DNA from: Thermoanaerobaculia bacterium | GTDB lineage: Bacteria; Acidobacteriota; Thermoanaerobaculia; Multivoradales; Multivoraceae | Assembly: GCA_963664405.1 (NCBI GenBank) | Contig: OY761158.1 | Location: 5,856,001-5,920,000 of the forward strand | Length of the DNA: 64,000 nt | Direction of reading: 5' to 3' | Part shown: positions 1 to 64,000 of the stretch, piece after piece | How positions within the stretch are numbered: position 1 is the first letter of the stretch | Layout of the letters: every line of letters starts with the position of its first letter | Position numbers and translations under genes: made by a program | Notes under the pieces: generated by a model | Databases searched by the model: none | What the model saw: only the letters and a program-made list of their open reading frames with translations | What the model was told of the DNA's origin: nothing

Positions 1-822
1 GTCATAGGTCGCGCTCAGCGTCGCATGGGAATGACGATATGCGGGCTCGCCGTTCTCTCGAACCACTACCACATGCTGGTGATTCCCGAGAGCACGGAGC
101 ATCTGAGCGACTTCATGGAGTTCGTGAACGGTAACATCGCTCGCAAGGTCGGTGTGCTTCACGGCTGGTCGGGGAAGTTCTGGAGCAAGCCCTACAGTCA
201 CATCATAGTTTCGGATGAGGAGGAGGCCCAGATCGGGCGTCTTTACTACCTTCTCTCTCACGGAGCGAAGGAGGGTTTGGTCCGCGACCCCAGGGACTGG
301 CCCGGTGTTCATTGTGCAGGTCATCTCCGACGCGGCTACTCGGAAATGTTGGGCGGGGAGTGGCACGACGAGACTCAAGAGTACAACGCTCGTCGTAGAG
401 GTAAAGAGCTGAATCTAGGCGACTTTCTGTACGAGGAGTCGGTCGTGTTGACGCCTCTTCCCTGCGCGAAGGATTGGAGCTTCAGGAAGAAGATCGAGTT
501 GGTCCGGGGTCAGCTACGAGAGATCAGTGGGGTGGTCCGGCAGCGGATTGAGGAAACCGGGAGGCCTCCGTTGGGAGTGAAGAAGATTCTGCGGCAGGAT
601 CCCCACTTCCGGCCGGAGAAGCTGAGCAAGTCGCCGGCTCCCGCCTTTCACGCGGCCTCGAGAGAGCACTACGAGAAGCTCCGAGAGATGTATCGGGACT
701 TTGTCAATGCTTACCGTGAGGCTGCGGAGAAGCTCAAAGAGGGAGTGCTGGATGCGGTATTCCCGCCGGGTTGTTTCCCTCCCGGACTACCTTACGTGCC
801 CGAGGTGCGGGCCGGACCCTAG
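1..822 (+). mobile_element. REP-associated tyrosine transposase (RAYT / IS200-like Y1 HUH transposase), 5'-partial
   Basis: HUH motif NHYHMLV, GKFWSKPY, YYLLSHGAKEGLV..PRDWP and C-terminal FPPGCFPP. The frame is open from base 1, so the gene starts upstream of the window. Confidence 0.85.
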
Positions 823-845
823 CGGCGGGATTCGACCGCAGAATC

Positions 846-903
846 GACGAACCTGGCGAGCTCCCTTTCGGAAATTGAGCGGCGGTTGAGGGACCGGTTC
901 GTC
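846..903. repeat. Imperfect stem-loop immediately downstream of the transposase
   Basis: GACGAACC (846-853) is the reverse complement of GGTTCGTC (896-903); inner TCCCT/AGGGA stem. Confidence 0.5.
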
Positions 904-1044
904 AAGCAGTCGCCGTTCGAGTTCTTCGTCAACCCATCACCCGCGCTGCGTTTTCAGGATGGCCTGGTTGGGGTACTCAGAGGCTTCGTTCTCATGTCTT
1001 GAGCCGCACTTCGCGAGAGGTGTGACATGGAGAAGGGCGTCTCT

Positions 1045-1099
1045 GAGAGTCTTTCTTCGAAGTGGGTGAGACTCTCTCGGTCCGGACTCTCTCGGTCCG
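1045..1099. repeat. REP-like cluster: 8-bp inverted repeat plus 15-bp tandem direct repeat
   Basis: GAGAGTCT (1045-1052) / AGACTCTC (1069-1076); GACTCTCTCGGTCCG twice (1070-1084, 1085-1099). Confidence 0.6.
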
Positions 1100-1275
1100 T
1101 GGAGGAGGGCGTAGTAGCGTGGTGGTTGGACTGAGCGTAGTTCTGAAAGCACGGGGCGCTTCCTTTCGAGGCCAGGATCCTGGCCTCGAGTTGTGGGGGA
1201 GCATGCTATCCACAACAGTCAGAAAGGGTTGCCGAGCGGCAGGGCGCGTGCAGGGAAGGTGGCGAGAGGAGTCTG

Positions 1276-2055
1276 ATGAACATTGAAGGCAAGGTAGCGG
1301 TGGTGACCGGCGGTGCCAGCGGGATCGGGAGGTCGCTGTGTCGCCTCCTCGACGCCAAGGGAGCGCGCGGGGTGGTTGTTGCAGACTTGAACGGGGAAGG
1401 AGCGGCGCTGGTCGCAGGCGAAGTCGGCGGGCTCGCCGTGATCTGTGACATCGGCAGGGAAGAGGAGTGTAGGAAGCTCGTAGACGAGGCTATGGCTCTG
1501 TACGGCCGGATCGACCGCTTCTTCTCCAATGCCGGGATCGGCAGCGGCGGAGATCCCATCGATACACCTCTTGAAGTCTGGCAGCAGCAATGGGACGTCA
1601 ATCTGATGGCCCACGTACACGCCGTGCACACAGTTCTACCCGACAGGCTCGAGCGCGGCGACGGCTATCTCATTCACACCTCGTCGATGGCCGGCATCTT
1701 GTCGACCCACGGCAACGTGCACTACGCCGTCTCCAAGCACGCCGTCGTTGGCCTTGCCGAATGGCTTGCTTTCACCTACGCCCACCGCGGTATCAAAGTG
1801 TCCTGCCTCTGTCCGCTCGGTGTTCGCACCCCCATGCTCCCCGATCCCACCGGTGCCTGGGCCCAGGCGGCCGCGGGCAACGTGCGCGAGCCCGAAGAGG
1901 TGGCCGAGATGGTGGTCGACGCGATCGAAGAAGAGAGGTTCCTCATCCTCACGGACTCCATAGCCCAAGAGTGGATGGAAGGGAAGACCGCGGACCCTGA
2001 CCGATGGCTTCGCGGTATGAATCGGCTGCAACAGCGTATGGAAGAGGTCGAGTAG
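1276..2055 (+). CDS. Short-chain dehydrogenase/reductase
   Basis: TGGASGIG, NAGI, YAVSK catalytic motif; GAGGAG RBS. Confidence 0.95.
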   Translation: MNIEGKVAVVTGGASGIGRSLCRLLDAKGARGVVVADLNGEGAALVAGEVGGLAVICDIGREEECRKLVDEAMALYGRIDRFFSNAGIGSGGDPIDTPLEVWQQQWDVNLMAHVHAVHTVLPDRLERGDGYLIHTSSMAGILSTHGNVHYAVSKHAVVGLAEWLAFTYAHRGIKVSCLCPLGVRTPMLPDPTGAWAQAAAGNVREPEEVAEMVVDAIEEERFLILTDSIAQEWMEGKTADPDRWLRGMNRLQQRMEEVE

Positions 2056-2159
2056 AGGTCGGCACCAGAGGCCTCCTCCTCGAAGAGTTTTCGAGATACT
2101 CTCCATGTCCACCGACCTATTGACGGAAGCTGGTATTTGAAGAAGGAGTCAAGGAAGAA

Positions 2160-2942
2160 ATGAAATCAACAAAGGAACTATTCGATCTCAGCGGCAAGGT
2201 AGCGCTTCTTACCGGCGCCTCGAAGGGCATGGGCAGAGCGATGGCCGAGGGTTTGGCCGAGCAGGGCGCCAAAGTGGTGGTTTCTAGCCGCAAACTGGAT
2301 CAGTGTGAAATCGCAGCCGAAGAGATCAACGCCATATGCGGCGAAGGGTCGGCGATCGCTCTCGCATGCAACATCGGCGACAAAGAGCAGCTGCAGGCGC
2401 TCGTCGATGGTACTCACGAAAAGCTCGGCCCGATCGACATCTTGATCGGCAACGCAGGGGTCAATCCTTTCTACGGGCCGATGTCCGAGATCCCCGACTG
2501 GGCCTTCGACAAAATCATGGGCAGCAATGTGAGATCGAACCACTGGCTGTGTCAGATGGTTGCTCCCGACATGATCGAAAAGGGTTCGGGCTCGATGATG
2601 ATCACCGCCAGCACGGGTGCCTTCAACGCGTCGCTCACCCTCGGCACGTACAGCATCTCCAAGCTCGCCGACATCGCTCTGGTGAGGAACCTGGCCGCCG
2701 AGTTGGGCCCTCATGGTGTTCGCGTCAACGCCATTTGCCCTGGCTTGATCAAGACCGACTTTGCCAAGGCGCTCTGGGACAACCCCGAGGCGAAGGCCCG
2801 TGCCGAAACACAGATTCCGCTGAGGCGGCTGGGGGAGTCCGAAGATTTCAAGGGAGTGGTTGTTTTTCTCGCCTCCGAGGCCAGCTCGTTCATGACCGGT
2901 CAGGCGATCACCGTCTGCGGCGGCGCCAATATGTGGAGCTGA
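2160..2942 (+). CDS. Short-chain dehydrogenase/reductase (DHRS4-like)
   Basis: TGASKGMG, NAGVNP, YSISK, VRVNAICPG. Confidence 0.95.
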   Translation: MKSTKELFDLSGKVALLTGASKGMGRAMAEGLAEQGAKVVVSSRKLDQCEIAAEEINAICGEGSAIALACNIGDKEQLQALVDGTHEKLGPIDILIGNAGVNPFYGPMSEIPDWAFDKIMGSNVRSNHWLCQMVAPDMIEKGSGSMMITASTGAFNASLTLGTYSISKLADIALVRNLAAELGPHGVRVNAICPGLIKTDFAKALWDNPEAKARAETQIPLRRLGESEDFKGVVVFLASEASSFMTGQAITVCGGANMWS

Positions 2943-2945
2943 TTC

Positions 2946-4421
2946 GTGCGGCGAGGCCCCTTCTGTGTTGTAGCGGCGCTACTCGCTTGCGCCGTGGCAG
3001 CCGGGGCCCAGCGCCCCTCCGCCGGGCGCCCCAATGCTGGGCGCCCCAACGTAGTCTTGATGATCGCCGATGATCAGACCTGGACGGATTCGGGCGCCTA
3101 CGGCAACTCGGACGTACCGACGCCGAATATCGACCGGCTGGCACGTGAGGGGATGCTTTTCACTCACGCTTTTACCAGCACGGCGATGTGCTCGCCCACC
3201 CGGCAGCAGTTGTATTCGGGGATCTACCCGGTGCGCAGCGGTGCGTACCCCAATCACAGCTTCGTTCTCGATGGCACGAAGAGTCTGGTGCACCACTTCC
3301 AGGCCCTCGGCTATCGAGTCGGCCTGACCGGCAAGACCCACTTCGGGCCGCCTGAGTCTTTCCCCTTCGAGGTGGTTAGCGATGCGATCGTCGAAGGCCC
3401 AACCTCGGTTTCGGCGCCCAGAAACGTGGCCGACGTCGATCTCGAGGCGGCGCGCGCGTTCATCATGGGTGACGAGAGTGAGCCCTTCTTCCTGGTCATG
3501 GCATCTCACGACCCTCACTCGCCCTGTCCCCAGGGCGACGCCTCCCAGTTCGATCGGGCAAAGCTCACGGTGCCTCCGTACCTCGTCGACACCCCGGAGA
3601 TGCGCGAGACCCTTGCTCGGTACTACGCCGAGATCACCCATCTCGACACACAGATCGGCGCCGTGCTGACCGCTCTCGATGCGGCGGGGGTCGCTCGTGA
3701 GACCATCGTCATCTATACCAGCGAGCAGGGCGCGTCGTTTCCCTTCGGCAAGTGGACCTTGTATGACGCCGGTCTTCGTACCGCGCTGATCGTGCGCTGG
3801 CCGGGGCATATTCGAGCGGGCTCTCGCAGCGACGCGCTGGTGCAGTATGTCGATGTCGTGCCCACGCTCCTCGCTGCGGCGGGTAGCGGGGCGGTCGCCG
3901 GTCTCGACGGCAAGAGCTTTCTGCCGGTGCTCAGCGGCGATACGACCGAGCATCGGGATTACGTATACGGCGTCCATACCAACCGCGGCATCATCTATGG
4001 TAACGACTATCCGATCCGCTCGGTGCGCGATCGGCGCTACAAGCTGATCTGGAATCTCAGACCCGATGTGGTCTACCGAAACGTCATCACGGTCGCACCG
4101 AGTAACAGCGTGCTCGCTTCTTGGCAGAAGAAGGCCGAGGCCGGCGACGCCCAGGCAAGGGCGCGTCACGATGCCTATCTACAGCGCCCTGAGTGGGAGC
4201 TCTATGACCTGCAGATCGATCCGGTGGAGACCCCCGAGAACCTGGTTGACGAGCCTTCCATGGCAGGAGAGCGAAGGCGCCTGCAGGTGGAGCTCGAAGC
4301 TTGGATGGAGCAGCAGGGCGATAGGGGGTCAGGTACCGAGAGCGAGGCCACTGAGCATATGAACCCTGTGATGCTCGACCGCATCGTCGCGGGATTCGGG
4401 GAGGCGGCGCGTCCCGAGTGA
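2946..4421 (+). CDS. Secreted formylglycine-type sulfatase
   Basis: Signal peptide, RPNVVLMIADD, CSPTR sulfatase motif, GKTH, ELYDL..DP.E. Confidence 0.95.
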   Translation: MRRGPFCVVAALLACAVAAGAQRPSAGRPNAGRPNVVLMIADDQTWTDSGAYGNSDVPTPNIDRLAREGMLFTHAFTSTAMCSPTRQQLYSGIYPVRSGAYPNHSFVLDGTKSLVHHFQALGYRVGLTGKTHFGPPESFPFEVVSDAIVEGPTSVSAPRNVADVDLEAARAFIMGDESEPFFLVMASHDPHSPCPQGDASQFDRAKLTVPPYLVDTPEMRETLARYYAEITHLDTQIGAVLTALDAAGVARETIVIYTSEQGASFPFGKWTLYDAGLRTALIVRWPGHIRAGSRSDALVQYVDVVPTLLAAAGSGAVAGLDGKSFLPVLSGDTTEHRDYVYGVHTNRGIIYGNDYPIRSVRDRRYKLIWNLRPDVVYRNVITVAPSNSVLASWQKKAEAGDAQARARHDAYLQRPEWELYDLQIDPVETPENLVDEPSMAGERRRLQVELEAWMEQQGDRGSGTESEATEHMNPVMLDRIVAGFGEAARPE

Positions 4422-4460
4422 CACACAGAACACTGGCTCTGGTCTTGGTGTTTGGCTGTG

Positions 4461-4787
4461 GGTGCTTTCAACGCGTCGCTGACCCTGGGCACCTACAGCA
4501 TTTCCAAGCTCGCCGACATCGCCCTGGTGTGAAATCTCGCCTCCGAGCTCGGCCCGCATGGCATTCGCGTCAACGCCGTCTGTCCGGGCCTGATCAAGAC
4601 TGACTTCGCCAAGGCGCTATGGGACAATCCCGAAGCCAAGGCTCGTGCCGAAACACAGATCCCGCTGCGGCGCCTGGGAGAGTGTGAAGATTTCAAGGGC
4701 GTGGCCGTCTACCTCGCCTCAGAGGCGAGCTCTTTCATGACCGGTCAGGCCGTCACCGTGTGCGGCGGCGCCAATATGTGGAGTTGA
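4461..4787 (+). pseudogene. Diverged 3' fragment of the 2160-2942 SDR gene with an internal stop
   Basis: Colinear with 2616-2942; translation differs at 8 of 108 positions, including Arg->TGA at 4530-4532; no 5' half. Confidence 0.9.
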
Positions 4788-4838
4788 TTCGCCCGCCGAG
4801 GCTTCTTGGTCTGATCAGGTGAGCCTCACGCCGCCGCG

Positions 4839-6103
4839 ATGGCGGCGGCTGGTCTGCGATTCGACCGCTTCTATGCCGGGGCGCCGGTTTGCTCGCCGAC
4901 TCGCGCGACGGTGATGACCGGCCGCACGAACGACCGAACCGGGGTGCGGGATCACGGTTACGGCCTGCGTCTCGAGGAGCACACCGTCGCTCAGGCCCTG
5001 CGCGAGGTGGGCTACGCGACCGGGCACTTCGGCAAATGGCACCTCAACGGTATCCGCGGGCCTGGCGTTCCTATCTTCGCCGATGACGACCAGAGCCCCT
5101 CTGTATTCGGCTTCGACGAGTGGCTGTCGGTGACGAATTTCTTCGATCGAGACCCGATCATGAGCCGGATGGGCGTATTTGAAGAGTTCGCGGGGGACTC
5201 TCCTCGGAGATCATCGTTCGTGAGGCGATGAAGTTCATTCGCAAGCAAGCGGCGTCTGAGCAGCCCTTCTTTACCGTGATCTGGTACGGAACGCCGCATG
5301 ACCCCATGGTCGCCACCGAAGAGGACATGAAAGGGTTCGAGGGTCTCGATGATCGCTCACGAAACCAGCTCGGAGAGTTGGTCGCGATGGATCGCAGCAT
5401 AGGCGCGCTTCGCAAGGGTTTGCGGGACCTCGGTATCGAGCGCGAGACCTTGGTTTGGTACACGAGCGACAACGGCGGACTCGAGAATGTCCAACCCGAC
5501 TCCGTCGGCGGGCTTCGCGGCTTCAAGGGCGAAGTCTATGAGGGCGGTCTTCGAGTACCCGCGATCATCGAGTGGCCGGAGACGATCACAGAGCCGCGGA
5601 TCACTCATTATCCGGCGACCACGATGGACATCTTCCCGACCTTGGCGGAGATCGTCGGCCTTCCCGACTCGGTACTCGAGCAGCCTCGAGACGGGCTCAG
5701 CCTGGCGGCGCTCTTCCACAAAGAGCTCGATCGTCGCAAGAAGCCCTTGGGGTTTCGCTATTCACACCCGGGAAGAGGGGGCGCTGCGCTGATCGACAAT
5801 GACATGAAGTTGGTCAGTCTCCACAGTGGCGAGTACGAGCTCTACGACCTCGGCAAGGACGAGAGGGAGACGACCGATCTATACGCCTCGAAGCCGGCCG
5901 AAGCCCGACGCATGCGCAGGGCGTTCGAAGCCTGGAACGCTTCGGTGGAGGCCAGCGTCGCCGGCGAGGATTATCCGGAAGGCACCACCGATCCTTCCCA
6001 GTCCGAGCCCATCTTCTGGATGGAGCTAGAGAAGTACGAGCCTTACTTCGACGAGTGGCGAAAGCGTCCCGAGTACGCCGAGAGGCTCGAGGGCAAGCCC
6101 TAG
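4839..6103 (+). pseudogene. Sulfatase, N-terminally truncated and frameshifted near 5200
   Basis: CSPTR and GKWHL in ORF 4839-5231; SDNGG, GFKGEVYEGGLRVP in ORF 5228-6103. Removing one TC at about 5199 restores [14 protein letters not shown]. The N-terminal metal-binding DD motif is missing. Confidence 0.85.
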
Positions 6104-6279
6104 GCTCCAGAAATGATGGCTATCATTTCCTCCGCTGGGCGCGCCCCGCCTAGTTGTCTTTTGGCGCCGAGGACGGCGCACTTGGGCGTTGCTTCCTATT
6201 CGCTCACGGAAACGGCTCAGGACGAATACTCGGACACAGTCCTAGGCCCTTCGGAGCCCACGCCGGGCAGCGATGCGAT

Positions 6280-8061
6280 TCAGTCGCGGCGGGGAAGCGC
6301 GAAAACGAACAGATTACTGCCGCGGCTGGTTTTGAGCTCGGGCGTCATCCGGGCGTTGGTCAGCCTTCCCGAGCCGGTGTTGACCGCCACGTACTGCTGC
6401 CCGTCGACCGCGTAGGTGATCGGGAAACCCATCACCGGCGATCCGAGGTTGATCTCCCACAGCACTTCGCCGGTCTCGTCGTCGAGGGCTCTGAACCGCC
6501 CCCCTTGGTCGCCGCCGAAGAGGAGGCCGCCGCCGGTGCTCAGAAGAGAGAAGGTGGCTGCCCGGGTTTCGAAGAGCCACTTGGTCTCGCCGGTCTCGGC
6601 CGAGATCGCGCGTACAGTTCCGAGCTGGTCGGTACCTGGCGCCAGCTGGTGATCGGCGGCGAGCGAGTAGAGGGGGTTGGGATGAACCATGGACATGGCC
6701 CGCTCACTGCGGAAGTTGTCGGTCGCCAACATCACGGCACAGGCCTGTCGCAGCGGGAAGTACATCGTCTTGGTCCGGGGGCTGTAGGTGCCGGCCTCCC
6801 AGTCCTTGCCGCCCGCCCAGGTCGGGCAGATCAGCGCCTCCTGCTCCATCTCGGTGAAGATGACCTCCGGATTCTCGGTCACCTTGCCGGTGGCCGGATC
6901 GATGTCGCTGATCACGTTTTGCGCGATGGTCGGCGTGGCCCAGAGAAACTCGCCGGTCTCGCGGTCGAGGGTGTAGACCAGACCGGTCTTGCCCGGGATT
7001 CCGGTCACGACCTTGCGCACCTCGCCGGGCTGAAGTCGCGGGTTGATCCAGCGGACGCTGTCGGGGTCGGGGCTGACAGCGGTGTCGAGGAGGATGCGCT
7101 CGAAGACATGGTCGAGGTCCCAGTGATCGTTGAGGTGCTGGTAGTACCAACGGACCTCGCCAGTGTCGACCGCGAGAGCGAGGGTCGAGTTGTGGTAGAG
7201 GTGGGTCTTGTCGGTGCCGCCGAGCATGAACTTCGGCGCCGGCGAGGTGACCCCCGTGCCGATATAGACCAGCCTCAGCTCGGAGTCGTAGCTCGGCGGC
7301 ATCCAGGTGCCGACATGGCGTCGCCTCTCCTGGGGCACGTCGCCCCAGGTCTCGTCGCCGGGCTCGCCGGCTGCGGGTATCGTGCGCCGTCGCCAGACTT
7401 CTTCGCCCGTGCGTGCATCATGGGCGATGATGACGCAGGCGTCCGGGCCTCCGCGGGGTCGGCAGCTGCGTCCCGAGACCAACTTGCCGTCGGCGACGAT
7501 GGGGCCCGCGCTGTGATGGGCCGGATTGAGCTTGTAGTCGAGGATCTTGGTCTCCCAGGCGAGCTCACCGGTGGTGGCATCGAGCGCGTAGGCGTAGAGG
7601 TCGGCACTGGTGTTGAGGATGAGCCGGTCGTAGATGGCGATGTTGCGCGACTTCTTGGCCAGAGAGCCGACGTGGCCCCAGACGTCGTCCGGAAGGTCTC
7701 GTTTGTACTCCCACAACAAATCTCCCGTCGTGGCGGAGAGGGCCTGGATGACGTCCTCCGAGTTGGGCACAAAAAGGACGCCTTCGTAGGCGAGTGGCGT
7801 GAGCTCCGCGGTTCCAGACGCGAGAGCTCGCGACCAGACCATGCGGATCTCATCGACGTTCTCTCGGGTGATCTGGTCGAGCGGGCTGTAGCCCCAGCTG
7901 TCGAGCGTCCGGCGATAGTTGATCCAGTCCTCCGGGGCCGGGTTCGCGAGCATGGCGTCGGTGACCGGAGTGAGCTGGATCGAGGGCTGCCCTAGGGCGG
8001 CCGAGGCCATTACGCCGGCTGCGATCACAGCCGTGGCAAACTGTCTCCAGCAGGTTCTCAC
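6280..8061 (-). CDS. PQQ-dependent dehydrogenase family (beta-propeller) protein, secreted
   Basis: W..Y......GYSPLDQITRENV, repeated A.D..TG...W tryptophan-docking motifs, WYYQH..DHWDLD, PITYAVDGQQYVAV. GTG start at 8061 chosen for its RBS and signal peptide (track start 8136). Confidence 0.9.
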   Translation of the reverse strand: MRTCWRQFATAVIAAGVMASAALGQPSIQLTPVTDAMLANPAPEDWINYRRTLDSWGYSPLDQITRENVDEIRMVWSRALASGTAELTPLAYEGVLFVPNSEDVIQALSATTGDLLWEYKRDLPDDVWGHVGSLAKKSRNIAIYDRLILNTSADLYAYALDATTGELAWETKILDYKLNPAHHSAGPIVADGKLVSGRSCRPRGGPDACVIIAHDARTGEEVWRRRTIPAAGEPGDETWGDVPQERRRHVGTWMPPSYDSELRLVYIGTGVTSPAPKFMLGGTDKTHLYHNSTLALAVDTGEVRWYYQHLNDHWDLDHVFERILLDTAVSPDPDSVRWINPRLQPGEVRKVVTGIPGKTGLVYTLDRETGEFLWATPTIAQNVISDIDPATGKVTENPEVIFTEMEQEALICPTWAGGKDWEAGTYSPRTKTMYFPLRQACAVMLATDNFRSERAMSMVHPNPLYSLAADHQLAPGTDQLGTVRAISAETGETKWLFETRAATFSLLSTGGGLLFGGDQGGRFRALDDETGEVLWEINLGSPVMGFPITYAVDGQQYVAVNTGSGRLTNARMTPELKTSRGSNLFVFALPRRD

Positions 8062-8244
8062 GGTCTTCCTCGTCCTTGCTTTCCCCCAAACGCTGCTCGG
8101 GTCGGGGCTGGTCTTGTACTTCGTGCCACGGATCATTGTATGTCGGCGTGGCCGTCGTCAAGGAGACTCCCACCACTGCCGGCCACCGCCCTCGACTTCA
8201 GCTGGCTTAGCCTTTTGCGGGGCGCAACGCTAAAGTGGTGCGAC

Positions 8245-10170
8245 ATGGGCCGTAGTCACCAAGAGACTGACCGCAAGCCGGGTCGTAGTTCAGAGCTCGG
8301 AGAGCGCCAGCCGTTGCCGATGACGATGGCGGAGGCGCGAGCTCGCGGGTGGAGCGAGCTCGATGTGGTGTTGGTATCGGGAGACGCCTATGTCGACCAT
8401 CCTAGCTTCGGGACCGCCATTATCGGTCGAGTCCTCGAGGCGGCCGGCTATCGGGTCGCGATCCTGGCACAGCCGGACTGGCGGTCGTGTGAGCCGTGGA
8501 AGCGCTTCGGGCGACCCAGGCTCTTTTTCGGTGTCGGCGCCGGCAACATGGACTCAATGATCAATCATTACACCGCCAACAAGAAGGTGCGCAACGACGA
8601 CGCCTATTCGCCGGCGGGCAAGATCGGGCTGCGCCCGGATCGGGCGACATTGGCCTACTGCCAGCGGGCGCGAGAGGCTTTTAAGGGCGTGCTTGTCATT
8701 GCCGGCGCCGTCGAGGCCTCACTACGGCGGCTCGCTCACTTCGACTACTGGAGCGAGAAGGTGCGCGGCTCGATTCTGCTCGACGCCAAGGCCGACCTGA
8801 TCGTTTACGGCATGGCGGAGAGCACGATCCTCGAAGTCGCCGCCGGCCTCAGTGCCGGCAAGGATCTGTCCGACCTGCGGCATCTGCGCGGAGTGGTGTA
8901 TGCCCTCGGTGCCAAGGACAAGGAACCCGAGGGCGAAGGGATCGAACGGCTGCCGAGCTTCGAAGATGTGCGCTCCGACAAGGTCGCTTTCGCCAAGGCT
9001 ACGCGCCGGATTCACCACCACAGCAACCCGCTCAACGCAGCCACCCTGGTGCAGATGCACGGCCGACGCGCTGTAGTACAAACACCGCCCGCCCTGCCCC
9101 TGGACGAAGCGGAGCTGGACAGGATTCATGACCTGCCCTACACCCGCCGCCCTCACCCGAGCTACACGGGAGCAATCCCCGCCTATGAAGTGGTCAAGCA
9201 CTCGGTGCAGATCATGCGCGGTTGTTTCGGCGGCTGTACCTTCTGTTCGATCACGACCCACCAGGGGCGGACGATCCAGTCCCGCTCCGAAGCCTCAGTG
9301 CTTGGCGAGATCGAGCTGATGCGTGGGGATCCGGCCTTCAAGGGCATCGTTTCGGACATCGGCGGCCCGACCGCCAATATGTACCGGATGCGATGCAAGG
9401 ACCCGGAGGTCGAGGCCGTGTGCCGTAGGCTCTCGTGCGTTCACCCCAAGGTGTGCAAGCTGCTTGACACCGATCACGGCCCGCTGATCCAGCTGATGCG
9501 CAAATCGCGCGAGCTGCCCGGCGTGCGCAAGGTGCACGTGGCCTCCGGCGTGCGAATCGACCTTGCCGCCGACTCGCCGGAGTACCTGCTCGAGCTCGCC
9601 GGGCACCACGTCAGTGGACGCTTGACGGTGGCCCCCGAGCACACGAGCGCAAAGGTGCTCGAGTGTATGAAGAAGCCTCCCCTCGACTCGTGGGACGACT
9701 TCGAGAAGGGCTTCAAGAAGGCCAGCGCTGACGCCGGAAAACGTCAGCAGCTGATGCCCTACTTCATCAGCGGCCACCCAGGCTCGGATCTCGAAGCGAT
9801 GATCGAGCTGGCGCAGTTTCTCAAAGGTAGTGGCTACCGTCCGGACCAGGTGCAGGATTTCATCCCAGCGCCGATGGACGTGGCGACAGCCATGTACCAT
9901 ACCGGAATCAACCCGTTGACGATGAAAGAGGTCACTGTCGCTCGAGGCATGCGCGACCGACGGCTCCAGCGTGCGCTGTTGCAGTTCTTCAAGCCGGAGA
10001 ACTACTTTCAGGTCCGCGAGGCGCTGAGCAAGGCCGGCCGTGGTGATCTGATCGGGCACGGGCAAGACTGTTTGATCCCCACGCATCCACCTCGCGAGGC
10101 GATCGAGGCAAGGAGGCAGGCGGCCCAGAGGGGCGCCGGCGACATTCACCGCATGGATGGAGGGAGATGA
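8245..10170 (+). CDS. ygiQ: YgiQ family radical SAM protein
   Basis: VSGDAYVDHPSFG, GNMDSMINHYT, GCFGGCTFC (CxxxCxxC), YFISGHPG, QVQDFIPAPM; start uncertain (8245 or 8320). Confidence 0.92.
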   Translation: MGRSHQETDRKPGRSSELGERQPLPMTMAEARARGWSELDVVLVSGDAYVDHPSFGTAIIGRVLEAAGYRVAILAQPDWRSCEPWKRFGRPRLFFGVGAGNMDSMINHYTANKKVRNDDAYSPAGKIGLRPDRATLAYCQRAREAFKGVLVIAGAVEASLRRLAHFDYWSEKVRGSILLDAKADLIVYGMAESTILEVAAGLSAGKDLSDLRHLRGVVYALGAKDKEPEGEGIERLPSFEDVRSDKVAFAKATRRIHHHSNPLNAATLVQMHGRRAVVQTPPALPLDEAELDRIHDLPYTRRPHPSYTGAIPAYEVVKHSVQIMRGCFGGCTFCSITTHQGRTIQSRSEASVLGEIELMRGDPAFKGIVSDIGGPTANMYRMRCKDPEVEAVCRRLSCVHPKVCKLLDTDHGPLIQLMRKSRELPGVRKVHVASGVRIDLAADSPEYLLELAGHHVSGRLTVAPEHTSAKVLECMKKPPLDSWDDFEKGFKKASADAGKRQQLMPYFISGHPGSDLEAMIELAQFLKGSGYRPDQVQDFIPAPMDVATAMYHTGINPLTMKEVTVARGMRDRRLQRALLQFFKPENYFQVREALSKAGRGDLIGHGQDCLIPTHPPREAIEARRQAAQRGAGDIHRMDGGR

Positions 10171-11957
10171 TGAGAATCAGAACGAGCAACGGCGCGGCCC
10201 TGTCGGTAGTTGTGGTCCTAGCGTCCGCCAGCGTGATTTGCGCGGAAGAAGCGCCGGACCGATCGGCCTTCTTCGGCGACATCCACATCCACACGATGTA
10301 TTCCCACGACGCCTTCATGGGTAACGTGAGGACGACTCCTGACGACGCCTATCGCTTCGCCAAAGGCGAGGCGATCCCTCATCCAGCGGGCAAGATGGTC
10401 AGGCTCTCAGGCTCGCCACTCGACTTTCTGATGGTCAGCGACCATGCCGCGTATCTGGGTGTGTTCGCCGGCTTCTCGGATCCACGGAGTCCTAATTACA
10501 ATCACCCCGCCAAGTCTCAGCCCCCCCCGGAAGTCCAAGCGCTTGTTCGGCAAGGCAGCGAGCTCGGCGGCGAGGCCGTGATTGGAGACGCTTGGCAGAG
10601 AGAGATCGAGGCCGCTGAGCGTCACAACGACCCAGGGAAGTTCACCGCGTTCATCGGCTACGAATACACTCCTTCGCGCGGCTCGCGCCACATGCATCGC
10701 AACGTTGTGTTCCGGAGCAACAACGTTCCGGATCTTCCTTTCAGCTCCCGTGACTCCGGCGATCCGGAAGACCTCTGGACCTGGCTCGATCAGTTGCGCG
10801 CCGACGGCATCGAGGCGTTGGCCGTTCCGCACAATATGAACCAGAGCGACGGGCTTGCCTTTCCCGACACGACTTGGAAGGGCGAGCCGATCACCAGGGC
10901 GTTTGCGGAAAAGCGCATGCGCAACGAGCCGATCGCCGAGATCAGCCAGAAGAAGGGAACCTCTGAGGTCCACCCTTCGCTGTCGCCAAACGATGAATGG
11001 GCCGACTTCCAGATCGTTCGGTACTACCTGGATCGGGCCAACAACAAGGATCCGATCTCGATCTTCAAGGGCGGCTACTGGCGCGACGCGCTGAAGACCG
11101 GCCTCGAGATGGAGGCCAAGCGGGGCTTCAATCCGTACCAGCAGGGCGCGATCGGTTCGAGTGATGCCCATGTCAGCGCCGGCTCCTACGAGGAGGACAA
11201 CCTCTTCGGTAATCGAGCCGACACCCCGCAGTCGCGCTCCACGGCCTATACCCCGGAGCAGGGGGGCTGGGAAGGGTTCTACACCAGCCGGGTCGCGACC
11301 CACGGGACGGGTGGGTTGGCCGGAGTCTGGGCGGACGAGAACACGCGCGCATCGCTCTATGACGCGATGCGCCGCCGCGAGACTTTTGCGACCTCTGGAC
11401 CGCGAATTCGTGTCCGCCTCTTTGGCGGCTTCGACCTCAGCGATCGGCTCGTGGGCTCCTCGGGCGCGGCATCGGAAGCCTATGCCCACGGCGTGCCGAT
11501 GGGCGGGGTTCTCTCCGACGGATTCAAAGGCGCGCCGAGCTTTCTGGTCTGGGCCCTGCGCGACCCCGATGCCGGCTGGCTGCAGCGGGCGCAGATCGTC
11601 AAAGGTTGGGTCGAGAACGGCAAGGCGCAAGAGGAGATCTATGATGTTGCTTGCTCCGACGGCCTGGAACCGGATCCCGAAACTCATCGCTGCCCCGACA
11701 ACGGAGCCCGGGTCAATCTGGCGGATTGCTCAGTGAGTCGCGACAAGGGGGCGGTGGAGCTCGAGACGGTGTGGACCGATCCCAGCTTCGATCCCGATCA
11801 GCTGGCCTTCTACTACACTCGTGTGCTGGAGAATCCGACCTGTCGTTTCTCGACCTGGGATGCGGTTCGTCTCGGCATCGAGCCCAATCCCGACCTTGCC
11901 AAGACGGTCCAGGAGCGGGCTTGGAGCTCGCCAATCTGGTACAAGCCCGGCGATTGA
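10167..11957 (+). CDS. DUF3604 domain protein (PHP-like metallohydrolase), secreted
   Basis: Signal peptide, FFGDIHIHTMYSHDA, FIGYEYT, HRNVVFR, GSSDAH, ATSGPRI, ERAWSSPIWY. Confidence 0.9.
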   Translation: MMRIRTSNGAALSVVVVLASASVICAEEAPDRSAFFGDIHIHTMYSHDAFMGNVRTTPDDAYRFAKGEAIPHPAGKMVRLSGSPLDFLMVSDHAAYLGVFAGFSDPRSPNYNHPAKSQPPPEVQALVRQGSELGGEAVIGDAWQREIEAAERHNDPGKFTAFIGYEYTPSRGSRHMHRNVVFRSNNVPDLPFSSRDSGDPEDLWTWLDQLRADGIEALAVPHNMNQSDGLAFPDTTWKGEPITRAFAEKRMRNEPIAEISQKKGTSEVHPSLSPNDEWADFQIVRYYLDRANNKDPISIFKGGYWRDALKTGLEMEAKRGFNPYQQGAIGSSDAHVSAGSYEEDNLFGNRADTPQSRSTAYTPEQGGWEGFYTSRVATHGTGGLAGVWADENTRASLYDAMRRRETFATSGPRIRVRLFGGFDLSDRLVGSSGAASEAYAHGVPMGGVLSDGFKGAPSFLVWALRDPDAGWLQRAQIVKGWVENGKAQEEIYDVACSDGLEPDPETHRCPDNGARVNLADCSVSRDKGAVELETVWTDPSFDPDQLAFYYTRVLENPTCRFSTWDAVRLGIEPNPDLAKTVQERAWSSPIWYKPGD

Positions 11958-11990
11958 GGCCACGTTCGACGAAAGATTGGCCGCCCTCCA

Positions 11991-14606
11991 ATGCAGCATT
12001 CGATATCGATGGGAAGGCTTTCGAGCTTCTCGGCCCGGGGAGCCGTCGTCGTTACCCTCCTCAGCTCGCTCTTTGCCTGTGCCGGGTCGTCCGATAGTGA
12101 TGACCCCCTTTCGACGGAGCTTCGACGGCAAGTCGAGCATTTCAAGGCCGAAGGGCTCGAGATCGCGACCAGGGCCGATACGCTTCAGCAGCGCAGCGAG
12201 CTGTTGTGGAGGTGGGCCAATGCCTGGGCGCTGGCCGGCCACCAGCTTCCCGTGCGTCTGCCGCTCGCCGTCCAACAGGTCAGCCAGATTGCAATCCCTG
12301 GCAGGGAAGCGACGCCGGCTCTGTTCCGCGAGATCGACACATATCTTCGCCAGCTCGCGATCGAAGATGAGGACCCTGCGGCGCTGGGGGGAACACGCTT
12401 CGCCAAGGGCGACTCGCTCGTCGCCGACAGCTGGGCCACCGTCGAGCAGATCTACACCGCTGGCTCGCGGCCTCCTCAACAAGGTGGGGTCTTTGCGATC
12501 GCTGGCCACTTCATGTCCGATCAGGGGCCTCTGCAGAATCAGGATCCGGAGGCCGATGGCTTCGTCTCCATCCGCAGCGATCGCGCTGGGGTCGCCTTCG
12601 AGACTCTGACCGTGCCCTGGTCCGGCATGCACAGCGGTGCGCAGTCACGAGATGCCCAGATACCCGCCTTCCGTCTCGGTGGCGCCGACCTCCAGCCGGG
12701 TGACACGGTCACGGTGGTTTACGGCGACCCTGCGGGAGGCTCTCGCGGCTTCCGAGTGCAGACCATGTCGACCGAGCGTCTACTCTTTCCCTTCTATGTC
12801 GACCTCGATGGCAGCGGCCATTTCTTCACTCCGTCGTGGGGCTCGCGGCGGGTCACCGGCCTGGCCGAGGTGGCCTCGCTCGATGTCTTCGTTCCCTCGG
12901 TGGTAGTTGTCGGGGAGTCGTTCGAGATCGCGGTGCGCTCGGCGGACGTTTGGTACAACCGGCCCACAGGCTCGATCCCCGCTTTCGAAGTGCGCCTGGA
13001 AGGCGAGACCGTGGCGCAGATTCCTGCCGGTACCGCCGCGGTCAGCGAGGTGCCGGACCTGAGCCTGAAGGCGGCCGGTGTCTACCGTTTCGAGGTCCTC
13101 TCCTCCGATGGCGCGCTGCGTGCTCTCTCTAACCCGATTCGAGTAGTAGAGGAGCCCGGCCAAAGGGTCTTTTGGGGTGAGCTGCATGCGCACACGGACT
13201 TTGCCGAGGCGCAGGGAACTCCCGAGGAGTTCTTCGCCTACGCCCACGAGGACGCGAGACTCGACTTCTTCTCACTCACCGAGCACGACGCCTGGCTCGA
13301 CGATCTGGAGTGGCAGGTGCTGCAGGGGCTAGCGGACCAGACCAACGAGAGCGGTGATCTGGTCGCCTTTCTCGGCTATGAGTGGACCTCGGCGCGAGAC
13401 CTCGGTGGCCATCACAACGTCGTCTTTCGGAACAGCGACAGGCAGCGGGTTCCGGTGCAAGTGGCCCCCTCGCTTGCCGAGCTCTACCGCGGCCTCGACG
13501 CCGAGGGTAGTGCAGATGACGTGTTGGTCATTCCTCATGCCCACGAGGCCGGCGACTGGACCCTGAGTGACCCGGAGCTCGAGCGCTTGGTGGAGATCTA
13601 CTCGATGCATGGCAGCTTCGAGTGGTTCGGTAACCTCTACCTCCAGAATGGCTGGGAAGTCGGCTTCATCGCCGCATCCGACGACCATCGCTCGAAGCCT
13701 GGCCTCGCACGGCCGATCTTCATGCAGGGAGCCCTCGGTCAGCGTGGCGGCCTAGCGGCGGCGGTCGCTGCGGAGCGCAGTGCCGACGCGATCTTCGATG
13801 CGCTGCGATCTCTCTCCTCCTACGCCACCTCTGGGGAGCGTATTCTCCTCGAGGCCGAGCTCAACGGCTTCCCGATGGGGAGCCGACAGCCGCAGGTGGA
13901 GGAGCGGCGTCTGCGGGCTCGGGTCGCTGGCACCGCCCCGATCCAGCGCATCGACGTCATCAAGAACGGCGACATCGCTCTGTCACGGTCATATCTTGGC
14001 CCCCAGCCGCCTAGAGCAACGTTGCTCCAGGTCTCTTTCGAGTCCTCGTCAGAGGTCTTCCCGCCGCCACGAGACAACCCGCGTCTTTATCGGTTCTGGG
14101 ACGGTACTTTGACCGTAGAGGGCGGCGAGATCGCCGCCGTCTCTCGGGTCGGACTCGACAGTCACTATCGCGACCAACTCACCGTCGACGAGACGAGCAG
14201 AACGAGCCTACAGTTCCGGATCCAGACTCGAGGCCGCCGCGATTCGTTCCTTTTGAGCTTGGCGGGTGCACGCTCGGCGACGCGCCTGCGACTCGAGCTC
14301 GAGCCCGGGCGGGAGGCCGGCATCGCGGGCCGTCTGGTGCGCCAGCCGCGCGGCGACTTGCCGCCCGCCGAGCTGTCGCTCCGGATGTTGGACCTAGCCA
14401 GGGGCCCTTCTGAGCACCCGATCGAGGTCGGCCCGTTCACCGATCGCATCACCTTCGAGCTCGTGGATGTCGAAGGTAGGATGGATCAGGATCTGGAGTG
14501 GACTGACACCGGAGCCACCGCACCGGGCGATTACTACTACGTCCGCGTCACCCAGCTCGATGGCGCCCGCGCCTGGTCCAGCCCGTTCTGGGTCGGCGGG
14601 CCCTAG
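11991..14606 (+). CDS. Large DUF3604-type (PHP-like) metallohydrolase, probable lipoprotein
   Basis: Lipobox-like LFAC, FWGELHAHT, TEHD, LGYEWT, GHHNV, IPHAH, ASDDH, YYYVRVTQLDG.RAWSSPFWV; start could be the later Met (MGRLSS). Confidence 0.85.
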   Translation: MQHSISMGRLSSFSARGAVVVTLLSSLFACAGSSDSDDPLSTELRRQVEHFKAEGLEIATRADTLQQRSELLWRWANAWALAGHQLPVRLPLAVQQVSQIAIPGREATPALFREIDTYLRQLAIEDEDPAALGGTRFAKGDSLVADSWATVEQIYTAGSRPPQQGGVFAIAGHFMSDQGPLQNQDPEADGFVSIRSDRAGVAFETLTVPWSGMHSGAQSRDAQIPAFRLGGADLQPGDTVTVVYGDPAGGSRGFRVQTMSTERLLFPFYVDLDGSGHFFTPSWGSRRVTGLAEVASLDVFVPSVVVVGESFEIAVRSADVWYNRPTGSIPAFEVRLEGETVAQIPAGTAAVSEVPDLSLKAAGVYRFEVLSSDGALRALSNPIRVVEEPGQRVFWGELHAHTDFAEAQGTPEEFFAYAHEDARLDFFSLTEHDAWLDDLEWQVLQGLADQTNESGDLVAFLGYEWTSARDLGGHHNVVFRNSDRQRVPVQVAPSLAELYRGLDAEGSADDVLVIPHAHEAGDWTLSDPELERLVEIYSMHGSFEWFGNLYLQNGWEVGFIAASDDHRSKPGLARPIFMQGALGQRGGLAAAVAAERSADAIFDALRSLSSYATSGERILLEAELNGFPMGSRQPQVEERRLRARVAGTAPIQRIDVIKNGDIALSRSYLGPQPPRATLLQVSFESSSEVFPPPRDNPRLYRFWDGTLTVEGGEIAAVSRVGLDSHYRDQLTVDETSRTSLQFRIQTRGRRDSFLLSLAGARSATRLRLELEPGREAGIAGRLVRQPRGDLPPAELSLRMLDLARGPSEHPIEVGPFTDRITFELVDVEGRMDQDLEWTDTGATAPGDYYYVRVTQLDGARAWSSPFWVGGP

Positions 14607-15277
14607 ACCCCCAGGATCTTCTGCAGGGCTTCTCTGGCCTCGTCGGGATCGAAGTCGTAGGGGCCGTGGCCGCCCTTGTAGGCAATGTTTCCATCACCGG
14701 CAGCGAGGATGTAGATGCGCTCCGGCCAGGCCGAAAAGGCGGTGCCTGTGGCGTCGCTCATGTCATCGACCAGCATCGGGATTTCCATCTCGAGCTCGGC
14801 TGCGCAGCGTCGAGCCGCCGCTTGGCGCTCCTCGAGGTTGGTGTGTTGGTTGATGTCGATACCGGCCTCTTCGTTCACCTGCAAGTTCCAGCCGTCGTCG
14901 GAGTGTGCTTCGGCAATGTAGATGACGAAAAAGTCCGCTCGGTCGCGGAACGCTTCGTACATAGCCACGAGGTCGCCGGCCCGGCGACGGAAGGGCGGTC
15001 ACGTATAGCTGCCGAAGAAGAGCACCAGAGGCCGATCGCCCACCACCTCCGGCAGGCGCACGGAGCCGGAGCTCAGGCCATGAAGCTGGACATCGGGAGG
15101 CGGATCGCCTTCGACCAGGATGTCAGGATGACGATAGGTGACCAGGGTGCAGACCACCGCCTCCTGCTCCGTGCCTTCGGTGCCCAACATGTACTTTAGG
15201 TCTCGCTCGTCGACCACTTTCTCGACTCCCAACTCGCGGAGTCGCTGGTCTTGATCCTTGGGGGCAGGCTCCGTCAA
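14603..15277 (-). CDS. Iodothyronine-deiodinase-like selenoprotein (thioredoxin fold), 224 aa, Sec at codon 93 (TGA 14999-15001)
   Basis: Track ORFs 14999-15277 and 14603-14968 are in the same frame and join as RPLVLFFGSYT-U-PPF...FFVIYIAEAHSDDGW...VDDM...AWPERIYI...YKGGHGPY, matching deiodinase motifs. TTG start has an AGGAGG RBS. Confidence 0.9.
14965..14998 (-). promoter_or_regulatory. Putative bacterial SECIS element
   Basis: mRNA after UGA reads CCGC-CCUUCC-GUCGCCG-GGC-CGGCGAC-CUC-GUGG: 7-bp upper stem, G-starting apical loop 17 nt after the UGA, possible CCGC/GUGG lower stem. Confidence 0.75.
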
Positions 15278-15297
15278 CTTCTTTCCTCCTTCGCAGC

Positions 15298-16806
15298 TCA
15301 GGCGCGCGACAATGCCACCGGGCGGAAACTACCGGCGCGCAGCATCTGTTCAAGGCGTTGGCAGCGCTCGGGGTCTTTCGCCGCCAGATCGACGTCCTCC
15401 CAGGGGTCCTCGTCGAGATCGAAGAGCAGGCGGTCGTGGCCGTCGTAGTTGGCGATGTATTTGAAACGGCCGTCAAAGACCGAGCGCCAGTCGTCGAGTC
15501 CGGACAGTACGTACTCGCGGTGGCTGTCGGTTTCTCCCTCGAGGAGAGGACGCAGCGACAGACCGTCCATTTCGCTCGGCGGGGTGACGCCGCCGTAGTC
15601 GAGGAAGGTAGCTGTCAGATCGATCAGGCTCACCAAGGATGGATTGACGTGCCCTGCGCGAATGCCGGGGCCGGCGATCGCGAGGGGCACGCCGGCGGAG
15701 GCGTGGAAGGGGACCGTCTTTCCCCACTTACCTCGATCGCCGAGCATGTCGCCATGGTCGCTGGCGTAGACCACGATCGTGTTGTCGAGCTCGCCGCGCT
15801 CTTCGAGGCGGTCGATATAGACGCCGAGCCAGTGGTCGATGTTCTCGATGATGGCAGCGTAATTCTGGCGAATATGCTGGTGCTTGGCCTGATCGTAGCT
15901 GCCTATGTAGCCATGGGGCTGGGGAAAGTCGTTGATCACCCGCTGAGGACCCCGGTATGAAGCCTCGAGCCGGGTCGGAATGTCGACCGGCGAGTGCGGT
16001 CCGGCGAAGTTCACGACCAGCGACCAGGGCTCACCGGGTGTTACCTCATCGAGCAGTGCGAGGCCGTTGCGGGCGATCCAGTTGTCGAGATAATGCTCCT
16101 CGGGCAGAGGCGAGGGGCGAGTGTCACCCCACTGCCACTCTTTCGGTCTGGAGCGCTTCTGCATATCCTCGGCGCAGACACGACCCAGCGGAGGGGCCAG
16201 ACGGTCGAGGTAGTCGTAGTAGTGATCCTTCGGCCCCACCGGGTCTGAGAGGTAAATGAACGAGCCCGCCTGCTTGCCGGCGTTGTGCAGGACCGTGTCG
16301 AAGCCCCACTCGCGAGAGAACTTCTGGCCATCGATGCCGAGGCCTCGCCCAGCCACCAGCTCGCCGGTGGCAAGATCGATCTTGCCGCAGCCGAGGGAGT
16401 GGTAGCCGGCGTCGCGCAATCGCCCGTAGTAGGTGGGTTGCTCCAGGGGGTAGTTGTCTCGGTTGGAAGGAACGCCGCAGTGATCGTATTCGCGCCCGGT
16501 GGCCAGGCAGGCCCGCGACGGTGCACACACCGGAGCGGCGCAGAACGCCTGCTCGAAGCGCACACCCCTAGCCGCCAGACGCTCGAAATTGGGCATGGGA
16601 ACCGGTACTGCGGGGTTGGCCGGGGTCCAGTCCGGGCGCTGCTGATCGGGGAAGATGAAGAGGAAGTTGGGGCGTGCGGTATTCGCGGGAGCGACCGCAG
16701 GCTCCTCGCCAGACGGCTCAGGCCCGGAGCGACACGCACCAGCGGCCAGCGCCGAAGTGGCAAGGGAAGCTTGTCGGATGAACTCGCGGCGACTCTTTTC
16801 TGACAT
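15298..16806 (-). CDS. Tat-exported sulfatase (arylsulfatase/choline-sulfatase-like)
   Basis: SRREFI twin-arginine signal, RPNFLFIFPDQQR, CAPSR motif, SDHGDMLGD, LFDLDEDPWE. Confidence 0.93.
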   Translation of the reverse strand: MSEKSRREFIRQASLATSALAAGACRSGPEPSGEEPAVAPANTARPNFLFIFPDQQRPDWTPANPAVPVPMPNFERLAARGVRFEQAFCAAPVCAPSRACLATGREYDHCGVPSNRDNYPLEQPTYYGRLRDAGYHSLGCGKIDLATGELVAGRGLGIDGQKFSREWGFDTVLHNAGKQAGSFIYLSDPVGPKDHYYDYLDRLAPPLGRVCAEDMQKRSRPKEWQWGDTRPSPLPEEHYLDNWIARNGLALLDEVTPGEPWSLVVNFAGPHSPVDIPTRLEASYRGPQRVINDFPQPHGYIGSYDQAKHQHIRQNYAAIIENIDHWLGVYIDRLEERGELDNTIVVYASDHGDMLGDRGKWGKTVPFHASAGVPLAIAGPGIRAGHVNPSLVSLIDLTATFLDYGGVTPPSEMDGLSLRPLLEGETDSHREYVLSGLDDWRSVFDGRFKYIANYDGHDRLLFDLDEDPWEDVDLAAKDPERCQRLEQMLRAGSFRPVALSRA

Positions 16807-16856
16807 ACCCAGCGCCCTCTCCGGCCTTCCTCGAACGACGGAGACCTGCCTGGAAA

Positions 16857-16884
16857 TAGACCGACCAGTCTAAGAAGATTAGCA
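16857..16884 (-). promoter_or_regulatory. Putative promoter of the sulfatase-deiodinase operon with palindromic operator
   Basis: TAGAC-N6-GTCTA palindrome (16857-16872) just downstream of an extended -10-like TGCTAATCT on the minus strand (16876-16884). Confidence 0.5.
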
Positions 16885-16917
16885 CAGCCGATTGAGGTCT
16901 CGAGCTCGCAGCGCCGA

Positions 16918-19602
16918 CTAGGGGGCGGCGCTCCTCGCCTCTCCTCCCACCCAGAAGGGGCTCGACCAGGCTCGCTCGCCGTCGAGCTGAGTGACGCGCA
17001 CATAGTAGTAGTCGCCCTCGTTGGTTGGACCCATATCGGTCCACTCGAGCTCCTGGTCGAGCGAGCCCTGTGGGTCGATCAGCTGAAGAGAGATGGTGTC
17101 GTTGTTGGGCTCGCCGGTGGAGCTCAGGGCGTGAACCAGGGTCGCCTGGCGGGCGTCTACGAGGCGGAGCGAGAGATCCTCACCAGGGAGGACGGTATCG
17201 TCACCCTGAATGCGACCGGGCTCGAGGTGGACCGTGATCGCCGACTCGGAGTGGGCGCCCGAGAGCTGGAGAAGAATCGTGTTTGCCCGGCCGCGCGTGA
17301 ACAGAGTGAAGTCCACCCGATCACGATCGCGAGAGCTCCTGGTGACGCTCTCGCGGTGGGTATTCTCGAGCACAGGCGCCCGTAGCTCCTCGAGGCGCGC
17401 ACCTTCGACCTCGAGCCAACCCTCGAAGACCCGGAAGTTGCGAGGGGCCTTGTGCTCGAGCACTTCCGAGCTCGAGGCGAAGCTCACCTGCACCCAGCGG
17501 TTCGGCGTCAGGTCTGCCTGTAGGTAAGGGTGGTGGTAGGCCACTTCGCCGTTTTTGATCACGTCGATGGCCTCGATGGGTGCTGTGCCAGAAGCACGGG
17601 CGACGATGCGACGCCTGGCGTCGGCGGCGAGTCGGGTTCCCACCAGAGCCCCGTCGAGGCGGGCGTCGAGAAGAATCCTGGTGCCACCGGTCGCGTAGGC
17701 GCGGATGTCGCGCATGGCGTCGAAGATATCGTTCGAAGTGGCGGCCGGGGCGAGCACCGCCGCGATCCCGTTGCGCTCGGTGTGGAAAGTGGTGCCGGTG
17801 TCTGGGTAGCCGGGGTGGCCGTGATGGTTGTCGGTCGAGCCGATGAAGCCCACCTGCCATCCGCGTTCGAGGTAGCGGTTGCCGAAGAACTCGAAGGTCC
17901 CGTGGGTGGAGGTGATCTCGATCAGACGTTCCACCGCCGGGTCGCTCTGGCTCCAATCTCCGGGTGCATGGGCATGGGGTACGACCAGCACGTCCTCCTC
18001 GGCGTAGGCTCGACGAAGGGCCTGGTAAAGGCGGGCCAGCTCCGGTGCGATCTGGGCGCTCACGCGATAGGCCACATCGTGACGGAAGAAGACATTGTGG
18101 TGACCGCCGCTGCTGGTTGCTCGGGTCCACTCGTAGCCGAGAAAGGGTACGAAGCGGCCTTCATCGAGAAAGCTCTTGGCATTCTCGCGCATCACCTGCC
18201 ACTCGCGGTCGTCGGTCCAGATGTCGTGCTCGGAGAGCACGACGAAATCGAGGCGGGCGTCGTCGCGGGCGAATCGGAAATAGTGCTCGGGGCTCCCTTG
18301 TCCCTCCGAGTACTGGGTGTGGCCGTGTGTATCTCCCCAGAACACACGAAAGTCGGGCGTCTCTTCTACCCAGATCGGGTTCGAGAGCCCCTGCAGGCGG
18401 CTGTCGGTCGAGCGCAGTCCGAGACGGAAGACACCGGGCTCCTCCAACCGCAAGCTCTCGATCACGGTCAATCCGTCGTCGCCCGCCGGAACCACCGCGA
18501 AGCTGTTGCTCTCACCGCTGCCGGTGGTGGCGTCGGGCGCCTCGGCGCCACGCCTACGAGCGGAACGGGTGCTGGTCCTGACGTTTGTCGCTGCCGCGGA
18601 GTGATATACCTGCGGCGCGTCGGCAGCTGTGACCACGTGGACCTCGTAAGCGGGGATCTTGCCGGACGAGCGGTTGTAGTAGCGGTCTTCGGATCGGACC
18701 GCCAACTCGAAGCTCTCTCCTGGGCGGACGACTGAGGGTGCGACACCTCTCACTCTCACCACCTCCGCCATACCGCTGATCTCGAGGGAGCTCCAGGCCG
18801 GAGTGAAGAAGTTTCCCTGGGCTTCGAGGTCGAGATAGAGAGGAAGCAGGAGCTGGTCGATGGACCAGCTCTGGAGCAGGAAGCCTCGCGAGCCGCCGCT
18901 GCGGTCGCCGTAGGTCAGCGTGATCGTGTCGCCCGGCTCCACGTTCTCTCCTTCGAGAGTGAAGCTCACAAGGACGCGGGCGGGCAAGGAGAGGCCGGAG
19001 TAGCCGGGGCCCGGAACGAAGCGCGCGCCGGGCCGCGAGCTACGGATCGAGATGTAGTTTTCGCCCGCCGGGTCGGTGGCTTGAAGTGGTCCCTGATCGT
19101 TGAACCCGTCGATGCCGACTCGGATCCCGCCTCCGACCCTCATCCCCAAGGCGCCAGCGGTCCACGTCTGCTCGATCGTCTGCCAGCTTCGCGCGGGAAG
19201 CGGCCCGCGGTGGGAGAGGCGGATCGAGCCCAGAGCGTTCGCGATCTCCTCTTTGACCTCCAGCTCTCGAACCCAGCCGTCAACGGCGCGGATCCAGGGC
19301 TCGGGATCGCCACGCTCGGCGATCGAGTCGCGCACCGAGATCAGTAGTGGCAGATTCTGCGGAATCGGCTGACCGGTCAAGGACACGGCGTTGGCCCAGG
19401 GCCATAGCACCTCGGCCCGCCGAGCCACGTTCTCTCGGCTCGTCGGTTCGGCTCGGACCTCGCGCTTCAACTGTTCGATCTTCGCGCGCAGTTCGGGAGG
19501 GACGATGTCGTGTCCCCGGTCCTGTGCCTTGGCTGCAGTCGAAGCCGTAGCGAGAGAAAGAGCGAGCAGGCTAGCAGGAAGGTGCAGAGTGGCTCTGGTC
19601 AT
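16918..19602 (-). CDS. Large DUF3604-type (PHP-like) metallohydrolase, secreted; paralog of 11991-14606
   Basis: Signal peptide, LWPWANA, FWGDTHGHT, SEHD, LGYEWT, GHHNV, VPHAH, STDNH, YYYVRVTQLDG.RAWSSPFWV. Confidence 0.88.
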   Translation of the reverse strand: MTRATLHLPASLLALSLATASTAAKAQDRGHDIVPPELRAKIEQLKREVRAEPTSRENVARRAEVLWPWANAVSLTGQPIPQNLPLLISVRDSIAERGDPEPWIRAVDGWVRELEVKEEIANALGSIRLSHRGPLPARSWQTIEQTWTAGALGMRVGGGIRVGIDGFNDQGPLQATDPAGENYISIRSSRPGARFVPGPGYSGLSLPARVLVSFTLEGENVEPGDTITLTYGDRSGGSRGFLLQSWSIDQLLLPLYLDLEAQGNFFTPAWSSLEISGMAEVVRVRGVAPSVVRPGESFELAVRSEDRYYNRSSGKIPAYEVHVVTAADAPQVYHSAAATNVRTSTRSARRRGAEAPDATTGSGESNSFAVVPAGDDGLTVIESLRLEEPGVFRLGLRSTDSRLQGLSNPIWVEETPDFRVFWGDTHGHTQYSEGQGSPEHYFRFARDDARLDFVVLSEHDIWTDDREWQVMRENAKSFLDEGRFVPFLGYEWTRATSSGGHHNVFFRHDVAYRVSAQIAPELARLYQALRRAYAEEDVLVVPHAHAPGDWSQSDPAVERLIEITSTHGTFEFFGNRYLERGWQVGFIGSTDNHHGHPGYPDTGTTFHTERNGIAAVLAPAATSNDIFDAMRDIRAYATGGTRILLDARLDGALVGTRLAADARRRIVARASGTAPIEAIDVIKNGEVAYHHPYLQADLTPNRWVQVSFASSSEVLEHKAPRNFRVFEGWLEVEGARLEELRAPVLENTHRESVTRSSRDRDRVDFTLFTRGRANTILLQLSGAHSESAITVHLEPGRIQGDDTVLPGEDLSLRLVDARQATLVHALSSTGEPNNDTISLQLIDPQGSLDQELEWTDMGPTNEGDYYYVRVTQLDGERAWSSPFWVGGEARSAAP

Positions 19603-19627
19603 GGTCCCATTATGGCAGCCCCCTCCT

Positions 19628-19731
19628 CACTGCCCACTGCCTACTTCATACTTCATACTTCATACTTCTTACTTCTTACTTCTTACTGTTTACTGCTTAC
19701 TGTTTACTTCCTATTCTTACTTCCTACTGGA
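19628..19731. repeat. Degenerate heptamer tandem array (about 15 units, consensus TACTTCY)
   Basis: CACTGCC x2, TACTTCA x3, TACTTCT x3, TACTGTT, TACTGCT, TACTGTT, TACTTCC, TATTCT, TACTTCC, TACTGGA. Confidence 0.92.
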
Positions 19732-19745
19732 GGCTGAGGAGGACC

Positions 19746-20240
19746 GTGGCTGCAATCGACTGGGATCTTCCCGATCCCTTCACCCTCGACCTCGAAGTTC
19801 AAGAGAGCGACATCGATGGTCTCGGTCACACCAACAACACGGTCTACCTCTCCTGGTGTGGACAGGTAGCGTGGGCCCATACGGTGGCTGTGGGCCTCGA
19901 TCTCGTTGACTGGCGACGGTTGAATCGGGCGATGGCCCTGCGAAAGTCAGAGCTGCACTTTTTGGCCCCGTCGTTTCTGGGCGAGCGCATTCGGGTTGCC
20001 AACTGGATCGTCGCCTGTGAAGGGCGAGTGCGCGCCACCCGGCGGTTTCAGATCTGCCGCGTCGACGATGGCATCACCCTCGCCCGGGTCCTCTCCCAAT
20101 ACGCGTGCATCGATCTGGCCTCGGGACGACCGCGCCGCATGCCGGCGCTCTTCGGTGAGCGCTACGTCGTGGAGCCGAGTGTGAAGTCGGCCCTCGCCGA
20201 GGAGGGCTCTCCCTTCGCTCTGCCCCCCGACCGCGGCTAA
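19746..20240 (+). CDS. Acyl-CoA thioesterase (4HBT/YbgC hotdog fold)
   Basis: DIDGLGHTNNTVYLSW, IDLASGRPRRMP; GAGGAGG RBS. Confidence 0.9.
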   Translation: MAAIDWDLPDPFTLDLEVQESDIDGLGHTNNTVYLSWCGQVAWAHTVAVGLDLVDWRRLNRAMALRKSELHFLAPSFLGERIRVANWIVACEGRVRATRRFQICRVDDGITLARVLSQYACIDLASGRPRRMPALFGERYVVEPSVKSALAEEGSPFALPPDRG

Positions 20241-20246
20241 GACCCT

Positions 20247-21206
20247 CTAGCGTGGTCCAGGCCGAGTGGTTGTGCCCGCTCCTGCGGCGGGAGTGGCCCC
20301 CTTGATGACGCTCATCGCGGTGGCGATCATTCCCGCTACGTCGGTGAGATTGGCGGGCAGGAGAATGGTGTTGTTCGTCTTGGCGAGCTCTCCGAACTTT
20401 TCTATGTAATCCTGCGCCACTCGCAACTGGACGGCCTCGAGACCGCCTTCCGCGCCGATCGCCGCGGCCACCCGGGTGATGCCGTCGCCGGTCGCTTCGG
20501 CGACGGCACGAATCGCCGCAGCCTCGCCCGCGGCTTCGTTGATCTGCCGCTGCTTGGCGGCTTCGGAGGCCTTGATGACTTGTTGCTTTTCGCCTTCTGC
20601 GGCGTTGATGGCAGCGTCGCGCTCGCCTTCGGAAGTGAGGATGACCGCGCGCTTCTCGCGCTCGGCGCGCATCTGTTTTTCCATCGCCGCGAGAACGTCT
20701 CCCGGCGGACTGATGTTTTTGATCTCGTAGCGAAGCACTTTGATGCCCCAGGGGTCCGAGGCCTTGTCGACCTCGTTGACGACCTGAACATTGATGTGAG
20801 TGCGCTCTTCGAAGGTGCGATCGAGATCTATTTTTCCGATCTCGCTTCGCAGAGTCGTCTGCGCCAGCTGTGAGATGGCGAAGAGATAGTCCGCGACCCC
20901 GTAGGAAGCTCGCTTGGGGTCCATGACCTTGAGGTAGAGCACCCCGTCGACACCAACCTGGACATTGTCGCGAGTTATGCAGATCTGCTCCGGTATGTCG
21001 ACCGCTCTCTCTTTGAGGCTGTGCTTGTAGCGGATCACCTCGATGAAGGGAAGAAGAATGTGAAAGCCCGCGCTCAGACTCTTCTGGAACTTGCCGAGCC
21101 GCTCGACGACGAAGGCGTTCTGCTGCGGCACCACGATCGCGGTTTTGGCGATCACGATGATGACGACAAAAGCAAGGAATGCGAAAACGACGATCGTGGT
21201 AGTCAC
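20247..21206 (-). CDS. SPFH/band-7 stomatin-like protein (QmcA/paraslipin type)
   Basis: N-terminal TM, VVERLGKF, QICITRDNV, AQTTLRS, MEKQMRAEREKRA. Confidence 0.95.
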   Translation of the reverse strand: MTTTIVVFAFLAFVVIIVIAKTAIVVPQQNAFVVERLGKFQKSLSAGFHILLPFIEVIRYKHSLKERAVDIPEQICITRDNVQVGVDGVLYLKVMDPKRASYGVADYLFAISQLAQTTLRSEIGKIDLDRTFEERTHINVQVVNEVDKASDPWGIKVLRYEIKNISPPGDVLAAMEKQMRAEREKRAVILTSEGERDAAINAAEGEKQQVIKASEAAKQRQINEAAGEAAAIRAVAEATGDGITRVAAAIGAEGGLEAVQLRVAQDYIEKFGELAKTNNTILLPANLTDVAGMIATAMSVIKGATPAAGAGTTTRPGPR

Positions 21207-21643
21207 GTGGGGATCCTCCGTACCAGTAGTTTCAGGCCATCTAGCTGCTCTATTGCACAGGACTCGCCTCGAGCCAGAGGCACATCGCCGACGTTGCGAG
21301 CGGTCCAGGAGGTTCCTCTGAGCTCTGCCTTACCCTCCGCGCCGGGCGCCAGGCCCTCGGCGAGAAGAACAGTCTTGCCGAGCAGTGAGTCGATAGCATC
21401 GGAGGCGTCGGCCCCGCGGTGTAGCCAGCGCAGGATGGGGCTGCGAAGGGTCAGCAGCGAGAACACCGAAAGGACTGAGAAGAGGCCCCATTGGAACCAG
21501 GCGGGACCGCCGATGCCGATCGCTGTCAGCCCCCCGAGGAGCAGGGCCGCTGCGCCGAAGAACAGCATGAAGATGCCGCCGGGGAGTAGGACCTCGGCGG
21601 CAAGACAACCGAGCCCGACCAGCAACCACATCCACCAGAGCAT
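21203..21643 (-). CDS. NfeD family membrane protein
   Basis: Hydrophobic N-terminus, C-terminal OB fold (G.AELRGTSWTA); coupled to the SPFH gene, a well-known pairing. Confidence 0.9.
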   Translation of the reverse strand: MLWWMWLLVGLGCLAAEVLLPGGIFMLFFGAAALLLGGLTAIGIGGPAWFQWGLFSVLSVFSLLTLRSPILRWLHRGADASDAIDSLLGKTVLLAEGLAPGAEGKAELRGTSWTARNVGDVPLARGESCAIEQLDGLKLLVRRIPT

Positions 21644-21680
21644 TAGGTGTCCTCCGTGGGCTCATCATATATGCACTGCC

Positions 21681-21716
21681 GCCACCGCCACCGCCACCGC
21701 CACCGCCACCGCCACC
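21681..21716. repeat. (GCCACC)6 microsatellite
   Basis: Six perfect hexamer copies between the amidase stop and nfeD start. Confidence 0.95.
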
Positions 21717-21773
21717 GCGGCCGGCGGCGGAGGCGCGCCCTACGCCGACGCTACTGCGCACGGGACAGTGGAG

Positions 21774-23174
21774 TTAGAGAGGCGACGGTAGAGTGTCTGA
21801 GTGCCTCTTTATCTCTTCAATGGCCTTTGCGGCCCTCAACAAGCCGGCATCGTCGCGCAACGGAGCGACGAGCTGCGCTCCAACGGGCAAGCCATTCTCG
21901 AAGCCCGCGGGGATCGACAGCGCGGGTGAGCAGGTGACAGTGATGAAGCTACATGCCTCCATCCATTCGATATAGGTCGTCATTGCCTTCCCCTCGACTT
22001 CTCGAACCCAGTCCGTTGTCAGGTCGAAGGGAAGAACCTGAGTTGTCGGGCCGAGGATCAAGTCGTAGCTCTCGAATAGCGTCGCCATTCGCGCGATCAG
22101 CGCCATGCGTGCGTCGGGAACCCAGTCGAGCTCCTGCACGCGAAGGCCTTTGCCGGCATCCAGATTCCACCGAATCGTATCTTTCAGCTGGGCCTGCTCA
22201 TCGCTGCTCATCGCCCCGAAACGAGCTCTGAACCCGTTGGCGCGCAGAATGTGGAAAATGCGGGCCGCGTCACTGAAGTCCGGGCTGATCTCCTCGATCC
22301 GTACACCTGCATCCATCAGCTCGGCGGCAAAACGCCGCAGCGCTTCGCGCACCGGGCGGTCGACGGGCAGAGCTCCAAAATCTTCGGTGAAGCCGATCTT
22401 GAGTGTCTTGGGGTCCATTGGCTCGACCTGTCGAAACGAAGCACCCGACTCGGGAAGGACGTTAGGCACTGTGGGAAGGGGTCCGGCCAAGACCGAAAAC
22501 AACAGAGCGACATCATCGACAGTGCGGGCCATGGGCCCCGCGGTACTAAGGTCATTCCACGGATTCGGGCCGCCGGGAACGCGACCCGGGGAAGGGCGGA
22601 AGCCGACGACGTTACAAAACGCAGCCGGATTCCTGAGCGAGCCGCCGGTGTCGCTACCGTCGGCGATGGGAATCATTCGAGCGGAGAGTGCTGCCGCGGC
22701 ACCGCCACTACTGCCGCCGCAGGTCTTGGTCTGGTCGTAGGGGTTCTTGGTCGCACCGAACACGCGATTGAAGGTCTGTGAGCCGGCACCGAACTCTGGC
22801 GTGTTTGTCTTGCCGACGGTGATGGCATCGGCGTCGCGCAAGCGGGTCACGATAAGCGCGTCTTCCGCCGGCACGTTGTCGGCAAAGAGCGGCGAGCCAA
22901 AGGTTGTGCGGATGCCCTTGGTCGCTACCAGGTCCTTGTGGGCGATGGGGAGCCCGGCGAGCGGGCCGACCTGCTCGCCGTCGTGGATGCGTTGGTCGAG
23001 TCTCTTGGCTTGTTCGACGGCCTGCTCGAAGGCGGTCGTTACGATGGCGTTGAGCGGTGGGTTCGTGATCTCGATGTGGTCGATGAAGGCGGTGAGCACC
23101 TCGTGGCAGCTCACGCTACGAGAATCGATCCGCGCTCGTAGGGCCGTTGCGGTCAACAGGCAGAGCTCATTCAT
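21774..23174 (-). CDS. Amidase signature family enzyme
   Basis: GPLAGLPIAHKD, GKTNTPEFG, GGSSGG, GSDTGGSLRNPA. Confidence 0.95.
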   Translation of the reverse strand: MNELCLLTATALRARIDSRSVSCHEVLTAFIDHIEITNPPLNAIVTTAFEQAVEQAKRLDQRIHDGEQVGPLAGLPIAHKDLVATKGIRTTFGSPLFADNVPAEDALIVTRLRDADAITVGKTNTPEFGAGSQTFNRVFGATKNPYDQTKTCGGSSGGAAAALSARMIPIADGSDTGGSLRNPAAFCNVVGFRPSPGRVPGGPNPWNDLSTAGPMARTVDDVALLFSVLAGPLPTVPNVLPESGASFRQVEPMDPKTLKIGFTEDFGALPVDRPVREALRRFAAELMDAGVRIEEISPDFSDAARIFHILRANGFRARFGAMSSDEQAQLKDTIRWNLDAGKGLRVQELDWVPDARMALIARMATLFESYDLILGPTTQVLPFDLTTDWVREVEGKAMTTYIEWMEACSFITVTCSPALSIPAGFENGLPVGAQLVAPLRDDAGLLRAAKAIEEIKRHSDTLPSPL

Positions 23175-23290
23175 CGTGATGGCATCCTTGGCTCGCTGTC
23201 GATAGATGAGAGTCTAGCAAGCGTCCGGCGCCGCTCGAATAGCGGCGGGGCTGGCGGCGAGATGCCATTTGGTCGATACAATGTGAACGG

Positions 23291-23648
23291 ATGAAGGGCG
23301 CCACCGGCAACTCGAACCAGAGTCTCGAAGACTCGATCCATAGGGTCGCCAGCGACCTCAACGAGGGCATCCAGAATTGGATCAACGGTTCTGTACCGGA
23401 GACGGATGCCGCCTTCGCCGCGATCCGCGCGGCCACCCATCGCGGGTTCTCCTACGTTTTCACCGACGGTGGCACGAGTGTCGATGGCGCCTTTTGGAGT
23501 GATCTCCGCCCCTCCTGGGGTAAGAACCCTGAGTTTCGTCTGGCCACCCCTCGCCGTAGAGGGCCTCCTGCTATCGCGTTTGCACGAGTCGATGATTCCG
23601 CCCGAAGAGGAGCAGCTCCTCGAATGGAGTGAGCTCGAGGCCTCTTAG
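23291..23648 (+). pseudogene. Possible internally deleted NTF2/SnoaL-like protein
   Basis: N-terminal part (IQNWING...FSYVFTDG) and a C-terminal-type GLLLSRLHES motif lie in different frames with the middle strands apparently missing; family call from memory of the fold. Confidence 0.4.
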
Positions 23649-25423
23649 GCGTTGATCGGAGCTTCGCTCCGGGGTCTGGCGAATTGGCGCTCGACGAGGC
23701 GGCTGTAGAGGCCGCCGCGGGCCATCAGATGCTCGTGGGTTCCGACTTCGGCGACGGCTCCCTCCTCCAGCACTACCACTCGATCTGCGCCGCGGACCGT
23801 AGAGAGGCGATGCGCGATCACGATCGTCGTGCGGCCCTTCATCAGGCGGTCCAGCGCCTCTTGCACCAGGTGCTCACTCTCGGCGTCGAGCGCCGAGGTT
23901 GCCTCGTCGAGAATCAGGATGCGAGGGTCCTTGAGCACCGCACGAGCAATCGCGATGCGCTGCTTCTGGCCACCAGACAGGCGCACCCCGCGCTCGCCGA
24001 CCAGAGTCTCATAGGCCTCAGGGAAGTCCGCGATGAACCCGTCCGCGTTTGCAAGGGCGGCTGCGCTGTGAACTTCGCCGTCTTCGGCGCTAGGGCGGCC
24101 GTAGCGAATGTTGTCGGCAATGGAGCCAGCGAAGAGAACGGGCTCTTGCATGACTGCGCCGATTTTTCCCCGGAGGGATTGCGGCGCCAGATCGCGCAGA
24201 TCTCGGCCGTCGAGAGTGATCCTGCCTGCGCCGGGATCGTAGAAGCGCGGAATGAGAGTTGCCACGGTGGACTTTCCTCCCCCAGAGGGCCCGACCAGGG
24301 CTACGACCTCGCCTGGACTGAGCTGGAGGTCGAAGGAGCGAAGCACGGGAACGTCCGGCCGGGAGGGGTAGGCGAAGTCGACCTTCTCGAAGCGTAGGGC
24401 TCCCTTGGTCTCGCCCAGTGGCTCCCCGCCTCGACTCTCGAGCTTGCCGCTCTGGTCGAGGAGCTCGAAGATGCGCTGCGAGGCCCCCACTGCGCGCATG
24501 AAGTCGCCATACAGACTCGCGAGCGATCCCAGCGAAACGGCCACGATGCCGGTGTAGAGGAGGAAAGCCGTGAGCTGGCCGATCGACAGCTGGTCGATCG
24601 TGACCAGGCGCCCGCCGTACCAGACCACCAGGGCCACGGCGCCGTAGCCGACAAAGCCCATGACTCCGCTGAAGCCCCCTACCGCGAGAGCGCGCTTGGA
24701 AGCGAGCTGGAAGGAGTGATCGATCGCGGCATCGTAGCGACCCTCTTCATGCCCCTCTCGCGCGAAAGATCGAACGGTGCGGATACCTGAAATGGCCTCT
24801 TCGGCCACCACTGTAGAAGCGGCCAGCGCATCCTGCACTTTCATCGATAGGCGACGGATCATCCGGCCATAGAGCACCGCGGCAGTGACTCCAATCGGCA
24901 CGATCGCCATCGCGATTCCGGTCAGGCGGGGGCTCATCCATAACAGAAGGCCGATCCCCCCGACGGCGCCGAGGATGTGACGCAGGGACATCGATACGTT
25001 GAGGGTCACGGTGTTTTGCAGAACTGTGGTGTCAGCGGTCAGGCGATTGGTGAGCTCGCCGGTGCGCCGGTGGTCGAAGAACTCGATGTCCTGGCCCAGG
25101 ATGGCGCCGAAGAGCCGGGTGCGAAGGTTGGCTACGATGCTCTCGCCTGCGACCGTGAATAGCCATGCTCGAAGCATCGCGAAGGTCGCCTGGACGGCAA
25201 AAAGAACGACCAGCAGAACCGCTCCTGTGTCGAAGGAGAAGGGTGCCTCGCCGCCGGTGAGCGAGTCGACCATGAATCGAATCGCCTGGGGATAGATGAG
25301 AGTCATTCCCGAGCTGACGAGCAGCGCGAAGGTGGCAAGCGAGAGCCGCGGAAGCTCCGGGCGAGCCAGGGCCAGAATACGCCCAATCTGTGGCCGGGTC
25401 TTGCTCTGTGCCTCTTCCGTCAT
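23645..25423 (-). CDS. ABC exporter, fused TMD+NBD (MsbA/ABCB type)
   Basis: Six TM segments, GPSGGGKST, LSGGQKQR, ILDEATSALD, IAHRLST. Confidence 0.95.
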   Translation of the reverse strand: MTEEAQSKTRPQIGRILALARPELPRLSLATFALLVSSGMTLIYPQAIRFMVDSLTGGEAPFSFDTGAVLLVVLFAVQATFAMLRAWLFTVAGESIVANLRTRLFGAILGQDIEFFDHRRTGELTNRLTADTTVLQNTVTLNVSMSLRHILGAVGGIGLLLWMSPRLTGIAMAIVPIGVTAAVLYGRMIRRLSMKVQDALAASTVVAEEAISGIRTVRSFAREGHEEGRYDAAIDHSFQLASKRALAVGGFSGVMGFVGYGAVALVVWYGGRLVTIDQLSIGQLTAFLLYTGIVAVSLGSLASLYGDFMRAVGASQRIFELLDQSGKLESRGGEPLGETKGALRFEKVDFAYPSRPDVPVLRSFDLQLSPGEVVALVGPSGGGKSTVATLIPRFYDPGAGRITLDGRDLRDLAPQSLRGKIGAVMQEPVLFAGSIADNIRYGRPSAEDGEVHSAAALANADGFIADFPEAYETLVGERGVRLSGGQKQRIAIARAVLKDPRILILDEATSALDAESEHLVQEALDRLMKGRTTIVIAHRLSTVRGADRVVVLEEGAVAEVGTHEHLMARGGLYSRLVERQFARPRSEAPINA

Positions 25424-25436
25424 CGGCCTGACTCCT

Positions 25437-26108
25437 CTACCTCGAGGCGAGGAAGATGGTGTGGCGGTGACCCTTGCGCCCGTTGGAACGCGCGGTTTCG
25501 GCTCTTACTTTGAAGCCGCTGTTGGAGAGGCGCTGGACGAACGCCGGGTCCGGGCTGGACGACCATACTGCCAAGACTCCACTGGCGGTGAGCATGCCGC
25601 CGCGAATGCGAGTGAGGGCCTCGTGAGAGTAGAGGCGTTCGTTGGACTTCAGGCACAGGGCTTGAGGACCGTTGTCCACGTCGAGGAGGATCGCGTCATA
25701 GGGGCGACGCCCGGGCTCCTCGAAGAGAGGCCAAGAGACGTCGCGCTCCACGAAGCGAACCCGTGGGTCCTCCATCGCCCCGCCCTGGAGATCGGCGAGG
25801 TAGCTTCGGTTCCAGGCGATAACACTGGAGGAGATCTCGGCGACGACGACCTCCGCCTGGGGCGGAAGCAGGTCGAGCGCCTTGCGCAGCGTGTAGCCAA
25901 AGCCGAGGCCTCCGATGAGAAGACGCGGCCGTAGGCCGGCGACTCGGCTGCACCCGAGCGCTGCGAGCGCCGACTCCGAGCCGGTGGCTCGAGTCGACAT
26001 CAGCTGCTCGCCGTCGAGCTGAATAAAGTAGTCGCCGTCTCGGCGCAGCAGGCGAAGCCGACCCCCGTCGGCAGTCGCGGCGGTTTCAAGCACTTCTAGC
26101 GGACGCAT
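25437..26108 (-). CDS. Spermidine-synthase-like SAM-dependent protein
   Basis: LIGGLGFGYTL, YDAILLDVDNGP. Confidence 0.85.
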   Translation of the reverse strand: MRPLEVLETAATADGGRLRLLRRDGDYFIQLDGEQLMSTRATGSESALAALGCSRVAGLRPRLLIGGLGFGYTLRKALDLLPPQAEVVVAEISSSVIAWNRSYLADLQGGAMEDPRVRFVERDVSWPLFEEPGRRPYDAILLDVDNGPQALCLKSNERLYSHEALTRIRGGMLTASGVLAVWSSSPDPAFVQRLSNSGFKVRAETARSNGRKGHRHTIFLASR

Positions 26109-26165
26109 GTCGCGCTCCGTTCAAAGGACCCGCTGCCGTCGGGGGCTCGGCTCTCGCGATGCCTG

Positions 26166-26447
26166 TTACCAGCGAGGACGGCGGTCGCCGCCGCCGCCGC
26201 CGCGGTTGTCGTTGCGCGGACGAGCCTCGTTGACGGTCAGAGTCCGTCCACCCATCTCGGTCTGGTTGAGGGCGTTGATGGCCGCATCGGCGCCTTCCAT
26301 TTCGACAAAACCGAAGCCACGGGGGCGACCGGTCTCGCGATCGGTGATTAGGTTGACAGAGCTGACCTCGCCGTGCTCTGCGAAAATACCGCGGAGCTCA
26401 TCTTCTGTAGTGCTGAATGGCAGGTTGCCAACGTAGATTCTCTTCAT
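26166..26447 (-). CDS. RRM RNA-binding protein
   Basis: RNP2 IYVGNL, RNP1 RGFGFVEM, Gly/Arg-rich tail. Confidence 0.97.
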   Translation of the reverse strand: MKRIYVGNLPFSTTEDELRGIFAEHGEVSSVNLITDRETGRPRGFGFVEMEGADAAINALNQTEMGGRTLTVNEARPRNDNRGGGGGDRRPRW

Positions 26448-26666
26448 GATTCACTGTCCTCGTACTGGTGCCGGGTTTCCCAAGGGGTTTCGGCGGGATT
26501 TCTTTCGCCCGATCATTATGAGCGGATACGACTAGGTTCGCGCCTTCAGACGGCGCGGGGGAATCGGCTAGATCTCGGAAAAGCTGATCGAAGGAAAAAA
26601 AGGCTTCGGTAGGCTTAGGAGGGAGACTGGCTAACAACACCCAGCGTGGCAATCGAACCAGCGTTT

Positions 26667-26675
26667 ATCATAGCA
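26667..26675 (-). promoter_or_regulatory. Extended -10 promoter candidate for the RRM gene
   Basis: TGCTATGAT on the minus strand about 220 bp upstream of the ATG. Confidence 0.4.
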
Positions 26676-26782
26676 CGTCTTCGATTCGAAGTAGGGAATC
26701 CGGGCAATCGCGGTAATAATAGCGTCTGGTCGGCTTCCGATATAACCGCTGCTGGATCCTGTGTTGTTTTTGGAGGGCTGCT

Positions 26783-27130
26783 TTGACGAAGGATACGTCT
26801 TCGAAGAGAGCGCCAGAGGAAGGTGTTGGGTCACCGACTCATGCTTCGCATTTGGGACCTGAACCCGAGCGCCGTGGGCTACCGCGCTTCAACTCTCGCG
26901 GGAGAGTCCGGATCGTCGTGCCCGGCGAGCTCAGCGAAAGAACGGGTGAGCTGGTGAATATCTCCGGCTTGGGGGCTCTGATGCATGGCGATCTACTGGC
27001 CGAGGGGACACAACTCACGATCTCCTACGACGGTGAGCCCGGTCTCGTGATCGAGGCCGTTGTAGTGCGCAAGACGCCGGAAGGGGTTGCGGTTCGTTTC
27101 GTCGAGCCCCCGGACGAGGGCAGCGGCTAA
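26783..27130 (+). CDS. PilZ domain protein
   Basis: ERRGLPR (RxxxR) and NISGLG (NxSxxG), GVAVRF; start uncertain. Confidence 0.85.
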   Translation: MTKDTSSKRAPEEGVGSPTHASHLGPEPERRGLPRFNSRGRVRIVVPGELSERTGELVNISGLGALMHGDLLAEGTQLTISYDGEPGLVIEAVVVRKTPEGVAVRFVEPPDEGSG

Positions 27131-27144
27131 CGCGCTGTCGCTCG

Positions 27145-29269
27145 CTACGAAACTCTTGTCCTCGCCTCTTCCTGTCTTTCGGAGAGCCAGCGGTTGACGA
27201 TCGAGAGCAGATCTTCCTGAGTGAAGGGCTTGCTTAGATAGTCGTCCATCCCAGCGGTCAGACAACGCTCGCGGTCACCGGTCATCGCGTTCGCGGTGAG
27301 AGCGATGATCGGTAACCCCGAGGAAGCGCCCGAGGAGCTCGAGGCAGTCAGACTCTCCTGCGCGCGAATGGCGCGTGTGGCCTCGAATCCGTCCATCGCC
27401 GGCATTTGACAGTCCATCAGAATGAGGTCGTAGCGCGTGCTCGCGACGGCGTGAACCGCTTCCATGCCGGTCGCCGCCAGGTCCACATCCCAGCCTGTCC
27501 TTCCGAGCATGTGAACAACGAGCTGCTGGTTGACAGCATTGTCCTCGGCGACCAGGATCCTCGCTGGGACGAAGTACTCCTCGCCGGTCTCTGTTGGCGG
27601 GGACGTCGAGAGAGGAGGCTGCTCCGTTGCCACGCACTCTCCCAACGCGAGCAGGAGGCGGCTGCGTCGAATCGGACGGTGGAGGATGGCCTCGACCCCA
27701 GCGTCGCGGTACGCGGCCGGCTCCTTCAGGTCGTCGACCGCCGTCACGGCAACGAAGAGTGGCTCAGGTGGCGGTGCCACCCGACGCAGGCTCTCGACCA
27801 AGGAGGGTCCCCTCTCCTTCGCCGCGAATGTTGATGACGACTGCGGCGAATCGCCTTTCAGGATCGACCCACAAGGCTTTGTTCGACGCACCCGCTATAT
27901 CGACATCTTCGGACTCGAATCCCGCCGCGGCGAGGTGGCCCTTTAGGATGCGACGACTGATCGGATGGTCGTCAACGACGAGGGCTCGCAGCGCGGAAGG
28001 TCTCTCAGACCTACCTGGAGGTGCCTGAGACTGCAGCGGAAGGCTGACGGGCAGTGTGAACCAGAACTTCGACCCCTTTCCTTGCGTGCTCTCTGCGTTG
28101 ATCTTTCCGCCCATTCGCTTGACCAGGTGTTTGCTTATGGCAAGTCCAAGACCGGTTCCTTCGTGGCTGCGAGTGGTCGAGGCATCGAGTTGGGTGAAGG
28201 GCGAGAAGAGGTCGGTGATCCTCTCCCGTGCTATGCCGATGCCGGTGTCTTCGACTTCGAAGCGGAGGACAGCGGAGCTCTGCTGTTGCTCTAGGGCACT
28301 GACCCTTACGAGGACTACTCCGGATTGGGTGAACTTGACGGCGTTGTGAGTGAGGTTGGTCAAGATCTGGCGGACGCGGGCGGGATCGGTGTTCACCACA
28401 TCCGGCACGTCGTCGTCGATCGCAGCAAGAATCTCCAGCCCTTTGCGCTGTGCGGGGACGGCAACCAGCTCCACCGAGGTCTCCACCAGCTCTCTCAGGT
28501 TGCTTTGCTCTTCCTCGATGGTCAGCTTGCCGGCCTCGATCTTCGAGAAGTCGAGAATGTCGTTGAGAATGTCGAGGAGTCCGCGGGACGAGGCGAACAC
28601 ATGCTCGGAGAGCTCCCGCTGCTCGGCGTCGAGATCGGTCCGAAGAAGGAGCTCGGTCATCCCGATCGTGGCGCTCATGGGAGTACGGATCTCGTGACTG
28701 ATATTCGCCACGAACTCGCTCTTCGCTCGACTTGCCTCTTGGGCAAGGTCGCGGGCGATGGCGAGCTCTTGATTGGCGCTGCCTAGTTCGCGGATGGCTC
28801 TGTTCTGTTGGGCGCGAAAGAGCAGAACGAAGCTGAGGATGACGCCGATCAGACCCGCGAGGGCCGCCGCGTACAGAGTGGTCTGCTGATCGGCTGTCAT
28901 CTCGTGCCGCGGCAAGGCACCGGCGTGCGAGGCGAAGGAGAAAGCTGCCAGCTCAAGGAGAGCACCGACGGTCCAGATCACGCCGCTCCGAGTGCCGGCG
29001 AAGGAGAAAGCCGCGATCGGCGGTACCACGATCCAGGTCAATCCGGGGGAGTAGAGCCCGCCCATTTCGAGACCTTGATGGGTGACGATCACGAACAGGG
29101 TCGCAGCGGCCACATTACCGGCGAGGGCCAGAGACGAGGTCATCCGCAGCAGCAGGGGCGTCGCCACCAGCAGGAGGGTGGCGATCCCATTTGCCATGGC
29201 AAGGTCCGGTAGACCTGCCTGAATGTAGATCCCCACATAGAAAGGCCCCCAGCCGACCGCCGTGGCCAT
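27145..29269 (-). pseudogene. Hybrid membrane sensor histidine kinase/response regulator, frameshifted at 27809-27812
   Basis: TM helices, [13 protein letters not shown]-box, HNAVKFT, DTGIGI, GTGLGL, two receiver domains (LMDCQMP, KP). Deleting one G of a G4 run joins ORFs 27764-29269 and 27145-27891; may be a sequencing error. Confidence 0.85.
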
Positions 29270-29435
29270 GAGCAGAACCAGCAGGCGTGCCTGGGCGAGG
29301 GCCTCCGGGCCCGTCTGTCGGAGGGATTGCGGAATGAACCAATCGACGAGCGCGAGAAGTGTCTTCGGGCTGGCCTTGCGGCGGTCCGTTGGGTTCTTCA
29401 GCTCAATACCTGAGTTTACCTCAAGGGCGTTTGAG

Positions 29436-29951
29436 CTAGCTCAGGCCTTCTGCGTCTAGACCTTCAAAGAGCTCCTGCACGGCTTGGGCCGGGACCTCCT
29501 CATCGACCTCGAGGCTCAGAGAGATGCGCCCTTCCGCGACGGCCCCGTCGGCGGCCGAAGCTGAGTGGCGTCGCGGCAGGCGGCACTCCCAGATCACCGC
29601 CAGAGTGGTGGCGAGAACCGCTCCCAGAGCGATCCCTTCGTAGGTGATGATGCCGACCGGCGGAGCTGCCACGATCGGCATATGGCCGGTGATGAGGGGG
29701 TACGCCTTGGCGGTGAGGGTGGCGATCAAGAAGGCCGCAAGACCGCCGAGGGCGCCACCCATGATCCCCATCAGAGGCACTCGTGAGGCGCGGGTCGCGA
29801 CCAGCCCATTGAGCTCTTCGGACAGTGGCGCACTCGAACGAATCTCGAGGATGCGCACCTTGGAGTCCTGCTTCTCGAGCCGCTCGAGAGCGACTCGTAG
29901 TGCGGCCTCATCGTTGAAGACGGTGGTCACGGCTCCCGCGGTCAGGCTCAT
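29436..29951 (-). CDS. actD: Alternative complex III subunit ActD-like (DUF3341)
   Basis: Two TM helices flanking [17 protein letters not shown]; ATGA overlap with actC stop. Confidence 0.75.
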
Positions 29952-31342
29952 GTCGTGGTTCCCCCCAGCGCCGAGGACGGTACTCCTCGCCGCGCGTTGC
30001 TGTTCTCGGGCTGCGCGTCGCTTCCTCCTCCCGATGGGTGGTGGCGACCCTCGCGGATCTCCCACATCGAGATGATCGGCGCACTCTGGACGAATGCGAA
30101 ATAGAAGAAGATGAAGAGACCCACCGAGCCGATGAGTACAGAGATCTCCACCCAACTCGGCGAGTAGTGCCCGAGGGTATAGGCCAGGCGCGGGGTCTTC
30201 AGCGAAGGCACGATGATCAGGAAGCGCTCGAGCCACATTCCCACCAGTACGCCGCAACCGACGATCGCGGTTGGCAGAGGCTTGCGTCCCCAGCGGAAGG
30301 GAAGCACGAGCATCGGCACGATGAAGTTGAGAACGACCATGGTCCAGAAGAGCACGGCGGCCTCACCGAGGAACCTGTCCCATAGAACTCGGGCCTCGGC
30401 GGTTTCGTTGGCGTACCACACTGTGATGTGCTCGGCGAAAGTGAAGTAGCCCCAGGCCAGGGTCATTACCAGGAAGATGAGACCGAGGTTGTTGAAGACC
30501 TGGTCACTCAGGTAGTCGCCGAGTTTCATTCCGCGGCGCAAGAGCGCCATCGCTACCATCAACACGGCTACACCCGAGTAGATCGCCCCGACCACGAAGT
30601 AGGGGCCGAAGATCGTCGAGGTCCACATCGGCACCGTGGTCATGGCGAAGTCCCATGAAACGATGGTGTGGACCGAGATGGCGAGCGGGATGATGATGAT
30701 CGCCATCGCCTTGATGCCCGCTTCGAGCGAACGCCACTGTTGGGGCGTACCGCGCCAGCCCAGGGCCAGAAGACCGTAGATGTGTCGGCGCCAGCCCTTC
30801 GACTGATCGCGCAGGATGGCCATGTCGGGCATCAGCGGCAGGAAGAGGTAGAGGCAGCTGCCGAGAAGATACGCGGTGATCGCTGCCGCGTCCCACATCA
30901 GCGGCGATCGAAAGTTCGGCCACAGGCCGCGGTGGTTGGGCAGCGGGAACATGTAGTAGACCTTCCAGGCCCGTCCCATGTGCAGAATCGGGAAGATGCC
31001 GCCGACCGACAGAGCAAACACCGTTATCGCTTCGGCACAGCGAGTGACGGGGCGGCGCCACTCGGCTCCAGTGACACGCAGGATTGCGGAGATCAGGGTT
31101 CCGGCGTGGCTGATGCCGATCCAGAAAACGAAAGTGGTGATGTAGACGCCCCAAAAGACCGGGCGGTTGATGCCAGCGACTCCGATGCCGTCACGAAGCT
31201 GGATGCCCCAGGCGTAGAAGAGAAGTAGAGCCAGCGAGCCCGCAAGCGCGGTGCCGACCAAGAGACCGGGTCGGAGGCGGTCGAGGGCCAATCGCCTGAG
31301 CAATCTGGCGTCTTGCTCCGCTGCGGCGCTACGGTCCATCAC
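29948..31342 (-). CDS. actC: NrfD/PsrC-family membrane subunit (ActC-like)
   Basis: WGVYITTFVFWIGISHAGTLISAIL, WPNFRSPLMWD, ISVHTIVSWDFA, FGPYFVVGAIYSG. Confidence 0.9.
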   Translation of the reverse strand: MMDRSAAAEQDARLLRRLALDRLRPGLLVGTALAGSLALLLFYAWGIQLRDGIGVAGINRPVFWGVYITTFVFWIGISHAGTLISAILRVTGAEWRRPVTRCAEAITVFALSVGGIFPILHMGRAWKVYYMFPLPNHRGLWPNFRSPLMWDAAAITAYLLGSCLYLFLPLMPDMAILRDQSKGWRRHIYGLLALGWRGTPQQWRSLEAGIKAMAIIIIPLAISVHTIVSWDFAMTTVPMWTSTIFGPYFVVGAIYSGVAVLMVAMALLRRGMKLGDYLSDQVFNNLGLIFLVMTLAWGYFTFAEHITVWYANETAEARVLWDRFLGEAAVLFWTMVVLNFIVPMLVLPFRWGRKPLPTAIVGCGVLVGMWLERFLIIVPSLKTPRLAYTLGHYSPSWVEISVLIGSVGLFIFFYFAFVQSAPIISMWEIREGRHHPSGGGSDAQPENSNARRGVPSSALGGTTT

Positions 31343-32051
31343 TATCTTCTTCCTCGGGCGGCGGTGTCCAATCTCTGCCTTCGAGATAGATGACTCCGGG
31401 TAGCGTGCCGAGATCGCCGAGAAGGTGGCTCGCTCGCGCGCCCTCGGCCAATTTGGAGACCCGACTCTCCGGGTCTTCGAGGTCGCCGAAGTTGAACACC
31501 TCTGCGGCGCAGGCGGACGCGCAGGCGGGTCGAATCTCTCCGTCCCTCAGCTCGCGATCCTCGGCGTCGGCTTGGCGCTGTTTGTCCTGGATCCGCTGCA
31601 CGCAGAAAGTGCACTTTTCCATGATCCCGTCGGTGCGAGGGCTGACGTCCGGATTGAGCTGCTGTTCGAGAGGCTCCGGCCACTCGGGGTCGAACCAGTT
31701 GAAGAAACGCACGGTGTAGGGACAGTTGTTGGCACAGTATCGAGTGCCGACGCAGCGGCTATAGACCATTGCGTTGAGGCCCTCGTCGGTATGGTAGGTC
31801 GCGTAGACCGGGCAGACAGGCTCGCATGGCGCCTCGCCGCACTGCTGACACATCACTGGGCGGAAGCGCACTTTGGCGTGTGGAAAGTGTCCTTCCACAT
31901 AGCGCTCGATCCGCAGCCAGTGCATGGCCCGCCCCTTCTTCGCCTCCTCCTCGCCCACCGTCTGGATGTTGTTCTCCTCGTGGCAGGCCACGACGCAGGC
32001 TTCGCAGCCGGTACAGCGGTCGGTGTCGATGGTCATTGCCCAGCGGGTCAT
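31329..32051 (-). CDS. 4Fe-4S dicluster subunit (ActB2/NrfC-like)
   Basis: CTGCEACVVAC, CQQCGEAPCEPVCP, CVGTRYCANNCP, MEKCTFCVQR, PACASAC; start at MTRWAMTID. Confidence 0.92.
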   Translation of the reverse strand: MTRWAMTIDTDRCTGCEACVVACHEENNIQTVGEEEAKKGRAMHWLRIERYVEGHFPHAKVRFRPVMCQQCGEAPCEPVCPVYATYHTDEGLNAMVYSRCVGTRYCANNCPYTVRFFNWFDPEWPEPLEQQLNPDVSPRTDGIMEKCTFCVQRIQDKQRQADAEDRELRDGEIRPACASACAAEVFNFGDLEDPESRVSKLAEGARASHLLGDLGTLPGVIYLEGRDWTPPPEEEDSDGP

Positions 32052-33905
32052 ACCTTCTCCTCGTGGCTGGCCATGGGAGCCCAGCCGGTAGGGATCTCTT
32101 CCGCCTCTCGCAGCCCGCGACCGAAGAGTGCGAGCTCGCCGGGGCCGAGGCGCTCGACCAGGACCCGAATTCCGCTCACCACCGGCTGGCGAGTTCCCTC
32201 GATGTCGCTCGCAGCGACCAGGTCGAGTGGATTGGCACCCCGTCCCTTGGCGTAGCGGCAAAAGTCCGCGTGACCCATTCCCAGAGGAACGGCGACCGTA
32301 CCGGGCCGCGCCTCGGGGCGAAGAATAGCGGGGATCTGGATCGAGCCGTGGTCCGAGCTGAGGGAAAGAAGATCTCCGCTTCTGATGCCGAGCCGCTCCG
32401 CGTCTGCTGTGGCAAGCTCTGCCCATCCGTCCCACATCACTGTTGTGAGAGTGTCGGGGAGCTCCTGCAGCCACGGTCGATTGGCGCCTCGGCCATCGCC
32501 ATACTTGGGTGATTCGAAGGGGAGAAGGGTGAGCTCGTTACCGCGGCCGGGTGGGCGAGGCTTGGCCGGCGTCGGAGCTTCGAAGGCCGTTGTAGGAGGC
32601 ACAGTCTGGCCGGTCGGTGGCGAGTCTCCCCAGATACCGCCTCGCTCGACCGCCTTGGCCCAAACAGGGTCGAAGCCTCTGGCCGTGAGCTCGTCTTGCC
32701 GTGCGTCCAGGGCGCTCTTTACGGCGTCCGAGTAGCTCTCCCAGGGCAGAGCCTCCTCGTGTCCGAGCGCCGTGCCCAGAGCGAGGATGATGTCGCCGGG
32801 GTGACGGGCGGCCCCTCGAGCTCGAACTGCCGGGTGGGCGAGGCTGAGAGTCGCGATCGGCAGCCCGACAGGCTCGGCGGCGCGAAAGCGCTCTACGTCG
32901 ACCTGGGTTGGCAGGATGAGATCGGCCTCGAGCGCTGTATCGTCGAGGAAGGCAGTGAGTGCGATCACGTGCTCCCACTCCGGCGAGGGCCTGCCTCCAG
33001 CCTCTGGCCTTCGGCACCGAGTGGAGCGGATCGGCCTCGCAGACCAGCACTACCTCGGGTATGGCCCCGGCCTTGCCCAGGAGCCGCTGGTCAAAGTCGG
33101 CGGCCGAGCCAAGCTCGCCGCCGGCAGGTGTGAGAACCGCGCCGAGGCCGGTGGAGGCGGAGGGGAAGACGCCGCCGGTACGCTCCACCGCGCCCACGAG
33201 CCAGTTCAGGGCCAGAGCCGAGGTGGTGTCGAAGAGGCCACTGGAACCGAGCGCCGCGGTACCTCCGGCAAGAACCACGGCGCGGTCGGCGCTCGCAAGC
33301 TCGGTCGCGATACGGCGGATCGTAGAAGCGGGTAGATCACAGAGCTGCGCCGCCTCTTCCAGCGGCGGTCCGGGCTCTGGAAAGAGCGCGCGATAGGCGT
33401 CCTGGTGCTCGCCAACCCCGGCGTCGCTCTCGAGCAGAAGATCGCCGATGGCCCGTGCCAAGGTGCCTTCCTGGCCAGGGCTCACCGGCAGCCACTCGTC
33501 GGCGAAAGCCGCCGTCAAGGACATCCGGGCCTCGGCCTGGACCAGCTTGCCCCGGCGGCCGGGGATCGCTCCTCTCAGCTGACCCATCGCCCAAGTTCCG
33601 TGAGCCGGCTGGTGCCAGCGGTCGAGGAAAGCGGGGCCGATCGAGAGTACGTAGTCGGCTCGAGCCAGATCATAGGCGGGAAGAGAGTGGGTGCCGAGGA
33701 CGATCTCTGCGGCTCGGCGCTCCACCTCGGCGGCGAGGGGCGCGATTCGCGAGGGTGGCGGCGCACTCAGCGCAGCAGCGAGACGAGAGAGCAGAGCCTC
33801 GATCAGACTTTCGCCGCTGCCTTCGACGAAAGCGATCGCGCCTGGGTCTTTCGCGGCGGCTCTTCGGCGCACCCGGCCAACATTACGCCCACCAGTGCCG
33901 GCCAC
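32048..33905 (-). pseudogene. Molybdopterin-oxidoreductase-like subunit (ActB1), 5'-truncated and frameshifted at 32974-32976
   Basis: EARMSLTAAFADEWLP..PG, FLDDTALEADLILP, ANRPWLQELPD. One extra G separates ORFs 32538-33905 and 32048-32968; no Tat leader or N-terminal region. Confidence 0.8.
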
Positions 33906-33979
33906 CTGCAGGCGGTGGCGATGCCGACCAGCCGGGAACGACGCCGGGAGCGTTGAGGACCGTGTATTCTGCCCTGGTG

Positions 33980-34633
33980 ATGCCGATCACGCGCGACGAC
34001 CTCATGGACCGCTACAGCAGCCGAACCGGGAGAATCTGGAGTCGAGTCGAGTCTGAGCGGCCGACGAGCTACTGGGAGCAGAATAGGGTCGGGGGCCGAA
34101 GGCTCGCTCGGCGCCTGATCGACCGCTGGCTCGACCCCGTTGCCGAGCAATATGTCCTCGATGCCGGCTGCGGGTTGGGCCGCGTCGCGGAACATCTGGC
34201 CGGCCGCGGCGCCAGAGTGGTGGGACTGGACCTCCTGCCGCGCTTCAATCGGCGGCACTCCGTGCCGCGTCTCAGCTTCGTCGAGGGGGACATCAAGAGT
34301 TGCTGTTGCCCCAGCGGGACCTTCACTGTGGCCCTTCTGCAGGAGGTGCTGGAGGACTACTCGCCGCCCGAGCGGCTCTCTGTTTTCAAGGGGCTGACGG
34401 AATGGGGAATGAAGCGCATCATCCTGGTGACTCGTACTACGAGCCCCTGGGGCCGATGGGCCGAGCGCTTGGCTGCGCCCGAGGAGGCCGAGGCGGTGGA
34501 TACGGTCGAGCTCTATCGCGAGATTCACCTCTCGACGTCGTACTTCCTGACTCGCCGAGAGAAAGTGCGTCGTCGCAACTACGAGGTCGAGATTGCCGAA
34601 TTTAAGCTCTCGCTCCACGGAGCGGAAGTTTAG
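33980..34633 (+). CDS. Class I SAM-dependent methyltransferase
   Basis: VLDAGCGLGR, VVGLD, FVEGDI. Confidence 0.85.
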   Translation: MPITRDDLMDRYSSRTGRIWSRVESERPTSYWEQNRVGGRRLARRLIDRWLDPVAEQYVLDAGCGLGRVAEHLAGRGARVVGLDLLPRFNRRHSVPRLSFVEGDIKSCCCPSGTFTVALLQEVLEDYSPPERLSVFKGLTEWGMKRIILVTRTTSPWGRWAERLAAPEEAEAVDTVELYREIHLSTSYFLTRREKVRRRNYEVEIAEFKLSLHGAEV

Positions 34634-34663
34634 TTCAATTTCGCGTCGGCGCGGATGGCGGTG

Positions 34664-36019
34664 CTAAAGGCTGTCGACCAAGGTGTCGATCGCGGTCTGA
34701 GGATCCTGTCCTGCGCCCAAGGGCAGGCGTTTCTCGTCGCTCCAGGCGTCGCCTAGGCTCTGGCGGAAGTAGATGGCGCCGTTCTCTTCTCGGGTGAGGA
34801 CAGCCTTGGTCCCATCGCGCGAGACATGAATATTCGTCGAGCCGAAGCCCAGCGCCGGCAGGCTGAGGTCGGAGATCACGCAGATCTCCATGTAGTGGGC
34901 AGTGGGAAGGGCCTGCCGCATGGCTCCTGGACCGACAGCCAGGATGCCGCAGTGGGTCGGAACGGCGGTGAACGCCTGACCTAGAAGGGTAGCGCCCTCG
35001 GCGATCAGATGCCATCGGAGGGCGTTGCCGAGCACTTCGAGAGAGTCGAAGTCGTTCGCGTAAGCCCGAATGAAAACGTAGGCGCTGCGGGCCAGGTAGC
35101 TCCTGGTTGCGTCGTGTAGCTGTACGTCGAGCTGGTTTAGAAAAGTGCGCACCTCGGCCGCCAATGCCGTCTTCTGGCGCCGCACGCCGACTCCGACGAG
35201 GTGATTGCGAGCTTCATCAGCCAAGGTGATCAACGCCGGAGGCAGAATGCGGCTACGCGCGCTGACAAGATGGCTGGTCGACGGGCTCGCAAAGGCGATA
35301 ATTGCCGAACCGTCGTCGACTCCTCGTCGCAGTCTTGGTGCGCCGAAGATCGAGAGATTTTCGGGCAGGGCTGATCCTCCGGCATCGTGAAGGTCGAGCG
35401 AATCGAGGGTCAAGATCGGACTCCAACCGATGTAACGGCCGCGAAAGAGAACCAGCGGGGAGTAGTAGCTTCGAGCCGCACCCGTGCTCTCTGCCTCCGA
35501 CCATAGGAGGTGCAGCACCGTGCGGTGCTCCGACTCGCGAAGAAGAGTGACGGCGGGGGGGCCGTCGAGGTTGAGCTCTTTCGAGCCGATGCGGGTCGTT
35601 TCGTGCCAGATACCATCGATGAGAGTTGCGAGCCACAGCGAGGATCTTCCGGTTGCGGTGCGAGAGCGCCACAGTAGAAAGAGGCTCGAGGATTGCGGGT
35701 CGATGATCAGGGTTGGATCGAGGTCGAGGGCCGAGGCTTCAGTGCCGGGAACGAGAAGCCGCTCGCTGGCGCCGCCGGGCTGAGTCATGTCGAGGGCCAG
35801 GGCGGGGAAGGAGCCGGTTGCCGAAGAAGCTCCGTTGCGGGGGAAGAGGACTTCGAGGGTTCCGGGGACCACTTCGTAGAGCACTCCCGAAGCGTCGTGG
35901 GCACGAGCCAAGTCGCTTGCGCCTGCCCCTGTTGCGGCCAGCAGCGCGATAACACCGATCGCCAGTAGGGCCGACACGCGGCGCCTCATCCGAGACCTCA
36001 GCAGTGTATGGCGCGCCAT
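34664..36019 (-). CDS. Secreted hypothetical protein
   Basis: Signal peptide (RRRVSALLAIGVIALLAATGAGA), GC-rich codon pattern, starts 1 bp after the TPR gene stop. Confidence 0.75.
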   Translation of the reverse strand: MARHTLLRSRMRRRVSALLAIGVIALLAATGAGASDLARAHDASGVLYEVVPGTLEVLFPRNGASSATGSFPALALDMTQPGGASERLLVPGTEASALDLDPTLIIDPQSSSLFLLWRSRTATGRSSLWLATLIDGIWHETTRIGSKELNLDGPPAVTLLRESEHRTVLHLLWSEAESTGAARSYYSPLVLFRGRYIGWSPILTLDSLDLHDAGGSALPENLSIFGAPRLRRGVDDGSAIIAFASPSTSHLVSARSRILPPALITLADEARNHLVGVGVRRQKTALAAEVRTFLNQLDVQLHDATRSYLARSAYVFIRAYANDFDSLEVLGNALRWHLIAEGATLLGQAFTAVPTHCGILAVGPGAMRQALPTAHYMEICVISDLSLPALGFGSTNIHVSRDGTKAVLTREENGAIYFRQSLGDAWSDEKRLPLGAGQDPQTAIDTLVDSL

Positions 36020-36020
36020 G

Positions 36021-36938
36021 TCAGACCTTGAGATGGAGCATTTTGCGTACATCGATGGCGAGCAGAAAGTCGGGGATCTGCAGGTTGTCGGGGTAGAAAG
36101 CCTCCTGCAGCTCAGAGAAGAACGCTCGCGCGCTCTTCGGGTCGCCCTCGAGGTTGTTGGCTTGGCCGAGCAGATAGAGGGAGTTCTTGATAGAGGTGTC
36201 GTCGCCGCCGTCCCGGGCTTCGGCCAGTGCCTTGGTTGCCTGTCGAATCGCATGATCGTTCCGACCGATTTCGAGGTAGGCGTAGCAAAGGCTGAGGCGC
36301 GGGCGCGGGCGGAGGCTCTCTTCACCAAGGTAGCTCAAGGAGCGTAGCGACTCATAGAGGAGAGTAAATCCCGCTTCGATCTCGCCGAGGACGACTTTGG
36401 TGTAGCCGAGATTATCCAGCACCAGGGCACGGTCGATGCTGCGCCCAACGTCCATCAGCTCGAGGGCTTGCTCGTACTCCTCGCCTGCCTGCTCGAAGCT
36501 GCTCTTGACCAGGTAGAGGTTGCCGAAGAGGTTGTGGGTCATCGCCAGGCAGTCCTCACGTTCGGTCTGGCTGGCCCATTTACGGGCGACTTCGGCGTAG
36601 AAATGGGCTTTGTCGAAGGTGGATTCGAGGTCGTAACAGCGAGCGGTATTGTAAGCGGCGAAGAAGCAGGTTTCGGACTCGTGGCTACGAAGCAAAATAC
36701 GTTGGAGCAGGGCTGCCTGCCCCTGGATTGAGCCGAGCTCCATCTCTACCGCGATGCGGAAAACCGAAGCGCGATCGGCCAAAGCGGGCTCTTGGTGGTC
36801 GAGCGCCCAGCTTTCGGCGCTGGAGAAGGCCTCTCTCGCTTGCTCGAAGCGACCCGACTTGGAGTGCTCCACGCCAGCGCTGAGCGCGCGCTCGCCCGCG
36901 TTGTCCAGCACAGTTCCTTGCTCCTGCCCTGAGGTCAC
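36021..36938 (-). CDS. Tetratricopeptide repeat protein
   Basis: TPR patterns HNLFGNLY....FEQA...Y.QAL, LDNLGY....G...G, LYLLG......G...A. Confidence 0.85.
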   Translation of the reverse strand: MTSGQEQGTVLDNAGERALSAGVEHSKSGRFEQAREAFSSAESWALDHQEPALADRASVFRIAVEMELGSIQGQAALLQRILLRSHESETCFFAAYNTARCYDLESTFDKAHFYAEVARKWASQTEREDCLAMTHNLFGNLYLVKSSFEQAGEEYEQALELMDVGRSIDRALVLDNLGYTKVVLGEIEAGFTLLYESLRSLSYLGEESLRPRPRLSLCYAYLEIGRNDHAIRQATKALAEARDGGDDTSIKNSLYLLGQANNLEGDPKSARAFFSELQEAFYPDNLQIPDFLLAIDVRKMLHLKV

Positions 36939-36949
36939 GGGTAGGAGAG

Positions 36950-37315
36950 CTAATGCTTGTCGCCGGGTCCCTTACGAGAAGGGTGGCGTCGCTTGAACTG
37001 AATGAAGTCCCGCACCTGCTCCTGCTCGCCGCCGTCCAGTGAGCGGAAATCTCGGACCAGCTGCACGTCTTGGGGAGTGAAGCTGGCGCGGGCCAACTCG
37101 TCGAAGAACTCGCCGATCGAGGTGTCGAACTCGGCCAGGATCATGAAGAGCGTGTCCAGACTGACACGGTACTCACCTTTCTCCATACGAGAAAGATCAG
37201 ATTGCTGGATCCCGATACGGGATGCCAGCTCATTCTGAGTGAGCTTTCGCTCCTTGCGCATGCGTCGGATCTTGCGTCCGACAAGCTCGACCTGTCGTAT
37301 GGGACGTCTCTCCAT
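36950..37315 (-). CDS. XRE-family helix-turn-helix transcriptional regulator
   Basis: VGRKIRRMRKERKLTQNELASRIGIQQSDLSRMEKG. Confidence 0.95.
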   Translation of the reverse strand: MERRPIRQVELVGRKIRRMRKERKLTQNELASRIGIQQSDLSRMEKGEYRVSLDTLFMILAEFDTSIGEFFDELARASFTPQDVQLVRDFRSLDGGEQEQVRDFIQFKRRHPSRKGPGDKH

Positions 37316-37332
37316 CGCTATCTAACCGCTTG

Positions 37333-37369
37333 CCCCTTTCATGCTACAGCAGCATCAAGGGGGTGTCAA
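37333..37369 (-). promoter_or_regulatory. Sigma70 promoter of the XRE-TPR operon with overlapping inverted repeat
   Basis: Minus strand TTGACA (37369-37364)-N17-TAGCAT (37346-37341); palindrome CCCCTT-TC-ATGCT-N5-AGCAT-C-AAGGGG spans 37333-37362. Confidence 0.75.
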
Positions 37370-37387
37370 AGAAGCGCAGCGCGGTGC

Positions 37388-38353
37388 TCAGCAGGCGATC
37401 CGGTGTGGGAGTACGCTCCGTTCCAGCTTGTTGGCGAAGGTGTCGAGGTGGCGGGATGGCCGACCGAAAAAATAGCCCTGGGCGTAGTCGACACCGCAGT
37501 CTTGGACAAGGTCGGCACATCGCCGGTCCTGCACCATCTCTGCAATAGTCTCGACTCCCAGATTGGCGCAGAGGCCGACGACCGCCTCGAGAAATGCGCG
37601 ATTGCGCTTGGTAGCCATCGCGCTTCGAATGTACCCGCCGTCGATCTTGACGATATCGACCTCTAGAGCGTGGAGATACTTCAGAGCAGAAGCCCCGGCC
37701 CCGAAGTCATCCAGACACACCTGGTGGCCTGCGTCGCGGAGTCCCTGGATCACTTCATTGGCCTGTGCCAAATCCCGTATCGCTGCCGACTCGGTGATCT
37801 CGAACATGAGCTGGGAGCTGATGGCGGGATGTCGACCGAGCAACTGGTGCAGCGCTTCGACGAAGGCGGGGTTGCCGAGAGAGAGCCCCGACAGGTTGGC
37901 CGCGAGGGTCGGGTGGGTGCCCGATCGGTTGGCGTCCTCCAGCGCAGCAAGCACTCGACGGCACATCGCCAGGTCGAAGTCGAAGATGAGGCCCGTCCTT
38001 TCGGCGAAGGTGATCATCTCGTAGGGCGAGTGGATGACATCCGTCTCGAAGCGCGCCAGGGCTTCGAAGTGGTGGATGTCTCTCGACGCGAGGTCGACGA
38101 TGGGTTGAAAGGCGATGTCGAAATCTTCTCGCGACACCACGTTGTGAAAGAAGGTCAACATCCCGGATGTGTCTCTAGCCGACCGCTCCAGCTCGAGCGA
38201 GAGGCTGTCGAAGCCCCTCTCAGTATGGCTCTCGCAGCCTCGATTGACGCTGCAGAGCATCAATTGGACTGAATCGGCCCCGCTCCCGTGGCTGTCGTAG
38301 GCGAGCCCCCTTGGTTCGGCGAGCTTGATGAAGCCTTCTACGCTGTTGGTCAT
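37388..38353 (-). CDS. EAL domain c-di-GMP phosphodiesterase
   Basis: FQPIV, EAL, EITES, LDDFGAG, VKID, QGYFFGRP. Confidence 0.92.
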   Translation of the reverse strand: MTNSVEGFIKLAEPRGLAYDSHGSGADSVQLMLCSVNRGCESHTERGFDSLSLELERSARDTSGMLTFFHNVVSREDFDIAFQPIVDLASRDIHHFEALARFETDVIHSPYEMITFAERTGLIFDFDLAMCRRVLAALEDANRSGTHPTLAANLSGLSLGNPAFVEALHQLLGRHPAISSQLMFEITESAAIRDLAQANEVIQGLRDAGHQVCLDDFGAGASALKYLHALEVDIVKIDGGYIRSAMATKRNRAFLEAVVGLCANLGVETIAEMVQDRRCADLVQDCGVDYAQGYFFGRPSRHLDTFANKLERSVLPHRIAC

Positions 38354-38449
38354 GCGGATCTCCTCGTCTGCTTAGATGCGAGAACCCGCCAGACCCTTCG
38401 AAGCCGGTTGCGGTGAACATCTTCGACAAACAACTGAAGTAGCCGACGA

Positions 38450-39247
38450 TCATCCTTGCAGGCCCTCGCAGTAGGGCCCTAGCCCGGGGCGCTCTTTGAC
38501 CTTTTCCCGGACCAGCCGCGAGGCGGCGGTACGAAGCTCTGTCTCGCGAGCGGGTGTGAGATCGCCTGTGATCACCCGCCAGCGTAGAAAGACGAAGTAG
38601 GTGTCGAGGGCGTCGCCGGCGCAGTAGTCGTCGATCTCGATTCCGCGGCCCTCCCGCCACAGGCGCTGAACGTCGCTACCGCTGACACCGACTTTGCCGG
38701 GGGTGCCGGCGAGCTTGGAGAGCAGGTTGAGCCCACCGGCGACGTGACGGCCGCGAGGGCCGCGGACCGCGTCGGCTAGGTCGAGATGAGCCAAACGGCC
38801 CTTCGGTCCCTTGCCGCCCCGCCGTCGGGTCAGCCAGTCTTTGAGTGGCAGACCCCAGCGAAAGGCGGCGAGCTCGAGCACAGGGAGATCGAAGCCCATG
38901 CCGTTGTAAGTGACCAGAGTCGGGTACTCGGATGCCCTCCAGCGCTCCCAGAATTGCTCGACGATGGCACGCGGTCGAAACTGCGGCCGATCGAGAGAGA
39001 CCAGATCCAGCAGCTCGCAGTCTGCGCTCACTTCCGCGATCGCCGCGGCCACCGGAAGGTGGTAGCTCGCCGGGATGAAGGTCGACCCGTTGCGCTCCAG
39101 TTGCTCACCCTCGAGCCTCGCGACCGCCGCTTCCGCGCTTAGATCGGTGTCACCCGGATAGCGAACACGTTGCACCAGGCTGCCGTCGACCGCGGTCTCG
39201 AGGTCGAAGACGAAGAACGCGGCCTTGGCCCCTGCACTCTTGCTCAC
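38450..39247 (-). CDS. 3'-5' exonuclease (PolB-related DEDD family)
   Basis: FDLET, LVTYNG.GFDLPVL, IDDYC..D..DTY. Confidence 0.85.
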   Translation of the reverse strand: MSKSAGAKAAFFVFDLETAVDGSLVQRVRYPGDTDLSAEAAVARLEGEQLERNGSTFIPASYHLPVAAAIAEVSADCELLDLVSLDRPQFRPRAIVEQFWERWRASEYPTLVTYNGMGFDLPVLELAAFRWGLPLKDWLTRRRGGKGPKGRLAHLDLADAVRGPRGRHVAGGLNLLSKLAGTPGKVGVSGSDVQRLWREGRGIEIDDYCAGDALDTYFVFLRWRVITGDLTPARETELRTAASRLVREKVKERPGLGPYCEGLQG

Positions 39248-40653
39248 GAGTGCCCCAGGGCGGTTCGGAGACCGGAGTACCTGGGCTGGTCGATGGCGAT
39301 CTGACCGACCACGGTCTGGCGCAGGTGTTCAGCCAGGCCGGGCTGGTCGAGAGCCATCTCTCCGGAGCGGAGGGCTTCGACCAGCTGCCAGCGCAGGGCC
39401 TCGAACTCGCCTTCGGTCGCGAGCAGGTCGCGAAGGCCGCTGAGCTCTCGCGCATGGGTGTCGGCGCCAAGCTCGAGCTCACGCACGACGATGTCAATCG
39501 CGTTGCCGGCGACGCGGGCGTGGAAGTTGACCCGTCCCGAGGTCTCCGTCATCACATCGTTGCGAAGGAAGTCTCTGGCCGCCGACAGCAGCTCGTCGGC
39601 TCTCGGCATGGCTAGCGATGAGCTCAGTGGCGATGGCCGCAGGAGAGTCGCGGCGCCGGGAATCAGCAGGTTGACGCAATCGATCTGCGCTTCCGAGGAT
39701 CGTCGCCCGATCGCCGCTCGCTCGACCGAGCTGTCGGGTCCACTGCGGAAGCTCTCGACCATCGACAAACAACTGATCGACCACCAGAACGAGCCGAATA
39801 CGGTCCAGTAGTGGACCCGCGCTCGGTCGACGGGCTTGCCGGTGACCGCTTCGTAGCCCGAGAACAGCTGTTCATGGGTTCCGAAGCCCCCGACCGGCAG
39901 CTCGGTTCGACCATAAGTCCAGGAGTTATTGCACAGCCATCCGAGATCTCGCATCGGGTCGCCGATGTGAGCCAACTCCCAGTCGAGTACGGCGCGCACG
40001 CCGTCTACGCCGACGACCATGTTGCCGTTGCGGAACTCGGCGTGGACCAAGCTCTCGTCCGTGGGCGGAGGAAGGTTCTCGAGCAACCATCGCGCCGTAA
40101 AATCGATCATCGGTTGGGGTGTGAGGAGCGCTTTGTAACGCGAGTAGTTGAGCTCGACCTCATCTCGCGCCTGCGAGCGGTAGAGGGTGCTGTCCAGACC
40201 TGCCCCTTCGAAGTCGATGGCATGAATTCGGGCCAGGATCTCGCCACACTGGTAGGCGAGCTTGGGCCTGATCTCTGCGAGGTCCGGAGATCTGACGACA
40301 CGTGAGCCGAGCGTCTCGCCCTCTACCCACTCCATCAGGAATCCGCTGCCCAACCCGTCCGAGTCTTCGAGGATGTGGAGAATCTTCGGCGCTGGAATGG
40401 CATTCGCTGCTGCCAGTCGCATGAGCTCAGCCTGGGCTCTCAGCCCGGGCCGAGGGTCGGAAGCGCCTGAGCCGGCACCTCCCGGCCCACGGCGCAGGCA
40501 CAGCCTGAGCGGGCCTCGGACGGTCTTCAGCTGGATCTCGTAGGTCTCCGCGCTCGCTCCCTGAGGTAGGCGGTCGAGACTTTCCAGTGACTCGAACCCT
40601 GGCACGATAGCGCTCAAGAGGCGTGTCAGCGCGTCTCTCATCGTCGTCATCAC
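39244..40653 (-). CDS. APH-like phosphotransferase family protein with C-terminal helical domain
   Basis: LVHAEFRNGN, VLDWELAHIGDPMRDLGW, C-terminal IDQPRYS. Confidence 0.88.
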   Translation of the reverse strand: MMTTMRDALTRLLSAIVPGFESLESLDRLPQGASAETYEIQLKTVRGPLRLCLRRGPGGAGSGASDPRPGLRAQAELMRLAAANAIPAPKILHILEDSDGLGSGFLMEWVEGETLGSRVVRSPDLAEIRPKLAYQCGEILARIHAIDFEGAGLDSTLYRSQARDEVELNYSRYKALLTPQPMIDFTARWLLENLPPPTDESLVHAEFRNGNMVVGVDGVRAVLDWELAHIGDPMRDLGWLCNNSWTYGRTELPVGGFGTHEQLFSGYEAVTGKPVDRARVHYWTVFGSFWWSISCLSMVESFRSGPDSSVERAAIGRRSSEAQIDCVNLLIPGAATLLRPSPLSSSLAMPRADELLSAARDFLRNDVMTETSGRVNFHARVAGNAIDIVVRELELGADTHARELSGLRDLLATEGEFEALRWQLVEALRSGEMALDQPGLAEHLRQTVVGQIAIDQPRYSGLRTALGHS

Positions 40654-40740
40654 CTAGGCTTTGCCGTGACGACGATACACCGTAAGCTCGGCCCTGAGCT
40701 CGACCAGTGTGGACTCAGTCGAAGGAGAGGATGAGAGCCG

Positions 40741-41649
40741 ATGAACCCTGAAACCCACCCTCAGCGCCCTACCACCTTTGAGAGCATGGTGGAGAGGCAG
40801 GCGCCCATGATGACGCCGGAGGGCATCCAAAAGGGGCTCGCCTTTCAGCCTCGAGCAACCGACATCATCATTTCTCCCTTCGGTAAATCGGGGACGACCT
40901 GGCTCCAGCAGATCGTCCACGGTCTCAGAACGCGCGGAGACATGGACTTTGACGACATCTCGAGGGTGGCTCCGTGGATCGAGACCGCTCATGATCTTGG
41001 CCTGGATCTCGACGCCCCGCAGAAGGCTCATCCCCGAGCCTACAAGAGCCACTGCAGCTGGACGCAGGTACCGAAAGGCGCTCGCTACGTGGTCTCTTTG
41101 AGAGACCCGAAGGATGCTCTGGTTTCCATGTATCGCTTCATGGAGGGCTGGTTTTTTGAACCTGGAACCATCTCCATCGAGACTCTGGCTCGGCGACGAT
41201 ATTTCGTGCGCGGCGAATCACGAGACTATTGGAGCCACCTGGTTTCGTGGTGGGAGCATCGTCATGATGCCAACGTCTTGGTGCTTTCGTTCGAAGAGGT
41301 GAAGCTTGATCTACCCGGTACGGTGAGGAGGGTCGCCGAGTTCATCGGAGTGGAGCTCGATCCAGAACTGCTCGACATCGTGGTTCGGCAGTCATCTCTG
41401 GACTTTATGTTGAAGCATAAGGACCGCTTCGACGACCTGCTGATGCGTCAGCACAGTGAGGCCGTTGCCGGCTTGCCGCCGGGAAGCGATTCGGCGAAGG
41501 TCCGTAGCGGAAAGGTCGGATCTCACCGTACGGAGCTCCCAAAGGAGTTGAGTCTGGAGATGGACCGTATTTGGCAAGAGGAGGTCGAGGCCAAGCTCGG
41601 TTTTCCGACCTACGAAGCCTTGCGCAAAGAATTGGTAGCTGCAGCTTGA
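40741..41649 (+). CDS. PAPS-dependent sulfotransferase (Sulfotransfer_1 type)
   Basis: 5'-PSB motif KSGTTWL, KSH, 3'-PB motif RDPKDALVS, KVRSGKVG. Confidence 0.92.
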   Translation: MNPETHPQRPTTFESMVERQAPMMTPEGIQKGLAFQPRATDIIISPFGKSGTTWLQQIVHGLRTRGDMDFDDISRVAPWIETAHDLGLDLDAPQKAHPRAYKSHCSWTQVPKGARYVVSLRDPKDALVSMYRFMEGWFFEPGTISIETLARRRYFVRGESRDYWSHLVSWWEHRHDANVLVLSFEEVKLDLPGTVRRVAEFIGVELDPELLDIVVRQSSLDFMLKHKDRFDDLLMRQHSEAVAGLPPGSDSAKVRSGKVGSHRTELPKELSLEMDRIWQEEVEAKLGFPTYEALRKELVAAA

Positions 41650-41665
41650 GACTGGACAACGAGGA

Positions 41666-42121
41666 GTGAGCGGCCTGATCACCGACGAGATTCGTTCTTC
41701 GATCGGCGCCAGCGAGAGCTTTGGTCCGATCGAAGTGACCCGGCGTGAGATCGTCAAGTATGCGGTCGCGACCGAACAACGCCTGGGTCGGATCAAGCGC
41801 GGTGACGAAGCGCCACCGATGTTTCTCTTTGGTGTCCTGCGTCCCATCCTCGAGGCTTCGCAGCTAGGTGAGGATGGCTTGGCCGGAGATCCGCTACTAC
41901 CCGAGCTGCCGCTGCAGCGAGTGATGGCGGGCGGCACCAAGATGCGATATCTCCGCGCCGTACGCCCCGGAGATGTACTGGTTGCCACGCGCACTTTGGT
42001 CGAACTCTACGAGAAGGCAGGGCGATTGGGCCCGCTCATTTTCGTCGTTTACGAATTGCGGATCGCGACCCAGAGCGGTGAGTTGATTGCGGAAGAGACC
42101 CAGACCCGAATCGCACGGTGA
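41666..42121 (+). CDS. MaoC-like dehydratase N-terminal (hotdog) protein
   Basis: VTRREIVKYAVAT, APPMF, MAGG, Y.R.VRPGD, YEK.GR.GPLIFV. Confidence 0.85.
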   Translation: MSGLITDEIRSSIGASESFGPIEVTRREIVKYAVATEQRLGRIKRGDEAPPMFLFGVLRPILEASQLGEDGLAGDPLLPELPLQRVMAGGTKMRYLRAVRPGDVLVATRTLVELYEKAGRLGPLIFVVYELRIATQSGELIAEETQTRIAR

Positions 42122-42552
42122 GAACGATGCCTGATCTCGACAAGCTAGAGCTTGGTGACGTACTTCCCGAGCGCACCTACGTCCCAAGCAACGTGTCCCT
42201 CTTTCTCTACAATGCGGCGATCTGGAATGCCCATCGGATCCACTACGACGAGCGCTACACGACCGAAGAAGAGCACCACCCGGGGGTGGTTGTCGATGGT
42301 CCGCTACAAGGGGATTGGCTGACGCAAACAGTTCTCGAGTGGATCGGTGAGGATGGAGTGCTGATCGAGTTTGCCTACTCCAATCGACTGGCTTCCTACC
42401 TCGGGGATGAATTGACCACGGGAGGCTCGGTTACCCAAATCGATGCCGCCAGTGGCGAGGTCGCGCTCGAGCTCTTTGTTCGCAACCAGAATGGAGAAGT
42501 GACGACCCCCGGCAGCGCCCGCGTCAGACTTGCCAAGGGACCGAGGCGGTGA
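42118..42552 (+). CDS. MaoC-like acyl dehydratase
   Basis: LFLYNAAIWNAHRIHYD, VVVDGPLQ; coupled to the previous gene. Confidence 0.85.
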   Translation: MRTMPDLDKLELGDVLPERTYVPSNVSLFLYNAAIWNAHRIHYDERYTTEEEHHPGVVVDGPLQGDWLTQTVLEWIGEDGVLIEFAYSNRLASYLGDELTTGGSVTQIDAASGEVALELFVRNQNGEVTTPGSARVRLAKGPRR

Positions 42553-42674
42553 TCAAGAGCCCAGCTTGCCAGCCGCACCCCTCGCCGCCCTATCGCAGCG
42601 GGATCGAGCCGGCCGCTATCGATCTTCCGGCTCCGACTCTCGGAGAGCACAGCCAACACGTGATTGGAGAGATC

Positions 42675-42853
42675 CTAGACCAGCGTTTCCAAAGTTCGGG
42701 CTGCATAGCTTGAGCTCATTCTGTTCGCTGGCCAGGCGCGCTGACGCAGGCATATTGGGCAATATGTCGAGGAGCGCGGGGGCGCCTAGCCAACGCCGGC
42801 AGCGGGCAGAAGGGGCCGAGATATGTGCGCGAACTTTGGAAACGCTGGTCTAG
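42675..42853. mobile_element. MITE-like non-coding element with terminal inverted repeats bounded by CTAG
   Basis: CCTAGACCAGCGTTTCCAAAGTTCG (42674-42698) is the exact reverse complement of 42830-42854; internal palindrome CATATTG-GG-CAATATG (42751-42766). Confidence 0.75.
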
Positions 42854-42923
42854 GGCTCGGGGCGGAGGATCTCGCCGGGCTCGAAGAGCGCTGAGTCATC
42901 GGCACCGAGCCACCGTAGAAGCT

Positions 42924-44237
42924 TCAGCCCAAGAGCGGAGCGAGGAGGCCGGCGCCGCTCTCGAATGCCAGCGGCGCTGGGTCTGAAAGGATCTCGATAT
43001 TGGCATTGGCGCTCGCCTCCTCGAGCAGGGACGCCGACGCCCACATCTCATCCAACTTGGATGTGTTCTGGATCCAGGCCAGCCGCAGCGATGCCGGGTC
43101 CTCCTCTTGACGGAAGCTGAGCATGACCTGCATCGCCTGTAGCTCGGTCTCGGTGAGGAGGGGAATCTTGCATGCACTCAGGCGCTTCGCTGTATACGCA
43201 TTCATGTAGGTGGCGTTGAGGTCGATGGTGTCGAATACGCCACGCGGCATGATGTCGGCGTTGCCGATGCCGGTTGCGTTGCCGTGGGTGGACTCGGTCA
43301 AGCTTCGCAAGTAGATGGCGCCGATGCGTGGCTTGGTGGCGCCGGGCTTCTTCCCTATGACATTGGTGTCCATCCCCGAGCCGCTGATGTTCTTGCCCAT
43401 TTCGTCGACGATGAGTGCATCCAGATCGTCGAAGGGCAGGCGGGCCAGCCACTCGTAGGCTTGTTCCAAGAGGCTCGCTTCCGCATCGATCAGTGCGGCA
43501 TGGCTCTTCATCTCCACGCCTTTGATCGCTGCGGTTTCCTTGAACGGGTTCTCGACCAGGGCGAGGCCGCCAAGCAACCTGGGACGATTGGCTTCCACGA
43601 TGATTCGAGAGGCGTCCAGAACCATCTGCCCCATCGCCACCCGCAACGCCTGTTGGTGAATGCGGGAGGCGTCCGCCTGCTTGCCGAGACCGATCACCAG
43701 CATCTTGCAGAGCCCGCTCTCGACCCGCGCGGTAAAACCAGTATGAGGCTTGACCCGGTTGACCACGAGTACGCCGTCGGCATCGTGAGCGAGGCGGTCC
43801 TGGTAGACCGGGAATCCGGTAGCCGTAGTACCGACTTGCACGACTTCCATGCTGGCCCGGATGGGGCATCCGGCGCTGTTCTCGTTCAATCCGTGAATAT
43901 CGTCGAGCACCCCTACCTGGCCTTCCACGGTGGCGCCTCCATGGCTGCCCATGGCCGGCACCACGAAGGGCTCCGCGCCCTTCTCGCGGAGCGCTCTGAC
44001 CGCCTCGGCCACCACCTCCACGAAGTTGCTGATTCCGCGGCTACTGCCGGTTATCGCGATCTTCTGTCCGGCTCCAACGCCGGCGATCAGCGGTGCGAGC
44101 TCGCGGTGCACCGCGGCGGCGATATCTCGTTCCACGGGCCGAGGAAAGTGCTGACGCAGACGGAAGAGATGCGGTACATCCGCGGCGCCCACGCCTGCCT
44201 GATGCTCAGTGAGCTCGAAGCGTGTTGGGTTCTGCAT
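42924..44237 (-). CDS. Lactate-racemase (LarA) N-domain / DUF362-like protein
   Basis: SRGI, VPAMGSHGGAT, NRVKPHT, ESGLCKM.VIGLGK, GKNISGSGMDTN. Confidence 0.82.
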   Translation of the reverse strand: MQNPTRFELTEHQAGVGAADVPHLFRLRQHFPRPVERDIAAAVHRELAPLIAGVGAGQKIAITGSSRGISNFVEVVAEAVRALREKGAEPFVVPAMGSHGGATVEGQVGVLDDIHGLNENSAGCPIRASMEVVQVGTTATGFPVYQDRLAHDADGVLVVNRVKPHTGFTARVESGLCKMLVIGLGKQADASRIHQQALRVAMGQMVLDASRIIVEANRPRLLGGLALVENPFKETAAIKGVEMKSHAALIDAEASLLEQAYEWLARLPFDDLDALIVDEMGKNISGSGMDTNVIGKKPGATKPRIGAIYLRSLTESTHGNATGIGNADIMPRGVFDTIDLNATYMNAYTAKRLSACKIPLLTETELQAMQVMLSFRQEEDPASLRLAWIQNTSKLDEMWASASLLEEASANANIEILSDPAPLAFESGAGLLAPLLG

Positions 44238-44342
44238 GGTTTCGCGCGGCCGAATGCGCTGTCCGGTTCAGCAAAGTCCGTACAAAGAGCAGGTGAGTCG
44301 GGGGAAATGATACCAACCATTTCCTGATGCGCGCACGCGGGC

Positions 44343-45008
44343 CTAGCGGTGCCGCTTGACGCCTATTCGGGGGCAGCGCCGCTCGAGTGGGCAGAGGGAG
44401 CACTTCGGGCTCGCCGGTACACAGGTATGCTGGCCGAAGCTCACCAGTAGCCGATTGAGATCAAGCCAGTAGCGGCGGTGAAGACGATCGCGCAGGGCCA
44501 TCTCGGTAGCCAAGGGGCTGTCGGTATCCACATACCCCCAGAGGTTGGCTATACGGTGAACATGGGTGTCCACACAGATCGCCGGCTTGCGAAAACCCTC
44601 GATGAGAACGAGATTCGCGGTTTTGCGCCCGACTCCTGGAAGCTCGACGAGCTCTTCGATGGTGTCGGGCACCTGGCCGCCGAATCGCTCGATCAGAAGT
44701 CGACACGTACGCTTCAGGTTCTTTGCCTTGGTCAGGTAGAAGCCCACCGGGAAGATCAGGCGCGCCAATCGCGACTCGCGCAAACCAGCCACCGCCGCTG
44801 GGTCGTCGGCGACCGCGAACAGGCGCTCGCTTGCGGCGGCCGTTACCTCGTCCTTGGTGCGGGCGCTCAGAAGAGTCGAGACCAGAACCCGGAAGGGATC
44901 GCGGCCGCCCTGGGCGATGAGAGTGACGACCGGAGGCTCCACGTCGGCCACGTGATCGCGCACCTTGCGCAGGAAGTGGGGGATACGCCGATTGTCTACA
45001 GGCGCCAC
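44343..45008 (-). CDS. nth: Endonuclease III
   Basis: HhH LPGVGRKTAN, VDTHVHRI, C-terminal Cx6Cx2Cx5C 4Fe-4S motif. Confidence 0.95.
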   Translation of the reverse strand: MAPVDNRRIPHFLRKVRDHVADVEPPVVTLIAQGGRDPFRVLVSTLLSARTKDEVTAAASERLFAVADDPAAVAGLRESRLARLIFPVGFYLTKAKNLKRTCRLLIERFGGQVPDTIEELVELPGVGRKTANLVLIEGFRKPAICVDTHVHRIANLWGYVDTDSPLATEMALRDRLHRRYWLDLNRLLVSFGQHTCVPASPKCSLCPLERRCPRIGVKRHR

Positions 45009-45047
45009 GGCACCGCCGGCAGCCGTCAGCGGTCGCTCCTTTCTTGC

Positions 45048-45482
45048 TCAGATGCGCTCGAGTACGACAACTGGAATCGTTCTCGTGGTGTTGGCTTGGT
45101 ACTCGTCGTAGGCGGGCCAGATCTCGGCCATCGCCTTCCATAATGCCGGCTTCTCAGCGGCGTTCGCCGTTCTCGCTCTGGCACGAAAGCGATCCGCTGC
45201 TACTTGGACTTCGACCTCCGGTTGTGCTTCGAGATTGAGATACCAGCCCGGGTGCGTGGGTGCTCCGCCGCGGGAGGCTACTACCAAGTAGTCGTCCCCG
45301 CTCTGGCCGTAGATGAGAGGTAGGGTCTTCGCCTTCCCCGAGCGCCGACCCGTTGTCGTCAGCAGAAGGGTCGGGACGCCTCTCCAGATGTGTCCATCCT
45401 CGCCGTCTGTCTCTATGTATCGGCGCATATGGTCCGCGATCCAGTCGGGGAGCGGTGTTTCGGTCTCGGTCGGGTCTGTCAT
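45048..45482 (-). CDS. Deazaflavin (F420)-dependent nitroreductase family protein (Ddn-like)
   Basis: LLLTTTGRRSG, VVASRGG..HPGWYLNL, YDEYQ..T.R.IPVVVL. Confidence 0.9.
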   Translation of the reverse strand: MTDPTETETPLPDWIADHMRRYIETDGEDGHIWRGVPTLLLTTTGRRSGKAKTLPLIYGQSGDDYLVVASRGGAPTHPGWYLNLEAQPEVEVQVAADRFRARARTANAAEKPALWKAMAEIWPAYDEYQANTTRTIPVVVLERI

Positions 45483-45665
45483 GTCTGAACTCCGTCTCTC
45501 AGGGCGCTCGCCAGGCTGGTCAGAGCCCGAGCCGAGCGTGCGGCGAGGAAGTAATGATAAACATCGTTTTCGGAGCCTAGCAGCGGAGCACTGCATCCGT
45601 GAGCCGCCCGCCGCAGACTTCGGTAGGATTCCGCTTCTGGAAAGCTCGTTGTGGAAGGGAAGAGG

Positions 45666-46130
45666 ATGAAAAGAGAGCTCTGGATCATCGCGCTCAGTAT
45701 TTGCCTTTTCGTTGCGTGCAATCGCGGGCCTGAGCCGCCGTCCTTCAATACGTCCGTCAGTGTCAGTGATCTGATGAAGGGAATCGTCGATCCTGCAGCC
45801 GATGTGCTGTGGGCCTCGGTTGGCACGATCATTACGGAAGAGAGTGTTGAAGAGATCTACCCTCGCGACGACGCGGAATGGGCCGTGGTCCGCAACGCCA
45901 CCATCACGCTCATGGAGTCAGGGAACTTGTTGATGGTCGGCGACCGTGCCCAGTCCACCGGGCCATGGATGGAGATGGCGAAGGCGTTGATCGATGCTGG
46001 GGAGATCGCGAAGAAAGCCGCCGAATCCAAGGACCCCGAGGAGATCTTCGCCATCGGCGGCGTCGTGTACGCGGCCTGTAACAATTGCCACGGTACCTAT
46101 TGGGTGGACGATCCGCGACAAGGTTTGTAG
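45666..46130 (+). CDS. Class II (cytochrome c'-like) c-type cytochrome lipoprotein
   Basis: Lipobox FVAC, helical body, single C-terminal CNNCH heme-binding motif. Confidence 0.75.
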   Translation: MKRELWIIALSICLFVACNRGPEPPSFNTSVSVSDLMKGIVDPAADVLWASVGTIITEESVEEIYPRDDAEWAVVRNATITLMESGNLLMVGDRAQSTGPWMEMAKALIDAGEIAKKAAESKDPEEIFAIGGVVYAACNNCHGTYWVDDPRQGL

Positions 46131-46207
46131 AGGATTTGCAATATGGCAGCAGCGAAGTGGAGCCCTCTCGGTTGGCGTCTCGAGCAGTCGGCAGAGGGAG
46201 GTCCGAG

Positions 46208-47239
46208 ATGACGGAGCCCACCCCAGGGACGGCCGCTTGGCTGGATCGGGTAGTAGAAGAGATTATCGAGCCCGAGCGGCGCATCATCGATCCGCATCAC
46301 CATTTGTGGCGAGATCGGGGGCGGCTGGGCTCCTATGTCTTATCTGACCTTTGGGCGGATACCGGCTCCGGACACAACATCGAAAAGACCGTCTTCGTCG
46401 AGTGTCACGCCAGCTACCGTGAGGACGGACCGGAGCGGCTTCGCCCGGTGGGGGAGACCGATTTCGTCGCGGAGATCGCCGAAGAGAGCGCCCGAGGCGC
46501 AGATACGGAGGTCGCCGGCGCTGAGCCGCAGGTCGCCGGCATCGTTTCGCACGCCGATCTGACTCTGGGGGACGCGGTAGAGGAGGTTCTGCTCGCCCAC
46601 CGGGAGGCCGGCCTCGGCCGCTTTCGTGGCATTCGCCACTCTGGCGCGCGAGACCCTCATCCGGAAGCGCTCTCGATCCCTGGGCGGGCGCCGGAGGGGC
46701 TCTATGCAAATGAGGATTTTCGCAGCGGCTTGCGGGTGCTGGCGCGTCTCGGCCTGACTTTCGACAGCTGGCACTATCACCACCAGACCCTGGCTTTTGC
46801 AGAGCTGGCCCGCGCCGTGCCCGAGGCGACGATGATCCTCGACCACTTCGGTACGCCGCTGGGTGTCGGCCCGTATCGCGAGCACCGAGACGAGATCTTC
46901 CAGCAGTGGAAGACCGACATCGTCGAGGTCGCTCGCTGTCCCAACGTCGTCGCCAAGCTCGGTGGTTTGGCAATGCCCGATAACGGCTATGACTGGGATC
47001 GGCGCAGCGTGCCTGCTTCTTCTGATGAGCTGGTGGCGGCGCAGGGACGCTACTACGATCATGCGATCGATTGCTTCGGGCCCGAGCGCTGCATGTTCGA
47101 GAGCAACTTCCCGGTCGACAAGAGGTCGTTGTCGTATCCAGTTCTGTGGAACGCGTTGAAGAAGATCGCCGCTGATTTCTCAGAGGATGAGAAGGACGCG
47201 ATGTTCTACGCCACGGCGGCCCGCGTCTACGGCCTCTGA
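46208..47239 (+). CDS. Amidohydrolase (Amidohydro_2 family)
   Basis: [38 protein letters not shown]. Confidence 0.92.
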
Positions 47240-48720
47240 TGGCGAAGACAACGAATTCTGCGCGGCGCTCCGCCCGAGTCTTCGCGAGCTACGCAGGGCT
47301 TGGCGACTGTTACGACGAGCTCGTTCATGCGGATGGCGAGCTACGGCGGGATGTGGTGCGGGTGGGGCGGCTCCTCGATGATCTGGGTCAGGCCGAGTTT
47401 CGGCGGCGGCAGCGTCTCGCGGATGCGGCCTTGCTCGAAGGAGGAATCACCTTCTCGGTGTACTCGGACGAGCGCGGGGCGGAGAAGATCTTTCCTTTCG
47501 ATCTCATCCCGCGTCTGGTGACGGCGCGGACCTGGACGAAGATCGAGCGCGGCCTCGAGCAGCGAGTTCGGGCCCTGAATGCCTTTCTTGGGGATGTCTA
47601 CGGTCGGCAGATGATCTTTCGTGAGCTGCCGGTGCTCGAGGACCTCGTGCTCTCTTCGGAGGGCTATCTGAAGTCGATGCGGGGCATCAGGCCGCCCCTG
47701 GGTGTCTATATCCACGTTGCCGGTATCGATCTGGTACGGCGCCCGGACGGTGCTTTCGTGGTGCTCGAAGACAACCTCCGGGTGCCGTCCGGTGTCTCTT
47801 ATGTGCTCGAGAACCGAAAGGTGATGAAGCGAGTTCTCCCTGGGATCTTTCATCGGGCCGGGGTGCGCTCGGTCAGTGACTATCCCGCACGTCTGAAACA
47901 GGTACTCGCTTCTTTTCCCGGAGCCGGGACTGCCGACGACGACATCGTGCTGCTCACCCCTGGGCCGTTCAACTCCGCCTATTTCGAGCACACCTTCCTC
48001 GCCCGGCGAATGGGCGTTCCTCTAGTTCAGGGGAGTGATCTCTTCGTGGAGCGCCAGCGCGTCTATCTCAAGACCACCGAGGGCCCGAAGCCGGTGCGAG
48101 TCATCTACCGCCGCATCGACGACGCTTTTTTGGATCCTCGAGCGTTCAATGCCGACAGTATGCTCGGCGTACCGGGTCTGGTGGATGCCTACCGGGCGGG
48201 CAATGTCACTCTCGCTAACGCGATCGGCAACGGTGTGGCCGACGACAAAGCCGTGTACGCCTTTGTACCGGAGATGATTCGCTTCTACCTCGCCGAAGAA
48301 CCGATCCTGGGACAGGTCCCCACTTATCTATGCCTGAGGGAGAAAGATCGCGCTCTGGTGGTCGATCGGCTGGCCGAGCTGGTGGTGAAGCGGGTCGATG
48401 GCTCGGGCGGCTACGGACTCACGGTTGGCCCGATGGCTACGAAGCGTGAGCTGACGGCGTTGCGACGTGCGGTCCTTGCCGACCCTCGAGGCTTCATTGC
48501 GCAGCCCGTCGTGAACTTCTCCACCTGCCCTGCCTTCTCGGGCGGTCGAGTCGCGCCGCGAAGAGTCGACCTCAGACCCTACGTGATCACTGGCAAATCG
48601 AGCTGGGTTCTTCCCGGCGGTCTGACGCGGGTGGCGTTGAAGAAGGGCTCCTACGTCGTCAACTCGAGCCAGGGGGGAGGATCCAAAGACACCTGGGTGC
48701 TGCGAGGCAGGAGCTCGTGA
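47239..48720 (+). CDS. Circularly permuted type 2 ATP-grasp protein
   Basis: [61 protein letters not shown]. Confidence 0.95.
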
Positions 48721-49694
48721 TCTCCCGCGTCGCAGAGTCCTGTTTCTGGCTCGAGCGCTACATCGAGCGCTGCGACAGCACAGCACGCCTGCTCGAGGTG
48801 AACCTTCATCTGCTTCTCGACGTCCGACTTCCGGCGGCGGAGCGCTGGCACCCGCTGCTCATCGCGGCGGGCGAGGAAGAACGGTTCTATCGTCTCTACG
48901 GTCGCCGTGCCGTCCGAGACGACGAATTCGTGCAGAACTACTTGAGCTGGGATGAAGCCAACCCTGCGTCGATCTTGAGCGCCGGGCGATGGGCGCGCGA
49001 GAACGCGAGGGTCATACGCGAGACTCTCAGCCTCGAAGCCTGGGAGACCATCAATGCCTTCTGGCTGTGGTTGTCGTCTGGTCCCGGCAAGCGCCTTTAT
49101 CAGCGGGACCGAGCTGGTTTCTACGCCAAGATCAAACAGCACATCCTGCTCATTCGTGCCGTATGTCAGGACACCATGTTGCACGAGCGGCCGTTTGACT
49201 TTCTGCGTCTGGGTATGGCTCTCGAGAGGGCGGGCCAGACGGCGCGGATGCTCGATGTCAAATATCTGCAGATGGGTCCCGCTCGCTCGGGGTCTTGGGA
49301 GAGCGTAGACGAGCTGACCTTGTGGCTGGCGGTACTGCGCTCCTCCGATGCGACCGAGGCTTTCTTCAAGAGGGGCTATCCCCTGGAAGGTGAGTCGGTG
49401 GCTCGCTTCCTCATCTTCGACCCGGCTCATCCGCGCGCCATTCGCCACAATTTGGATCGGTGCTGGAATTTCCTTCGACGCGTGCGGCCGGTCCGGGGCC
49501 GCGGCTACCGCAGCGCGAGGCTTCTACGAGCGCTGCGGCGGAAGCTGCCGGAGGGTGGCGTAGAGGATGTTCTCGAGCAGGGCATCCATCCCTTCTTGAC
49601 CGAGATCGTGGATGGCGTGTCTGAAGTGGGAGAGGCTCTCAACAGCGACTTCTTCGATCTTCGGCCCGCAGGCTCGGCGAGGACCCGCCTTTGA
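48717..49694 (+). CDS. Alpha-E domain protein
   Basis: [37 protein letters not shown]. Confidence 0.93.
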
Positions 49695-50572
49695 GCCCGC
49701 GGATCTATGAAGTCGAGCACTCCACCGTCTACGCCTATGCCGAGGCGGTGGAGCAGAGCAGCCACTTGCTGCGACTCCGTCCGTCGAGCGATCGCTACCA
49801 AGATGTGCTCGATTTTTCGCTGGAGGTCACTCCGGCGGGCTCGCTGCGGGAGTTTGAAGACGTCTTTGGCAATTCTGCCGTCCGTCTCGATTTCGATTCC
49901 TCGTTCCGCGAGATGCGCATTCTCAGCCGCAGCCGCGTGCGAGTCTTCGCGCCTGCGCGTGGACTGCGCGAGACGCGCGAGCGCAGCATCATCCCGGTGC
50001 AATGGATGCCTTGGCAGCGCGAGATGATGGCGGCTTATCTGCAGGTGCCTGATCTGTCTTCGTCCCAACTCCGCGATCTCTACGAGTATGCGATGAGTTT
50101 CGTCGAGCGGCAGGATTTCGATGTCGTCGGGACGCTTGAAGATATCAACCGGACTCTCCACCAGGACTGCACCTATGAGCCCGGTTCGACCGATCTCGAG
50201 ACTACTCCCTGGGATGTTTACGTATGTCGTCGTGGGGTGTGCCAGGACTTCGCCAACCTCTTTGTCTGTCTCGCTCGACTGTTGGGGATTCCCGCTCGCT
50301 ATCGGGTCGGCTACGTCCACAGCGGAGTGGACGACCCTCGCCGGCTTCAGTCCGAGGCCTCGCACGCCTGGGCGGAGCTCTATGTACCTCGTCTGGGCTG
50401 GCGCGGTTTCGATCCCACCAATGGCTCGGTGGTCGGGCTAGATCACGTGCGCGTCGCCTGCGGCCGAAACTATCGCGATGCAACCCCGACTTCCGGCACC
50501 ATCCATCGAGGTGGTGGAGGTGAGACTCTCTCGATCGCCGTCAGCGTCAAGGAAGCTTCGCTTCCGCCTTAG
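49691..50572 (+). CDS. Transglutaminase-like protein
   Basis: H.T.Y.Y, DVFGN, catalytic GVCQDF, HAW, FDPTN. Confidence 0.93.
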   Translation: MSPRIYEVEHSTVYAYAEAVEQSSHLLRLRPSSDRYQDVLDFSLEVTPAGSLREFEDVFGNSAVRLDFDSSFREMRILSRSRVRVFAPARGLRETRERSIIPVQWMPWQREMMAAYLQVPDLSSSQLRDLYEYAMSFVERQDFDVVGTLEDINRTLHQDCTYEPGSTDLETTPWDVYVCRRGVCQDFANLFVCLARLLGIPARYRVGYVHSGVDDPRRLQSEASHAWAELYVPRLGWRGFDPTNGSVVGLDHVRVACGRNYRDATPTSGTIHRGGGGETLSIAVSVKEASLPP

Positions 50573-52208
50573 CGGGGGCCGGGAGGGGAGGCATGTCGTC
50601 CTCCGCTTCGACCAGTGTCGACAGTCGCTCGAAGGTCACCCCGAGGCGGGCCGCGGTAAGGGCGGCCAGCGAAGTCGGCGCGACCCCTCGGACGAACTGA
50701 TAGGTCGATCTCTGTTCTTCGTCGAGCTGAACCTGTAGGAACTCGAGCGCCTCAACCGGAGGACTGGCTTCGAGTGAGCGCGCGAAGTCGAGAAAGTGCG
50801 TGGTCACGAAAGCGACCGGCTCTACTCTCCGAAGCAGACGAAGCACCATGGCGAAGACTTCGATCCCCTCCGAAGGGTTCGTTCCCGAGCACAGCTCATC
50901 GAGAACCACCATCGAGCCCCGTTTCATCTCCTCGAAGAGAGAGCGGATTCGTACCAGCTCGCGACCGAGGCGGCCTTCGGTCTGATCTGCGCTCTCGTTC
51001 TCCACCAGAGAGACGAAGAGGCCGCTGGCCAGGGGTAATCTAGCCGCCTGAGCTGGAGTGTAGAGCCCCGATTGACCGAGGAGCGTTGCCCACGCCAGAG
51101 ACTGCAGTAAGCGTGTCTTGCCCCCGGAGTTGGGTCCGGTGATGAGGACGATTGAGCTGGAAACGTCGCTGCGGATGTCGCAAGGCACCGGAGCGGACCC
51201 TTGGGTGAGCAGCAACGGGTTGAAGAGACCGTCGAGCATCAGCGGCTCATCGTCGGCGAGCTCGGCCAGGCTGACTGCCAGTCCGGCCTGCTCGGCACGC
51301 GCCTTGAAACCGAGGTTGCAGAGATAGAACTCGAGATGTCCGACGAGCTGAACCAAAGGAACCAGCACGGGTGAGATCTCAGTGAAGACCTGGTTCACCA
51401 GACGGTTCATCAGCTCTTTGTTGTTGAAGTCGTAGCCGCTGGCGACGAAGCGAAGCCGGTCGCGAAAACGGCGCCAGGGTGACGACCAGAACTGGTTGGT
51501 CTCGTCTTCCGAAACTTCCTTGACCTGCAATCGCCGAATTCGACCGTCGCCGCCGACTCGAATTTCGAGGCCGAGCTTCGCCATGCCGTTCTCATACTGC
51601 AGGAGGTCCTCGAGGGTCTTGTACTCGCGGCTCGCCTGAGTGCTCTTCGCGGTTGTGTGGAGGCGGCTCAGCTCCGATTCAGCAGTGGCGAAATCTTCGG
51701 CCATCATGTCGATGACTTTTTTCGACTGGCGGAGGATCTCCAAGTGAATGGAGGCGGTGTCGAGACTCCCCTGATAGCCGGGCGTACCGAACAAAGAGAG
51801 GAGGGCAGAGAGCGATCGATAGAGGTTCTCGAAACGAGCCAAGAGAGCTGGGTTATCGCTGAGCTCTCGGAGGATCCCCTGACGCATGCGGATGGTCTCG
51901 AGATCCATCGGGACATTGGCCAAGACATTGCTTAGGAAGCGCTGGTTCGCGGGGTAGCTGGTGCCGTCGAGAACCAATCCGGAGCAGCTTTTGGCGAAGG
52001 CTTCGACGAAGAGGTCTTCGGCGAAGAAATCCGGATTCCACCCGCCTGGGAGGATTTTGGCGGTCGACAGGGCATCGTCGAGGGAGGTCCCGAGATCGCG
52101 ACCGAGGAATGCGAGTCCCAGGAGGTCGATTAGCTCCTCTTTGTTCACCACGAGCTGAGTGTCGCGGTTGAGCAGGTCGGGGATCGCGAACTCTTTAGCC
52201 TGGCTCAT
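50547..52208 (-). CDS. MutS-related protein (domain V ATPase without recognisable mismatch-binding domain)
   Basis: NPLL, TGPNSGGKT, VVLDELCSGTNP.EG, TTHF. Confidence 0.85.
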   Translation of the reverse strand: MSQAKEFAIPDLLNRDTQLVVNKEELIDLLGLAFLGRDLGTSLDDALSTAKILPGGWNPDFFAEDLFVEAFAKSCSGLVLDGTSYPANQRFLSNVLANVPMDLETIRMRQGILRELSDNPALLARFENLYRSLSALLSLFGTPGYQGSLDTASIHLEILRQSKKVIDMMAEDFATAESELSRLHTTAKSTQASREYKTLEDLLQYENGMAKLGLEIRVGGDGRIRRLQVKEVSEDETNQFWSSPWRRFRDRLRFVASGYDFNNKELMNRLVNQVFTEISPVLVPLVQLVGHLEFYLCNLGFKARAEQAGLAVSLAELADDEPLMLDGLFNPLLLTQGSAPVPCDIRSDVSSSIVLITGPNSGGKTRLLQSLAWATLLGQSGLYTPAQAARLPLASGLFVSLVENESADQTEGRLGRELVRIRSLFEEMKRGSMVVLDELCSGTNPSEGIEVFAMVLRLLRRVEPVAFVTTHFLDFARSLEASPPVEALEFLQVQLDEEQRSTYQFVRGVAPTSLAALTAARLGVTFERLSTLVEAEDDMPPLPAPAKAEAKLP

Positions 52209-52330
52209 ATTTGCGTTGTTGGCGGCTGTGCCCGGTCGCCCAGCTTGGGTCGGCTAGCGGTGAGACGGGGCGCATATAATACCTGCCGAGCCATGCCTTG
52301 GCGCCGCCAGTCGCGCTCATCCCCCTCCCT

Positions 52331-53464
52331 ATGACATCCGTATCCCTTCGCTCCTGTCTCCTTGCCGCCGTGGTCTTGTGTGGCACGAGCCTTCGCGGCG
52401 GCGAAGGTGAGCAGGAAGCTGTCTTTGGCGAGAGTGACTTCCTCACCCGTGTGCGACGGCTTACCTACGAAGGGAAGCGAGCGGGAGAGGGCTACTTTTC
52501 GCCCGATGGCTCGAAGATGGTTCTGCAGAGCGAGCGCGAGCCGGGGAATCCCTTTTACCAGATCTACGAGATCGATCTGATGAGCGGCGATTCGCGTCGA
52601 ATATCCCCGGGACTCGGCAAGACCACTTGCTCCTTCGTGCAGGCCGTCAGCGGTGACATCCTCTTTGCCTCCACTCATCACGATCCCCGCTCCCAGCTGC
52701 TGCAAGAGGAAGAGTTGGCCTTCCGGGCATCGGGGCAGGAGCGACGCTACTCTTGGGACTACGATCCGGAGATGGAGATCTGGGTGGCGGACAACGAAAC
52801 CCTGGAGCTCCGCAGGCTCACTCGCGCGCCGGGCTACGACGCGGAAGGTAGCTACTCGCCGGACGGGCAGTGGATCGTCTTTTCGTCGCTGCGTGGAGCG
52901 TACGCAAGAGAGCTAGACGAAGAGGAAAAGAAGCAGCTCGAAGTGGATCCGTCCTACTTCGGCGAGATCTTCTTGATGAAGGCCGACGGTTCTGAGCCAC
53001 GGCGCCTCACCCACGCTCCCGGATACGACGGCGGCCCCTTTTTCTTCGCCGACGGCTCTCGCATCGTATGGCGAAGGTTCGACGAGGCGGGCCTTGGCGC
53101 TGAGATCTGGACTATGAAGCCGGATGGCACCGAGCAGCGGCCGATCACCGCCTTCTCTTCCATGAGCTGGGCGCCTTACGCGCACCCATCCGGTGAGTAC
53201 GTGATCTTCGCCTCCAACAAACATGGCTTCTCTAACTTCGAGCTCTTCCTGGTGGACAGTGAGGGAGTGAAGGAGCCGGTGCGGGTGACTTACACAGACG
53301 GCTTCGATGGTCTACCGGTACCTTCGCCCGACGGTCGCCAGTTGTCGTGGACCTCTACCCGGCACGGCGACAGCGGTGGCCAGGTCTACCTGGGCGAATG
53401 GAATCATCAGCGGGCTCTCGAGGCCTTGGCCTTGTCGCCGGCAGCTAAGAAAGGCGGGAGCTAG
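52331..53464 (+). CDS. TolB-like (PD40 repeat) beta-propeller, secreted
   Basis: GEGYFSPDG, YDAEGSYSPDG, YDGGPFF..DG, FDGLPVPSPDG; start 52298 or 52331. Confidence 0.88.
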   Translation: MTSVSLRSCLLAAVVLCGTSLRGGEGEQEAVFGESDFLTRVRRLTYEGKRAGEGYFSPDGSKMVLQSEREPGNPFYQIYEIDLMSGDSRRISPGLGKTTCSFVQAVSGDILFASTHHDPRSQLLQEEELAFRASGQERRYSWDYDPEMEIWVADNETLELRRLTRAPGYDAEGSYSPDGQWIVFSSLRGAYARELDEEEKKQLEVDPSYFGEIFLMKADGSEPRRLTHAPGYDGGPFFFADGSRIVWRRFDEAGLGAEIWTMKPDGTEQRPITAFSSMSWAPYAHPSGEYVIFASNKHGFSNFELFLVDSEGVKEPVRVTYTDGFDGLPVPSPDGRQLSWTSTRHGDSGGQVYLGEWNHQRALEALALSPAAKKGGS

Positions 53465-55260
53465 TGAGATTGCGATCGGCTTCTTTGGCGATGCTCTGGC
53501 TCTTGCCGACGCTGCTGCAGGCGGCTTCACCGGCAGCTCTGCGCGAGCAGGTCGAATTCCTCGCCTCGGATGCGCTTCAGGGTCGCTTGACCGGGAGCCC
53601 GGGCGAAGCGCAGGCCGCGGAGTACTTGGCGAGGCAGTTGCGCGAGCTCGGCGCTCGCCCCCTTGCCGGCCAGGACGACCTACTCATAACCTTCGATTTC
53701 ACTGCCGGCACCCGCGATGAGGGCTCGAAAGTACGGCTGGACAATGACGGTGACCGGGAGTGGGGGAACGAGGGCCATGTTCGAGCCCTCTCTTTCTCCG
53801 ACGAGGGCAAGGTCGAGGGCGAAGTCGTCTTCGCCGGGTATGGGATCAAGGTGCCTGAAGGGCAGGCCTTCCCCTACGACAACTTCTTCGGGCTCGATCT
53901 GACCGACAAGATCGCCCTCGTGCTTCGTTACTATCCTGAGGAAGCCGACGAGGCGACACGCGCGGTACTTTCGCGCTATTCGGGATTGCGCTACAAGGCG
54001 ATGCACGCCCGCGAACTGGGGGCGAAAGGGCTGCTGGTGGTGACCGGTCCTCACTCGCCCAACGCCGGCGAGCTGGTGCCGATGACTTTCGACACGGCGA
54101 TCGCCGGCTCAGGGATCCTTGCGGCCTCTGCCGGTGGCGAGCTCGGCGACCATCTTTTCGCACTCGCCGGCAAGAATCTCGAAGAAGCGCAGGCCGCTCT
54201 CGACAGTGGTAACCCTCATGTGCAGGGGTTTCCACTGACCGGTGCGAAGCTCAGCCTCGAGGTGGCAGTGGAGCGGGAGCATCGTCAGGGACACAATGTC
54301 GTCGGCGTCTTTCCTCCTCGTGACGGAGCCGTCGCCAAGTCTTGGCTTCTCCTCGGTGCTCACTACGACCATCTCGGCGACGGGCTCCACGGCAACTCGC
54401 TGGCGCGCAAGGGTGAGTCCGGCGCAATCCATCGCGGTGCCGACGACAATGCGTCCGGCGTGGTGAGCGCTCTCGCCACCGCGGCGGCGCTGGCGGGGGT
54501 GGCGAGCTCCCGCGGTGTTGTTGTGGCGCTCTGGTCGGGCGAAGAGCTTGGCCTTCTCGGCTCGAGCGATTTCGTGAAGCAAGAGTACATCGATCCAGAC
54601 AGCCTTCTTGCATGCCTCAACTTCGACATGGTGGGGCGTTCTCGCGACAATCGCCTAGCGGTGCAGGGCGTGGGGTCGAGCGAGATGTGGCGCCGCCTGG
54701 TCGAGCAGAGCAACGTGCCGGTGGGGTTCGATCTGCAGATTCAGGAAGACCCCTATCTGCCTACCGACTCCGCCAGCTTCAATCGAGCGGGCGTGCCCTG
54801 TCTCAACTTCTTTACCGGAGGCCACGAGGATTACCATAGGCCGACCGATGTGCCCGAGAAAGTCAACTACGAGGATATGGGCCGTGTTGTCGACCTCGCT
54901 GCTGGAATCGGCCGTAGGCTCCTCTCACTGGAAGAGAACCTCGAGTTCGTCAAAGTGTCGCCGAAAATCGAGCAGGGGCCGGCAAGGGACGCGGTGCGGG
55001 CTTTCACAGGCACGATTCCCGACTACACGGCCGAGGCCGCGGGTCTGAGGTTGAGTGGGGTGGTCGGGGGCGGGCCGGCCGAGGAGGCGGGGCTGCGCGA
55101 GGGCGATGTCATCACCCATTTCGGCGATCGCGAGATCACCAATATCTACGACTATACCTACGCTCTGGAGGCGGTGAAGGTCGGAGTTTCGCTCGAAGTC
55201 GTCTTCGTTCGAGATGACGAAACGAAACAGACGACGATCACTCCGCGGGCACGACCCTAA
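53464..55260 (+). CDS. M28 family aminopeptidase with PA and PDZ domains
   Basis: GAHYDHLG, GADDNASG, GEELGLLGS, NFDMVGR, DYHRPTD, C-terminal GPAEEAGL..GDVI. Confidence 0.93.
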   Translation: MRLRSASLAMLWLLPTLLQAASPAALREQVEFLASDALQGRLTGSPGEAQAAEYLARQLRELGARPLAGQDDLLITFDFTAGTRDEGSKVRLDNDGDREWGNEGHVRALSFSDEGKVEGEVVFAGYGIKVPEGQAFPYDNFFGLDLTDKIALVLRYYPEEADEATRAVLSRYSGLRYKAMHARELGAKGLLVVTGPHSPNAGELVPMTFDTAIAGSGILAASAGGELGDHLFALAGKNLEEAQAALDSGNPHVQGFPLTGAKLSLEVAVEREHRQGHNVVGVFPPRDGAVAKSWLLLGAHYDHLGDGLHGNSLARKGESGAIHRGADDNASGVVSALATAAALAGVASSRGVVVALWSGEELGLLGSSDFVKQEYIDPDSLLACLNFDMVGRSRDNRLAVQGVGSSEMWRRLVEQSNVPVGFDLQIQEDPYLPTDSASFNRAGVPCLNFFTGGHEDYHRPTDVPEKVNYEDMGRVVDLAAGIGRRLLSLEENLEFVKVSPKIEQGPARDAVRAFTGTIPDYTAEAAGLRLSGVVGGGPAEEAGLREGDVITHFGDREITNIYDYTYALEAVKVGVSLEVVFVRDDETKQTTITPRARP

Positions 55261-56308
55261 GACTGGCCGGCGGCTCCGGCTGCGAACCGGGCCTCCACGC
55301 TCCAGCGAGGACTCGGCGCATTCCGGGGGCGGCGAGCTGGAAGTCGCGTCCGACGGTTCGCGGCTCGGGAAACCACTTCCAGAGGAAGGCCCCGACGACT
55401 CTCTGCTCTCGCTCGACCGCCTCCAGAGCGACTTTGGTACAGGCCTCTTGGAGAGCGATTGCCTGGTCTCCGTCCGTCTGAGGCTCCCAGGGGCGCTGGG
55501 CGGCTTGCAGGGAGCGGTTGTAGCCCAGCTCGGTAAAGACGATGTAGCGATCGCGGTCGACCGAAAAGGCATGAAGCTCTTCCATGATGCGGTCCCAGCC
55601 CTCGCGCAAATCGCTCTCGTTCGGACTGCGGGCCTCGGTCAGGGGAAAGTAGGCCTGGATGCCGATGGCGTCGAGAGCGTCCCAGAAGGGGACCCGCTGG
55701 TAGTCGCTCCAGTTCGCCGCGTAGGTCAGAGGGCCCTCGTAGACCTTGCGCACGCGGCCGATCAGGCCACGCCAGGGCTGCTCTTGAGCGAGGGTTCGAT
55801 CGAGCTCCGTACCCACTGCGAAAGCGTCGGCCTCCGTTGCCACTGAGGCTAGAGCGAGGATCCACTTCTCGTAGTCACTCCAGAAACGAGTCCAAGCTTC
55901 GTCGGTGTCGAAGTCGATCTCGCCGCGCCAGGAGAAAGGGCTTCTCCAGTACGCGAGATGCGGCTTGATCAGGATCTTGAGGCCCAGTTCGTGGGCCTCC
56001 TGGATCGGGCGCTGTAGCAGGACTACACTTTCGTCGGTGAGCGGGGAGAAGCGGACGCTTCCGTCGGCGGAGATGCGGCCGTAGGGGTGGATGGCTACCC
56101 AGTTCGCCCCGAGCGCTTCGATTGATGCGAAGGTCGGGACGATGGCATCGCTTGCCCATTCCTCACCCCCTCGGTGAGTCGATACAGTGATGCCGCGTAT
56201 CTTCTGGGCGACGATCGTCGCACTGTCTGCTCCAACATTGAGGAGGAGGAGGAGCACCGAGACCGGAGCCAGTTTCGCAATGCGCGAGGCGATGGAGAAA
56301 CCACTCAT
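55238..56308 (-). CDS. Glycoside hydrolase family 113-like TIM-barrel protein, secreted
   Basis: GANWVA, LIKPH, WRG.I, VGTEL, LTYAANW, WD.LD.IG..AYFPL, FTELGY, GAFLWKW. Confidence 0.82.
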   Translation of the reverse strand: MSGFSIASRIAKLAPVSVLLLLLNVGADSATIVAQKIRGITVSTHRGGEEWASDAIVPTFASIEALGANWVAIHPYGRISADGSVRFSPLTDESVVLLQRPIQEAHELGLKILIKPHLAYWRSPFSWRGEIDFDTDEAWTRFWSDYEKWILALASVATEADAFAVGTELDRTLAQEQPWRGLIGRVRKVYEGPLTYAANWSDYQRVPFWDALDAIGIQAYFPLTEARSPNESDLREGWDRIMEELHAFSVDRDRYIVFTELGYNRSLQAAQRPWEPQTDGDQAIALQEACTKVALEAVEREQRVVGAFLWKWFPEPRTVGRDFQLAAPGMRRVLAGAWRPGSQPEPPASLRVVPAE

Positions 56309-56728
56309 TCGCCCGCCGACGCAGGTTCTCCGGGAGTGGCTCGGACCTGCCGCAACTGAGCCATCAAGGGGCGGGTGTTCCCGTTCTCTCACGTACCGTT
56401 CGCTTGGTGCACATCGTGCTGGTCTGTGTGAGCTGCCTATACGCGTGTCTGTCGGAGCCCGAGGGGAGGGCAGTGAGGATTCTAAATCACCCGGGACGGC
56501 GTGTCGGTTTGGGAGATCAATACCAACCCGATGATCTTGGTCCCCGAGGATCGCGAAGATCTACTCCGCTTTGCCGCCCCCGATCACTTTGCTCGCCGTT
56601 TCATAGCCGCGCTGGAACGTCTCTAGGCTCGTCGGATCCCTCTCTGGACTTGGGAACGTTAGACTAGATCGAGGGAGGTCCGCCGGCTGGGCCCGGGCGA
56701 TACATTTACGCAGCGAGAGGAACGAGTC

Positions 56729-57733
56729 ATGTCCATTACCCGTCGGCAATTCGCGCACACGGGCCTGCTTGGGGCAGCAGGCCTTGCAACAGCTGGCCTC
56801 GCCAAAGGCCAGGACCTCGAGACCTACCGCAAGCTCGGCCTCCATGAGCCTTTCTCATGGGGCGAGAGACGCAGTGAGGCTCAGAAGCGACTCCGCGCCT
56901 CTCTCGACCCGCCGGAAGATCGTCAGTACAACCCTTGCGCGGAGGCTCATCCTGCCGACTCGACGCCGCGTGGCGAGGTGAAAAAGATCGAGAAATGGGC
57001 AGGGAGCGAGGTCTTCCCCGGCACCGAGCGGGATCTCTGGATCTACCAATCGGCAGGGCTAGGCAACTCCTCCGAGGCCCCGGACCTCATGGTGTTCAAC
57101 GACGGTAGAGGTTACGTCGACGCTGGCGGATCGGTTCGGGCGCCCGCGGTCCTCGACACTCTCATTCACGCCGGTAAGCTTCGGCAGACGGTTGGCGTTT
57201 TCGTCCAGCCCGGCACAAGGAGCGTCCCGCGAGACGCCTCTGATCCGGAGCGTGGGCGGCAGAGGAGTATCGAATACGACTCCCTGACCGATGCCTATCT
57301 GCGATTCCTCCTCGATGAGCTCTTGCCCTTCGTGGCGACCGAGATCGATCGCCCGCTCAGCTCGGACCCGACCCGTCGCCTGATCTGTGGAATCTCGAGT
57401 GGCGGTATCTGCGCCTTTAACGCTGCCTGGTTCGGCCCGACCTCGTTCGGCCGCGTACTCAGTCACTGCGGCTCGTTCACCAACATCCGTGGCGGGCACA
57501 ATTACCCGTATCTGGTGCGAACGACCGAGGTCAAGCCGATCCGCGTTTTCATGACCAGCGGCGAGATGGATCTCCAAACACCTCACGGTAGTTGGCCCCT
57601 GGCGAACCGACAGATGGCCTCCGCACTCGACTATGCCGGCTACGACCATCGTTTCGTATTCGGCGAAGGCGGCCACAGCCTTCGTCACGGCGGCGCGATC
57701 TTTGCCGAGTCGCTCCGCTGGCTGTTTCGTTGA
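56729..57733 (+). CDS. Tat-exported esterase (enterochelin esterase-like alpha/beta hydrolase)
   Basis: TRRQF Tat signal, LMVFNDG, RSIEYD, GISSGG nucleophile elbow, GGH. Confidence 0.9.
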   Translation: MSITRRQFAHTGLLGAAGLATAGLAKGQDLETYRKLGLHEPFSWGERRSEAQKRLRASLDPPEDRQYNPCAEAHPADSTPRGEVKKIEKWAGSEVFPGTERDLWIYQSAGLGNSSEAPDLMVFNDGRGYVDAGGSVRAPAVLDTLIHAGKLRQTVGVFVQPGTRSVPRDASDPERGRQRSIEYDSLTDAYLRFLLDELLPFVATEIDRPLSSDPTRRLICGISSGGICAFNAAWFGPTSFGRVLSHCGSFTNIRGGHNYPYLVRTTEVKPIRVFMTSGEMDLQTPHGSWPLANRQMASALDYAGYDHRFVFGEGGHSLRHGGAIFAESLRWLFR

Positions 57734-57785
57734 GGCTGTGGCGCGGATAAGGTCCGCCACGGGAGCTCCGGAGCCAAGACCAAGA

Positions 57786-58643
57786 TCACCAAGACGCCCG
57801 TCGTTGGGTGTAGATCTCGGGCGTCAGAGGCGCGTGCAGGCCCTCGCAGACCATGGCCGTAACGGCGACCAGTGCTGCGAAACAGGTCGCAGGCAGAGAG
57901 AAAGCCCGCAGGAGCTCTCGCAGAACCGCGATCGGCCCGCCGCCGACGCTGGCTCCGGCAGGAGCCATGCGCCTGCCGGCTGTCCAGGGTAGGAGGCGCT
58001 CACCGGCGCGTTCCCTCAGCAGCAGAGGTAAGAGCATGATGAGCAAGATGAGGCCCGACTGAGCTCGAAGACCGGCGGTGAAGCCCCAGCGAGCGATCAC
58101 CGTTGCCATCACCGCCCCTCCGACCGAGGTGCCAACCAGCTTCGAGGCCCACATGAAACCGTTGACGCGGCCCCGCTCCCAGGGCTCGAGAAGGTCGAGA
58201 GCCAGGGCATCGGTGGCTACGTCCTGGAGCGAGGCGAAACAATTGTGGATGAAGAAGACCCACCCCAGCAGGGTGAGCGTGCTGGCGGCGGTGAGCTCGC
58301 CGTTGGTGGAGGCAGCGAGCAGGGTGGCGGCCATCATCAGCTGGGCGAAGACAATCCAGGGTCGGCGGAGGCCGAGCGCAGGTAGCTGAAAGGAGTCTAT
58401 GATCGGTCCCCACAAGAACTTGAAAGTCCACGGGAAGAGGCACAGCGAGATGAGCAGGCCGGTTTCCTGCTGGGACACCCCACGCTCGCTGAGGTGGGCG
58501 ACGATGGCGATGGTGATGAAGCCCCACGGCACACCCTGGGCGAAGTAAAGAGCGCAGAGAGTCGAGAACCGGGCCGACCGCGACGAGGCGAGAGAGCGGT
58601 CCGTAGCGATTCCTCGCGCTACGTCTGGCTGGGTTGGCGGCAT
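57786..58643 (-). pseudogene. AmpG-like MFS transporter, C-terminally truncated
   Basis: LYFAQGVPWGF, PWTFKFLWGP..D, RRPWI, QDVATDALA; ends after about 7 TM (285 aa) with no room for the second MFS half. Confidence 0.75.
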
Positions 58644-58848
58644 AGCCCTTTTTCATGCGCTGCGGCGTCATCGAGTCGGCGCATCCTAGCAGCGGTGTCA
58701 CCCAGAAAGTGACCGAGTTGCTGTGGTGTCACAGTCTTCGTTCTCTCTGTCTCAGGAGAGGGTTCTGCCCTTGCGTAGTGCGGTGTTAGGAGTGTCAACT
58801 AGCCCTCGAACACCGATCCAGGCTGCCATCGAAAAAGGAGAAATCGAT

Positions 58849-59406
58849 ATGAGACGAACGATCGTTTTGGGGCTCATTCTTGCCGCCCTCGTGGTTCCTG
58901 CGACCGCCAAGGATCTTGCGGTGGAATTCGTCGGAACCGCGACACTGATGACGCCGGAGGAAGTTCTGGCACTCGCCGATCGCTTCCCGAACCTTCCGGC
59001 CGACGTCCGAGCGATCATGCTCGGCCCCGACACCCTATGCTTCGAGGTGCCGATGAATAGCGCTGAGACAGGTCTCTTCCTGGGGACTGGGCTCGATTGC
59101 CTCTTCAATATTGAGGCGGACCCGAGCGGCATTGTGACTCTCGAGGCCATCTCAGCATTCCGCTTTCGCTTCTCCGGGACGATCTGGGCCCGCGGCGACA
59201 CAACGGTGGCACCTCTCTTGGCCCCCCACAGTGCGGGCGCGACCCATGCTACCGGCGGCTGGACCACCGACCCGAATGTGTTCTTGACGACGGGTGAGTT
59301 CTCGAACTACATCGGCAATACGCGTCTCTCCGGACTGGTCGACCTGACGGCCTTCCCCGGGCAGATGGGCTTCCGCTGCATGTGGCAGATTCACCTAGCG
59401 GAGTAA
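58849..59406 (+). CDS. Secreted hypothetical beta-rich protein
   Basis: AAGGAG RBS, signal peptide MRRTIVLGLILAALVVPATA. Confidence 0.8.
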   Translation: MRRTIVLGLILAALVVPATAKDLAVEFVGTATLMTPEEVLALADRFPNLPADVRAIMLGPDTLCFEVPMNSAETGLFLGTGLDCLFNIEADPSGIVTLEAISAFRFRFSGTIWARGDTTVAPLLAPHSAGATHATGGWTTDPNVFLTTGEFSNYIGNTRLSGLVDLTAFPGQMGFRCMWQIHLAE

Positions 59407-59433
59407 CCTCCCTCGCCGTTGTCCGAGATCCGT

Positions 59434-59462
59434 GGGGCGGTCTCTCGAGAGAGGGCCGCCCC
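59434..59462. terminator. GC-rich hairpin between convergent genes
   Basis: GGGGCGG...CCGCCCC stem; no U-tract. Confidence 0.35.
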
Positions 59463-59490
59463 CGCCTCATGGCCGCAGGCCCGTTGCCGC

Positions 59491-62094
59491 TCAGATCCCG
59501 ATTCTCTCGAGCTCGAAGAGCGGAGACTCGGCGCTCCGACCTCCGAGATCGACCTTCCCTTCGAGGCACCACAGAGTTTCCTCGTCGGGGTCGGCGAGAA
59601 CCTGGGTGACGCGCCAAGAGCGCGGATCGGTCTTTTCGATGCGCGTGAGGTGGGCTTGCCGAGCCCGGGCCGTGAAGTCGATCCGGCTGTGCTCGGCGAA
59701 GAACGGCTCGAGAGCCGAGGCGAGACTCTCCCCGCTCCAAGGCTCGCTGATTTCGCCCTGTCGAAGACAGAGGATTGCGTCTTCGTAGTCCCGATTGGAG
59801 AGGGCTCGTACCAACTGATGGAGCTCGGCGCGCACGCGAGCGGCGAAAGCCTTGGGGTCGCGCAAGAGCTGGTCATCGCGCAGCGCCTTCCGCATCATTT
59901 CAGCCTCTTCCTGCCTGGCCAGTCGGAGCTCGGGGTGGAGTAACCCCTCCCACTCCTCGATCAAGCTCGAGTCGGTGTGCTCCAAGGTTGTACGCAGGAA
60001 AGCTTCGATGTCGAAGAGTACTTCTTCCTTCGAGTTCTGAGGAACGCTCTGAGCGAGTGTCTTATAGAGCTGACTGAGATAGCGCAGCAGAACGCCCTCG
60101 CTGCGCTGGAGGCCATAGCGCCTCACGTAGTCGTTGAAGCCGGCGTAAGTCTCGAACATCTCGCGAGCGATCGATTTCGGGCGGATCGTCTCTCCGGCTA
60201 CCCACGGGTGTGCGCGTCGAAAGTGCGCGAAGCGCTCCCGAATGAACTCTTCATCCGGCTTCGGCCAACTCACTCGATCGAGGTGCTCTTTTCGCTCTTC
60301 CCAAGATAGCCCCTGGGCTTTCAGCTCCATTCGTACCTCGTCGCGCGCCTTGTCGGACTGCCGATAGAGCACAGCCGTTGGGTTCTCCATGATGGCCTCG
60401 GCGAGGGTGAGCAGATGGAGGCCGTACTCGGGGTCTTCTCGAGCGAGCTGCTCGATCGTTTCGACCAGGAACAGTGCGAGCGTCTGATGCAGCGAGAAGT
60501 TGAACTGGAGGTCCTCATTGACCACTACCCAGCGGTAGCTGCTCCTGGCGTCGCGGGTCAGGCCCAGGACGCCCGCGCGGTGAAGAGAGCGCGCCAGAAG
60601 CGCTGCCTCGCGAAGAAGCTCTTTCTTGCGCTGTGGGGTCTCATGGCAGTTCGCGATGAGGGCGCGGAGCGAATGAAAGTTGTCGCGCTGGGGATTGTCT
60701 GAGTCGGCATCGTGCTGGAGCAGGCTCAGCACCATGCTGTGGGAGACCCGAAAGCGCGACTCGAGGGTTTCGGGCATCCGTTGCTGCAGGTTTGCGAAAG
60801 TCTTTCTGCTCCAGGGCAGGAAGCGTTCTTTCGGAGGCTGCTTCTTGCGCCAGGTCTTGCGTTTGCCACGCTGCGATCGTGCTTTGCGCTCGCGACGGAG
60901 GTTCTCGATCACGTACTCGGGGGCCTGGCAGACCACCCACCCCTGGTCGTCGAATCCCTTACGCCCCGCTCGTCCTGCGATCTGCTTGAAATCCCTCACT
61001 TTGAGGATGATGGTCTCGGTTCCGTCGTACTTGCAGAGTTGCGTGAAAACCACGGTTCGGATCGGGATATTGACGCCGACGCCGAGAGTGTCGGTGCCGC
61101 AGATCACCTTGAGAAGACCCTTCTGAGACAACTGCTCGACGAGGAGTCGGTACTTCGGGAGCAGACCGGCGTGGTGGATTCCTACTCCGAAGCCGAGTAG
61201 GCGCCGCATATCCTTACCGTAGGGTGTGTCGAAGTGAAAGTCTCCGATTTGCGCGCGGACGGCTTTTCTTTCTTCCGCTGAATTGAGGCGCATGCTGGTG
61301 AGGCTCTGGGCGAGGTCAGCGCAGTCGCGCTGGGTGAAGCTGACAACGTAGGCGGGTGCGCGCTCCTGGGCGACCAGATCCTCGACCGTCTCGTGCAGGG
61401 GAGTCTCGCGATACTCGAATTCGAGGGGGACCGGCCGGTGCTCGGAGCTCACCACCACGGGCTCGCGCGAGGTCTGGCGACGGAGGTGGTCCTCGATTGC
61501 TCGAGTATTGCCCATCGTCGCGGACATGAGCAGGAATTGGGTGTTGGCGAGGGTGAGCAGGGGGATCTGCCAGGCCACGCCGCGATCGCGATCGTCGTAG
61601 TAGTGGAACTCGTCCATGACGACGTAAGGCGCCTCGAGGCGGTCGCCGAGGCGAAGGGAGAGGTTGGAGAGAATCTCGGCGGTGCAGCACACCACCGGCG
61701 CCGACGCGTTGATACTCGCATCGCCGGTCTGCATACCGACATTCTCGGCACCTAGATCGTCGCAGAGGGCGAAGAACTTCTCGCTGGCGAGGGCTTTGAC
61801 CGGAGAGGTGTAGTAGCAGCGCTTGCCTTCGCACAGCGCCCTGAAATGGAGCCCCAGTGCCACCATCGACTTGCCTGACCCGGTGGGGGTGTTCAGCAGC
61901 ACGTGGTTGTCCGCCAGAAGCGCCAGGAGAGCCTCTTCCTGCGCGTCGTAGAGCTCGAAACCTGAATCACTCGTCCAGGCGAGGAAGAGGTCGAGGATCT
62001 GCTCGGGGTCGTGGGTGCCGCCAGGTGGCACGCGGGAGGCGAGGGAAAGCTTCTGGGGGCCGTCGTCGGGGCGATCGGTTTCGAGAGGGGTCAT
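59491..62094 (-). CDS. Ski2-like DEAD/DEAH helicase with DUF3516-type C-terminus
   Basis: TPTGSGKS, PVKALASEK, MDEFH, MSAT, HHAGLLP, TDTLGVGVN.P, QIAGRAGR, RSEG.LLRYLS; start placed at MTPLET. Confidence 0.92.
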   Translation of the reverse strand: MTPLETDRPDDGPQKLSLASRVPPGGTHDPEQILDLFLAWTSDSGFELYDAQEEALLALLADNHVLLNTPTGSGKSMVALGLHFRALCEGKRCYYTSPVKALASEKFFALCDDLGAENVGMQTGDASINASAPVVCCTAEILSNLSLRLGDRLEAPYVVMDEFHYYDDRDRGVAWQIPLLTLANTQFLLMSATMGNTRAIEDHLRRQTSREPVVVSSEHRPVPLEFEYRETPLHETVEDLVAQERAPAYVVSFTQRDCADLAQSLTSMRLNSAEERKAVRAQIGDFHFDTPYGKDMRRLLGFGVGIHHAGLLPKYRLLVEQLSQKGLLKVICGTDTLGVGVNIPIRTVVFTQLCKYDGTETIILKVRDFKQIAGRAGRKGFDDQGWVVCQAPEYVIENLRRERKARSQRGKRKTWRKKQPPKERFLPWSRKTFANLQQRMPETLESRFRVSHSMVLSLLQHDADSDNPQRDNFHSLRALIANCHETPQRKKELLREAALLARSLHRAGVLGLTRDARSSYRWVVVNEDLQFNFSLHQTLALFLVETIEQLAREDPEYGLHLLTLAEAIMENPTAVLYRQSDKARDEVRMELKAQGLSWEERKEHLDRVSWPKPDEEFIRERFAHFRRAHPWVAGETIRPKSIAREMFETYAGFNDYVRRYGLQRSEGVLLRYLSQLYKTLAQSVPQNSKEEVLFDIEAFLRTTLEHTDSSLIEEWEGLLHPELRLARQEEAEMMRKALRDDQLLRDPKAFAARVRAELHQLVRALSNRDYEDAILCLRQGEISEPWSGESLASALEPFFAEHSRIDFTARARQAHLTRIEKTDPRSWRVTQVLADPDEETLWCLEGKVDLGGRSAESPLFELERIGI

Positions 62095-62550
62095 GGTGGA
62101 TGGCGAAAACGAGAACCGGTCGGCCCTCGAGTCGGTACTCTCAGGTCGATGAAGGTCGTCGCCGATCCTACATGTCGCAGGCGGGTGGCGATCTGATTCG
62201 TGCAAAAGTGCCTTGTATTCACTCTGCATTATTGCGCTGACGAAACGAGGAGGCCGCCGTGCGCTCGATGACTCTCGACGATAGGATTCCAGGTGACCCC
62301 GGACCCTCGTGGAACCCCGACACTGCGTAGCTTCGCAACCGCCCACGTCGACGCCGATTCGGTCCCCACGCCGTCTATACTCCCGCCGGGCTTCGACAAG
62401 CTCGGCGGTGTCGTCAACCGCGACTTCGCCGTCTTTTTCAACACTTGCGGCAGCGATGCCTTTCGCTCGGATCTGCACGTGCGCAACATGGCGGCGGCGC
62501 TTTGTGTGATACATGATTACTTTTCGTCAAATGAAAAAAGGACCAGTCCA

Positions 62551-63567
62551 ATGAACACTACATCCAACAAGAAAGCCCCCACAGACGAATACATAGTGCA
62601 TGGCGGAGCACGCAGTCTGTTCACGCGCAAGTTAACAGCGGCGCTGGATTTTTACGGCGCACGCTACCGTATCGAGCCGCGTGGGCCTTTTGCGGACGAC
62701 GTTCTCCAGGTCCGTGCCAATACCCACCAGATCCCGCTGATTCATACGCCTGAGGACTGGGTATTGGCCGATACAACGCCTATCCTGCGGCTGCTTGATG
62801 GTCGGTTCCCGGCGCGTCGGCTGTTTCCTGCCGGACCGCTTGGCGTATTGGTGAGTGTAGTCGAAGAAGTTCTTGATGAATGGGTTGCGCGGGTGATGGT
62901 GCATTATCGATGGCACAATCCTGAGAACGCTCTGTACGTGCTTTCGCAAGGCGCGGGACGCCAACTCACCCTCGACGAGTTAAAAGAGCACCCTGTATTC
63001 CATTGGGGGCCGCGCGCATGCCGAGCCACCGGTACCGAGCACCCGGCCCAGCAACAAACTGCGGAACGTGAATACCTGCGCATGCTTGACGCACTGGAAA
63101 CACAGCTTGGCTCGACGCGTTATGCGCTTGGCGACCGACCCTCAGCAGTCGATACCATCCTACTCGGTGGTCTGCGTGCTCACACCAACGCCGATCCCAT
63201 TCCCGATCTCAGTGGCTACACGCGGGTACTCGAATGGGAGGCTGAGTGCGAAAACGGCTGGGACGGCAAGGGAGAACTGGCACCTTTTCCACCCAGCACG
63301 CCTTTTGCGCAACACATGCTTGCCCTTACGCGAGATGAATACACCAAGTTCGTCAGTTCGAACGCTCACGCACTGGCAGCGGGTGAAAAGGTCTTTCAGA
63401 TCGAGACTTATGGTGAACTGACAACCTACCTTGCCCGAGAGTATCCAGAGCGCTCGCGGCGAATTTTGCAAACGCATGCCTATGACACGCTGAGCGAACA
63501 AGAGCGTAGCCAGGTTCTGGCATGGCTCGAGGATGAGAGGCTTACGGATATTCTCTATGAGAATTGA
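62551..63567 (+). CDS. Glutathione S-transferase-like protein
   Basis: SLFTRKL, QIP, LADTTPI, DEW...VHYRW, YALGDRPSAVD; AAGGA RBS. Confidence 0.82.
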   Translation: MNTTSNKKAPTDEYIVHGGARSLFTRKLTAALDFYGARYRIEPRGPFADDVLQVRANTHQIPLIHTPEDWVLADTTPILRLLDGRFPARRLFPAGPLGVLVSVVEEVLDEWVARVMVHYRWHNPENALYVLSQGAGRQLTLDELKEHPVFHWGPRACRATGTEHPAQQQTAEREYLRMLDALETQLGSTRYALGDRPSAVDTILLGGLRAHTNADPIPDLSGYTRVLEWEAECENGWDGKGELAPFPPSTPFAQHMLALTRDEYTKFVSSNAHALAAGEKVFQIETYGELTTYLAREYPERSRRILQTHAYDTLSEQERSQVLAWLEDERLTDILYEN

Positions 63568-63609
63568 AGTGTGAAGGCACTCGTTTCAGAGTCGGCACCT
63601 TAGACGACT

Positions 63610-64000
63610 TTACATATCGCAGGTCGGGAAGGCGCCAAGAGCCGCGGTCGTCGCCTGGATCGCACCAGGAGGATTGTCTTGTCCGTCTGTTGACTCCGGA
63701 GCCGGAGTAAAGAACGGTTGATTCAGTTGGTTGATGAACTTGCGCACGGTGCCGGTCACCGTATCGACGATGGTGATCTCGACCCGCACATTGGTCAGAC
63801 CGGCGATGAAGACCCAGAAGTTACGAAGTGGATGGCCATCCGGCAGCGTGCAGGTGTCTTTCATCTTGACCACGATCTCGACATTGCCGACTTCGAAGAA
63901 CTCGAAAGAGGCGGCAGAGTCGGTGAGCTTGAAGGCGCGAGCGTCGCCCATCGATCCGTCATTGGTCTCGAAGTGGATGGTGACCAGAAAGCGATCCAGC
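63610..64000 (-). CDS. C-terminal part of a secreted/surface protein (5'-partial)
   Basis: Open to the window edge; DRF.V...NVEIVVK..D.C...FWVFIAGLTNV.V.ITIVDT.TG resembles a domain I recall from Thermoanaerobaculia surface proteins. Confidence 0.7.
   Translation of the reverse strand, partial: LDRFLVTIHFETNDGSMGDARAFKLTDSAASFEFFEVGNVEIVVKMKDTCTLPDGHPLRNFWVFIAGLTNVRVEITIVDTVTGTVRKFINQLNQPFFTPAPESTDGQDNPPGAIQATTAALGAFPTCDM

Follow-up and report, generated by a model that had tools for sequence, protein, structure and literature searches.

Locus and gene layout

The window, i.e., the whole 64,000-nucleotide stretch of DNA analysed here, carries on its minus strand a gene that we read as encoding a deiodinase-like selenoprotein, with an in-frame UGA at the active-site codon, a putative bacterial SECIS hairpin shortly after it and a sulfatase gene upstream (Table 1). 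Translation with table 11 yields two ORFs in one frame, the first (14999..15277) of 92 aa with ...FFGSYT at its end and the second (14603..14968) of 121 aa opening at an internal GTG; with TGA translated as U, the frame reads through to 224 aa and includes GSYT-U-PPF, VIYIAEAHSDDGW and AWPERIYI. This split by a TGA (15001..14999) had been described in the first-pass annotation, whose quoted motifs match the translation exactly. Its location of the gene (15277..14603) stands as well, and the strand, which it had left unstated, is minus. It had further expected standard gene callers to split the gene, in agreement with the two ORFs of table 11 and with about 20 C-terminal fragments of 123–145 aa that public protein sets hold as separate proteins. 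The extent of the gene, including its N-terminus, is confirmed by two full-length Cys homologues (P0002 and P0003; 55–56% identity, 97–98% coverage).

Table 1 Features of the selenoprotein locus in window coordinates.
Feature	Position	Strand	Details and basis
Deiodinase-like selenoprotein CDS	14603..15277	minus	224 aa plus TAG stop; one internal Sec codon
UGA codon 93, read as selenocysteine, active-site residue	14999..15001	minus	Aligns with U or C in homologues
Start codon TTG	15277-15275	minus	Candidate starts compared by upstream 16-mers
Shine-Dalgarno-like AGGAGG	15285..15290	minus	7 nt upstream of TTG start; read directly from the sequence
Stop codon TAG	14605-14603	minus	End of 224-aa frame
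N-terminal extension, ~55 residues, three predicted helices	15113..15277	minus	Predicted model and orthologue conservation
Thioredoxin-fold deiodinase catalytic domain, residues 56-224	14606..15112	minus	Alignment to 4tr3 and 9h48; model; Foldseek
Putative bacterial SECIS, 7-bp stem GUCGCCG/CGGCGAC, triloop GGC	14972..14988	minus	Fold and comparison with relatives
Upstream sulfatase gene, 502 aa	15298..16806	minus	PF00884, 137.8 bits

The two ORFs and the separately called fragments would also fit a TGA that is a true stop, either in a pseudogene whose Cys codon (TGC) became TGA or between two separate small genes. We consider this very improbable, since 77 of 80 relatives, spread over many phyla, and four other paralogues in the genome have a TGA in this column, the Pfam and Dio alignments continue through it without a break, every part of the Sec machinery is encoded, and the C-terminal ORF would be left without the catalytic residue. 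The most likely explanation, to which we assign a probability of roughly nine in ten, is that 15277..14603 (minus) is one deiodinase-family selenoprotein gene in which UGA93 is recoded to selenocysteine. The first-pass annotation had proposed such a hidden selenoprotein and had staked it on the Sec genes, the homologue column and the codon in reads; the proposal is supported, and none of the three spoke against it.

Conservation of the UGA codon and the selenocysteine machinery

Of 24 aligned homologues, 19 have U in the TGA column and the other 5 have C. At the codon level, TGA is found in 77 of 80 species-representative relatives and TGC (Cys) in 3, and the relatives span at least seven phyla (Acidobacteriota, Chloroflexota, Actinomycetota, Planctomycetota, Gemmatimonadota, Marinimicrobia and Verrucomicrobiota). 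A set of 41 related genomes gave 30 matched places, 23 with exactly one TGA and 6 with none. Homologues with Cys at the U position, which had been suggested as a check, were thus found, and every homologue examined has either Sec-TGA or Cys; Sec93 itself aligns with the position changed from Sec to Cys in the crystal constructs of mouse Dio3 and Dio2. As Sec outnumbers Cys 77 to 3, selenium appears to be chemically needed here. Relatives are common in soil-type MAGs, beyond marine samples.

An assembly or sequencing error at this codon, or a variant code in which TGA means Trp or Gly, is scarcely credible. The database entry of one homologue (P0004) shows W in the Sec column and could be counted in favour of a variant code, although this W presumably comes from a gene call reading TGA as Trp. 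Against an error, contigs of two public runs show no difference across the full 1101 nt, and an independent seawater-metagenome contig keeps the TGA despite 10 differences elsewhere; two of the contigs may be the source data. TGC or TGG had been named as codons to look for, and the contigs (not raw reads) of four public runs show no other letter at 14999-15001. Against a variant code, TGA serves as a stop elsewhere in the genome, ending both the adjoining sulfatase gene and four of the five paralogous selenoprotein genes, and a tRNA-Sec is present.

The genome assembly (6.78 Mb in one contig, 97% complete, 62.6% GC) encodes the components for selenocysteine insertion that were to be sought, namely selA, selB, selC and selD. 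A genome profile search returned selA (423.1 bits), selB (339.8 bits) and selD (362.1 bits), all over their curated cut-offs, and a tRNA-Sec (72.4 bits, likewise over its cut-off) that ARAGORN also reports as tRNA-SeC with anticodon tca. Public sequencing runs searched for the stretch included no RNA run containing it.

A putative SECIS hairpin

The hairpin GUCGCCG-GGC-CGGCGAC, previously noted 3' of the UGA, is present at 14988..14972. Ten nucleotides lie between the UGA and the stem, so that the stem begins at the 11th and the loop at the 18th nucleotide after the UGA, and the centroid fold has an energy of -11.8 kcal/mol. Its form is that which PMC1088965 words for bacterial SECIS elements, i.e., a stem-loop that follows the UGA directly and has a small, G-containing apical loop. 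Taken alone, the hairpin is unremarkable. The 65-nt fold does not stand out from shuffled sequences (z = 0.53; 136 of 200 shuffles fold at least as well), nor does the hairpin under synonymous-codon permutation within the gene (p = 0.31), and 3.1% of 40,000 random genome 45-mers contain a hairpin with a stem of at least 7 bp and G in the first two positions of the loop. Scanning 14880-15060 against Rfam (E<=10) gave no SECIS family and three chance miRNA/snoRNA matches.

The weight of the hairpin comes solely from comparison with relatives. Of 90 unique Sec forms, 74 carry an equivalent hairpin, for which we required a stem of at least 6 bp and G in the first two positions of the loop; none of eight Cys forms has one, and 7.4% of random genome 45-mers do. 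The family hairpins comprise 33 different inner-stem sequences. For the register 18-24/28-34, 68.5% of cells pair, compared with 31–44% when the register is slid, and its covariation score of 0.274 was reached by none of 500 shuffles. For the register of the window's hairpin, 71.4% pair versus 24–55% when slid; the covariation there is weak (the observed counts are equalled or exceeded in 26–38 of 500 shuffles) because clades place the hairpin 2–8 nt apart.

We take the hairpin that starts 11 nt downstream of UGA93 as a probable bacterial SECIS, which would recruit SelB carrying Sec-tRNA(Sec) made by SelA and SelD. With these components, the conserved UGA and the hairpin in place, we infer the SelB-hairpin binding step itself. 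The element lies inside the coding sequence just past the UGA, whereas the SECIS of animal Dio1-3 is located in the 3'UTR.

Protein family, fold and catalytic residues

The joined 224-aa protein, whose alignment to the T4_deiodinase family had been proposed, proved to be a member of that family, matching Pfam PF00837 with 124.2 bits (E 6.8e-36, cut-off 27) from residue 77 to 220, i.e., across the TGA, against profile positions 98-235 of 237. The same region gives 27.6 bits with AhpC-TSA and 21.2 bits with Thioredoxin_8. Mouse Dio3 (4tr3, E 2.7e-24) and mouse Dio2 (9h48, E 4e-22) match in sequence, and both alignments stay colinear over the motifs ...fgs.t[C/U]ppf... and ...y.eah..dgw.... The AlphaFold model (pLDDT 93.7, pTM 0.90) has as its best Foldseek matches 9h48 (E 1.7e-15, TMt 0.82) and 4tr3 (E 3.1e-15, rmsd 2.0 A), with E-values about 10^7-fold better than that of the next fold match (1.4e-08); thioredoxin-like proteins, ResA and 1-Cys Prx come next. 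The predicted model places Sec93 at the N-terminal end of a helix in the deiodinase variant of the thioredoxin fold, with a loop-D insertion to which Trp130 belongs.

By alignment, the catalytic residues are S90, T92, U93, Y120, E123, H125, W130 and H145, and their spacing (S-x-T-U, Y-x-x-E-x-H-x-x-x-x-W and a His 15 residues past the Trp) is the Dio2 pattern. The Dio2 counterparts are Ser127, Thr129, Sec130, Tyr157, Glu160, His162, Trp167 and His182, with roles as given in PMC11592359. The protein thus has in common with animal Dio1-3 the fold (TMt 0.79–0.82), 30–34% identity and the Sec position (4TR3, 9H48), as well as the S-x-T-U motif, the loop-D Y..E.H....W segment and the second relay His. 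It differs from them in several respects. The N-terminal membrane anchor is absent; the clamp residue, Arg275 in Dio3 and Lys241 in Dio2, is His204; and Cys168 and Cys239 of Dio3 are not conserved, with Tyr91 and Ile in their places. Among relatives, the thyronine-clamp position is occupied by H, Q, L, P or M, and His145 is replaced by Pro in many other family members. Cys159 is conserved in many orthologues. A Kyte-Doolittle 19-mer search gave no transmembrane segment, as the maximum score was 0.66, and the model predicts a helical, soluble N-terminus; the gene would encode a cytoplasmic selenoprotein of the deiodinase family.

Bacterial deiodinase-like selenoproteins were described by Zhang, Fomenko & Gladyshev in 2005 (PMC1088965), and the tables of two reviews (PMC9312934 and PMC13188914) list the bacterial family under PF00837. 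The earlier remark that such proteins are known from marine metagenomes and that their substrate is not established matches the account of the family in PMC1088965. The gene in the window is a further member of this family, sharing with it the T4_deiodinase domain, the in-frame UGA for Sec, the downstream hairpin with a G in the apical loop and the existence of Cys homologues. The redox motif of the bacterial family is UxxC in the tables of both reviews (PMC9312934, PMC13188914), in contrast to the protein here and 89 of 90 unique Sec forms, which have F or Y at +3 as animal deiodinases do. The variants among the Sec forms are mostly UPPF, with UPPY and UPVF also seen, and UPYC occurs only in one (L041). 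Compared with the bacterial family, the orthologue group here adds the N-terminal extension of about 55 residues; this extension, with its predicted helices (6-15, 24-31 and 35-48; pLDDT 69–91), is specific to this group and conserved in P0002, P0003 and loci L061-L084.

The NCBIfam profile NF038285 'deiodinase_rel' (347 positions, hypothetical equivalog) was also considered. The C-terminal 162 residues match its positions 179-340 with 177.3 bits, and the N-terminal ~178 profile positions have no counterpart in the protein. Equivalog membership was rejected because the score falls below the curated cut-off of 250 bits and the N-terminal part of the profile is unmatched.

Gene neighbourhood

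The TGA stop of the sulfatase gene lies 20 nt ahead of the selenoprotein start, and from this short gap the two genes are probably co-transcribed. The adjacency as such is probably coincidental, because the genome holds about 139 PF00884 sulfatase matches. A sulfatase was found near two of nine loci (L046-L054) and within 3 kb of none of the 24 orthologue loci. Two neighbourhood scans, one covering 90 ORFs from L046-L054 (out of 148 ORFs at 15 loci, L055-L060 being left out) and one covering 138 ORFs from the 24 orthologue loci, revealed no neighbour conserved across phyla and hence no clue to the substrate. Within Gaiellaceae-type relatives alone, aldehyde dehydrogenase and EF-G turn up repeatedly, and the two Longimicrobiales are the only relatives in which gamma-glutamyltranspeptidase does so.

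Possible function

The member described here keeps the whole catalytic apparatus of the animal enzymes without the hormone clamp, and its clade has Sec in 77 of 80 cases, which together suggest a chemistry that needs selenium, possibly dehalogenation. Reductive dehalogenation is our leading guess, held tentatively. Sec93 would attack the halogen on an aromatic, probably phenolic, substrate to form a selenenyl halide, the ring would be protonated through a relay of Ser90, Thr92, Tyr120, Glu123, His125 and His145, and thiols would then reduce the enzyme, with Cys159 or an external reductant as candidates. Judged from the alignment, the substrate is probably not an iodothyronine, because the carboxylate clamp residue is His204 and varies among relatives. 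No thyronines are known from the bacterial host. Several features count against a dehalogenase, namely the lack of conservation of the clamp, the absence of cysteines of the Dio3 Cys168/Cys239 type and the Pro found in place of His145 in many members. Searching the literature for a bacterial thioredoxin-fold deiodinase that had been assayed yielded only flavin iodotyrosine deiodinases and unrelated work, and a passage of a 2026 review states that no bacterial family member has been assayed.

Another explanation, possible though short of probable, is that the protein is a real selenoprotein but a generic peroxiredoxin-like or thiol-selenol oxidoreductase, i.e., a peroxidase or a protein disulfide/selenenylsulfide reductase, and not a dehalogenase. 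The AhpC-TSA and Thioredoxin_8 matches and the thioredoxin-like, ResA and 1-Cys Prx structures among the next folds point in this direction, Cys159 could serve as the resolving thiol, and the Ser at -3 from Sec would fit the Prx T/S-x-x-C pattern. A redox function was also proposed for the bacterial family in 2005, on the grounds that thyroid hormones are not expected in bacteria, according to the passage concerned in PMC1088965. Proteins of the Peroxiredoxin/AhpC-TSA and ResA types share the thioredoxin fold and a nucleophile at the N-terminus of the first helix, but they match more weakly (27.6 vs. 124 bits; Foldseek 1e-8 vs. 1e-15) and are without the loop-D insertion. The retention of this deiodinase-specific insertion and of the full Dio proton relay argues against a generic oxidoreductase, as do the far better Foldseek E-values for Dio than for Prx/Trx-like structures and the ratio of Sec to Cys, if this indeed reflects a need for selenium.

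In its strongest form, dehalogenation would make the protein and its large, almost exclusively Sec-using clade true selenium-dependent aryl dehalogenases acting on environmental halophenolics, which we regard as rather unlikely. If true, the substrates would be iodo-, bromo- and chloro-phenolics such as halotyrosines, bromophenols and halogenated humics, and the enzymes would attack them with the Sec and proton-relay chemistry of the thyroid-hormone deiodinases. Reductive dehalogenation, carried out by corrinoid reductive dehalogenases and flavin iodotyrosine deiodinases, would then gain a third route that needs no cofactor, and five differently targeted paralogues would cover different substrates or compartments. 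As a soluble 224-aa protein without a membrane anchor, the selenoprotein should lend itself well to expression and assay.

The reading of the UGA also bears on annotation, as standard callers would split or truncate this gene and likewise at least four more genes in the genome as well as relatives in many phyla. The genome carries four further TGA-containing paralogues, one of which (L043) has a membrane anchor, and the five paralogues look differently targeted, with soluble, membrane-anchored and secreted-looking forms.

Gene structure and supporting evidence

Translated with table 11, the region splits into two ORFs in one frame, 92 and 121 amino acids long, the latter opening at an internal GTG. 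The first-pass annotation had joined the two into one hidden selenoprotein gene, and reading the TGA as selenocysteine (Sec, U; residue 93) yields a protein that includes ...PLVLFFGSYT-U-PPFRRRAGD..., ...VIYIAEAHSDDGW... and ...AWPERIYI..., reproducing the motifs quoted there in every detail. The TTG start is 20 nt from the TGA that terminates the sulfatase gene upstream and is supported by two full-length database proteins with Cys at the site (P0002 and P0003; 55–56% identity over 97–98% of length), which have the same N-terminal region. We regard this as a real selenoprotein gene with a probability of about 0.9, an interpretation that held against all three refuting conditions given in the first-pass annotation, which concern the decoding machinery, the homologous column and possible sequence error.

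Features of the locus (window coordinates) and paralogues in the source genome (G000 coordinates)
Feature	Position	Strand	Remarks
Deiodinase-like selenoprotein gene	14603..15277	-	224 aa when TGA is read as U
AGGAGG	15290-15285	-	7-nt spacer before TTG start
TTG start	15277-15275	-	AGGAGG 7 nt upstream
In-frame TGA (Sec codon)	15001-14999	-	sole interruption between TTG and TAG
Hairpin GUCGCCG-GGC-CGGCGAC, putative SECIS	14988..14972	-	ten nt between UGA and stem
TAG stop of deiodinase-like gene	14605-14603	-	
DUF3604 paralogue	11991-14606	+	flanks sulfatase-selenoprotein pair
DUF3604 paralogue	16918-19602	-	flanks sulfatase-selenoprotein pair
Paralogue L042	G000:C1:3119647-3120111		soluble-looking
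Paralogue L043	G000:C1:2219503-2220012		N-terminal hydrophobic anchor, as in animal deiodinases
Paralogue L044	G000:C1:1582527-1583027		soluble-looking
Paralogue L045 (GCLTUPPF), distant	G000:C1:2329935-2330390		signal-like N-terminus; C-terminal region of about 370 aa with EF-hand match

Matches to the gene were found in 21 of 41 related genomes, the source genome among them, and the 30 matched places in the 41 genomes contained exactly one TGA in 23 cases, two in one and none in six. When 24 matched sequences were aligned, U fell into a single column in 19, and the remaining five carried Cys there (GSHSCP). A scan with one genome per species returned 164 relatives, and the codon was counted in the best 80 of these. 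By a motif pattern, 75 of the 80 were scored as TGA and three as TGC, and the two pattern misses also proved to be TGA on inspection, so that TGA is present in 77 and TGC in three of the best 80 of 164; Sec or Cys thus occupies this column in both sets, in line with the placement of Sec in the first-pass annotation. One of the misses, the orthologue L082 (about 3100–3300), reads EAE at the relay motif, which is EAH in all others, and the other, L138 (about 3200–3240), has a frameshift directly after the TGA. The best 80 span records named Acidobacteriota, Chloroflexota, Actinomycetota (Gaiellaceae), Planctomycetota, Longimicrobiales, Marinimicrobia and Verrucomicrobiota, among others. About 20 other database matches are fragments of 123–145 aa that lie wholly downstream of the TGA and represent split gene calls, as had been predicted for standard callers. 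A further database protein (P0004) shows W at the Sec position, presumably from a gene call reading TGA as Trp.

The source genome, a single 6.78-Mb contig (97% complete, 62.6% GC), carries selA (423.1 bits, cut-off 268), selB (339.8 bits, cut-off 242), selD (362.1 bits, cut-off 125) and tRNA-Sec (72.4 bits, cut-off 47), the last called by ARAGORN as tRNA-SeC with anticodon tca. Elsewhere in the genome TGA is an ordinary stop, ending the upstream sulfatase gene and four of the five paralogous selenoprotein genes. SelD is probably itself a selenoprotein in this genome, because the best selD match (362 bits) has an in-frame TGA; another selD-like gene, scoring 243 bits, is free of internal stops. 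The two selD-type loci are L010 (G000:C1:388007-388930) and L011 (G000:C1:565727-566650).

A TGC or TGG at window positions 14999–15001 was looked for in contigs of metagenome runs. In two runs, each from a different study, contigs agree with the full 1101-nt stretch at every position; they may be the source data. A seawater-metagenome contig of 703 nt covers 14610–15282 with 10 differences, none at 14999–15001, and no other letter was found there in any run searched, at the level of contigs rather than raw reads. Parts of the stretch occur in metagenomes of seawater and marine sediment, and the organism is probably marine. In the metagenome runs, summed contig depth rises sharply at 14955–15028, the segment with the motif and hairpin (e.g., 236 in run X9 vs 3–4 in the flanks), where many short contigs of other organisms match at 85% or more, indicating conservation across many taxa at the nucleotide level around the Sec codon.

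The hairpin after the UGA

The hairpin was recovered where the first-pass annotation had placed it, with its loop starting at the 18th nt past the UGA. This geometry fits that of the minimal E. coli SECIS, reportedly defined by Liu et al. in 1998 as a stem-loop of 17 nt that starts 11 nt past the UGA. On its own, the window's hairpin is weak evidence. Folding of the 65 nt past the UGA gave z = 0.53 against shuffles, with 136 of 200 at least as stable, and synonymous-codon permutation within the gene gave p = 0.31 for the hairpin. An uninterrupted stem of at least 7 bp with G in loop positions 1–2 was present in 3.1% of 40,000 random genome 45-mers and followed 3.4% of 8,370 sampled genome TGA triplets; an Rfam search over the hairpin region matched no family.

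The case for the hairpin comes from comparison with relatives. Among 98 unique sequences, a stem of at least 6 bp with G in the first two loop positions and the loop starting 14–25 nt past the UGA was found in 74 of 90 Sec forms, i.e., relatives with TGA at the active-site column (78 have the stem irrespective of loop). None of the eight Cys forms has a stem of at least 6 bp with a G loop, their longest stem being 5 bp, and the genome background for such a structure is 7.4%. Stems vary by clade (GUCGCC/GGCGAC, GAAGAUC/GAUCUUC, CGAGGUA/UACCUCG, CGAGAUU/AAUCUCG, GGCGCUC/GAGCGCC, CGGGCC/GGCCCG and more), with 33 different inner stems counted, and loops are mostly GGC, GGU, GUC, GGA or 5-nt with G first or second. 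When 73 unique Sec forms were aligned gap-free, the register of the window's own hairpin (columns 14–20 with 24–30) paired in 71.4% of cells vs 24–55% when slid, its covariation being weak (reached by 26–38 of 500 shuffles). A second register, seen in other clades (18–24 with 28–34), pairs in 68.5% of cells vs 31–44% when slid, with double changes in 48 cells and covariation scoring 0.274, a value that 0 of 500 shuffles reached. In the synonymous-codon permutation test, 18 of 19 TGA forms were more stable than their own permutations and five Cys forms scattered around zero, a result that is only supportive because related sequences are not independent. SelB with Sec-tRNA(Sec) would bind the hairpin when the ribosome reaches UGA93, leading to Sec insertion.

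Deiodinase fold and possible chemistry

Aligned as the first-pass annotation had proposed, the joined protein matches Pfam T4_deiodinase at 124.2 bits over residues 77–220, unbroken across the Sec codon, and scores far lower on AhpC-TSA (27.6 bits) and Thioredoxin_8 (21.2 bits). Strong sequence matches among solved structures were only mouse Dio3 (4tr3, E = 2.7e-24) and mouse Dio2 (9h48, E = 4e-22). Foldseek ranked the same two highest for an AlphaFold model built from a 30-sequence alignment (pLDDT 93.7, pTM 0.90), with 9h48 at E = 1.7e-15 (TMt 0.82) and 4tr3 at E = 3.1e-15 (rmsd 2.0 Å), followed by thioredoxin-like proteins, ResA and peroxiredoxins with E-values of 1e-8 and above. Equivalog membership in NCBIfam NF038285 'deiodinase_rel' was ruled out, the match covering the C-terminal half of the profile only at 177 bits against a cut-off of 250.

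The structural study of Dio2 gives its proton relay as Ser127, Thr129, Tyr157, Glu160, His162 and His182, with Trp167 as partner of His162 (PMC11592359). By their spacing in the alignment to the Dio sequences, these residues and Sec130 map to Ser90, Thr92, Sec93, Tyr120, Glu123, His125, Trp130 and His145, all of them kept. Many of the more distant relatives in the family have Pro at the His145 position, and Cys159 is kept in many orthologues, not all (e.g., absent in Gaiellaceae-type sequences). In contrast to the animal enzymes, the proposed thyronine-carboxylate clamp (Dio3 Arg275, Dio2 Lys241) is His204 here and variable among relatives, Tyr91 and Ile replace the Dio3 cysteines beside Sec and in the beta-strand that follows the long helix, and the membrane anchor is absent, residues 1–55 being three predicted helices that are kept in an orthologue group found in several phyla.

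Sec93 would act as the nucleophile. For the chemistry we tentatively prefer, at somewhat below even odds, reductive dehalogenation of a non-thyronine halogenated aromatic compound, because the protein retains the relay and loop-D specific to deiodinases and Sec is present in 77 of the best 80 of 164 relatives; such dominance is expected if selenium is chemically required, as for attack on a halogen bound to carbon. Only slightly less likely is the main rival, a redox role of peroxiredoxin-like or thiol-selenol type, as suggested by the discoverers of the bacterial family (PMC1088965). A literature search for an assayed bacterial thioredoxin-fold deiodinase found none, and the functions of bacterial members are largely unknown according to a 2026 review.

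The discoverers' report, from 2005, describes four Sec and six Cys sequences from the Sargasso Sea with bacterial SECIS elements (PMC1088965), bearing out the annotation's statement that such selenoproteins are known from marine metagenomes, and the family is included in two reviews, of 2022 and 2026 (PMC9312934, PMC13188914). The review tables give its motif as 'UxxC', whereas our protein and nearly all relatives have the animal-type UPPF. Measured against these texts, the UPPF motif, a full Dio relay without the hormone clamp, strong Sec dominance with wide spread in MAGs named Acidobacteriota, Chloroflexota and Actinomycetota, and five paralogues in one genome go modestly further, although part of this may have been published already. 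The gene is useful for annotation and a good candidate for the family's first biochemical test.

Paralogues and gene neighbourhood

Four further TGA-containing paralogues occur in the source genome, all of them with a single TGA in frame at this motif. About 4 kb from L044, an ORF (L048:10495-11346, minus strand) matches AhpC-TSA from profile position 49 on, the N-terminal catalytic part being absent, and may represent a further selenoprotein of peroxiredoxin-like type interrupted by TGA.

In animals, sulfation is linked to deiodination. The adjacency of the upstream sulfatase is probably coincidental here, because the PF00884 sulfatase family has 139 matches in the genome, no sulfatase lies within 3 kb at any of 24 orthologue loci, and no neighbour gene is conserved across phyla at the loci scanned. 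The genome is unusually sulfatase-rich, which suggests degradation of sulfated polysaccharides. Another sulfatase homologue (window 4839–6103, plus strand) extends over two frames (ORFs 4839..5231 and 5228..6103), and in the genome search it comes out in two parts, of which one includes a TGA; a frameshifted pseudogene or an assembly indel is the probable explanation. The two flanking DUF3604 proteins are about 870–890 aa each, and the one encoding 871 aa runs towards the selenoprotein gene and overlaps the stop codon of the latter by 4 nt. In the related genome G020 (locus L053), a DUF3604 gene lies about 3 kb from the deiodinase-like gene.
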